A stretch of 60,000 bases of DNA from Botryllus schlosseri. Its lineage: Eukaryota. The position numbers were made by a program, and so were the translations under genes. The stretch covers positions 23,438,001 through 23,498,000 of the forward strand of contig CM119372.1 of the NCBI GenBank assembly GCA_051294905.1, read 5' to 3'. Every line of letters begins with the position of its first letter. The first letter of the stretch is position 1. The notes under the pieces were generated by a model, which saw nothing but the letters and a program-made list of their open reading frames with translations, was not told the DNA's origin and ran no database searches. Below, piece by piece: positions 1 to 60,000 of this stretch.

Positions 1-23
1 AAGTGGTCTTTATTCGGACTAAC

Positions 24-3000
24 CAGTCGCAATACACACCGATTTATCTTTATCGCTCCGTTGAGACAAAGATATCTTCAACTGCGACAATTGTCCCCGC
101 AACAACTTATTCTGAAAAGCACATCACAGGAAGAGAGTACGTCTCACCGAAATAGTAGCAGCAACCCACAGAGTGATAAAGGAGGAGCTTCGTGGAGGCG
201 CAGAACTTCAATATACAATTGAGTACTGTATTCATATTGAAATGAACCCGTATATTTTCGGCTGACACTCGTCAGGGGTTAATCGTCAGCAACTAGTAGA
301 GAATTGGAAAGAACATTGTACACCTACAATCGTATTTCAATTGTATGCCACGACACCGGCATGAAACTTTGAATAATCGGGCGAAGAAATAAAAATGGGT
401 ACTAAAACAAGACAAAACTTCCACCAAAATTGTACTGTGACGCTCTCAGTCAGTGTTGGAAAACTACAAAATTACATTAGAATTACAATTACCGATTTCT
501 CAAAAACTTGGAAATGGAATGGAATTGTGAATTAAAAATATACACAACAGCAATCAGTATATATACAAATTAGAGTTCACTCTTATAAGCATGACAATTG
601 CAAATGTCTGTAGCAAGCTTGACTCGTGTGTCGTGTCACGCTATACAGTTCTCCCGTAGCATCTTCAGGAAAACCAGAAATTACATTACAACCAAAATGA
701 GAAGAACGAAACATTTCACGAATTAGATTACAGCTGGATTACCGGCATTCCGCTATAATTAGACAACTGGAATTACATAGCTGCCGAGTCTGCTCGCAGT
801 TCACGACATTGTCCATAGCGTTGCGCAAAATTGAGCACCCGAATGATTCGATTTCGAGTCAAGTCTTCTGTTAGAGTAGCCTACCACCTATTATAATGTG
901 ATACCCGTGATAATGAGTGAGGAGTTCAAATATATCACTTTTTGAAGCCAGCACTTGGCTCAAATGATTACAATTGACACTCGGCTCAAATTCAAGTACT
1001 GGGATCGTTAAGCCAAGCCCGATTCATCGATCAATCATGTCTCGAGATATATTATTAATGAGCTGATTTGTAAAAGTAGACCGCATTCATATGGGGCAAT
1101 TAGCGTCTTCGGGGTTGCGTCCGGATACACTCGTAGCTCGGCCAGAAAGATTACCTCGCCGTAGGAAGCCTCCAACATCTCCTCCATTTGCATTCCACGC
1201 TCTATCGACTCCTTCAGCTTTTTCTTGATCTGTATATCGAGAATACGGATCAGCGATGTACAGATCAAATCCAATCACAGAGTATGGACGACGTGTGTGG
1301 CACACGACAAATTACGTGACGACGACGGAACAGGCTATCGATTATCGGAGCAGTGAATCAGCAGCAATCAATGTATATTGAAATTACTTGGGTAATAAGT
1401 CACGTAAAGTAATTTCCGCATATAATTACATTTCGAATCGGACCCAATGCATATTCGACTGTCATCAATGCTCCAAACTAGGTGAAAAATTTAAAACAAA
1501 AAGCTGGAAAATTACTAAAGATTTAGTTGTTATTATTTATGTAACATAGTACAGTATATTGCAAGATGAGCGGACCTGAATAAATTGGAATGACCAACGG
1601 TCCTGCAAATAAGCGGGTTCGTACCTGTCCTGTCCTGTTCCTGTCTACATTATGCGATTGTGATACAGGCCTAACTTCATTACTTAATGCTACTCATTGT
1701 CTCATCTCTCTAAAGTTTTTGAAGACGTGAACTTTTGAAGTTTGTCAAGCTTTCCGTTTCAACGTTCCATAGTTTTTGAAGTCAATATACGCAAAAATAT
1801 TTAACTTTAATACTTCTCAAGTAAAATAGAAATCACATTCGGGATGACGCACCTTATTTTCTTGGGAGTTAACATAATATATCACAGTCGCATATCATGA
1901 AAGCAGAACATATTCTGGAGAAAGTTTTTTTCGTCCCTGGCAGCCCCTGCAAGCAACCAGGTCAACTCACCTTTTCATCCAATATCTTATGATGTTCGAA
2001 TAGAGATTTGAGGGCTTTCAAAACCTCCACTTCGCTCGAGACGCCGGCATTTTGCTGGTACTGCCTTTTCACCAAAGTCAGACGGAAGGATCGTTCGTGC
2101 CGCGACACCAGGGCCTCGAGATGTTCGATTAAAAACTGCAAGTGAAAATAGGCGTAAGTTCACAGCCAAGTCTGTACGACACATCAGGATCACCACGACA
2201 AAAAAAATCTAATTGGACTATTGTTTCTCTCATAAAAACCATCACTTGGCCGCAAAACTTATGTAAGTTCATTTTTCGGAATTGGTCAAAATGATATTCC
2301 CAGGACTCGAGGATGTAATTTTAATGTCCACGGCGAAAATTTAATATATTTCGACGCACCAAAAATATTAGACTACAATTGGCAATACAGTTTGTACTAT
2401 GCATATGACAACATTCTAAATTCATAATATCATACAGATACAGCATATCCTTGATAATTCGAAAAGGTCTCGTCCAGCTCAGCCTGATAATAATGATTCC
2501 AAATGTATGCTAACAGTCTACTTGTCAGACCAAAATTGAATTCAACAGTCATCGGAAAATTGTGAAAGGTCTTGTCAGGCGCGAAGCTCATTTTGAGCTC
2601 GCATATCGCTGTCAGTTGTGGAACGAATCATTTACCTTGCATAGAGAACGTGGTTAGTGTCAAAACAAGATATAGATTGGGGTGTAACTCATAACCCGTC
2701 ATATAACACACCACTGCAGATTTAGCGTTTCGATGGTGTGAATGACATGCAGGTGTAAACGATGGGCGGACTTGACCTTGAAGATCAACATACTGCTAGG
2801 CTACTACCGCGCACCTGTTTGCAGATAACGGTATACTGAAGTTATTTCATACATGACTAATGACAGGAAAATGAGATCAAAATCTATTGGAGTCTGATTC
2901 ACACCTGATAGCAAGTATAGAAACCTGTTTTACGCTCTGAACGATATCAATGTAGCAATACAGTCAGAAGCCAAACACATTTACCAGTCTGGCCCAGACT

Positions 3001-6000
3001 GTTGAGGCGAACGCTTATATTACCTTGCAATTGTTGGCAAAGCAACGGAAGATTTTGATTTTATTAGACTATTATAGCATTTGATTGCTCCGGTTTGTAT
3101 ATATGGTGAGTGGTGACGCTTAAAAAGTCAGCATGTACTTCAGCATTGTGGCATAGTGGGTATCGTGTAGGTATCACTTCAGTGAAATGTAGAGTTGGAA
3201 GTAGCAATATGACGCCGCATGACATGATACGCTTCCCGTTCGAATTGACATAGAACCTTTCAAAAAGGTTTGTGTTCACACGAACCAAAACCTTTCAGGG
3301 GTTCACACCATCATCCCTAGTATATAGGAGTTTTGGGTAGTGGGGAATGAAGACTCGGAATAAATCTGAAGTGGGAAATGAAGACAAAAAGGTTGGGAAC
3401 CATTGGTATAGTGTATACTGTATGTATACACTACGTTCCTGTTTTCCCATGAAAACCGCTTCGCACAACGGCATTTTATATAAAGCGATGATCGCTCGTG
3501 TGATGGCCGTAGTTGTCGAACCAAATCAGAGATGATTCCAATTACTTTCCAAACGGTAGGGCCTACTTTGTAATGTCTGTCCCAAAGTAGGTCTTTAGGC
3601 CTATTCTTTTACGAAAATCAGAGAGTCATGACTGCTGCTAAGCAATCGAAGCTCTTGATACGGTGATAAATTACTGCGAAGCTAAAGAGCAACGTAATAT
3701 ATTCCAGAAGTGGTCAAAGTAGTCAGTGCTGGTATTCAAGTAGAAATAACGTCATAAATTTCTACTCAAGTACAAGGGAAGTAGTGATTTACGAGACATG
3801 TCAATACTACATCAAGTGGGAGCAGAAATGGAAGGAAGCTGATTTGGTTGAGGGATCGCGTATGTGCGGCGGTTACTCGGAGATTTCTACTTTTGAAATT
3901 GACAAGCGCATCTTGGGGAATAACTCAAAGTGACAAATAGCTGCAATTTTCGGAAACACATTCAGGAACCGTGATTCTGTGGCACCTGGTTGTTATGACA
4001 ATTTCACACACAAAAAGTTGTCGCAACCATACCCCAAAACTACTTTCCACTTAATATAAACAAGGTGAAAAAGTAAGTAGTTTTGCTGTAAAAGTAGAAG
4101 TAGTCTAGAAACGTGACTACATGTACCCGAGTGTTGTTGCGTTCGGCTTGAAACTCAGAGATCTCGGCCTGCTGTTCCTTCACGAGACTCTGTGCGTGAC
4201 CCAGTTCCTTCGTTAAGGAAGCAATATCCTGTTAAAATAATTAAGGCTGGGATTAAACTCATACTCAGACCTGGCAAGTTTTAACGTGGAAAGTTAATGA
4301 ATTCAAGAGTTTTGGTGCAAGATCACCACAGGCACCGGGTAGATCTGAGGAAATGAAAGCTGAAAATTCCCTGCAAATCTAGTTCTTGTGTTGAGTTCTG
4401 GTTGCGTGACATGCACAAATAAAAGTGACAAATTTACGACCATTTATGATCTGTGATGTGGCAAGGAGTATATTAATTGGTTTTTCCTCAAAATAGACAA
4501 TATGGGTTTACAGTTTTCTTGTGTTGTAATTTACATATTCAATCATGAACTTGCTACCAGATGCTGTACTGCAACTATGACAGTGTGACTTCAATACATT
4601 ATTCGGGAGTTTACAAGTTTCCAATCCAATGCCAGAGCCGACAGAACATGGCAAGGAAATACAGTTGCATGCATTTTGAAATTGAAGAATTACAGTCAAT
4701 ATGTCTGTAATATGCAAGGTACGTTCCGCCTTGAATTTCTTCGGGCGGATCTAGTTATCTAGACTCAGGCTACCCGGATACTTACAGATGGAACACCTTT
4801 AGATAATTGCCTCTTGAGGAAATCTCTTTCCGCACTGGCTTCCGCATATTTCGCCTTGATGTCGTCGTTTTCATCTTTCAACAACTATAAATGCATCAAC
4901 CAAATGGTAAAATATAAGCACGCTCAGGTCATGGAAAGCCGCTAGGCGACAAGAACAGCCAAAAATGCAATCATCTGCTAACACATCACTGAGGGTGAGG
5001 GTAACTAAAATGTTTCGAATTTATGAGTTACATTTAGAAGTTGAATGGTAGTGCTTTCTATGCATAGTGATAGGAATAGAATTCAGTTTTGCTCTGCAGG
5101 AAGGGAGAGTGAGAAAATCCAGGTCAACCAGTCGTTTCGGATCAATTTCTCCAAAATTTTCTAGAAGGTATCATCATCATTAGTGCTCGCATTTCAAGTA
5201 ATTATAATCTATGCGAAATCTATATTGCTGTAATGAAGCCTACTTGTCCATATTTGATTCAAGCTCGCAATCGCAATAAAAATAAGCACACTGAACACAG
5301 TATTACGATCAAGATTGATGAATATTTGCTCCTGTGATAAATCATAATATGCTAAGAGTTGTATCTATGTGACGTGGAAATTGGAAACAACATGAGATTC
5401 ATTTCTTACAAGTCGAATTATGTGACGGAAGTGCATCTCATAAAACAGTAATTAGAACAATGGATTTAGCCGTTGAGAATGTAAATGCATGAACATATAA
5501 AATTATTTCGACATCACAAGAAGAAGTGAAGCAGTTTACCTGTAAGCTTTCATTCAACTTCTCGCGTTCATCATTCAAAGCAACTATCATATTCTCCATT
5601 TCAGTCTGAGAAATAATGAACAGCTATTAGATATTCTACTACGAGCAGAATTTTGATATGGAAAATTGGACATGCATGTGTAAGCTGAAATTATCATAGC
5701 ATGAAACATACGACATCTTTTGTGCGATTAGATTTCAAGACTCTAGATGCCAGTATAAATAAATAAGAGTTGGGTAATCAGTAATCATTGTAATCAATCA
5801 TCTGAAATATTCTGCTTCACTACACAAAATTTGAATGTGCAAATGAAAATAAGCCAGTGAAGTAGGAATATGGAACATATACTTCTACTGGGTAGCCAAC
5901 TGAGCCATTGGTGAGTCTCTTCAATAAGCCATGTCATTACCAAAGTGCCTGGATAATGTATAGAAATTGAATAACGTAGTAAAAAACGGTGTGCACCAAG

Positions 6001-7080
6001 GCCACCCTGCTGCGCTGTATTGAATCATTTCACCATAAACAGATATTATGGTAGTATTGGTGCGCCAATACTTTTTAACCACTATGATTGAAGATGGGTC
6101 CATTTCGGTTGAATGCAGTACAGGCATACGAGCCTACCGCTTAAGACCATTGCCAGGTTTACAATGTCGAATTTATATGGTCAATGATACCTTTATAAGT
6201 TGGACAGAGTTCTTTTCAACACCACGCTACTCTCACAAAATTACATAGAATGTAAGAAAGTTATGACAAAATCATTAACATTAAGAAAAATATGATCAAA
6301 GCTAAAGAGACACATTTATTCTCCAGTGTAGGTGAACTATACATCAGCCTTCATTACAAAATAATAGAAGATTCTGAAACAACCCGGATAGGGACTGCAG
6401 AGTAATGTAGTAGTATAAGGCTGACCTACCTCCATAGCGCAGGCTACAAAGAATTCCAGAACTCTGATAACAATAATTATCATCGTATTTTGTGAAGACA
6501 TAATTATTGAGCATTATCGTAACATGACGAATTCTAGAACAGAATGCGTCTGGTGCAATATAACAAGAGATGACCGTAATCTTGGGAGTCAATGCAAGTT
6601 GAATTCTGATGAAGCCAGGAAGACTGATTCTCACAGGGAGAGATAAAACATACAATCATCCCACCACAGAAATTGATAACAATTTGCTGGAGATATGCTC
6701 TTCTCCAAATGTTCAAGTCTTTATTATTTACCCACAGGATACATGGAAAAATATAAATCTACTTGATGAGTCAACATGGTTTGTGAAACCTTTAATTAAA
6801 ACGACCATGGTGAAAAGTTTATGAGGTGACATTGTTTTACAAATAAAGCTATAGTTGCACAAGTGAAATATTTATAGAGTCAACAACTCAGGATTACAGG
6901 CATTGAACATGTTATGATTCTGGATCATCGGTCCCTAGTCGAACACTATTAGGTTGACGAACTATTATTGCGTTGGTCGCATGAATTTCATTAACTAGAC
7001 TTGAAGAATGAGCTTACCTCTTCAGTGTCTTCATCATCATAGACTTTGTCTTCAGAGATGGTTGGCATTCTCTCTCCCAT
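24..7080 (-). CDS. PPFIA: Liprin-alpha (PPFIA/SYD-2 family), N-terminal coiled-coil exons; gene continues beyond the left edge
   Basis: GT-AG exons on the minus strand: 7080-7018 ([12 protein letters not shown]...), 5605-5540 ([22 protein letters not shown]), 4884-4786 (...[16 protein letters not shown]), 4228-4127 (DIASLTKEL...AERNNTR), 2135-1971 ([25 protein letters not shown]...[25 protein letters not shown]), 1229-1155 ([12 protein letters not shown]...). A probable further exon runs from 111 to 40 or 24. Motifs [26 protein letters not shown] and [22 protein letters not shown] are liprin-alpha hallmarks. All junctions are phase 0 and in frame. Confidence 0.93.
2915..3320. mobile_element. 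Partial copy of family F MITE in a liprin-alpha intron
   Basis: Similar to 46655-47085 in the same orientation and to 36135-37660 in reverse. Ends in GTTCACACCATCATCCCTAG. Confidence 0.7.
3705..4110. mobile_element. Decayed partial copy of family C (AGTAGAAGT-rich) MITE
   Basis: Starts CAGAAGTGGTCAAAGTAGTCA, the reverse of the 3' terminus of the copies at 18092 and 22156. Confidence 0.55.
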
Positions 7081-8926
7081 CGCTTTGTATTTCTTCCGTC
7101 CCTCCGTCCGTCAAATAACAACCTTTTACCCAAGTCGACGGCAAGCTGATTTTTACATCCCTGGTACTAATGAAATATCCACTGATGCAATCAGAATTTG
7201 ACAACTGCGAGTGTGAGAATTGGCTATAACAGGCTGACACCAATTATCATCATAGGTGCAATCCTAGAATGAGTAAAATATGGAAATAATGTTAAACACA
7301 CAAGCTTATACATCGACAATAAGTTTGAGTTGATATATTACACAGGTCAAGATCATTTCTGTAAAAATATCTAAATCATTATGAAAGATCTCATTTCCAT
7401 ATTGACTATCTTCAGGGGTATCAACATGCAACCAGCGAATTATTTTGAAACACATCGCGACAGTTCATGCCACTTCCTTCCAAATGCTGACATATTGAGT
7501 TGCAATAAATCTAACGAGGTTTGGCCTTGATTATATTTACTTATAATCTTTTATTGCGCCAAGAATCACATCTGTTGTTTGTAAATCTGCTTTACCTGGC
7601 TTCGCAAGTACAATTTCACCATTAGACCGCCTTATTATGAAGTCAAAGCACTCTACACGGATCTTGTGCGTGCTGGTGCTGGTCTTCACGTATATCAAAG
7701 ATATGCAACATCAACCAGTGTTGTGTAGTATAAAGGCAATCATGTGTTTTTATTTTGAATTTGCATAAACTGTCAATTAGGTACAGTAGTCAATTTGACC
7801 TGTCATTTATATTTCAAATGTTATGACCCTCAAATTAATATTTTAGTATTGTGCATGTTCATATTTACCTGTGCAAATATGAATGTTCAAACATAACTCA
7901 AACGTTGATTAAATAGGACTATTAGGCTTGACATGGTATGATCAGTATTCAGTAGCAGAGCTCTAAAGCATTATGTCAGGTCCTGTCCGAAATGTTGACC
8001 ATGGGACTGGAATATGGTCCTCTCCTTAATGTATCGTGTAGGGATCTTCGCCCCAAGACACCACTTTACGCTCAGAAACATCATAATTCATATTATCACT
8101 TGCATTTAATGTCGGGCCGCCGGGGTATGGATATTGAAGGCATGAAGAACCATAAAGAAAATTCATTACTTCACCTTTTTCCAACTGCGAAGACACAAAG
8201 GGACTGAGTTCTATAAATCCTATGTAATTTTAGGTAGGGAGATGGGTGGCCTTATATTAAAAATAAATTTGACTGTATTATAGTGTGATAGCGTGAAGTG
8301 AAGAAATTCCTATTACCTCGTTTTCGGAAATTATGTTTACTGTCTCTCAACTATACAACAATGTCATTGGAACTTTATACATGCGGATTAATTTTTTTCG
8401 CGCTCTATTTAATTTACTGCAACAACAGTAAAGATATAATTTGACGATGTGTGCAAAATGGCCTGGACGTGGAGTGTCTTTCATGGCCTATCCTTAGTGC
8501 TGATAGAACCAGAAACTAAATAATAAAAATCACTGACAAATAAAATTAATGGGTATCTCAGATCAAACATATAATCAAATATGACAGCAAAACCATACTG
8601 AAAAATGAACCGGAATTGATATACATATAATAATGGTACCATGGCATATATATACGGCATACCATTGAGTCAGTAAACCTAGCGCGGCTCAGGAAAACTA
8701 AGAACGTAGAAACAACCATGGTTTTCTGGTCATAGCGAACAGCGACGAGTCCTTCTATCTTTTCACTATATCGCAATTTTGTTGTGTTTTGATCCGATGA
8801 AGATTTCTAATAAAATGACTGACTGAGTTACCGACCTGCGAACCTGAGTTTACTAATCTAATGATTTTTGCTCGTAACTCTCTAGCGACAGCACTCGGCA
8901 AATGACAAGAGCTGCGCAGCGCATAC

Positions 8927-9548
8927 CAGAGATGAGCGGATTTGGAATTTCTATGTCCTAATCCAATCCAAATCCGAACCTTCAAATCCTAATCCAAATC
9001 CTAATCCATAACTTTTTCATAATCAAGTCCATGTCCAATCCTAATCCGATTCCAACTGGAAATTCAGAAAAAATGCTAATTTATGGAAGGGAGGGATTTG
9101 AAATTTTTCTTTCACTACCAACGATCCCCTCGATTCAAGATAACTTGGTAACCGTGAGTAAATTAATAGCTGATTTAAATAAAGTTTGTCGCCATTCGCC
9201 ACACGACACGCTTTCTTTTTCTATACTATCTTCTTTACTTTCATTCAGTGTACATGCCTCCTCTTTACATCGCCTAGGCCAAGGTGGGTGTCAGATTCCA
9301 TAGACTGCTCCTTGTCGCTTCGACACCTTCCTGTCTTTTCATTGTATCGCATTTTTTGTGGTGTATTGAACTGATAAAATTGCTAATAAACCAATGATGA
9401 TGATGATGATGATGATCTACCAGAAAATAGGTAAATCCAATCCTAATCCGTTCAGAAAAAAATCTCTAATCCTAATCCAATCCAAATCCGAAATTTTTTC
9501 ACAAATCCTGTTTTTTCAAATCCTAATCCTAATCCATGCTCATCTCTG
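8927..9548. mobile_element. hAT-like MITE, family A
   Basis: TIR CAGAGATGAGC...GCTCATCTCTG, perfect 8-bp TSD GCGCATAC, AATCC-rich subterminal repeats. Second copy at 20022-21927. Confidence 0.9.
9210..9416 (+). mobile_element. 3' end of a non-LTR retroelement/SINE (family D) with (GAT)n tail, inserted in MITE A
   Basis: Closely similar to 43990-44191, ends AATAAACCAATGATGATGAT, and is absent from the second A copy. Confidence 0.75.
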
Positions 9549-9762
9549 GCGCATACTGACCAAAGTCACTCACATATGGTGTCCGGTCAATTCCGAGAAT
9601 TCTATTACCGGGAATGCTATTACCAATCAATCAATCAATCAGGTTTATTAATATTTTCATCGTTTCAAAACATCACAAGACTGCGATACAATGAAAGATA
9701 GGAAGGTGTCGAAACAACTTGGAGTAGCCTTTAATATCAGACACCCACCTTGGCCTAGAGGC

Positions 9763-11258
9763 CAGTGGTTCCCAACCGGGGTGGAATTCCCCCCTTGGGC
9801 GGAATTTTGCAATTTTTAGGGAGGAATTCCACATTAGAATTGTAACGGATTTCCAAATTGTTCATGTCCGAACTGTCATGTAGTCAACCAGTTATATCCG
9901 AATGTATGCTCCTTACGGCATTTTTTGTTTGCTGAAAGTATGTTCAAATGCTATTTGAAATCTATTTTTCACATACAAATTCCCCCTTTTTTAAAACTAG
10001 TTCAGATGTGCTGCAGTTCGCACGAGAATTTTGTAGGTCAGCGACGGCCTCTCAATCAAAAATATCCTAAGCGAGGAAATGTCGTGCCGAATCCATCCCA
10101 ACAAGGCCTCTACTGAAAGTATTTATCTTATATTTTCAAGTCAACATTTTCAGACAGTGACAAAATATTCTAACGTCATCGATTCAAGTCAAAGAGATCG
10201 CTAGCCTTGCTTTATTTTTAGTGAACAGCTACCCGATCGAAAAAAGACATGTTAAACTTGGTGCAATGTTGCCGAAACGTAATGGGTGTCCTAAATTTCC
10301 AGCAATGAATCTGATCACGTGTATATTATATATCAGGGCTGTAACCAAATCACGAGGCTCCGAGTAACAAGTCAATCTCACTTTCATAGTTTTGACTCGA
10401 GTCAAGTCGAGTCATTTTCAATTCACCATTGAGTCAAGTCCGAGTCCAAGTCACCGAGCAGAGGGCCGAGTCCGAGTCATGGTATTATGACTCGAGTCCA
10501 AGTCACACTCCAGTCAACACTGTTTGGTGATATTGAATGATTTGCATTTATGATGAACTAATTTTCCTCACTTTGAGCAGTGTCTTGTCGCATTGTCAAG
10601 TACCAGGATCAATAGACTAAATTCCAATATGGTGTTCATTTTACTGTTCTTCGAAATTACAATGAAATGTCGGTCTTGGCCGTCTTATAGTCTCGAGTCA
10701 TATATGGCTTGGTTCGAGTCATGCACAATGACTCGAGTCCAAGTCGAGTCAACACCCAGATTGTCTTGAGTCGAGTCGTTTCCGTATTTTGAGAAAATGA
10801 CTCGAGTCAAGTAGAGTCATCAGAAAATGGTGACTCGAGTCTGGTCAACCCTCCTATATATGAAAGTACCAATATTATTGGCCATGCATACGCAAACTTG
10901 AGGAAAAAATCGCGACACCAGTAAATTTATGCATACTGATTTTTCACAACAGTTATATTAGCGATTGGTGCATGGTAAGCCAAAAACACAAATGGAAGTG
11001 TGGGGGTCTGTTGAGTCAAGCTTTCCAGAAGTTGTTTGATTGGGACCAGGACCATTGTTTTTGGAGGTCTACAAAGTGTTATTACAGCACTGATAGAAAC
11101 AAACACTCGATACCGCCCGTCTTATTCTCTCAGTCAACAGGTGTTTGCGCGGTAAAAATGACCTTTATTAATCATAGGGCAGATTTATCCTAAGGGGGGG
11201 AATTTTGGCTTAATTTCGGCCAAGGGGGGCACGCGATGAAAAAGGTTGGGAACCACTG
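9763..11258. mobile_element. hAT-Charlie-like MITE inserted in a reversed family D copy
   Basis: TIR CAGTGGTTCCCAACC...GGTTGGGAACCACTG with a degenerate GCCTAGGC target duplication. Family D sequence runs on both sides (9625-9762 and 11259-11310). Confidence 0.8.
10334..10853. mobile_element. GACTCGAGTC-rich MITE (family B-related) nested in the Charlie-like element
   Basis: Degenerate CAGGG termini, flanks TTATATAT/CTATATAT, many GACTCGAGTC palindromic subterminal repeats. Confidence 0.65.
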
Positions 11259-11742
11259 GCCTAGGCGAAGTAAAGAAGAGGCATGCACACTGAATGAAAA
11301 GTATTGCAGAGAATATAAGACGCAAGCGACAAAATGAGGTGGCATGTGGCGGAGGGCGAGGTCGATGTTAGGTCGTGGTCCGGTAATCCTGAATACTGGC
11401 TAGTAGTCAGAAATTGCTTGTATTTCGACTTGAATGTGGACATGCTCGACGACTATTATACAAATAATCGTAGTAATGTTTGTGCTTTACTATGTGTGGG
11501 TTTTGGGAGTGGGTACATGTGGGAGTGAAGATAATGAGTCACCGCTCAACGTTCTTGCATTGTGATTACAATGACTACATTAAAGTGATGCACGTATGAT
11601 TATCAACTAACGAATGCTACTTCTGAAATTTTCGTCAAGTGTTCCATTACTATTTCGCTGTACCCTGATTTATTATTGATATAGAAAATTTTCGAGTTCA
11701 TCATATTACGTCTTTTGTTGTCCGTGTTTTTCTTTTCCGAGC

Positions 11743-12963
11743 ATGGCTGACGAGAGGAATCCGTCTCCGCCTAGAGAATTCGATGATCGAGCGGAAACTT
11801 TCCGCCAAGATTTGATCGGAAATACCACGATAAGCAAGAAATGGGTTTACAAAATATTGGTGGAAGTTTGCACAGTGGTGGATTCGCACCAGAAAGTTGA
11901 AGAAGAGGAAGTTGTTAATCTTTCCGAAGACTTGCAAGATGACATGTGTCGACTCTGGGACTTATGTGTTGAAGAGGATGTGGCAAATTTTCTTGTAGAT
12001 TCAGACTCTATTGATATGTTTTGCAAAATATTGAATGCCAGCAAAAGTCCAAGACTTACGGAGATTATAATCGGGATATTGGGAAATATGACCTGTGCAG
12101 AGAAACCTTGTAAAGCATTGTCAGAAAGTCCTGAAGCTCTTTTAGCAATCATATCTCTTTTCTCATGTCGTGATTCTATGACTCTTGTGGAGTTAGGGCG
12201 TCTAGTGAATACATGTTTGTCTACTCAAACTTGTCAGGGATACTGGTTGGACTTTTTAGAATCGAATGTTTCTAATTTTTATGACGATGTGACATTTATA
12301 TTGCGCTCCTGTACCAATGAATCAGTACTGAAATACACCCTCGAAGTCTTGGATATCTGTTTAGACTCCCGAGATAGCATGCTGATGTCATTTTCTCAAA
12401 GAGAATTTTCAGACATTGTCGCAAAAGCTGGTTTGCAAGTGTTGCAATCCGGTGATTGGTCTGCTAGCGCCATCACGCACCTACACATTTTGTATCTTAT
12501 CACTGCCGTCGAAGATGCGGTTTCTGACATCTTTGCCTGTAATCGTAATATTTTTCAATTTGTCGCCAAATGCTTTGAGATATGGTCTGAATTTGACGAA
12601 TTCAGTATAGCCGATGATAACCCATCAGTAATTCCTCTTGCAAGCTGCATGACTATTTACTATGCTATTTTAGATTCTTCACGATTGTCTGAAAATTTTG
12701 GGCAAGATTTTTTCGACGCTATTTCGGACATGCAAAAGCAAAATGTTTCATCATTGACTTACTCTACCATCGAGTACTGTGAATCCATTTCTTCTCGTAA
12801 CGGTGTGTCGAAATCTGAGCAACAGTCAGCTGAGACTGAAACCTGTGCCAGAGAAAAAGTATCTGGCTTGAAAGTAAATGAAACGCTTGTCAAAGGGGTG
12901 CCAATTCTTGATATTGCCAAGGACCTTAAATCTATTATAACAAAGTTAAAGTGGATTCAGTAG
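11743..12963 (+). CDS. SAAL1: SAAL1 (serum amyloid A-like 1) homolog, 406 aa, intronless
   Basis: Uninterrupted ORF. RNPSPP, D.IG.T..SK.W, C(R)LWD, SK.PRL.EI..GILGNM.C and FIL.S.TN match the SAAL1 family as recalled. Confidence 0.88.
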   Translation: MADERNPSPPREFDDRAETFRQDLIGNTTISKKWVYKILVEVCTVVDSHQKVEEEEVVNLSEDLQDDMCRLWDLCVEEDVANFLVDSDSIDMFCKILNASKSPRLTEIIIGILGNMTCAEKPCKALSESPEALLAIISLFSCRDSMTLVELGRLVNTCLSTQTCQGYWLDFLESNVSNFYDDVTFILRSCTNESVLKYTLEVLDICLDSRDSMLMSFSQREFSDIVAKAGLQVLQSGDWSASAITHLHILYLITAVEDAVSDIFACNRNIFQFVAKCFEIWSEFDEFSIADDNPSVIPLASCMTIYYAILDSSRLSENFGQDFFDAISDMQKQNVSSLTYSTIEYCESISSRNGVSKSEQQSAETETCAREKVSGLKVNETLVKGVPILDIAKDLKSIITKLKWIQ

Positions 12964-12970
12964 CTACGAA

Positions 12971-12998
12971 TTTTATACAGATTCCAACTATTTTCCAG
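12971..12998 (+). promoter_or_regulatory. Candidate trans-splice acceptor site(s) for CDK5
   Basis: TTTTATACAG (12971-12980) and TTTTCCAG (12991-12998) lie in the 75-bp SAAL1-CDK5 spacer. The spacer has no AATAAA/ATTAAA and little room for a promoter. Confidence 0.55.
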
Positions 12999-13038
12999 GG
13001 GCGTAACTTTGATTGTGCTAAGATCAAAGAAAACGATC

Positions 13039-13914
13039 ATGCATAAATACGAGAAAATAGAAAAGATCGGGGAGGGCACTTATGGGACTGTCTTCAAAGC
13101 CAAGAATCTGGAGACCATGGAAATCGTCGCATTGAAGCGAGTCCGTCTTGATCAAGATGACGAAGGCGTTCCTAGCTCGGCGTTGAGAGAAATCTGTCTC
13201 CTCAAAGAACTGAAGCACAGAAACATTGTACGCCTCCATGATGTTCTGCACAGTGAGAGAAACATGACATTGGTGTTTGAATATTGCGACCAAGATCTTA
13301 AAAAGTACTTTGACACGTGTGGAGGCGTGATCGATCAGCAAGTCGTGAAATCCTTCATGTACCAGATGCTGAAGGGGCTGCAGTTCTGTCACAATCACAA
13401 TATTCTTCACCGTGACTTGAAGCCTCAGAACTTGCTCATCAATAAGAATGGAGAGCTGAAATTAGCGGACTTTGGATTGGCGAGGTCGTTCGGAATTCCT
13501 GTGAGATGTTACTCGGCTGAGGTCGTGACTCTCTGGTACCGTCCTCCGGATGTACTTTTCGGTGCTAAATTGTATTCCACATCCATTGACACTTGGAGCG
13601 CTGGATGCATCTTTGCAGAAATGACTAATGCCGGTGCTCCACTTTTTCCTGGTAATGATGTGGATGACCAACTGAAAAAGATCTTTAAATTATTGGGCAC
13701 TCCAACTGAACAATCATGGCCTGGTCTGACAAAATTGCCAGATTATAAACCTTTTCCGCCATATCCACCAAACTCAATGTGGTATCATGTTGTACCACAA
13801 TTATCTGCGGAAGGCCGTGACCTACTAGCACAGTTGATCATAGTGAACCCTAATAAACGTATGTTAGCAGATGAGGCACTACAGCATCAATATTTTGCAG
13901 ACTTTGCCACGTGA
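13039..13914 (+). CDS. CDK5: Cyclin-dependent kinase 5, 291 aa, intronless
   Basis: ATG at 13039 gives [23 protein letters not shown]. Contains the CDK5-diagnostic PSSALRE helix, [45 protein letters not shown] at 13912-13914. Confidence 0.98.
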
Positions 13915-14060
13915 CGTCAAGATTTTGACTGATATGAATCGCTGATGCAGTAGTCTCACAATTGTGATGCAATGTTATCCGGATGCAGTATGTGTAAAAA
14001 TATGTTATGTTTGGGGGTTATTATGGAACACTCCTGGTCTATTTTTCCTGAGGAGGCCTA

Positions 14061-14066
14061 ATTAAA
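14061..14066 (+). terminator. Candidate polyadenylation signal (ATTAAA) for CDK5
   Basis: Variant hexamer ~150 nt after the CDK5 stop, just before the fold-back element. Confidence 0.35.
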
Positions 14067-14092
14067 AGCTTCAACATTACACGCATGTGCAT

Positions 14093-14673
14093 TAGGGCTC
14101 TTTGGGTCAATTCCAGCCAGTAACCGCTTTGCTACAGGAGAAGAAAGTTTCTATTTATTATATAAAAATAAATGATAAAAAATTTGAAAGTTTTCTGTCC
14201 ACCCCATGAAAGTGTTAGGCTGTCTATAGAAACGATGCTCACCAAATTTGGTTCAATTCCAACCAGTGGAAGCGGAGTTATTGCCGTCGAAAAATTTTGA
14301 TTTGAATAAAATAGTATTTATGGTGAGCACAACTATAATAAATAAACAAAGAATCGGTCACCGTAAATACTATTTTATTCAAATCAAAATTTTTCGACGG
14401 CAATAACTCCGCTTCCATTGGTTGGAATTGAACCAAATTTGGTGAGGATCGTTTCTATAGACAGACTAACACTTTCATGGGGTGGACAGAAAACTTTCAA
14501 ATTTTTTATTATTTATTTTCATATAATAAATAGAAACTTTCTTCTCCTGTAGCAAAGCGGTTACTGGCTGGAATTGAACCAATTTTTGTGTGTAGGCTTA
14601 AATTAGGTAACCTAACAATTTTATCAAGTAGCTCGTATGATTTGAGAAAAAAAATCATTTTTGAAGAGCCCTA
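14093..14673. mobile_element. Fold-back element with ~225-bp near-perfect inverted arms
   Basis: Termini TAGGGCTCTT...AAGAGCCCTA, 8-bp TSD ATGTGCAT. Arms ~14101-14326 and ~14358-14583 are reverse complements around a ~30-bp loop. Confidence 0.9.
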
Positions 14674-15417
14674 ATGTGCATTGTGCACGCATACATGCGT
14701 GTGCACTTATATCGGATTCTTGCCACTGTTTGAATCTCATTGACAAGTCTCATTCTGCATATGTATTGGTTTTATGAGGTTCATGTACAGAGGAAGAGGA
14801 AGGCTTCAAACATTCATAAATATCTTTCGATTTCTCATTACATGTATTTGCATGGCTTTTCGTCCAGTAGATAGATAGTTGTCCTATTTGAACTTCACCG
14901 CGGTGCGGAAGTGACAGATTGTGTTCAAATGTACCTCCGCTTATAGTTACATGTGAACAATAAATTCGAACGCACATTAGTTGTTTGAATGAACTTGAAC
15001 CAGCAATGAATCCAGATATATATTCATCGTCAAGGCCCATACCCCTTTGTGGTAGTTGGCGTGGTGGTGAAATACGCATGTAGACGCAGACCTTTTTGAT
15101 TCTTGCGAGCAGTCAAAGCGTCGTAATCACTTCCAGCTATCCGTCATTGATTCTGGCGGCATCAAAAAAGTCGGGAATGGAAGGAACAGAGCAATGAAGA
15201 GCGTCTAAAAAAAGATCAAGATCGTTACGTTGGACACTAGGCTGATTTGGATCCAGATTGAGAGACCGTACTTGGTCGTTTCGACGTCCTATCTATTTAT
15301 TAGTCCTTCACCGCATTGTTGGGTCTTCTGTGTCGCATTGTATGTCTGTCTTGAGCGCGTGAACATAGAACGCGTCTTTTGTGTCACATCATAGTGTCCT
15401 ATTATGGTGTGGACACA

Positions 15418-16354
15418 CAGTGTTGGGATGACTCGAGTCACCTTTTTCGTATGACTTGACTTGACTCGAGTCACTTTACAAAAATGACTTGACTTGACTT
15501 GACTCGACGTTTCAAAAATGCAGATTGACTCGTGACTCGAACCAGAATTTACGAGTCAATTTCAAGTCATCCAGTAATCGATGTCGACTAAATCGCTGTA
15601 TTTTGTATAAGTTCGGATTGTTAACGATACGCCGATGTGACCTGCGAGAGCAATCAATTATTGGATGATTGTGCGATTTACACAATTAAATCACAAATAA
15701 ATTGATCGCAAGCGCAGTGATCGGAACGTACGTTCTCGTAAGCTAGTATGATGAAGTAATATACTAGCAATACATCTGTGCTCCATAGACTGCTCAGTGC
15801 TCACACTGCCCAGTGCTCACCTCAACCAACCCTCTTGTATGACTTAAATCGAACGAATATCGTCCATACGTATATAACTGCATATCATGGATATGTAGCT
15901 GGGTAGGGTATTGCACCATATCATTTTTCAACTTCCTGAGATTTCGTATTGTATCCTATATTTTGGCTGATAATTGTAGACGCAGTGTCGTTATACTTGC
16001 GTAGTTCGGATGTTTTGCGTATTCGTGAGCTATACAGTGTCTTTTTTTAAACTATCTTTTCGTTCCTCGATTCAGAATAAATAGGGACTCCATCTGTATG
16101 CAAAACAGCTAGCAAAAGCAAACACTTTGAATCATATCTCGTACTTTCAAAATTCAACTTGACTCGACTAGTGACTTGACTCGTGACTTGACTTGACTTG
16201 ACTCGACTTGACTCGAGTCACCTCCAAAAATTGGGTGACTTGACTTGACTCGAGTCACTTTTGCAAATCGAGTGACTTGACTTGACTCGAGTCAAAATGT
16301 GCAATGACTTGAGATGACTCGTTACTCGAAGGGAGTGACTTGATCCCAACACTG
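15418..16354. mobile_element. hAT-like MITE, family B
   Basis: TIR CAGTGTTGGGAT...ATCCCAACACTG, perfect TSD TGGACACA, (GACTT)n and GACTCGAGTC subterminal arrays. Confidence 0.9.
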
Positions 16355-18091
16355 TGGACACAAGCAAATCTCGCGGCTCAGTGAAATTGGTCTACGTCAC
16401 ACTTTCCGTTTGGCTAAAGGCAATTTGACGGTAATTTTTGACCGGCTTCGCGAGCGCGAAATTTGATAAAACGGAAACGAAAATATAGATTTTATTCTGC
16501 TCGTGGTCTTGGAACCCCTAAAATCAGCCTCGAATGTTGCATTGTAAAGTCAAATTGACTTTCTGCATTCGAGTTCAGGCTTATGAGACTCCTTCATTTC
16601 TAGGCCAACCACTTCTGCCAACAAACCGCGGATAAAACCCGGTCCTAAAAACATAATCAGCGACAAAACCTTGGCCAAAAAATAACCGATGCTGGATAGC
16701 TGAACCTTTCGATATGGATATGTTCCGTTGTCGGCACGGAATAGTCCCGTTCTTGCAATCTGAGTAGACAGTAGTTACAGTAGTACAACTGCGACACGCA
16801 GAGGAATTTAATTCACCATAATTGAGTTAAAATCGCGTGCGTCAAGACATGTTTTGTAGAGCTGTTTTGGGTATAGAATTGTGGAGTGCGCGTTCTGTAT
16901 GTCATACATGTCCGTAAAATCGTAGCATACTACTGTAATATTACAAATGAATTCCTTTTCATGGGTGAGGCTCGGGTCGCGAGATGCCACAAAAACTTGG
17001 ATTTTGGTGGTAGTCTAAAAAGCTGCTTTACCGTTATTAAACTGTTATGAATTTTCTGGTTAAATTGAGTTAAAGAGCAGGACACACGTTATCGTGAGAC
17101 TATTTGCCCTTCTCATTTACTCGCGAGACAGAAAATAGGAAATCGAAGAAAAAAAACATAAAACAAGTTCAGGCGCTCAGCAATCACGGATAGCATGGAG
17201 GAGAAAAAAACGGGGGCGCAGACTAGATGACCTCATGGGGCCGTATCGCAACTCCGTCGTCAAAGCATCTCGATGGTGCAGGCGAAAAAGAATATCATCT
17301 CTCTCTCTCTCTCTCTCAAGCAACTTATCATAAGGTAGCGTGCTCTAATGTGCCTTCTCTCTTTGATCGTTTTGGAGCTCATTTCCAAGACATAAAGGCA
17401 AAAGCCTCAACACAAACATGGGAGTTTTTCACCCTTTCGACAAACTGGAGCCTCCGGAACCTTTGTGTCAGCTTTCAAAAACGATTTCTACCAGCAAGCA
17501 TTATTCACTCGCGAAAAATATGCTGTATTTTGAATAGTAGTGCAGAACAGATTTCAAGAGTTGGCCATCCACGCACAAGTAGACGTTCTTGTACAAAACC
17601 CAACAACTTGTTGAAATCAAAACGAGCGAAAAAAGTAGCCTTTTTATTAAGACATTTGATAGCTTAAGCTACATAGTAGCCAATTTGTTGCACATCTTAA
17701 AATGTGGTTAGGTATCTTCGTCTTCTTATTGTACAACAATTATCGGTTAGTTTGTGCGAATGAAATTTATTTTACAAAAAAGTTCGAATGGAGCTGAAAA
17801 AGGTTGAAAAGCACCGGTTTGGATCATATGATAAGCTAAAATATGTACAGTAGGCTACATCATCATCGTAATGATCATGATGATGATGAAATATGTACAG
17901 GCCGTGCTAGTTTTGGCATTTTCCAGAATTTAGTTTTGGCATCGCCATGACTTCATACGTGATATAACGATGTAAAACGTTTCAGTTTGGCCTTTCATAT
18001 CAAACGAAAGTCGCAAAACGGAGTATCCACCTTGTGTCATCAAACAGCGAGAGTAAAAACCGAATTGACAACGGTGTTGGAGAGTCAATTC

Positions 18092-18349
18092 CAGAGGTGG
18101 TCAGTAACGAAGTACTTCTACTTTTTGAATTACTTGAAGTAGATTTTGCCTACTCATACTACTTTTTAAGTAGGTATGATTTTAGACTACTTCTACTTCT
18201 AATTGACAGTTTTTAGTTTTGTAGGCAAAAATAAGCGTAGAATACCTACTTACTTGTGAACCACCACTCCTACTTCTACTTGAGTAGAAATTCCGGCGTT
18301 ACTTCTACTTCTACTTGAGTAGCGACGGTGACTACTTTGACTACCTCTG
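18092..18349. mobile_element. hAT-like MITE, family C (short copy)
   Basis: TIR CAGAGGTGGTCA...TGACTACCTCTG, perfect TSD GTCAATTC, CTTCTA/CTACT repeats. Confidence 0.88.
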
Positions 18350-18406
18350 GTCAATTCACCCAGTACAAAACCGACTGCTTCTGCAATATCACATCCCAAT
18401 ATCTAG

Positions 18407-19723
18407 CAGTGTTGGGATGATTCGAGTCATGACTTGACTCGAGTCAACTTTTTGTCGTATGACTTTACTTGACTCGAATCACTTTGTAAAAATGACTTGA
18501 CTGGACTCGACTCGGCGGTTCAATAATGTGGATTGACTCGTGACTCGGAGCAAAATTTACGAGTCAATTTCAGGTCATCAAGTAAACGGTGTCAATTAAA
18601 CCACTGTATCTTGTGCATGTTCGGATTAAATTATTCACGATACGCCGGTGTCACCAGTGAGAGCAACCAGTCATTCACTGATTGTACGTTTCACTGCTCC
18701 TCCATTGTTATATCACAAATTACCAGACCGCAAACGAAATGATCACAGCTTGCATTGTCGTAACAGAAGTGAATCGCAGCAGCAGCGTATCCTTGTTTAT
18801 TAGACGGCTCTGTCCTTACATTGCACAGCGCTCACATTTACCAACCCTCTCGTATGATTCAAATCGAACGAATATAGTTTATGCGTTTATATTCTCACCG
18901 ATGTGTAGATGGTTGGTGTATTGTATATTGTAGTAGAGGATATCAATTTCTTTCAACTTCTTGAGGGTTCGTATTCAATCGTCTATTTTGGCCGATAATA
19001 ACAGAATTTAGCATGTTGCTCAGACTGGCTGCATCAGTCAAATGATTCCTAAATATTACCAACCATTAACTCAATATATGCACTTTTTCGCATTATCGGT
19101 TGTCAATGTCAGCGATATGCTCCTGACGATGACTAGAAATCACAACTCCGCTGTCGGGTGCATGGTTATAATGTGGCTTATGAACACACTCGACATTTGC
19201 TATCTAGAAGGAATATTTATTAGAAGTATTTCTTACTAGAAATTCGAGAAATGTGCTGGATAATATACACGCATTTTTCAATCCATCTTTTCTCAGAATT
19301 GCTTCGCGGGCCGGATGAAATCATTTGCCGGTCCGTATGTTTGACACCCCTGGTGTAGCTAGTTACTGACGTATTTTATTAGCAGTTCCACCTGTGCGTG
19401 AGCGATACAACGCATTTTTGCATGTATATTTAACTTTATATCCGTTATTTGATTCAAGATGAATGGCCAATCTGTCTTTATCACAGCTAGCAAAATGTAA
19501 TGACTTTGAATGATCACTCACTCTTCGAAAATTCAATTTGACTTGAATTGTGACTTGACTCGTAACTTGACTTGACTTGAGTCACCGCCAAAAAAACGAG
19601 TGACTTGTCTTGACTCGAGTCAGTTCGAAACTCGATTGACATGACTTGACTTGACTCGAGCCAAAATGTGCAATGACTCGGGATAACTCGTGACTCGAAG
19701 GTACTGACTTGATCCCTTCACTG
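18407..19723. mobile_element. Family B MITE, first unit of a tandem dimer
   Basis: CAGTGTTGGGATG start, GATCCCTTCACTG end, colinear with 15418-16354. Carries a Charlie-like remnant ending at ~19352. Confidence 0.85.
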
Positions 19724-20021
19724 ACAGTGTTGGCATGACTCGAGTCATGACCTGACTCGAGTCAACTCTTTTGTATTACTTGATTTGACTAGTGACACTT
19801 TACAAAAATGACTTGACTTGACTCGGCGCTTCATAAATGTGGATTGACTCGTGACTCGGAGCAAAATTTGCGAGTCAATTTCAAGTCATCAAGCACGGTG
19901 TCGATAAAATCGCTGTATCTTGGGTCTGTTCGGATTGTGCGCGATACGTCTGTGTCACTTGTGAGAGCAACCAGTCATTCACTGATTGTGCGACGTACGT
20001 TCACTTATCCTCCATAGCTAC

Positions 20022-21927
20022 CAGAGATGAGCATGGATTAGGATTAAGTTTTGAAAAAACAGGATTTGTGAAATTTTGTCGGATTTGGATTGGATTTGGA
20101 TTAGACATTTTTTTCAGAGCGGATTTGGATTGGATTTACCTATTTTCTGGGAGATTGAAATGTCGTGTGGCGAATGGCGACAAACTTTATTCAGATCAGT
20201 TATTAATGTAATTATGGTTACTAAGTTATCTTGAATCAAGTCAATCGTTGGTTGTGAAAGAAAATTTTCGAATCCCTCCATTGCATAAATTAGTATTTTT
20301 TCTGAATTTGCAGTTGGAATCGGATTAGGATTGGACATGGACTAGAACAGTGGTTCTCAACCTTTTTGGGTTCGCGGACCCCTTTTAACCGTCACGGACC
20401 CACGCGGACCCCCTCAAGTTTTAGTTCAATTTTAGCTCTATTATGGTGCAACCTTCATATTTGTCTTGTGCAAATATGAACTGTAGGCTTGTGATAAACA
20501 GCAAAATAATGATTTTTCTTCAAAATAACATCATACTATTTATGTAGAGAGTGGTAGACTTTCATTATTTCAAAGCTAATTTTGCTGCTGTAACTCTTGA
20601 AGTACGATGTCGTGTCTTGAAAATCCGCGACTTCGTCTTGATATGAATGAGAAGTGCCCAAAACCAATTCCGCAAAGATAGATGGAGGCTAATGCAATAT
20701 TAACGCATAAACGCCTCCGACGATACTATTGGTGTGATCGCAACATTTATGGCACCAAAATGAAGAAATAAATATTTTATGAACATATCACGCCCAGCAT
20801 CTAGCGTAGGGAGGGGCAATATACGCACCGCGGGCCGGATTCGGTCCGTGACAATGTTTTGATAGGCCCACAGAGAGTTTCTACAGTCAAAGTGAAATCC
20901 TAATCTAAAAGTATAGACAAATTTTATGCGCCAATGAATGGATCCCATTTTCCAACCTGAGAAAGACTGTCATGAAACGACTTGTTCTGTTCCGGTTTAG
21001 ATATATATTTACGAGCAAACATTTTCGACCATGAACAATTGAACATTAACAAGACAAGGCTACACACCAATGTAACTGGTGATATGAATTTCAGGGTTGG
21101 AGCGCAATGCTTTGACAGCAACGAAACACTACTTGTTCATCAAAAAACCAACCGATAGGGCATCCGCAATAAGAACGTGCCAAATATGATAGCCGAGCTT
21201 TAAGTATATCATTGTCCGATTTATGACGAGCGTCAGCCGTAAATATTCGGGTTCATTTCAATATGAATAAACTATTCAATTATACATTGATGTTCTGTAC
21301 CTCCAAGAAGCTGTTCAAATAGTGGTTATTTATATCACAGTATAAAATGGATTTCATTGAGAGGTTTCAATTCCTGCATTGGGGCACATTAGGGAAATAC
21401 TTCGGAAATTGTTATTTCAAACGACTGTTCACTAATTTGATGAGACTGACAACTTTAAATCGAAGGTTTCGCAGACATTACGAAGTGACCTTGATCGACG
21501 TTACTATCTCCATATTTTTATGTTTTCCACAAACCCCAACAAAACGTCTCCAAACAGCAATATGTTTGTATCAGCAGCTTATTGGAAAATTGGCAATGAA
21601 AATGAATTTCCACACTATGATAGTTCATGTCAGACGATTATTATGATGATATGAGTCATGAGGTTTTAGCAGTTGTGGTACGAAATTGCCTCATCTTTCG
21701 CAAATTAAAATATAAAATAATAATTAGGTTATCAAGCATTTTAAAAATTTAGAGGTCTCGCGGACCCCCTGAAATTGCTTCGCGGACCCCTAGGGGTCCG
21801 CGGCCTCCCGGTTGAGAACCGCTGGACTAGAATCTGAAAAAGTTATGGATTAGGATTTGGATTTGGATTTGAAGGTTCGGATTTGGATTGGATTAGGACA
21901 TAGAAATTTCAAATTTGCTCATCTCTG
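20022..21927. mobile_element. Family A MITE (reverse orientation) nested in B
   Basis: TIR CAGAGATGAGC, perfect TSD ATAGCTAC. Confidence 0.9.
20348..21824. mobile_element. hAT-Charlie-like MITE nested in A
   Basis: TIR CAGTGGTTCTCAACC...GGTTGAGAACCGCTG, perfect TSD GACTAGAA, CGCGGACCCC subterminal repeats. Confidence 0.9.
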
Positions 21928-22155
21928 ATAGCTACACCATAAATAAATTGACAGCAAACGAAATGATCATCACAGCTTACGTTGTCGTAGTAGTAAATCT
22001 AATAGCAACGTATATCAACGACTCATTGCGTACTTCATGCAATACTCATCTTTACCAACCCTCTTGTATGATTAAAATCGAACTAATATAGTTTATGCGT
22101 TTATATTCTGACGGATGTGTAGATGGGTATGGGTAGTGTATACAATATGTGTACC

Positions 22156-23435
22156 CAGAGGTGGTCAGTAACGAAGTACTTCTACTTTTTCGAAGTACTC
22201 AAGTAGTTTTCCTGTACTTCTGGTACTTACTCAGGTAGATCTGATTTTCTCTACTTCTACTTCGTAATATTTTGGGATCTACTTACTTACTTTTCGCTAT
22301 TTTCAGTTTATCAAGTAGAAGTAGTTTAATACCCCAAACGGGAAGATAGCCTGAGGAATTTCGGGGCTGTTTTCACGGAGCATCAACATTTAATTTTCAT
22401 AAAATTTGAGTAAAATCCAGAATTTTTGTCGCGCATGGCGCGCAGTGTATACGGAGTGACCAGTAGTATTTCACGATAGTATTGGTGAATATAATTTAGG
22501 TAGCGCGTTCCGTGGTTCCGTTTACACCACATTGTCGCCCTTCGCCATATCAAATATTTCATCACAGTATATAATATTATGGCTCATCATAACGTTTGAA
22601 ACTGAAGTTTCGCAATCTAGCATTTACTTATCATATCGTAATCTAGCAGTCCATGGCGTGTCCTAATCTGGAAAAGTGGACTCTGACTTATATTTAGTTT
22701 TAGAGCTGTTTTAGCATACCAACCTTCGAAACTTTCTGGACGAAAGACATGAAATACATGCTCCGCTTTTAGAAGTAGTATTTATAATTCACTTTTAACT
22801 CCCAGTATCATATACTTTGACTTCTAATTAATATCAGTTACATAAATGTTGAAGTATAAAAGCAAGTGTAGTAATGCCTTTAATTTCCCGAAATAAAGCT
22901 ACACAGTATGGCATTTTTGCGATCCGGCATATTTTTTATCAACGTTTACTAATCGTGCAAAGTGTTTACACCCTATCCTATACAACTTCTCTGTATTGCT
23001 CTTCGACTAAACTATAGACCTTATAATATGGGGGAGGGCACCATACCATGATATTTTCTAAAACGTGCTGTTCGAGTAAACAGAGGATTTGTATCGCATT
23101 TCCATATCAATATCATCATTTTCATCCCATGATGCGGACGAATGCTCATGCCTTCGAAAATTGGATACCTCCTGGTATGCATCAATCTGAATCAAGCTCG
23201 GCACCTTTCGCATAGCTCAATTTGCACCTTTTGACAATCCATGTGAACGAATTACGATCGTTTTCACAACTACTTACTTACTTGAGTAGATTTAATGTCA
23301 GTTAATTCTGCTTCTACTTCAAATAGTTTTAGGTTGCTTATGGAAAAAATACTTTTACTCGTATTTGAGTAGATTTTTTCGTCGCTACTTCTACTTCTAC
23401 TTGAGTAGCTTTCTTGACTACTTTGACCACCTCTG
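22156..23435. mobile_element. Family C MITE (long copy) nested in B
   Basis: TIR CAGAGGTGGTCA...TGACCACCTCTG, same ends as 18092-18349. TSD degenerate. Confidence 0.8.
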
Positions 23436-26045
23436 TGTATGCTGTATACCATGGAACATGTATACTCATTACCATATCAATTTGTTTCAACTTCTTGAGG
23501 CTTCGTATTCCATGCTCTATTTTGGCTGATAATAACAGACCGTAGCACGTAGCTATACAGTTAATCACGCATTTCTACATGTTCGTGAGCGATGGAAGGC
23601 CTTTTTTCATGTATATTTGACTTTATATTCGTTAGTTGGTTCAAGATAAATCTGTCTTTCACACAGCTATCAAAATGTAATGAATTTTGATCATCACTCA
23701 TACTTTGAAAATTCGATGTGACTTGAATTGTGACATGATTCGTGACTTGACTCGAGTCACCTCCAAAAACGAGTGACTTTACTTTACTCGAGTCACCTTC
23801 GAAAATAGATCGACTTGACTTGACTCGAGTCAAAATTTGCAATAACTCGTGACTCGAAGGTATAGTGACTTGATCCCAACACTGACTTTTATACAGAAAA
23901 TGTGGCGTACACTATGAATCCCATGTAGTGAACTTTAATGTTGTGTCACGATGACATCACAAATCTTCAAATCTGACGTAACAGTATATTGATATTGTTG
24001 TTGCGGCTCTTCGAGAATTATTATTGAATTACGACCAGAAACTCTCCCGACCCCTGACGTAGACTATGAGTTCAACGGAAACAGCCAATTGCGATGAGGT
24101 ATAACATTAACACCATTTGTAATTTATCAATCATTTCATTTCGTGATTGGCGTAAGTCTTACAAAACATATTACAACGTTTCAAGTAATCGGCATGCGAA
24201 ACTATTACGATTTTCACTGTCTTATCTTAATTCCAACAAAATAAACATGGAACAGACTGCGTGCTTGTAATCACGACCATAATTTTGTGAAGACTCTTTT
24301 GTCCTTCGTCGATAATAAGATAACATATATCGTCATTCGCAATTTTCCGTCAGTTGGAAACATCATCACGCGATGATATATACATCGTCTAACCTTTGCC
24401 ATTCTATGAGTGAAGAATGTGAAGTCTATTATTTTGTGACAATCAAACACCGAAATCATGATCAATTTTACAAGGTGATTTATACATTTGATTCGTATAT
24501 CTTCTACTGATCTCGCCTTAACAGGTTTCGTTGAACAAAAGAGAAACAATGATATAGGTCTACTATACCAGATTCCGATGGCTATATAAATCCGAACATT
24601 GGCCTATAGCTTAGAACATATTGTACATTGTACAAATTGCACTATATATGATAATAACGTTCCTATTCTAATAGTTACCCCACTAATTTTAGTGATTTCA
24701 AACCAGGAATTATTGGAATGGTGTGATGTTCAAAATAATAATATTATATCTGTAGGAATGTATTTTGCCAAGCAGTGGCGTATCCAACGTAGGCCTGTAG
24801 TTGTAGCAATAGGCAACATATGACATCACCATTATGCCTTCTCAAATTATCTAACATCTGACCATACAATTGCGCTGAGGAAAGTGGAAATGAACTGACA
24901 TAGACCTCGATATGTTCCCTGGTTAAAACCAGGGATTTACGTCAATACATATTTCTGCTCACAATGTATAAATATAAGAATGATTTGGAATGAGAATAAC
25001 GAAGATGTCAGTTATTGCGCGCAGATCCTGCCGCCTTTCGTATAATGTCTCTTCATTGATACGGGTGTCCCACACACGATACCCAGTACCATGCTCAATC
25101 CGGTGCGAGACATCCATGACACGATGTTTCTTTCCCGAATAACCAGAAATATCCGTTTCTAGTGCCGAATGAATTTTAAGAAACTTGATTTTGATGTGGA
25201 TCTTCGTTTTCTTTGCATCATTGTCCAAAACCCATACCTTTCTTCTGCTAGCATGTGCCGTGTCGATTGTAAGCTGAAGTCTTTTGTGTTAATGATGCTT
25301 CTGCGACGTCTGCCTGATTTTTTTGGAATCATCTTTTTCCTCATCGGCACGGTGTAGCTGTTTGCCTGAATGAAACAACATGGTTTGACAAACGTGTTAC
25401 CGGTCTTACACTGACGACTTCGAGGCTCTCACCATTATGATCGTGTACCGTAACGGAATTACGTTCTAAGCCTAGATATAATTGATAAACGCTAAGCAAA
25501 ACCGAGTGATTTCACTTTACCTAATTATGGAAAAGTAAAATCTGTAATACCATCACGCATGAGATATGATCAGTGTATTAGAATAGTCTTGATACGACAA
25601 ATTTAGATAGAGCCATGCGATGCTGATGCTCAAGTCGTGACGGCAGTTTGTCAAATGTGCATTTATGTCGACCAATCAATCATATATCCACGTATGCGAT
25701 AGTTCGGTGCTTGTTTATTGGTTTGAGTAACGGAAATGTAATGTGCGCCGAGACCGGATATCTAAAACTCCCTGGCCGAGACACGTCGACCAATACAAGT
25801 GCACAAATATATACAGTTGTTTCTATTTTGCTCAAAAATAATATAGTGCGCCTGGAAATCATTGTTCGGACGCGCTTTTTCTTCCTTATATATTAAATGC
25901 ATTATTGAATCGAATCCTCTCTCCGTAAATATATAATATATATATGCTCGAAATTGGAGTATTAGTGAGACTCCCATAGGAGGACCTAGCTATATGGCCT
26001 GTACAAGTGTACATAAGGCAAAAAATCATTTACAATGAGTTGAGA

Positions 26046-28233
<2,188 letters not shown>

Positions 28234-28431
28234 GTCGGTCACAAGACGTCGTTAAATCATGCACGAAGAATATAAAAATTTGCGTTGCAGCTATGAGATT
28301 AACTGAAAATAATTAATTTTAAAGCACGATTTTAGTCATTGTTGATAAGATCGCGTGTAGCTCTCCTCGTTTCACATTTATCTGCTTCTTTGAAATTCGT
28401 TTACCAGGAAATTCATACCATACGAGTAGTC

Positions 28432-28466
28432 CAGGGATATCTAGAAACCAGTTCTAGATATCCCTG
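28432..28466. mobile_element. 35-bp palindromic micro-element with perfect 8-bp TSD
   Basis: GAGTAGTC-[CAGGGATATCTAGAA accag TTCTAGATATCCCTG]-GAGTAGTC. Confidence 0.8.
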
Positions 28467-31400
28467 GAGTAGTCACCAAAATTTCACCCACATTTCTGTA
28501 TTGATCGTGAGGATATGGGCAAACGAAGATATGAAAGTCCCAAGCCGTTTTGAAGACTTGGAATGTTTGAATTAGGCTACTTATTGATTGATGAACTGAG
28601 AGTATAGTAGTTGAATAAGGGCATCAGACATACCAATTATTTTTATGAAGAATGTTGTCCACCGCCGCAAACGTGAACGTTTCAAGTGCATTTCATAAGG
28701 CTATAACTTCGTGTAATCGACAATATAAATATGGAACTGCTCCGTAAGTTTGCGGTTTCGCGGTCGCAACGAAGGTTCGTTGACGGCATTTGATTACCTA
28801 TTAACTCGGTAGTGATTACAGCTCAGTCGGAAGATTAAATCAGCAAATTTTCTTCAATTACATGTAAATCACAATTAACCGTAGATGCTGTTGACCTTAC
28901 AAACTCGATTCAAAATAGTATGAAAACGTAACCTAAATATACAAATACGCTGGATATGTCGCGACGAGAAAAGTTAGGGTATTTGAGATACGCATTTGCT
29001 GAATGATATCATTACTCATACATTCATTCTTGTATCTAGATTCTAGATACCAACAGATCAACGTTATCACTCGGAATGATCAGGCTATTAACGGAACCTT
29101 ATGACAGTGTCCATGTCAATATCTCGATGGCATAAATTCGAGTACCGAATCCGAATTGAGTACAATTTGTAATGATTCGAGACAAGTAGGGCAATGCTGT
29201 AAATATCATTGAGTAGGGGAATACGATCTTCTCGAGTACTGAATGTATAAGACCCCATCCACTAAGATCTATCAACGGCAATTATAGTTTCGATACTTTC
29301 CTACCGCAGTGGGACCTTTGAAACCTAGATTACTAGTATCACAGCATCTAAAGTATAGCAAACAGCTTTACACGTAAGTGGAAACGAAATTATGTGGAGT
29401 CGCGATCAACGCGTAGCATTCTCACTAAGTGCATGTGCATTGAGCAATGAAATACGTCCGATTGAAAAAATACCAGATTATGTTTAATACTCGATTCGCA
29501 TTCGATTCACTGAGGTTCTCGATTTGCCTAGTCTTACATAATAACAGCGTACAGCAGGCTCTGAGAAAATATTGTAATGTTTAACCAGTTTAAAACTGTA
29601 TGTACCCTACTTAATGCAACCATAAAACACTTTGCAACACAAAGTAATCGCAATCATGGCGGACCCTGTGGATATTTGTCTTCATGCACGGCGGCACGAA
29701 GTTTATAACCGAAGACAAAGATAACTATATCATGGAATTCATTACTTTTGGGCGTTACCAGCATCATGTATTTACTAGAAACCTATTGCGGTTCCATTAA
29801 ATATGACGAAATAGTTTTGTATGTGGACCAAGACCTGTGAAATACGGCACAGTTTCGTACAACCGTGAGATTTGCGGTCGGGTTAATCGTGAACTCATGT
29901 TGCATGATCCCAGGATCAATTAGGAATCGAGAGAAACAATTATTTTGTGGTCCCAATAGGATTTTAGCGAAACAATTTTTTGTCATAATGTTTCATGTTA
30001 CAATATTATTGCCTGACACTCCTCGTGTATAGGCGAGGCCTGACCTTTCATCACCATACTCGTATGTTTTTATTACTAAGCTATTCCATCGTAACTTTTG
30101 TAACAGCCCGACGTACATATACGTAACTATCGAACGTCGATCGTATTCTATTCGATAACTCATCGTAAAAGAGCGAGGTAATTGGTCATATTTATGCACA
30201 TCCTCGTGACGTAATCTGAAATCAGAATGAAATGATAACATTATAATTTATTTTTTACATGACTTAATTTCAATCTGGCGATCAAATATGTGCAGGTGAA
30301 TTACCACACTCAACGGTATTGCTGACGATTAGATCAAATAGTGAGTTCGCATTGTTCATTATATGATACAACAATCATTATTAACCTTAGAACGTACAAT
30401 ACTATACCGAATAACGAAGTGAATTTAACTCACAGTAAACATGGACCCATCCATCCATGGATACCCATGTCTCGTACACATGCCATAAATAAAATATTCC
30501 AGTCAACTCTGAATTATTATTACTCTGAATTATTATTATGAGTGGCGCCTGTGACCATTTCCGGTCTTCTGCGCCACGGATAATAATGTATTTTTTAATA
30601 TTTGCTTTCTATGTTAGGGCCATTGAGGATAAACAAGTGAAGGCTAAATATATAAGCCAGGTCCAAATAAAATTTAATGCATATGCTTTTGAAACCATAT
30701 AATCATAAATTATCATATTTATATTTGCAAAACATATGTCTCACATTCACTAACTCAGGTGGAAACAATCTACTATTGGGGACGGCATGAGAATGTACGC
30801 ATTGGAACGATATCGATTGAACTCCCATGTGAACGTTTGTTTGAACTATTTATCAAGAAGTTTTAACTGTAATTTATTATCACTAACGATAAAAACTGAA
30901 CTGGTAATAAGCCTAGTTGATATATTATTATTATCGATTATCCTAGACAATTCGTAATAAGCTGATACGACCTAGCAACTTTATTACCTTGTTTGCGATA
31001 TTCTATACGCCATGAATGTAAGGATGTGTTACGTTGATGTGAAATATAAGTCATATATATATATATATATTAGTGGATAGTTTTGAACACAGGGATATAT
31101 GTCTCGCGATCTCGACATACTATCGCTATACAAACCGCATTGCAGCACTTAAAGTGCAAAGTCAGCAAATGTAATATATGATCGATTGCTATTGGCGATC
31201 TTTGAATATAAAATAGAACGACATTGCTTGCGGTACTACAATTCCCTCTCACGTGGACAGGACAACGTATATATTCTGATCCTATTGAAAACTGTCTGAT
31301 TTTTATATAAAATTTGCCATGACCCAAGCCTCCCTCTAGCACGGATCTATCATTGACAAATGAGAAAGTTTCGATCGATTTGTAATCTTAACCGAGCGCC

Positions 31401-34400
31401 CACACAAAAACTTTTTCTCGAGGCGATAATTCAAAATGATCGGATGTACTCCCGTTCGCGACGCACGCGATCTGACAAAAATCCTTCACGCCCGACAAAT
31501 TCGAAATTTCTTCCTTCCGCACTACGTCTGACCTTGATGAAAGACACAGGTGCTTCAAAATTGAAGACGTATTTAAAGATTATAAAATTTGTATCGAGCG
31601 ATCTATACGTGAACTTAATCGGTTCCAAACTATAGATTTCGAACAGCCTTGCCTTGATCATGTGCGAGAACTTTGCACGTCTGTGTCTTGCGTTCAGATC
31701 AAATGGTGCAATCAGTGTTTTCATTCGAGCGATATATAAGCTGTTAATTTAACCAGACTTTACAGTATCATTTTTATACATGCATTCTTGTCAAGATATG
31801 AAGAGTGTGTTTGCCGCTTACAATTCCTATAGTCAATGGAAGTTCTCTCTGGTTCATCTAGTGGCAGAAGCACTATTGACGATATTTTGAAAATGTTGCT
31901 AATACATTTCATCGAAATCCACTTGTTACATTCGGCTACAGAGAATTACGCACAGCATGTTGTAGAAATGCTGCAATCAACATGCGATTGAATCGATTTT
32001 CCAATTCCTCTTTGCTGTTGAGAAAGTGCCTGGCCTCAGTAATAAGCGATGATGCTGCAATGTAATTATTCATCTCAAAAGAAATTATTTCGGTACTTGA
32101 AGCAATATAAAATTGAGAACGCCATTACTCTCATGATAGCCCCACTCGACTAGGATTAGATTACTGTCATCGTCGCACCAACTACACCGCATTTGCAGCT
32201 GCGTACAAATTAGACTACGCTTTAAAAGCATAAATATAAGTATACTGTATTCCCAATGACATAACATAAGCCCTGGCAACGGGTATTCGCATTGTACGAC
32301 GTAATATTCGAATAACAATCCGGCAATTCCAAGACGTCTATGCCGTGCCCAACCCTATCGAAGATTGCAAGATGTTCATTGTTCACTGACACCTGTATAA
32401 TTTTATGTATATTCAGGATTTATATCATACATGGTTTCCGCGCCGGTTGTGGTCAAGGATATTAATCTGACAGTGAGAAGAGTGAGATAACGATCCCACG
32501 CGATCTTAACCCGATCAATAATTCGTCAATTCGTTCTAAACGCAAAGTCAAAGCAATTTATACGCTGGAGTCCGTCGCAGCCTTGCACGATGCGAGTATA
32601 AAATCTTTCCGCTCAATTTTACGATGTAGCGTCTGAACTGACCTATTCTACGTATCCATATTTTCTAAAGGAACAGAAGATGACAATAACTATTGTTTTT
32701 TTTGTCATTTTGTACTGCGGAGCGCTTCCATTTTCTGGTTACTGAAACCAACTGAAAAGTGAATTTGCCTAATGAATGAAATGGTATTACATGAGGTTTC
32801 TGGAAAGGAATATTTTGATTACAAAGCTTATAGTTAAAAGACTTACGAATTCGCGGATATAATGAACAATAAAATCTTGCTGCCGCGCCCATTAATATAT
32901 ACGGTGTGCCAGAAATTCACTGCCTGCAATAACTTAATTGGATACGATAGAGATTGGAACTTGATGAAAGGAAGTTAACGGATTTTTTTAAATATCAATG
33001 CCGATTCTCTTAACCATAATGTCCTCGCATTCGGAAATTGAGCGTCCATGCGGATTGTAATTTAATGATGAAATGCTTTATGAAATTTAGTATTAGGTGT
33101 GGCATCGGCCTACGGTTTTTGCCACGCTGCGAAGGTGCAACCGTCCATTCGATATTGGCAGGCTCGCAATATTTTCAGGTGCGCTGCGATACCGCGAAGT
33201 CCGAAACTTTATCACGATATCAATCCTGCGCCACTGTTTTGCGAGATTTTACATGTCACGACATACAAAATACTTTCCCACTTTAACCCACTTATAGGAA
33301 TCTTGGAGCCGTAAGACTTTCACATCCATTCGAGAAGGCAATTAGAAATGTGGAAATACGTGTCCGCGGTGTCATTCCTAAGCGCTGATCTTGGAAAAAT
33401 ATTTGACAAGTGCGTAATGAGTTAATCCTTACCTTCTAGTGAAGCCTGGCGATGGATTGAAACCGCGGCGACTCATTCATAACAACAGACCTCTACCACC
33501 CTGAAACTGAAAAGCTCTTGAAGACTTACACGGCCTAAAATAGGGAAAAGTGACCGCTCTCCTGCCATCAATCAATTTTGCACTTCGATTATCCGCGTAA
33601 AATGTCAACAATTTATAACCTAATTATTTCATGCGCAACTTTCATCCTATCGAACTGCGTCTTCGCGATTGCCAAATGATTGGAGATCACTCGGTCCGAG
33701 CCAAACAATCCATTTCCCCATCAAATTGCTGGCTATTTGATGGAATAATTACAGGCTACCGTTCCGCAACCGATCTGGTGATCTCAACCACGTGATAATG
33801 GATACTTAAGTAGCAGGATAAGGAACCTCGTAATCCGTAAAGTGCGCGAAAACGCCAAGTGCCGTCAAGTGTTGTTGGTTATAATTAGTTTATATATTAG
33901 CAATTAGTACATTCCGACAAATTCTTCCAAATATTTATTAACTTTCTACCCTATACCACAAAGAGAAGTGCAATGTAGATACTTCAGACTTTCGCGTTTA
34001 CGGAATCTGATGTAAATGAACGTTCGTATTTTTTTCTCAAATTGAAGTTTTTGATTCGTCATTATTTGGACGCGGAAATCCATTAAAAAAAAATGAAGTA
34101 TATCTGTAAAGAAGGCGTCACATCGTAATTCTTTTATGGCAATTTGCACACCAATATACTATAGACCAGTGGTTTTCAATCTGTGGGATGGTAGTTCTTG
34201 TGCGGATAAGAATTAATTTGCAGTGCGGATGACAAACGTGGTTCGGATAAGTGCGGATGAAAATTGTGCATGTTTTTATTTTTCTGACGTGGAAATTTTA
34301 AATAAATTAATTGGTCACTAAGAATAGTGACTCCCTAACTTTTTTTGTTGCGACGCGTTCGTGACAAGTTGCTTTAGGCCTACTTACGTTACGACGCACC

Positions 34401-36134
34401 GGTAATCGTAGCTGTTGCAATAACTTTGTCTCTAATCAGCCAGAGTGAAATAATATTTACGTAATGTCGCTTACTTTCATGTTATCTTTTTTTTTCCTAG
34501 TGTGCATGCCTCTTATTCACGTAATCAGAAGTCTGGTTCCAAAACAGACCACTAAAAGTTCTTGTACAAAACACCACAACTTATTTGAGGAAGTGGGCTT
34601 TCGTGGACAGTAGGTGGAAGTAGGTGGAAACGAGGAAACGGAGTGGTCTTCTTGAAAAGACACTTGATGCCCTAATACGGGTATAGCTTTGGAGCAAGGA
34701 GTTGTGCCTAACTGGTCTGAAATTGCCAGAACGATTCAGCAGCAACTGAATCATTGATAAACCGGTATAGCCCACTTGGTGGACATTTTCATTTTAATAA
34801 ATGCTCTCCGTATGTCTGTTTACAGTTAATCGGATTCATTCATCTCCTTGAAGGACCTTTGACTGGCGATATTCTTCTCAATCAACATCTGCCGCCAGCG
34901 ATTGGATTTATGGGTTCGGGCCCGATATTTCGGATCTTGTATGTTGCTGTTTTGGTATGCATGGTGATTCAACTATTATATGGGCATGACACCAGGCCGA
35001 TATTCCATATTATGATTCCTGATCCGTCGAATTGTAGCATGGCCCATCAGTTCTGATCTACGCTAATTGAAAGACACCGCTTACGCGGATCACATATAGC
35101 CTATGGTTTAATGGCCATGACCACTTTGACCAGTGACCACCGACTAATCTGTACTATAGAATCTGTACTATAATTTCGTGTTAATACGGTCGGAAATCAG
35201 GCAGTAATATCAACCCAATGTAGTTAACGTAAGGTATACAGTGCACACTTGTATAGCCTATAGCACTCGCACCACGCGTACACGAACACATCCGGACTCC
35301 ACCTCTGACCTGAGATCGACAGCATAGTCCAATTTAATATCAATATAAATTGACGAACAATTTTTGTTAATGTTTTATAATCATATCCGCGGTCAGATAG
35401 TATTAGAAAGTAATTTCTTCTGATACTCACTTGTACTGTAGGCCCTATAGCATGCTTTCCGCCCAGACTACATGGAATTCACTACAGTTCCAGAATAAAA
35501 ACAAGTCACCTTATATATATATTCATTTTACAAGGATGGTTATCATCTTGAAGCGGTGACTAACAGGACCAGGTCTGTTTTGCGCATGAGTAATTTGATC
35601 GATGATCGATGTGGGGAGCCGCATAACTTTCATTGGCAATGGGAATGAAGGCATTGTCGTGGACTGTATGATCCATTCGCAGAGCACAGCAAATTAAAAA
35701 CCGCGAATTCCGAGAACGCAAATGGAATCTACTGTGGTTAGCCGCCGAATTTTCAATAAAACGATCACTCACACATATTTGATTTAATTTCCCGATGAAG
35801 TGGTATAATTTGAAAGATCGATTATCGCCATAAGCTACAGAGTCACTAATGCTCCGCACCGCACCATTCCTAAAAGCGTCGTTAAGGAGCAGTTAGAATG
35901 GTACAAGTTGTTACTTACAATTGAACATCTTATTCGCAGTACCCAAACGTTTCCAGCTAATGTCAAAGAAATCGAGATGCGAATTTGACTAATTACTCAA
36001 TAAATGCCGCTATTAATTTGAGATTGTTTTTAACCTATGTGAGACATTGACTTGCGTTCGCCATCACAACATAGCATAAATATAATATGATTGTGTGACA
36101 GGAATATTTTCAGTAAATGGAAGGTATAGTAGGT

Positions 36135-37660
36135 ATGGTGTTAACATCTGAAACGCTCAGGTTTGTGTGAACGCAAACGTGAACCTCATAACGTCATGTG
36201 ACGTCATTTTGCTAATTCTAACCCTACATTCCAGTGACGTGATAGCGTATACTAACGTAAACGATACCTAGCGACGACTCGGATCACATAATGCCACAAA
36301 GCTGAAGTACATATTGACGTTTTAAACGTTGCCAAATGTATGAACTGGCGCAATTAAAGGATATAATAATCTAGGGTTGCCATACGTCCGGAATTTCCCG
36401 GACATGTCCGGAATTTCACTGAAAAATCTGCGTCAAGGAGGAATTTTTAAAATATGCCTAAATGTCCGGAATTTTGAAGGCTTGAAGCAGGCTGAAAAGT
36501 TTTTCATAAATCAACATAAACAATACAATTTTCAAGCAGATTTATGCTATTCAAAATTCTCCTTCGCGCCGCGCGCGAGTTAATCCAGCGTATAATGATA
36601 TCAGTATGGGCACCAGGCACCACCCTCGGCGAAAAATGCTATCAAAATAAATATAAATAACCATCATTTACTGAAATAAGTTTGATTTTAATTGCAATTA
36701 TAAGCAAACGGTGTATTCCTAGAGTTGGTTAAGGCCGATTGGATGCTTCAGTCACAGACAGTGGTTCCAAATCTTGGGGTCGTTCGCCTATATCTGGGGA
36801 TCGCGATGATGTTGGACGTAATCAGCTTCCCAGGCTGCGAGTAAGTTTGGGCAAGCTGATTTTTTTAGTAATCAGCTTATCAAGTTTTGAGCTTTGCCAA
36901 GGAACATTTTCAAGTTGGAAATGAGGTCGCGACCATAAATAGTTGGAAATCACCGGCGAAACCTGCTGGTGCATTTATAGTAGCCCTAATACATGGAAGA
37001 ATCAATATTATTGACAGAATTCATATATAAAATTTAACAACCAAATGCATATACTAAGTGCCTAACAAATTACATCGACTACCCTATGGTGGGCCCTAGA
37101 TCGGTACTTTTTTGGGCGGATGGGACATAAAATGTTGTTTAGGACCTGATTAAACACATAACCAGATAGCCACACCGACCAAACAGTATAGACGGCTGTC
37201 AAACACAATCCCGACAGGCCAGACACAACCCACCAGACGATTTCATCCGGCCCGTGAAGAAAGCTATTGCAGACCCTAGCAAGTAGCAATCACCAGAGAT
37301 CACATTACAGATGGCCCAATTCATTACCTATGTTACACTCCATTCTTGTGTATTATACAGTCGATGGGCATTGGGCAATGCTTGGCTAGTGTGACGTCAT
37401 ATTGACGGATAATGTGCTACACCTCATTTAAAAATCCGCTAGTGGGCGCTAAACAGCGTCCGGAATTTGCTTCACAAAAATATGGTAACCCTATAATAAT
37501 CCCCTAAAATCGCTATCTTCCGTCAATTCCGACGAGTAGGCCTACTTGCAAGGGAGGGAATATAAGCTTACGCCGTAACGGTCTATAGGCCAGAACGGAC
37601 AATGTATTCGGCGTCTAGATATTGCTACGTTGATATTGAGCAGAGTGTAAAACGGGTTTC
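36135..37660. mobile_element. Family F MITE remnant interrupted by a family E element
   Basis: Reverse-complement similarity to 46655-47085 on both sides of the insertion at 36372-37493. Confidence 0.7.
36372..37493. mobile_element. hAT-Blackjack-like MITE, family E
   Basis: TIR TAGGGTTGCCATA...TATGGTAACCCTA, perfect TSD TAATAATC, TCCGGAATTT subterminal repeats. Confidence 0.9.
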
Positions 37661-38069
37661 CATATTTGCTACCGATATCACCCCCAAGTTATACAGCAGT
37701 AGCCAACACCCCAATCGCACGGATTTGGTTCATTCTGTGCACCAGTAATCCTTTGCAATGTATTAGATGTGTAGTTGCTAGTTGGATGTGTATTGTGATC
37801 GATTTTTGTATTTATGACCCAGCCAAAAGTTGGACTTCCGCGAAGCCTTGAAGATTAACGTAAGGGTTACGAGGGTTAGCAAAGTTTAAGAACCACTGGT
37901 CCAATCACGTCAATAGTCTATTGCTCTAATCCGTCGATGTGCCATGGAATATTCTACTCTATAGGCACTACAACCATGTATCTATAAGTGCAAATTGATC
38001 AAGTTAGTGTACTGTACAATTTGCGTTTCTTCTGCAACATTTTGCGATTTAATAACCGTAGAACAAATA

Positions 38070-38175
38070 TTCCTATCCAGTGGGTTAAACAGTGCAGTCA
38101 CGAAACCAATGAAAGTGGGTTCGAATCCCGGTTTAGACCATATTCTCCGTGTCGGAGGTTTCTCTGGGATCCTCA
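38070..38175 (+). mobile_element. tRNA-derived SINE head (decayed)
   Basis: A-box-like CAGTGGGTTAAA and B-box GGTTCGAATCCC, no complete cloverleaf. A similar head lies at ~53780-53850. Confidence 0.45.
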
Positions 38176-41100
38176 TCGCCAATCTCACTACTACCGTTGT
38201 GCATTGAAAAGCCCAGACTCTAAGTGAGCCGTGCTACATACAAGTCGGCAGCAGAGACAACGATGGGGACGCGTGGTAGGGAGAGAGAAGAGAATGAAAG
38301 TCGCCTGAAAAGGGCGATAAGCGCCACTGCGCTGTGCAAATATAAATAATAAAAATAATAATATTACTGCAGCGATAGCTTCATCTGCTATTATTGACAT
38401 TCCGCAAACTTGATGACGAAATGAAACATAAGCCAATCATTAGGCCGACCATGATAGAATTCATATGTTGGTCTTATACTAAAAGTTTAGCTGGTTATTT
38501 TTCATCTCCCCAACACAACAAATTTCTGTACAAACACTGCAAGAGCTTCACTCATCATAATAATCAATAATCATGCAATCATTATGATGCTACAGATTGC
38601 CAATAAGATAAACCCACCTGATATGCGATAACTGAAGTGCAAGCATTGTTGCAGTCGTCGAACAGCTGTTGTTTTGACTGTTAGGATGAAGTTGAAGACA
38701 ATCTGCCGGAATCAAATTTGTGGTGATAAATATTTTCACCTAACCTTTTTGACAAATGGCCAATCAAAACATTTACTACTCTTTTTAAACTGCCATCAGT
38801 TCATATGCTTTGCAATTCTGCGTGTATACGCCATCGCTCATTGTGATGTTGCGGTGATATAGTCACACGGCCGATTTTCATTAAGAAAACAACGTGACAC
38901 AAAATGAAGGTGCTATTACGAATCTGTATTTAATGCTGCCGAGGCGACTCCAGAAACCATTAGTGTTGGAGGTTGATCTAGGTTTGTTGTCGCCATCTAA
39001 TCACCGCAAGAGGTGTATCACGATAAGTTTGGAAACTTTTGATCGAAAATGGATCGTTGGTATCTCGGTATTAATGAAGGTATTATAACGGCCTGGTGTA
39101 AATTGATCATAACTGACGAAGCACCATTAATTCCCTATAACAACAGGACTTCGTCAACCCAGAAAAAGCGTTGGTCGGTCTGGAGCCCCGAATCCCGATT
39201 AACCGAAGGTCTGGCGAGAAAAGTTCTTTTTACAACTATTCGAAACCCCGCGTTCGTTATATAAGACGTCGCCGTATATGTGTTTTCTAGTCATGCGAAG
39301 CGCGTCAAAATTTTCAAATTAATGACTCAATTTTGTATAGTAATTCCACATGTTTTTGACCCTCTTTCATCCCACATGATCAATTGCTGTGTTGCATGTT
39401 AATATTTCGCGGCCTCCCGCCTGCTATATAGTCAAAATATATTGGAATCGTCCAAACGTACGAGACTATAATCCCAAAGAAAAACTTATTTCGTGAAACG
39501 GATACGATTCCAAGTCAACATTTCTTCACAGGGTGCATTATTTTTTCAGATTACCAACACAGGACTATTCGGCGCCGGCCATTTTGCTGCCAATGTGAAC
39601 AATGGACAGTTGGACATATACATTATACATACATAATTATATAAATCGAAGGTCTCGGCCAACATGTAGTGATCATTTTCGATCAAAGTTTTCCCGTCGA
39701 CAACGTATTTAGAAGCATCCATCACGGAGTATCATATTGGTCGAAAGTTCATGTGTTGGTGTGTTGTGGCGAAGTAACATTCAATTTTCAGTTACCATTA
39801 ATTTATGGATATAGCCTAGCCTACTATCGACCGGTTAATAGCAAAAGTAGTATTTTTGGATCAAGTGACATTGAAGAATTGGCGACTGGCCACCATCCAT
39901 CCTATATTTTGTTAGACTAACTATGATTGAATCTGAATTTTGTTTGACACTTGGGCCATGCCTCGTATGAAAAAAACTATGTCAAGTGCTTACCAGATAT
40001 AGCAAGCCTGGCATGAAGGTATAACGCCGGGGTGGCCAAACTGCAGCCTTTGATTGCGGCTCTTTTATGATTCTAGGTACAAAGTACAATACATGCGTTT
40101 ACGCAGCTTGCTGAGAGGTTTATTATCGAACAATTCATTCTATCAGGCATTAACAATATTCGTATTGTATTCATATTGCTTCTTGCCTTGCCGTACATGT
40201 ACGAATTGGGAAATTTATGTGAATTTTTACAACAGGGTAATAATCCAGCAATTGAACTCTCGAATCGAGTTAACATGAACATTCCATACGCGACAATAGT
40301 GTATTATAGTGATCAAAATTTAACTTGATAATAATTAATCACGGCGGCACAGGTCGCGTTCTACTCCAGGCATACAATGGGGCATACATTTGTGCTTTGT
40401 ACATACTAGCAAAAATTGCAGAATTGAGTTGAGTTCTGGAAGTCCCAGATGCAAAATAGTCGACCCTGAAGAAAAACTGCTTTCCAACTGATTTCTGTTT
40501 TCATGATAACATAGCCTAGTGTGAGTCATTTCATTCCGAATGAAATTTATCAAGTCAAACCATCGTTCAGTGTTAACACATCGACACTTAAAGGAACTCC
40601 TCTGCTCTGCTTTGACGCTCCGGTGGCTATGTCGGGAGCTGAGCCGGAAAGTTGACCTTTTTTTCTTAGTCAACCAACCGCAAAGCCGGAGAAAATTTAC
40701 CATTTTTCCGGATTTTACTACAGAATTATAAGTCGGAAAATTTTGAAAAAGTGTCCTCTTTTCACATTTCCAAAATACGGTAACCCTACTATAGATATAT
40801 AATTCCTAACATGCAGTGCAGTCCATCTTAAGTGCGACTGGATTTGTAACTGACGTTACAGACTAAATTTCTATTTACGGAAACCTTTAACCAGCGGTCA
40901 CAGCGTATAGGTGCTTATACAATAATCTTGGGTGTGAACTGTTGGGTTTGTGTCAAGTTCGAGGATGGTTCGATAAATATTTTGCTGAAGGCAGTAGCAT
41001 CTATTTCGGTTGGATTAAGTAAACAAGGCACCACGGTGCTGGAAACGGATGATTTTACGATATACTGTAATAACTTCACGATAAGAGCGTATACTACGAA

Positions 41101-41589
41101 TGTTTGTATATCACCTCGAAAAGGGTCTCGGTTCCGCCCACTACTATTAATTGATAATGATATTCATAAATTGTTACAAAATTCTTCGCCGTAACCATGA
41201 TACGCAATTTAAGAGGTGTCAACGAACTGGCTATGTGTCACAGGGCATGAGTAACACTCCTTAATCTGGATTATACGCGAGGCATGTTTTCACGTCCCTT
41301 ATAGTACTTTCAAACGTGTAATTGCGTATTTTTGGATTTTAAAAGGCCCATAGACCAACCCTTTTAGAATATTTTATCCTGAATGACTGGGACTTTGTGT
41401 AGTTATTACGTTATCCTAAGTGGGTTGTAAGATCTCTCCACTAGAAAATAGCACAAAATTCGAAAATATATCTTTGTCTGAAACATGAAGCAATTTGAGA
41501 AAGTCATACCTCTTAGCGGAAAATTGTATTTTGTTAAAAACAAATCACGCGACATACGACAAATGTGGTAGTATGACCTCCCTGACAAA

Positions 41590-42528
41590 CAGTGACGTGC
41601 GGTGAGGTTCATGACTGGTGAGGCACGGACCCCCCCCCGACACACACGCACGTATAGTAGCCTACCTGATAAAGAGATCCAAAATGTGAATAACAACAGC
41701 AGCGGGTATAGAAAGCATTTTCTTTGCACACTGATAGCCGTTGCAATTCCACATTATACAATACATGTAGGACTGGTCGCTATTGTGCTAAATTGGCAAG
41801 TTTAGACGGATAATAATTACTATCTCTACAAGTACCGGTATAAATTATTCGAAGCATAAAGCAACGACAATGCAGCCTATGCAAGTAGCTATCACATACC
41901 ATAATTTAACGGAAAATAAATAACAACTACATAAGTAAGGGAATGTATTTGCTCCGCACTACGCATTGACCGTCGCTACTATACGTAATTCCTACAAGAC
42001 TATTGAATTCCGAAATCGATAGCGCGTTTCACTGTGCTGCGATTGTCCAATTGTTAGCGAATAGTGCATGAGGCAAATTCGTTTGTGCCTCACCTAGCTA
42101 TCGTTTCTCTGCGATAGCATTGTTTGTAATGAAGCCGAACGTCACCTGCCTTGGCGATTTTGAGGGGGTTCCGGTGGTCTGACAGTGTTAATATTTGGAT
42201 TTCCGGAATCAGTGTGACGATTGCATTTGATTGATACCAGTTGTTATGAATTCCGAGCTATTTATGATGAATTGCATTGTAGCAGGTGAGGCACGACCCG
42301 CCCGTGCCTCACCTGTGCCGCAACTCTCCTTTCGCGCTGTATTTTTGAATAATAATTATGCAAATTGATGATGTTGTGTAAAAAAATATTCAAATTTAGG
42401 TATTTATAAACATCGATATAAAATATCAATAATCATCGACTCATGGAGGGTTTTCACAATTTTCACTTATTCGCCCTGACGACAGGTGAGGCACTGCCTC
42501 ACCTGCCTCATTGGACCGCACGTCACTG
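41590..42528. mobile_element. hAT-like MITE, family H
   Basis: TIR CAGTGACGTGCGGT...ACCGCACGTCACTG, perfect TSD CTGACAAA, GAGGCA/TGCCTC repeats. Confidence 0.9.
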
Positions 42529-43082
42529 CTGACAAACATACGAGAAGTTCGGTGTTAGATACAGACGTATTCGAACATTGGTACTACGATCATATACAAA
42601 GCTATATATGCTTTAAAGACATTATCTCTCGGTGTGACTGAGTTACATAACTTCGTCCGATCTAAGATGGTCCCAAATTTGTATGATTGCATTCTAAATC
42701 ACGTCAATTTTCCATAAAGTAAGTCACGTTCTGCATGTGAATGCGAATTATAAACTGCGATATATCGTACTTTAGAAATTGGCGGTTTCGAATATAAATC
42801 CATCTTCGCATCACTTATTGAAGATGATGATAGGGTACAGTCATACATAAATGGATGTCAGTATCCATAAAAAGCATCAACCTAGTTGCGCAAATTATAG
42901 CTCGGCAAGCGACGACATACGTTTGTTTGCCGAAAAGGGTACCAAACACTTACGGAGCAGATACGTTTGAAAGTACACGTTTGAAAGTACAGCGGCCTGA
43001 AGATAATTATACGTTTACAATCCCACAACGGAGATTTAAAATGAGATATTTAGCACGGGCGCGGAAGAGAGTTAGCTTATGC

Positions 43083-43815
43083 TAGGGTTGCCATACGTCC
43101 GGAATTTCACTGTTCAAGCTAGCGTCCGGGAGGAATTTCTAAAATATACCAAATGTCCGGAATTTTGAAGACTTGACGTAGGCTCATATTTTTTCGTAAA
43201 TCAACATAAAAACATTATTTTTGGGGCTATTCATGCTGAGGCATGATATTTTTCTTCGCGCTGCGCTCGATTTACTATGACATTTATTGATTTTAATATC
43301 GAGATTACCACCTTCGCAAAAGCTGCAATAAAATATAAATAAAAGCAACCTTCGTTTACTGGAATAAGCCTAATTGAAATCGCAATTATAGGAGAACGGC
43401 ATATTCCTAGAGATCGTTAAGGCCGTTTAAATACTTTATTCAAAGATAGTGGTTCCAAACGTGTGGGTCGTTTGGCTTTATTCTGGGGTTTGCGAATATG
43501 TTGAACGTAATCAGGTTCCAAAATAGCCCGTGAGTAAGTCTGAGAAAAGGTGCTGACTTCTTTTAGCAATCAGTTCGTCAAATTTTGATCTGGGCCACGG
43601 AACATTTTCAAATTGGAGATGGAGTCGCGACCATAAAAGGTTGGAAACCACTGGATCGGTTACCCAAATACAGCCACATACTCCTGAACCGGATCGTGAC
43701 CACCTCTGATCTATGAGCAAAGCTTTTCTAGTGTGACGTCATAACTCATTTTGAAATCCACTAGTGGGCGCTGAAGAGTGTCCGGAATTTGGGTCGCAGA
43801 AATATGGTAACCCTA
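43083..43815. mobile_element. Family E MITE, second copy
   Basis: Same TIRs as 36372-37493, perfect TSD GCTTATGC, colinear interior. Confidence 0.9.
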
Positions 43816-43989
43816 GCTTATGCTAGCCAGTCGATTGTTGTTATTCGCGCAATCAATAGCGTCGCCGAAGTCCTAAGCCTCTTGCTTTCTGCCGTTTTGT
43901 ATGACGTCACGAGCGTAGTGCCCGATCCCGCAGCTTAGACTGCTGACCGATCGATCTCGCCTTCCATGACCACCCAATTTCTTGTTGCT

Positions 43990-44191
43990 TGCTTTTCCCC
44001 TATACCATCTTCTTTACTTTTCATTCAGTGTGCATGCCTCCTCTTTACATCGCCTAGGCCAAGGTGAGTGTCTGATTCCATAGAGTAATCGAAGTCGCTT
44101 CGACACCTTCCTATCGTTTCATTGTATCGCATTTTGTGGTGTATTGAACTGATGAAAATTGCTAATAAACCAATGATGATGATGATGATGA
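43990..44191 (+). mobile_element. Family D retroelement 3' end with (GAT)n tail
   Basis: Closely similar to 9210-9416. Confidence 0.75.
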
Positions 44192-45292
44192 TATCCCTGG
44201 TATTGATGTATATTATGGCTCCTCTCCCCCCGCGTCGCTGTTCTTACGGCGACTAAAAAGCCCAGAAAAAAGACCCGATGAAAGAAGACACTTACAAGGA
44301 ATACAGATTAATATCGAAAAAAGTACTGTGCCATCAGACACTTATAGGTAGATGTGGATACCTGTTTAAGAGACCGAAACTGGTCGTTCGGCATCCTCCC
44401 ATCTGTTCATTACATCGCCTTTGTGTCTTATCGCATTGTACATTGTGTGTGTCTGACGATTATTATTGATATTATCTCTTTATTGACAAATTTTTATAAC
44501 TTCAAAGTCACAACCATGATGTGAATGTGCAGTGTGCACGCAAATTCGTGTCGATAGCGATAGGTCAGTTGTTTTGATTATGGTCTTTTAAACCTGGACT
44601 ATATGATTTCATGCTGATTACTATTACACTGATATTACTATCCAAGTTCCCCGTTTCAACTAAGTATACACAAACGTATATTTTATTTAAGCGATTTTAT
44701 GAAAATGATTCAATCTGAACAAGAAAACTTGGCCCGACGGTAGGTTATGATTGACGTTCTCATATCTCAAGAGCCGTAACGCTTCGCGTGAATCGAGTTC
44801 GAACATTGCTATTCTGTTTCGTCTACAGTCTCATATTCGCCTTGAGTGTATTGTGTGCGTACCATCAAGTGGGGACTAAAGAGACGGGAATTTATCTTGA
44901 AAGCGAGCCAAAAACCACTTTGCACGACTAATTGAGCAGATGAGAACGAAAGTACCCGCAATCATAATTCATATGGATTTGATGAAACCCAACACTGCAT
45001 AAGACTTGAAATCAATAAATTAGACTCGGTGAGCTCTGAAACTAAGACGCAGTCATATTTTACATGATAAACGGGCGATGAAATGCTATTCTAGTTGTAT
45101 TTGATGTATAAACGAGCAAGAATTTTGAGTCGCTATTGCGTGCAAGACGTTGTAAATCAGTTGCCAGAGCTTTGGTCCTAAAAAACTCCTCATGGCAGCG
45201 TCTTTACAAATGTTTTTAGAAAGATGTATGGGACTCAGGAACGGTGACTGCATACTGTCAAATAGTCGCGAAGAACGCCGAATTGTGATGAA

Positions 45293-48200
45293 ATGATGAC
45301 GGCAATAATTACGGGATCAATCATTTTTTGCGAGATCGTGTTTGTATTGGCTGCCGATCTACAGTGGTTGTGAGTTGGCAATGAAAAAATCGAAAACAGG
45401 ATAGTTAGATACAATAAATGCGTTTTTGCAGGACTGCCAGTCACATAGCTGATCGACATGTGGTAATCACAAGAAAATGGTGCAAGCGTACTCCAGGGCT
45501 TGCATCGGGGCAAAGAAAGGTACCATTTCCATTATCATTATCTACCTACATTCTACAATCTAGATACAGCTTCACTATATGCCTATATCGCATATAACGA
45601 ACAATATACTGATAATGACGCATTGATCTAGCAGCCCTATAAAATCAGTAAAGCATGTAACAAACTCATTATATAATGTGTGCAATGGCAGATATGCAAG
45701 GATCACACAATGAGTATGCCAGCGATTATTTCAGCTACAAAATTGGCGATAAAGGCTTGTCAGATTCAAATGGCAGATCGAGATTGGAACTGTACAGTGG
45801 AATCCACTGGACGCTTCAGACACGCCCCGAAATCTGGTGAGTTGTGAATGAACAAGCAATTCTAGAAGAGAAAATTTCTGTTGATGCTGTTGTGAATAAT
45901 GAAAAGCTATACAACTAGGGATGGTGTGAACGCGAGGTTCACGTTCGCGTTCTGTGTGTGAACCTCTGAAATTTAGAGGTTCGCGTTCACAACAGAACCT
46001 TGGTAGGTTCTGCACTGTGAACCTATTTCATATATCACAATTTTCACTTCATTATAACTTTTTTTATTCGAATTTAGTGCATTTCAACTGCGGGCCACTC
46101 TATGCATGGCGCTGGCAGCATGAAAAATCAACACAAAACGATCATGCACCTTGACCATTTCAAAAATTTTACTTGCTTTGTTACAAAAGTTTGCTCGAAA
46201 TATCCAGCTTACCGTTTGTGAATATTTAGTGACTCTCTGCTGTGAGCTTGTCCCGCAATCACAAAACATCACGAGCGAATACTCCATGTAGTCAGCAAAT
46301 GATGCTTATTCAACCAATCAATGCGAGAGAGAGAGAGAGAGAGAGAGAGTCTTTATTTTTCATCAAACCAAAATACATAACACTCGGCAGTGGTGGTGGT
46401 ACAGAAAATATGCATGCACAGTATTCGGTATTAGATAGGAATGATCGATAAGACCGTGAGGGTCATCTAGTCTGATCACACCAGCATCAAAAAAAAAATT
46501 GATATCGTTTTTTGATGTAACAAATCTAGCAGGCGTATAAGAGGTCAATCTTGACTTCATATGTTTATTGTATCATAAAAAACAAATCCGTACGATTGAG
46601 GTGTTGGCTACAGATGTATAACTTGTGGGGTAGCCTAATATCGATAACAAAAAGAAATCTGTTTTACACCCTGCTCAATATCAATGTAGCAATACTCAGA
46701 CGCTGAATACATTGTCCGGTCTGGCCAAGACCGTTACGGCGTAAGCTTATATTCCCGGGCAATTCCTCGTCGAAACTGTTGGCAAAGCGACGGATGTTAT
46801 TGATTTTATGGGAGTATTATATCATTTGATTGCATCAGTTGATACGTTTAGCGACATTTAAAACGCCAATATGTACTTCAGCATTGTGGCATTATGTAGC
46901 CCGAGTCGTCGCTATAGGTCTCGTGTACATTAATATAGGCTATTACTTCATTGAAGGATAGGGTTGGAATTAGCAATATGACGTCGCGTGACGTCATGAG
47001 GTTCACGTTCGTGTTCACACAGAACCTTTCAAAAAGGTTCGCGTTCACACGAACCTGAACCTTTCAGAGGTTCACACCATTCCTAGTACAACCCATTATC
47101 TCGTTTATGTTCTGCAATCTTTTGCAGGTAGTCGAGAATCTGCTCTGATTCACGCTTTGGGATCATCCGCAATAGCATTCACGCTGTCGAAGTATTGCAG
47201 CAGGGGATTAATATCAGATTGTGGATGTGTTGAAGATCCGGGCGCAGAAGTCGACGAAAACTCGGCATTTGCCTGGTCTGGTTGTTCTGATAATGTTGCA
47301 GTTGGAGTTGCATTCGCCGAAGCCTTCATGAAGTCTTGGGATCTCAGCTTATGGAGAACGAAACAGCTCGGCAACAAAGATAAAGGTTCCAGGTGGAAAA
47401 AATTGGGCAAGATACTCGCGAACCTGCGAAATAACGCGGCCGGTACGAACGTAAGTATATATCTGAAACATTTGTGATTTTTGATATATCTGTGATTTTC
47501 GCCAGAGTTCCATTTTGAACATTTCCCATTCCACCATGACTCGAAGCAGACGAAACAGATAGATTCGGGGCCGACGAATCTTGAAAACACCAAACTGCGT
47601 CAATATGTATCTTCAACATTCCCGATCTCTACATTATCAAGCCTGGTACTTACCGAGGGCGTCTAAAATTTGTCACCAATGACGCGACCCCACAGATCAT
47701 TTGTGCCGTAGTGAATATGACTTTCAATAGACCGAGACGCCTATTTCTATTCTATATCTTCAAGCTGCTTAAATGTTCTTCGAAGTGTCATTTTCGTACT
47801 TCAACTTGAAATAGTTTTGGCCGACCTTGAAACTCGCTACTACTGATATAATTGAGCATAATATAACGGTTTAACTGGGTACTAACAATTACGACTTTGA
47901 CCACGTCTGATTATACGTTAGATATTACATCAGAGCCTAAGGAAAAATTGTGCATGTCACGGAATGACAGGGAGTTGTGAAGTAACTACTTGCTGGAAAA
48001 GTCTCCCACCCTTCGCTGTCATCGCAAAATCTTTGAAGATTAAATATGACAAAGCGATTCGCGTGAGTATCACTAGTTGACCCATACAAGAATTTGTCTG
48101 GCATGCAGCAACGGCTTCCGCGTGTATTCAGGTTAGATTGCGGAGAAGTCATTTTGGGGATGGAGCATTTCAGCCAATAAATCGAAGCCTCAATGACATC

Positions 48201-48434
48201 AAAAAGGGTGATTTAATCTTCCTGCGCCGCCCGAAGAAATTTTGCGAAACGAGGGGAAGAGAATGCATGCCGTATTCCTTTGGCCTTGGCTCGTGCGATG
48301 ACCTATGCTGTAACCGAGGATTTCAGACACGAACCCAGATAATTTCCACTCGTTGCCGTTGTCAATTCGTGAATTGTTGTCGGGTAGACTGTGATTCGTG
48401 TTTTAGTGAGGTTCTAGTTCATGTTTGCAAATGA
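45293..48434 (+). CDS. Wnt: Divergent Wnt family ligand (possibly Wnt11-like), 6 exons, ~358 aa
   Basis: Exons 45293-45369 (signal peptide ...DLQWL), 45432-45519 ([14 protein letters not shown]), 45692-45836 (ICK...[15 protein letters not shown]), 47128-47450 ([11 protein letters not shown]...WSGCSDN...NLRNNAAG), 47922-48062 ([17 protein letters not shown]), 48132-48434 (...CCNRGF...[17 protein letters not shown]...HVCK stop). All GT-AG and in frame, with the Wnt cysteine pattern. Confidence 0.95.
45916..47085. mobile_element. Family F MITE filling most of Wnt intron 3
   Basis: TIR TAGGGATGGTGTGAAC...GTTCACACCATTCCTA, flanks ATACAAC/GTACAAC, GGTTCACGTTC/GAACCT repeats, internal (GA)n at ~46325-46349. 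Confidence 0.8.
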
Positions 48435-48523
48435 CGCTGAGGTGACTGAAAATTAGACCCGAACCACACTTTACAATTGTTGTTTTTTTCATTTCCACAA
48501 AGTCAATCAGGTGACAAAATACA

Positions 48524-48529
48524 AATAAA
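48524..48529 (+). terminator. Candidate polyadenylation signal for the Wnt gene
   Basis: AATAAA ~90 nt after the Wnt stop codon. Confidence 0.5.
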
Positions 48530-48649
48530 TAATATATAGATGTGTGAGTATTTCGCCGATGGAATTGAAATGAGAATCTAAAACCATAGCTATCTTAGCT
48601 AAGAGATGAAATTGTGTCCCGGAATCTCATCCACAGATACTAACTACAC

Positions 48650-50720
48650 CGGGGGTCGGCAACCCCCGACACGCCAAATGATTTGACGCAAACGACATAT
48701 TATTATAACCATGCAGCAAGAAGTGAAATAGATGTTTTTAAAATGTACAACGCTCGTAGGCGAGCCAAACTTATCCCGTAAATCTACTTAAATAGTCTTT
48801 GGGGCAGATTTTATTTATCTCGATTTTTTCCGCGCTTCGCGCGATATATTGGAACCTGGTTTCTTGATTAACATGTGGGAACCCAAAAAATATAGATAAT
48901 GTACAGAAATTATATAGGTCCAGCCGTATTAGCAATTATGAAAGAACCTACTATAATATGAAACCGGTTTGGCTGCTTTAGTCTAGGAGTGTGCACTGTG
49001 CAGCGTGAGGAGCGCGACTAATATAAGAACCAGCATTTCGGCGCTGAACATTTTCACGCTATAGAAGACACGACCTGGACATAACGTTTTGGGCAACATG
49101 CGACTCCGTTCAGTGTGTGCGCTGCCAAAATGATTGGCGGCAATAAAACCTTGAAATTAAATAACGGTCGCATGTTGGCCAAAATGTTCGGTCTGAAATG
49201 ACCAGCGACAAACTGTCCAGCGCCCGCAGCTTGAGCCTTACGTATCAAATGAGAGCCGCCGAGGAAAATAATAAGCCCCTGCGTCGAAATGCTACTTTGG
49301 AATCGTGCTCGTCTATAGGAGATACAGGCCTACTTTTAGGTTCGTCTGGTACGTGTAAGCGATATCTGGTCGGAGCAACGACAACCTGTACCGCTTTATC
49401 GCGACCTATATAGGCTTAGCAGACAACGCTAGTGTTTGACCCACCTTAATGTGACATCAAACCGACTTGTATGACGCGCTGATGCAGGAGTGGGAAAATT
49501 TTTCATCATTAGGCTATATCATGGGCGGGCAACTTCTCCACCAGACGGGCCGGATAGGGAAACATGAAGATAAGGTGGGCAGGATTCCTTAAATTTTTTT
49601 CTGAGTTTGGGGGAACTCCCGCCGTGGGTACGCGCCACAGATCCTTCCATCATACCCTGCACTACTCTTTGTACATACGATTCAGAGACACACACATTCT
49701 AGCAGATGCGAACTATATCTGGTATTTGGAGACTAACTCACGGGCGAGTCCAAATCGGTAATATGAATGTGATAAAAAATCAGTGTGCATTTGGCTACCA
49801 GTCGCGCGAAGCGCGAAAGCTTTTTGAATAAATGAATGAATTTGATCAATGATATAGGTGCTTGTATGAGCAAGTGGTTTCTTCGAAAATTTACGGCACG
49901 TAATTATAATTTTGAACATTGATCATGCCATAAGAATATTGTCGCAGATTATTCACTTCGGGCGGGTTTATTCTTATACTTCATTCAAAACTCCTGCAAC
50001 CCAACGGCCTCGGGCCACAACGGCCTCACAATCAAGACACTACGCAGACATACTGATACGCGCGAAGCGCGCGATTTTTTTAGTTTGAATCCATCTGTCC
50101 GAAAATATTATACTCTTTATAGATATTACGAATATTCTCGAAAAAAACGGGTATGGCATAGCCTCATTCGCCCCTGCTACGCCAATGCGATGGACATCAG
50201 GTGTATTGGAACGTTGCTTTGTCTTGCTAATGTTGATGGTCGAAAATGTTTGCGCCCAATTGCATGTAGACGGCGACGCGGGTCACATCATTACGTAAGA
50301 CCGCAGACTGTCGGCGGGCCGCACAAATCCCGTCGCGGGCCGTATGTTGCCCGCCCCTGGGCTATATCATTGTAACAACATTGATTGGCCTGTCACTGAT
50401 TGGATATGGGACCGGACACAGTTGACTTGGAAATGACCAAAGCAACCATAGATAAAAATCGATCATTGCGCGACAAAAAAATAATTGGTGCAAATATTAC
50501 GTACATTTAAGCGTTTGACCGTCTAGTGCGATGGCGACCAATAATTTAAGAATCACTGGTGTAACCGATGCCGTTGCCAGCTGCAGATAAGCGGTTGGTG
50601 GTATTACTTGCTTGAAACGCTAAATATAACAAAATTAAAGACGTTTGGCACGCAAGTGCTAATAATTTCACAGTGTTTCGAAATTTTGGCACGCTGCATA
50701 GAAATGATTGCCGGCCCCTG
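48650..50720. mobile_element. Charlie-like element J1, first unit of a tandem dimer
   Basis: Termini CGGGGGTCGGCAACC...GATTGCCGGCCCCTG. Both ends are colinear with J2. Confidence 0.7.
49520..50359. mobile_element. Charlie-like MITE K1 nested in J1
   Basis: CATGGGCGGGCAAC...GTTGCCCGCCCCTG, perfect TSD GGCTATAT. Confidence 0.85.
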
Positions 50721-50781
50721 TCAGTGGTCGGCAACCTCCGACACGCGAGATGATTTTTCATGGCTCGCCAAATGATTTGAC

Positions 50782-50817
50782 TATAGATTACTAACCTACG
50801 GAGGTTAGTAATCTATA
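50782..50817. mobile_element. 36-bp palindromic micro-element
   Basis: TATAGATTACTAACCT acgg AGGTTAGTAATCTATA, flanked by ATGATTTGAC/ATAATTTGAC. The empty site is visible in J1 at ~48674-48690. Confidence 0.8.
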
Positions 50818-50994
50818 ATAATTTGACGCACACGACATATTAAACAGGGTTTCAGTATGGGTCTCGACCCAAACAAGGGTTGCGAAGGGTGTAATTTTGG
50901 ATCGCGAAGAAACGGAAGTTTTTAAAATGGACAAATCTCGTATAGACTAGAGAACGGCCTTCCCGGACAACTCGGACTTCTTTGAATGGCGGCC

Positions 50995-51825
50995 ACGGCA
51001 AGGAATGCGTACGCGTACGACTCGCGAGGCTATCCACGTATAGGTATTCTTGCCTACGCAGACGACCTCGCCTTGCTTGCCCCGAATACCGCATCGGCAC
51101 AGCGACTCATCAACCAACTAGAGGCCGCCGCCGCTCTTATTGGCCTCCTGATCAATGCCAGGAAGACTGAGGTTCTGGCCATACCAGCTCTGCCGCGATA
51201 CCAATTCAACTGGGAGAAGTCAGGCTCAAGAATGTCAAGAGTTTTATATACCTCGGCATTGACGTCGCGGACTCTGGAAAAGCACTGAAGGCGAGGCGAG
51301 CAAAGGCCTGGGGCGCGGCAAAACGGTTACATTGCCTCTTCCACTCAGCTCAAGACCCGCATTTTCCGTGCCACTGTCGTGCAGGTTCTTCTCTACGGAA
51401 TAGAAGCACTCACGCTGACAGAAAAGCTGGCTAAGACACTCAACGCCAACTACGATACACTCCTCCGCTACGCATTCGGTATCCACCACCCGGAGCACAT
51501 ATCCACCAATGCTCTGCACAAACTCACAAAAACGCTCCCATTCCGTTTGCTGGCTGCTGAACGACGCATCCGCCTAATCGGTCATCTAGTGCGGCATCAA
51601 GACGATCAACCAGCCGCCGCCATCATCCACCACATTCCGACGGAGCCATGGCGCAGAGGTGGCTGGAATAGAACCACATGGCGCTCGACAATAGAGACCG
51701 AACTAGCGCAACGCGGGCTATCGCTCGAAGACGCCCACGACCGCCCTCGCCGGAGGCACCTAACAAGAGACCAAAACTGATTATCTTGATGTTCTTTTGT
51801 TTCCTGTTTTCTTTTGCCCTTTTAT
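50995..51825 (+). pseudogene. 5'-truncated, frameshifted non-LTR retrotransposon reverse transcriptase (RTE-like)
   Basis: ILAYADDLALLA, GLLINARKTEV, then a frameshift to FIYLG, then VLLYGIEALTL, RRIRLIGHLVR, RRGG...TW. Stop at 51780, T-rich tail, locally GC-rich. Confidence 0.85.
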
Positions 51826-51839
51826 TTAATTGAAAGTCG

Positions 51840-53331
51840 ATATATACTGGAAATCTGAAAAAAAGAATTTTTTTCAAAATTTTCGGACTCGCAATACCGG
51901 ACCATTTTTTGCACTTCGTGGTCGGTTGACTAAAAAAGGTCAACTTTCCGGCTCAGCTCCCGAAATAGGACAAAATCTCAAAAAAGAGGACATTTGGGCG
52001 TCCTCCGAGGACCAATGGCGTATCAGCATGTGCTGCCGTCCCTGGCTCTCGCTTAAAATGCCGCCCCCTCCCTAAGTAGACAGCAGCAGATTTCGACATA
52101 TATTGATTTTCAAGCAATCTTGTCAATACAAATAATTACAAATAACATGCCGCATCTCAGCTTTACCGTCTTAACGGTAATAAGGCCAAAGATAATACAG
52201 ACAAGAAATAGCGAACGAATGTATTGTGCAAATAGCAATCAATAGCCGCCTCAAAACTAATCTTTTCGGGCTTTCACTGAAGCAAAATCAGCGATAATAA
52301 CCTCAAATTCAAGTTTTTGAACTTATAGTCTCTTTCTATAGACAGAATGGATAGAGCTGATAGCCTATCATCATTCATGGTAGAACGTAAATAAGACTTA
52401 ATCAGTTTGAGCTTTGAGAATCTCCTCTCTCAGCTTGCAATTGAAACACCAATGGTCAGATAAAGTTTCAGACACGAGCATAAATGTGGTTTCGAATCAA
52501 GTAGCTTTGCATTAACTAACCACTGCTCCATACCAGCCTCTTAAATCTGTAAATTTCCACAGGCTATTCCAAAAAGTCCACCTCGTCGTCATAGGTGCTT
52601 ATAAAAGCGCTGGTGAATTAATTGTGACTTTCGCTTTGCAGCAGCGCGTGGGGATTAAAAAATTCAAACATATCATTAAGTGGTGTAGGCTATGCCGGTT
52701 AACCCAGTTTGATCTTCGAGTTTAGTTGTCACACTTGAATACCCAGGCCTACAGGCCTACTGCTGAGCTAGCTAAAAGCAGCATAATTGGTCATGGTCAA
52801 TGGTCATCCTATAGTTGGCCAGGCCCTCCGAGCGCTCAAATTTAACAATACTGATCTTAATCGAAAGCTCTTGTTGACGTGATTCCGGAAATACAATTTA
52901 ACTACTGGTCTGAAAATCGGTATTGTTCCGAATAATCGCTCGATATAATTTCCATTATCATGGTCAATTGGTCACTTGGTCAGTGTGCTGCGGCGCTCCG
53001 ATTGTTAGGAGCAATCGGCCTTGACGACTATTTTGGAGTGGTTCCATTGCCATATTAACATATCAATTCGTGTTTTCGGAATCAGCGCGACACTAGCTTT
53101 CGATTGAGACCAGTTTGATTAAATTTTAGCTCACGGGATGCCAGCTATAGGACTACCAATTACGCAGCTTTTAGCCGGCTTTGTACGCTGTGCAGCCTCA
53201 TTTTGCCGCCCCCTTGGAGCCTGCCGCCCCTGGCGCAGAGCCAGAACCGCCAATTGCCTGCTATGCCACTGCCGAGGACACTAACAAAAAAGAGGACAAA
53301 TCCTCTTAAAAGAGGATTTATGGTAACCCTA
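51840..53331. mobile_element. Family G (Blackjack-like) element, reverse orientation, interrupted
   Basis: Reverse-complement similarity to 55043-55414 (AGGACATTTGGGCGTCCTCCGAG). Ends ATGGTAACCCTA. Confidence 0.7.
52013..53271. mobile_element. hAT-Tip100-like MITE nested in G
   Basis: CAATGGCGTA...TATGCCACTG termini, perfect TSD CCGAGGAC, GCCGCCCC subterminal repeats. Confidence 0.85.
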
Positions 53332-53502
53332 GTATAGGGGACCCAAAATAATTTCGTAAATCGAAATAAAACAGATTTTAATGATCTTAAAAAATTTTCC
53401 GCGCTTGGCGCGATTTACTGGCTCATGGTTTCTTTGATATAATGTGACACCCCCCACAATATATATATATATGGAAAATATTTCAAAAAAATATGCATAA
53501 GG

Positions 53503-54773
53503 CAGGGGCGGGAAACTTCTCCAGTCGGGGGGCTGGATATAGGAAAATTAAGCACTCGGCGGGCCGGATTGCTGAATCGATAGATTATTGGCCCATTTAT
53601 CCACATATACTAGGAATAAATCGTATTTAATGAATGTATTTTAACGACAGCATTGTCACTTCAAAGCCATTTCTCGCCGATAATGACGAAGACAATGTAG
53701 ATTTGAGAATAGCATTGTCATACAGGCGCCGCCATGTGTGCTCCTCTCTGATCAATCAACGCACGATGCGATGGTGGCGAGATAGCGTAGTGGTGTAATC
53801 GATAGCTACAGCACCAATGGTTGTGGTTTCGAGTCCGGCCGAGGTCGTCTCCAGAAATATTACCTCTACCTAAGTGTTGGAGGTTTATCTCGGCGTCACA
53901 ATACCAAACTCCGGTAAAATTTAACATTCCAGGCTGCTTTTTGGGGTTCCAGGACCACGAGCAGATTAAAATTTATATTTCCGCAATCAGTACCGCGGTA
54001 GCTTTCGATTGATACCCGTTTTATCAAATTTCGCGCTTGGCAAGCCGGTCAAAAGTTACCGTGAAATTGCCTTTGGCCAAATTGAAAGTGTGACGTAAAC
54101 CAATTTCACTGAGCCGTGAGATTTGCTTGTGTCCACACCATATAGGACAATACGGACTACGGTACACTCCTTAATTAAGATTTCAAGGCATTCGATAAGC
54201 CCGGTACCCCAAATTTACCAACATATCAATTCATTAGGGTTGAGTAGGTGACGAGATAGCGTCGTTGTTGAACTGTGTGGCCTAATTAATCTCGATATTG
54301 AATTTGTGCGGCACGCGTCCTCTATACGAAATTTGAAAAGTGACCCGCGACCCATTTTGAGCTGGCGACCCCTGGCATAAGCGGTGTCTTACGAAAGCCT
54401 AGAAGTGTGCCGTGCTACAAGTCGGCGGTTACGGAATCAAAAATAAGAAATAGCAGTCTGGTGTAAATGATCATTGTAGTCGACAAACACCATGATTACC
54501 ACTGACAACATTAGGGTTGAGTACATCGTAAATGCCGATGGCGATAATGCAAGTCTTCTCGCTTCGACGAACTTACTCGTAAGCTCCACTCTCGCACGCT
54601 GCGCAATGCGCATACACGTATATAAAAACATACAGTCACTGAAATTTGACATAGCAAGAAAGTAGTGGGGAATCTCGGCTGACTGGGGACGCGGACCACA
54701 TTATCATGTAAGACGGAAAACTGTCCGCGGGCCGGACAAAATCCCTTCGCGGGCCGTATGTTGCCCGCCCCTG
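53503..54773. mobile_element. Charlie-like MITE K2 nested in J2
   Basis: CAGGGGCGGGAAAC...GTTGCCCGCCCCTG, perfect TSD GCATAAGG. Confidence 0.85.
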
Positions 54774-55042
54774 GCATAAGGTATACAGAAATTGATCCAA
54801 TGGTATTATCAATTATAAAACAACGGCAACCCAGTATCGTATCAAACCGTTTGGCTGTTTTAGTCTAGTAGTGTGCACTGTGAATGTCTAGTAAGGCAGT
54901 GACCAAAATTTATACCCTCCGCGACCAATAGGGGAGATGTGGTACCGATGCCATCTGCAGATAAGTAGTTGGTAGGAAATCCTTGCTGTTAAACGCTAAA
55001 TATGACAAAATGAAACACGTTTGTCACGCAAGTCAGTAATAT

Positions 55043-55414
55043 TAGGGTTACCATTTGTCCTCTTTTTAGAAAGTGTTCTCGGAGGACGCCCAAATGTCCT
55101 CTTTATTGGGAATTTTGGTCAAATATAGGGTAAATTTGACTGAGATACAGTAAATCAGCACTGAAGTAACGCTCCGGCGGCTATTTCGGGAGCTGAGATG
55201 GGAAGTAGACCTTTTTTTAGTCAACCAACGGAGAATTCAACAAAAGTGTGAAGTTAAGGAGCCGAGTCGGAAAAATGACTTTTTTTAGTCAATCAACCAA
55301 GAAGTCGGGAAAAATTGACCATTTTTATCCGGATTTTACTCCAGTAGGCTATTGTAAGTCTGATAATTTTGAAAAAGTGTCCTCTTTTCAGATTTTCAAA
55401 ATATGGTAACCCTA
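55043..55414. mobile_element. Family G Blackjack-like MITE nested in J2
   Basis: TIR TAGGGTTACCAT...ATGGTAACCCTA, TSD AGTAATAT/GGTAATAT. A partial copy ends at ~40788. Confidence 0.85.
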
Positions 55415-55984
55415 GGTAATATCGCAACATTTTTAGACATTATGGCACGCTGCATACGAAAGGTTGCCGGCCTCTGATCTATGTAATGCGAATGAAAATC
55501 TTACGGTCGAGGCCAAAAAGTCATCATCATCATTGGCTTATTAGCAATTTTATCAGTTCACAGTGGCGGCTCGTCCTATAGGGCAACTGGGGCATTGCCC
55601 CACCTAAAATTATGTTTAATAACAATTCTTTACCATTTATAGACGCACAGCAATCTATATATACCGAAATCACAGCGAAAATCGTATTCTTCTTGTCCTT
55701 TCGCTTGTAAATGCCCAAGCCCATATATAGCGAAGTCTCTGCGAAAATCGAATTCTCTTCGTGTTTTCGCTTTGCGAATGCCTAGCCGGGGCATGCCCCG
55801 GTAGCGCTCATAACAAGCTTTCACTGTCTATTCTCTCAAAGCCGCGCACAATAAAGAAACGGTGATTTCCTCTCTCCTATTCATAAAATTACCGAGCAAC
55901 CGGGGCAACATAGCCTATACTTGCCCTTAAGGTGTGATGTAACAATCGTATCTATATCTGAACTCGGTTACCGTCGTATGCGTT

Positions 55985-57030
55985 GGGTCGATCTTTGCTG
56001 GTATAGGTCGATTTTGATGGTGTTTCACTCCATGATAATTCTTGAAACTTGGTATATCATGTCGTGATGGTGGTATTTAACACTGTCTCAAGTTTTAGGG
56101 TTTCTACTCAAAGTTTAGGGTAGGAATTCCGTTTCCGAAGTTGAGTGTGTGCTGATCCGTCATGTATCGCAAACAGATATTACTCAAAAGTCGGTATTGG
56201 TGTCCATTGATTTTGACGATGTTCCATACCGAGATCGGTCATGACATTTGGTATGGTAAGTCTTAATGTTATTATCGAACGCTGTACCAAGTTTCAAGTT
56301 TGTCACTGAACTATGTTAGTTGTAATTTCGTTTCCTAAGTCGAGTGAGAGCTGACTCGTCATTTATCGCAAACATATTTTACGCAAAGCCGGTATTGGTC
56401 TCCATTGATTTTAACGATGCTCCTTAGCTAGATCCGTCATGAGCTTTTGCATGGTATGTCTTGATTTTAGTATCGAACGCTGTGCCAAGTCTCAAGGTTG
56501 GTACTCAATGATTCGGGCAGCAATTTCGTTATCAAGGTCGAGTATGGTAGAGATGTGCGCTGATCTGACACTTAGCCAACCTAACGCATTGCGGATTTCA
56601 CGCTAAAGCCGGTGTATCTGTGTTAACGCTAACTGTGATCCATACTGAGATAGTTGATGAAATGATGATATCATGAAACAGTTTACTAACATCCTCGGTT
56701 TGCATTCAAATATTTAGTTTTATTTCATATTCTTCAATGTCAATTTCACCGTGAAATTGTGGCCTTCAGGCCATTTGCTTACAATTACAACCCCTGTCAA
56801 GCGCGATGGCTGTTTCGTTTTCGATGGCGGCTAACAGCTGATCGCTTTATCAGCCTATTCCTCAGTAAATTTTACGCAAAATTCGGTGTTGATCTGTTCG
56901 TATTAATTTTGACAGTGTACCATACCGAAAACGGTCATGAGGCTACTTCTCGATGATTTCATGTAACAGTGTACCAAGTTTCAGGCTTTCAATCACGTAT
57001 TTATTCGGTAATATATTTTCCAAAGTCGAT
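55985..57030. repeat. Degenerate tandem repeat, ~199-bp period
   Basis: CGGTATTGGT.TCCATTGATTTT at ~56192 and ~56390. TATCGAACGCTGT.CCAAGT.TCAAG recurs. More decayed units flank these. Confidence 0.75.
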
Positions 57031-57059
57031 TTTGCAGCAGACATATAGACACTATAGAC

Positions 57060-58277
57060 CAATGGTTCTCAACCTGGGGGGGGGGGGGCGAGAAATTGAC
57101 GAAGTCAGTATAAATTGTACGTGTCTGAACATGTGTTTCACATCCATTATGAGAAGACGATTAATGAAGATGAAATTTATTCCATATTCAAGAAAGCTTG
57201 CAAAATACAAACTCTAGCAACAGGGCTCAACTGAGTATAGTCTGATTTCAACTTCATTTGAGCAAATTTTTGAAATTCTTTGGAGATATAGAGAGCAATT
57301 CCCACTTGTAAGTCATTCATTGCTTCATGGCTTTGACAGTAGCCTAAAGCTTGTCGCGCTGGGCAGCTCTTGTTAGTAGCTTGCGAACTGCACTGCCTAA
57401 GACAGACTTAGATGCAACATAGGTTGCCCGGTGTCGCCCTCATTTAGGCTATAAATCAACACAATTAATTCATTTCGAAAACTGATCAAATTTAGCCTGG
57501 CAGGACAGAACGACGCAATGTTTTTTTGTTATTTTCAAACAAGTTTGAAGAAATTTGTCAGCAATGTAAAAGACTCAACAACTGGAATGCAGATTCAAAA
57601 TTGGCGTAAGATATACCTTATGTATACTATTAGATCAGGGGTGGGCAGCCTGCAGCCGTAGAAGGGAATTTGAGCGGCCGTCGACGCCTAATTCAATTAG
57701 TATGTGTTGGCGGCCGTAGATATGCAAATTGCAATTACGAATTCACTCCCGCATTTTCAAGAGATTTTAATTATAATCTTGAAATTTTCTTCGCCCTCCG
57801 CGCTATTCAACAAGACTTCATTTTCCGATTTTAATGCAGTAGCGCCCTTCTTAATCTGAGCCAGAATGGGAATTGGCAAGAAATAGCAATTCGTTCGCGG
57901 CCCTGAAAAATTTTCGCGCTCCGCGCGACAATATGAACCTCCCGGCAACTATTCATAACATTGCCACTCGCGATTTCGGTGCGTACAATAGACCATTGTG
58001 AAAAGTAGAATAGTCCGGAGTTCACCGGGAATGGATATGGACAGTTTACCGTAGGAATTTTGCGTCCAGATCGTTCATTGTGGCTATGCCCTGGAATGCG
58101 GCCTTGCGCTACATAAGCAATCGAAATGCGGTCATGATTATCAAAAACGTTGCACACCTCTGTATTAGATGATGTGCTCTTTTTGACATGACGATAAATG
58201 CAAGGGGGGTCAGGGGGGCGCGAGTTTTTTGATCATCTCCAAGGGGGGCGCGTGTCAAAAAAGGTTGAGAACCACTG
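57060..58277. mobile_element. Charlie-like MITE
   Basis: CAATGGTTCTCAACC...GGTTGAGAACCACTG, perfect TSD CTATAGAC. Confidence 0.88.
57636..58162. mobile_element. Charlie-like MITE nested in 57060-58277
   Basis: CAGGGGTGGGCA...TGCACACCTCTG, perfect TSD TATTAGAT. Confidence 0.85.
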
Positions 58278-58669
58278 CTATAGACCGTAAGCCGTATGTC
58301 CGTGTGACGGTCTCCAGCCTCAAGGCCAAAATCTCTTATGCTGTACCGGGACCGAATTCCGAGGCTGCTATCCGTAGTTCTTCAGAATGATGTTTTGTAT
58401 TCAATATGACATGTCCAATCTATGAGATAACAATTGCGTATGTGTCCGAACTCGTTGACCCTTCCAGTTAGGCTTACGCAATCTCTCGAGTTATAGTCAT
58501 TTCCATTTCTCCAGATAATTAGTCAGGTGTAGTGCGAACATGAACCGGGTCGAATCTTTGTTCCGCACGCCGTTTACACAGTTACCATATTTCAAGTCAC
58601 AGCTTACCAGCAGATCTCTCGCGGCACATACGTTTAAAATCACTGTTGTCGTTCGTGTTACCGTACTAC

Positions 58670-58705
58670 TATAGATAACTAACCTCCGTAGGTTAGTTAT
58701 CTATA
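58670..58705. mobile_element. 36-bp palindromic micro-element, second copy (reverse orientation)
   Basis: TATAGATAACTAACCT ccgt AGGTTAGTTATCTATA, flanks GTACTAC/GTACTCC. Confidence 0.75.
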
Positions 58706-60000
58706 GTACTCCAAGTTACTTGTTTACTTTGGAAAACGCCATTGTGACGTCATCTTGATAAAAAGTCGCTTGCAGCCCTTGCCCCACCACCCGGTATTGT
58801 CACGAGCCGCCACTGAGTTCACTACACCAGTATGGTTCTCAACCTTTTTCGCCTCGCGGACCGGTAAAATTTCAAAAAATGTATGGCGGACCGGTGAACT
58901 GTCAAAATTGAAATGAAGCCAAAATGTAAAGTATGCAACCGTTTTTGGCAATTATATGATGCTAGAAAGTGACATTTGGAGCGTTTTGATCGTATTTAAT
59001 AATATTCATGATGGCATCCATGTGATTTTATGGTAGTGAGTCTGCCAAGTCGAGGTAAAATTGCCTTGTCCAGATAAACGTGCTACCGCCGAGGGTCGTT
59101 TACAGTCTTTCGCGCCAAAGGCCGTGGGTTTAAACGGCCACGTCAACTCCGTAATATTCTTCTCTTTGACAATATCAAGAGAAGAAGCGTATCGGAGTCG
59201 AACCAAGCACCTTGTCGTGCTACCTTGCTCATTACCCACTGCCACCAGACGCAGGCTACTCCGGCAACTACGAATACAGTGCGTGACGCAAGAAAACACA
59301 TTACAGCAGCTATATCGGCCATCCGCAAATCCGGGCCGAAAAAGCACTTCGTCTGCCCACCCCCAAAAAAGCTGGTCTTGGGGCCCCCACAGGGCAATAA
59401 GCCAAACTTCCGGGGGCTTCGCCCCAAGACCCCTACACTTGGGTGGAAGTTTTCACCTGTACTTGTGATCATATCCATTCTACTCAGCGTAAGCAGAGAG
59501 TTTACGTAGCTTATCGCGACAATGGCGAAAATTTTCGATCATTCACGACTGAAGCGCTTTTCTCGCGGTCGAATTTTAGGCCCAAATTTCGGAGTCCCAT
59601 AAGTTAACTGAAACTTCATTATGTGTGGATACGTCGTGGTGCGGCAATGGCTTACGCCGAAATGCCTATAAATCATGCGTATTTCTCGGAGAAGTGCACC
59701 TAATAAGCAAGACATTTAGGGACACTAAATCGTGCAAAGCCCGAAAAGAAATTAAAAAATGTTGGAAAAAGTTTCAAATAAAACGCATGATTTATGTTCA
59801 TTTGCGAAATAATCTTGGGCCCTTTTCAAGCTCGGCCCCTCTCCAATTGGGGTGCCCCAGTTACTGTCCTGCACAAAATAAATGAATTGAAAACCAATGA
59901 TCTAACTGCGCTGCTTAGCGATGAGTGAGCTCGTATCTGTTCTGTATTTGTCGCTCGCATGTCGTCAAATGAAACGTCTTGTACTTTAAGTCAAATCGAA

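What the first reader, a model, noticed from the sequence alone, without database searches (positions are those of the whole stretch)
11743..13914. Intronless SAAL1-CDK5 pair looks like a trans-spliced eukaryotic operon
Seen: two co-oriented single-exon ORFs separated by only 75 bp. The spacer has no poly(A) hexamer but two pyrimidine-AG acceptor motifs (ending 12980 and 12998). SAAL1 also has a pyrimidine tract ending in AG two bases before its ATG. Established: vertebrate CDK5 and SAAL1 are multi-exon and unlinked, and ascidian operons are resolved by SL trans-splicing, have almost no intercistronic DNA and are enriched in single-exon genes. Inference: CDK5 is a promoter-less downstream cistron co-transcribed with SAAL1. 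Joint intron loss may reflect reverse transcription of a spliced dicistronic RNA.
Basis: partly seen in the sequence, partly recalled or inferred. Interest (0 to 1): 0.72.

Follow-up and report, generated by a model that had tools for sequence, protein, structure and literature searches.

The report
Sea-squirt SAAL1-CDK5 trans-spliced operon
Two intron-free sea-squirt genes lie back to back, and the second (the kinase CDK5) gets its front end from a spliced leader RNA, as in known sea-squirt operons; relatives suggest the pair formed after CDK5 had already lost its introns.

Summary
Core claim supported, side claims corrected. SAAL1 (11743-12963) and CDK5 (13039-13914) are intact single ORFs 75 bp apart in a stolidobranch ascidian. 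In bulk RNA, 14 reads carry the published chordate spliced leader joined at 12998|12999 (17 reads cover 13024). The AG at 12980 shows no use. The AG before SAAL1 is a GAG: 6 of 6 reads there follow the genome, and RNA starts near 11720. Single-cell reads pile up just before the acceptor and fade at 12995-13023, there is no AATAAA, and 2 reads plus one contig cross the acceptor unspliced. This is the Ciona operon anatomy. SAAL1 keeps introns in a Ciona/Clavelina-like contig, while CDK5 is called as one ORF on large contigs of that clade. This argues against joint reverse transcription of a dicistronic RNA; a later SAAL1 retrocopy in CDK5's outron fits better but is unproven. An extra CDK5 promoter inside SAAL1 is not excluded. 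The scan's notes report this leader elsewhere in the genome, not this pair. Verdict: new member of a known kind.

The parts
11708..11742 (+). Apparent transcription start region and short, non-trans-spliced 5' UTR of SAAL1 (mean read start about 11722); G+T-rich
   Evidence: Depth 0 in 11504-11707 in 4 of 4 runs; 6 of 6 bulk reads at 11737 follow the genome; start estimated by arithmetic on bin depth; G+T 78% in 11710-11741, top 0.3% of 32-nt windows
11739..11741 (+). GAG before the SAAL1 ATG; no sign of use as a trans-splice acceptor
   Evidence: -3 base is G; 0 of 6 bulk reads SL-joined; a leader-joined read would show T at 11737, the reads show A
11743..12963 (+). SAAL1, single-exon upstream cistron, 406 aa
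   Evidence: groups with Styela clava among named proteins; expressed
12964..12998 (+). 35-nt SAAL1 3' UTR that is also the last part of the CDK5 outron; no AATAAA; holds the unused CAG at 12978-12980
   Evidence: Run X21 covers 12968, 12992, 12995 and 13024 with 8, 5, 3 and 0 reads; motif scan
12996..12998 (+). CAG trans-splice acceptor; spliced leader joined to 12999
   Evidence: Loose end before 12997 in 14 reads of run X23, agreement 0.9; with the AG at 12997-12998 it equals the 25-nt 'Chordata 1' leader of PMC3795323 Table 1; leader not encoded in the window
12999..13038 (+). 40-nt 5' UTR of CDK5 behind the leader, no upstream ATG
13039..13914 (+). CDK5, single-exon downstream cistron, 291 aa
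   Evidence: 10 of 10 listed allelic differences that I classified in this ORF are synonymous (133 difference rows were not shown)
13915..14100 (+). CDK5 3' UTR; end not resolved (RNA covers at least to 14061; ATTAAA at 14061, AATAAA at 14167, 14305 and 14337)
14086..14680 (.). Palindromic MITE-like repeat directly behind CDK5 (arms 14102-14326 and 14358-14582, 97% complementary); may supply the CDK5 poly(A) signal
   Evidence: very high contig depth and loose ends show many copies elsewhere; the poly(A) role is inference

Best explanation
A two-gene, SL-resolved ascidian operon of the Ciona type. Polymerase starts about 20-35 nt before the SAAL1 ATG (inferred from read starts) and runs through SAAL1 into CDK5, since SAAL1 has no canonical poly(A) signal (shown). 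The spliceosome joins the host spliced leader to the CAG at 12998, giving a capped CDK5 mRNA with a 40-nt 5' UTR (junction shown). SAAL1 mRNA keeps its own transcribed 5' end (shown in few reads) and gets its 3' end at or near that AG (bounded to about 12995-13030; exact base not shown). The whole SAAL1 gene thus serves as CDK5's outron; having no introns, it offers no real splice donor that could capture the acceptor in cis (inferred). History (inferred): CDK5 was already intron-free in the ascidian ancestor, SAAL1 lost its introns later, and the pair formed on the stolidobranch branch.
For: 14 leader-joined reads at 12998|12999 against 17 reads in all at 13024; exact match to a published chordate leader. 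3'-type peak at 12728-12931 in both single-cell runs (depth 44-55 and 28-31), falling to 0 at 13024 in X21. 2 bulk reads and contig 12811-13055 cross the acceptor unspliced, while 11504-11707 has no depth in any run, which argues against DNA. Ciona operons: poly(A) on the G of the acceptor AG in 41 of 55 upstream cDNAs, no AATAAA in 16 of 18, upstream gene not trans-spliced in 14 of 20 (PMC1488885); 60% have a single-exon first gene (PMC2760879); weak upstream donors go with efficient trans-splicing (PMC11155486). Equal contig lengths for the two genes: 6483, 4746, 5540 and Styela clava 25,587,678 with accessions XP_039267625 and XP_039267630.
Against: No read or contig spans both ORFs. Crossing evidence is 2 reads (possibly one fragment) and one contig of a run whose RNA status is a guess. 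No poly(A) loose end is among the rows shown (409 not shown); an A-rich stretch near 13027-13033 could prime the 3' peak internally. In X22, 4 reads cover 13024, so the drop is less clean. Bulk depth over CDK5 (about 14) is about three times that over SAAL1 (about 4), which an added internal promoter would also explain. CDK5 shows little 3' signal in the unique part of the single-cell runs. Donor-like motifs are not significantly depleted in SAAL1 (GTRAG 0 against 1.4 expected, P 0.20). Linkage in relatives rests on equal contig lengths; order and spacing were not seen.
Confidence: 0.83

Rival explanations
1. Tight neighbours rather than a true operon: CDK5 is a monocistronic trans-spliced gene whose own promoter and short outron lie inside the 3' part of SAAL1, alone or in addition to read-through.
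For: CDK5 depth exceeds SAAL1 depth about threefold in bulk RNA, and X1 contig depth rises from 21 to about 35 after 12488. Ciona outrons are mostly under 500 nt (PMC4691747 passages), so one would fit inside SAAL1.
Against: The SAAL1 3' end coincides roughly with the acceptor and lacks AATAAA, so SAAL1 transcripts must reach the acceptor. The only start pile seen is before SAAL1. 3' bias, RNA stability or either-or processing (PMC1488885 Discussion) also explain the depths. Linkage is kept across stolidobranch-like lineages.
Confidence: 0.13
2. One reading: an intron-containing SAAL1-CDK5 operon was reverse-transcribed as one spliced dicistronic RNA, so both genes lost their introns together.
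For: Retrogene replacement is called common in Ciona (PMC5803294 passage citing Kim et al. 2014).
Against: No intron-containing linked ancestor was found. In Ciona the genes are on contigs of 10,238,876 and 8,965,682 bp. SAAL1 has GT-AG introns in contig L002, while full-length CDK5 proteins are called on ENA/JGI contigs of 10 kb to 1.85 Mb that group with Ciona and Phallusia (100/99), so CDK5 seems to have lost its introns first.
Confidence: 0.1
3. The AG at 12998 is a cis-acceptor for a distant upstream exon, or both genes are downstream cistrons of a longer unit.
For: Sequence alone cannot tell cis from trans acceptors.
Against: The joined sequence is the published leader, preceded by what I recall as the tail of the template-switch oligo, so it is the mRNA 5' end; it is not in the window. 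No depth in 11504-11707 and no Pfam-recognised ORF of 75 aa or more within 30 kb.
Confidence: 0.02

Closest known systems
Ciona intestinalis SL-resolved operons without intercistronic DNA (Satou et al. 2006, PMC1488885: passages and Discussion read; Satou et al. 2008, PMC2760879: parts 2-3 of 5 read)
   Same: Same-strand pair under 100 bp apart; downstream gene SL trans-spliced; upstream 3' end at about the acceptor; no AATAAA; single-exon, non-trans-spliced first gene; two cistrons.
   Different: Different order of ascidians and a different leader (24-25 nt against Ciona's 16 nt); this gene pair appears unlinked in Ciona; both cistrons are intron-free; base-exact abutment is not shown here.
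Oikopleura operons and SL1-type operons of C. elegans (as described in PMC1488885 Discussion)
   Same: One leader serves both single genes and operons; Oikopleura upstream cistrons also lack AATAAA.
   Different: Oikopleura keeps 23-30 nt between cistrons; SL1-type operons have AATAAA in the upstream gene. Here a gap of up to about 25 nt is not excluded, and AATAAA is absent.
Retrogene replacement in Ciona (Kim et al. 2014; seen only as a citation and title in PMC5803294)
   Same: Intron-free housekeeping genes whose orthologs elsewhere are spliced (shown for SAAL1 in L002).
   Different: Here the intron-free gene is the first cistron of an operon; loss of the parental copy could not be checked without the genome; no relic leader was found.

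Membership tests
Ciona-type SL-resolved operon | Same-strand genes less than 100 bp apart | tested here: met
   75 bp between coding regions
Ciona-type SL-resolved operon | Downstream gene receives the spliced leader | tested here: met
   14 reads at 12998|12999 in run X23; leader matches the published consensus
Ciona-type SL-resolved operon | Upstream gene is a real protein gene with its own polyadenylated mRNA | tested here: met
   Conserved SAAL1 ORF; 3'-type read peak at 12728-12931 in 2 of 2 single-cell runs; the poly(A) tail itself was not seen
Ciona-type SL-resolved operon | No intercistronic DNA: poly(A) added at the G of the acceptor AG | tested here: inconclusive
   X21 reads fall from 3 at 12995 to 0 at 13024; X22 has 3 and 4; base-exact end not shown; internal priming near 13027-13033 possible
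Ciona-type SL-resolved operon | Unresolved dicistronic transcript exists | tested here: inconclusive
   2 bulk reads and one contig (12811-13055) cross the acceptor; nothing spans both ORFs
Ciona-type SL-resolved operon | No AATAAA within 40 nt before the upstream 3' end | tested here: met
   None in 12851-13040
Ciona-type SL-resolved operon | Downstream gene has no promoter of its own | not testable with these tools
   Needs cap-based start mapping or promoter deletion; outrons are lost from mature RNA
Retrogene (SAAL1) | Orthologs elsewhere have introns that are missing here | tested here: met
   L002: exon for residues 1-43, 3927-bp GT-AG intron, exon for residues 44-84, second GT; the window ORF is continuous there
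Retrogene (SAAL1) | New locus relative to the parent; parent lost or elsewhere | tested here: inconclusive
Retrogene (SAAL1 or CDK5) | Relic leader, poly(A) tract or target-site duplication in the DNA | tested here: inconclusive
   No relic leader: 14 and 17 mismatches of 25 at the two 5' ends, no 14-nt match in the window; tails and duplications not searched systematically; an old event would have erased them
CDK5 ortholog | Best match to CDK5 over the full length | tested here: met
   542 bits against CDK5, 379 or less against other kinases; 87% to Styela clava CDK5

The most novel reading that the evidence does not exclude
A datable case of operon birth by retro-insertion into an outron: a SAAL1 cDNA landed between the promoter and the trans-splice acceptor of an already intron-free CDK5 on the stolidobranch stem, took over that promoter, used the acceptor as its 3' end, and replaced its spliced parent. 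If general, this explains why 60% of Ciona operons start with a single-exon gene, which Satou et al. 2008 left open.
Probability: 0.35. Interest if true: 0.62.

Novelty: new member of a known kind. Interest (0 to 1): 0.36.

Why it matters
About a fifth of Ciona genes lie in such operons, so one more is not surprising in itself. Its value is twofold. It shows, with reads, the same operon anatomy in a stolidobranch ascidian with a different leader. And its two genes seem to have lost their introns at different times and to be unlinked in Ciona, which makes it a clean test of how ascidian operons arise and why their first gene is so often single-exon. It would also tie the level of a neuronal kinase to the promoter of an unrelated housekeeping gene, possibly with an either-or choice per transcript.

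Tried and rejected
No whole genome is held, so paralogs, a parent copy and a genome-wide operon survey could not be checked. No RNA holder was listed on record; the raw-read runs came by species label. SAAL1 has no Pfam hit in the local library; identity came. Rejected on reads: acceptor 12980 and an acceptor at 11741. The pile of 5 ends at 12896 in X23 is treated as duplicates, since the allele at 12879 has only 2 start places. Depletion of donor-like motifs in SAAL1: not significant in any of 5 patterns (lowest P 0.18); TTYAG is if anything over-represented (8 against 3.65). Relic leader in the DNA: none. Scans of prokaryote genome contigs: nothing for CDK5, one weak 44-residue bacterial match for SAAL1, set aside as chance. 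The metagenome scan gave 2 loci from 89 stretches, neither with CDK5. Clavelina CDK5 was not among the 120 of 138 hits listed or the clusters read, so linkage in Clavelina is untested. No paper on this pair turned up in searches (listings only; one search gave 0 papers); the supplement search of PMC1488885 gave no hit, with one file not searched; supplements of PMC2760879 (operon list) were not read and may bear on whether Ciona CDK5 is in another operon. PMC7324659 and PMC3691228 passages gave nothing on this locus. Earlier-notes look-ups by sequence, near place and words were empty.

Full report
Observation. The window holds two uninterrupted + strand ORFs at 11743-12963 (406 aa) and 13039-13914 (291 aa), 75 bp apart. 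The second is CDK5 (542 bits against solved CDK5, 379 or less against other kinases). The first is SAAL1: all 23 hits with a gene name among 35 are called SAAL1 or serum amyloid A-like 1 (the rest are unnamed or 'hypothetical'), the best named one being Styela clava at 42%, and the Atlas puts it at 0.98 with SAAL1 clusters. Trees place both proteins in a 7-row group with Styela clava (96/88 for CDK5, 100/98 for SAAL1), so the host is a stolidobranch ascidian, probably a colonial styelid (inference). The genome is not intron-poor overall: two Wnt exons lie at 46992-48431. The spacer has CAG motifs ending at 12980 and 12998 and no AATAAA or ATTAAA. Such motifs are common (69 strict matches in the window), so they prove little. 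The AG before SAAL1 is a GAG.

Reads. I laid 4 of the 24 listed runs on 11300-14330: one bulk and two single-cell raw RNA runs, and one contig set. In the bulk run (about 6% read), 14 reads have a loose end before 12997. Its last 23 letters plus the AG at 12997-12998 equal the 25-nt 'Chordata 1' leader in Table 1 of PMC3795323 (one passage seen). The 7 letters before it match what I recall as the tail of the template-switch oligo, which would mark the mRNA 5' end. The leader is not encoded in the window. Seventeen reads cover 13024, so most CDK5 5' ends in this run are leader-joined (the two counts come from different tables). Only 2 bulk reads cover 12992; they also cover 12968 with the same allele and 4 other differences and do not cover 12921, so they cross the acceptor unspliced and none starts at 12981. 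One contig (12811-13055) also bridges the acceptor. No run has depth in 11504-11707, which argues against DNA in these data. No splice joint inside either ORF is listed.

SAAL1 ends. At 11737, 6 of 6 bulk reads follow the genome (one allelic difference, one other), and 6 reads cover 11799; a leader joined at 11742 would read T at 11737 with 14 mismatches. Bin depth puts the mean start near 11722, and 4 single-cell reads with about 57 aligned letters of 90 fit an adapter plus a 5' end (inference). The T-rich tract (78% G+T, top 0.3% of windows) is thus more likely the G+T-rich stretch that follows starts of trans-spliced Ciona transcription units (PMC4691747 passages) than an acceptor. The sample is small, perhaps three fragments. 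At the 3' end both single-cell runs peak at 12728-12931 (depth 44-55 and 28-31). X21 covers 12968, 12992, 12995 and 13024 with 8, 5, 3 and 0 reads; X22 with 7, 3, 3 and 4. The SAAL1 end therefore lies at about 12995-13030. The exact base is not shown (409 loose-end rows were withheld), and internal priming at the A-rich 13027-13033 is possible; that too would need transcription across the acceptor. The CDK5 3' end is unresolved: RNA runs at least to 14061 and then into a high-copy palindromic element.

Mechanism. One start before SAAL1, read-through for want of a poly(A) signal, leader addition at 12998, and a SAAL1 3' end at about the same bond. This is the anatomy described for Ciona: poly(A) on the acceptor G in 41 of 55 upstream cDNAs, no AATAAA in 16 of 18 operons, upstream gene not trans-spliced in 14 of 20 cases, with a possible either-or outcome per transcript (PMC1488885, passages and Discussion); 1,310 operons, 60% with a single-exon first gene, significance 'not clear' (PMC2760879, parts 2-3 of 5). 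Weak upstream donors go with efficient trans-splicing (PMC11155486 passages), which gives a reason for an intron-free first gene; my test for donor depletion in SAAL1 was not significant. Against a pure operon: bulk depth over CDK5 is about three times that over SAAL1, and nothing spans both ORFs, so an added promoter inside SAAL1 remains open.

Relatives. Among the six best SAAL1 hits and the seven best CDK5 hits, four pairs share a contig length: 6483, 4746, 5540 and Styela clava 25,587,678, where the accessions are XP_039267625 and XP_039267630. The remaining top hits (1374, 1440, 3734, 1349) have no partner of equal length. I could not see these contigs, so order and spacing are unknown. 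In Ciona intestinalis SAAL1 is on a 10,238,876-bp and CDK5 on an 8,965,682-bp record, unlinked if both come from one assembly. Contig L002 encodes a SAAL1 79% like Clavelina and 77% like Ciona in exon 1, with a 3927-bp GT-AG intron after residue 43 and a second donor after about residue 84. Full-length CDK5 proteins are called on ENA/JGI contigs of 1.85 Mb, 1.2 Mb, 1.06 Mb, 343 kb, 325 kb, 128 kb, 44 kb and 10 kb, and group with Ciona and Phallusia. These calls appear to be unspliced ORFs: Clavelina-like SAAL1 is called in two pieces (residues 272-342 and 354-500) on one 1059-bp ENA contig. That is an inference about the gene caller, not a view of the DNA. One tunicate-like CDK5 call stops after residue 200 on a 2576-bp contig, possibly at an intron, so CDK5 may not be intron-free in every lineage. 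On balance CDK5 lost its introns before the stolidobranch-enterogonan split, SAAL1 afterwards, and the pair formed on the stolidobranch branch. This goes against joint reverse transcription of a dicistronic RNA. A SAAL1 retrocopy inserted into CDK5's outron is the simplest single event, but a move of CDK5 behind SAAL1 followed by intron loss fits as well; no relic leader was found. Retrogene replacement is called common in Ciona (PMC5803294 passage; Kim et al. 2014 seen as a title only). That vertebrate SAAL1 and CDK5 are multi-exon and unlinked is recalled, not tested.

Novelty. No paper on this pair appeared in six searches (listings only). Earlier notes of this scan report the host leader at transposon genes of the same genome but nothing on this locus. 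The system is a new member of a well-known kind. Interest 0.36; the retro-insertion reading has probability about 0.35 and would deserve about 0.62.

Noticed in passing
window 14086-14680: High-copy palindromic MITE-like element right behind CDK5 (225-nt arms, 97% complementary). CDK5 RNA runs up to it and it holds AATAAA at 14167, 14305 and 14337, so it may supply the poly(A) signal; a long hairpin in the 3' UTR is possible.
   Followed up: partly
window 46992-48431 (+): Two exons of a spliced Wnt gene (Pfam wnt, E 5e-16 and 1.5e-19); subfamily not resolved. Its position in Ciona relative to CDK5 or SAAL1 would show which gene moved.
   Followed up: partly
window 50986-51285 (+): Fragment of a reverse transcriptase (RVT_1, E 7e-6, below the curated cut-off), a decayed retroelement.
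   Followed up: no
window 12968-13024: An allele with changes at 12968, 12992, 12995 and 13024 keeps the CAG acceptor; both the 2 unspliced crossing reads and the bridging contig carry it. Too few reads to say whether it is spliced less well.
   Followed up: no
window 11300-11454: Strongly read high-copy repeat ending about 270 bp upstream of the SAAL1 start region.
   Followed up: no
window 10390-10852, 15419-16354, 18407-19998, 23474-23852: Family of repeats built from short GACTCGAGTC/GACTT units, in both orientations, flanking the gene pair.
   Followed up: no
protein P0162 (Logan contig of 2576 bp): Tunicate-like CDK5 call that is continuous for 199 residues and then stops, possibly at a lineage-specific intron; its tree position among tunicates is unresolved.
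   Followed up: partly
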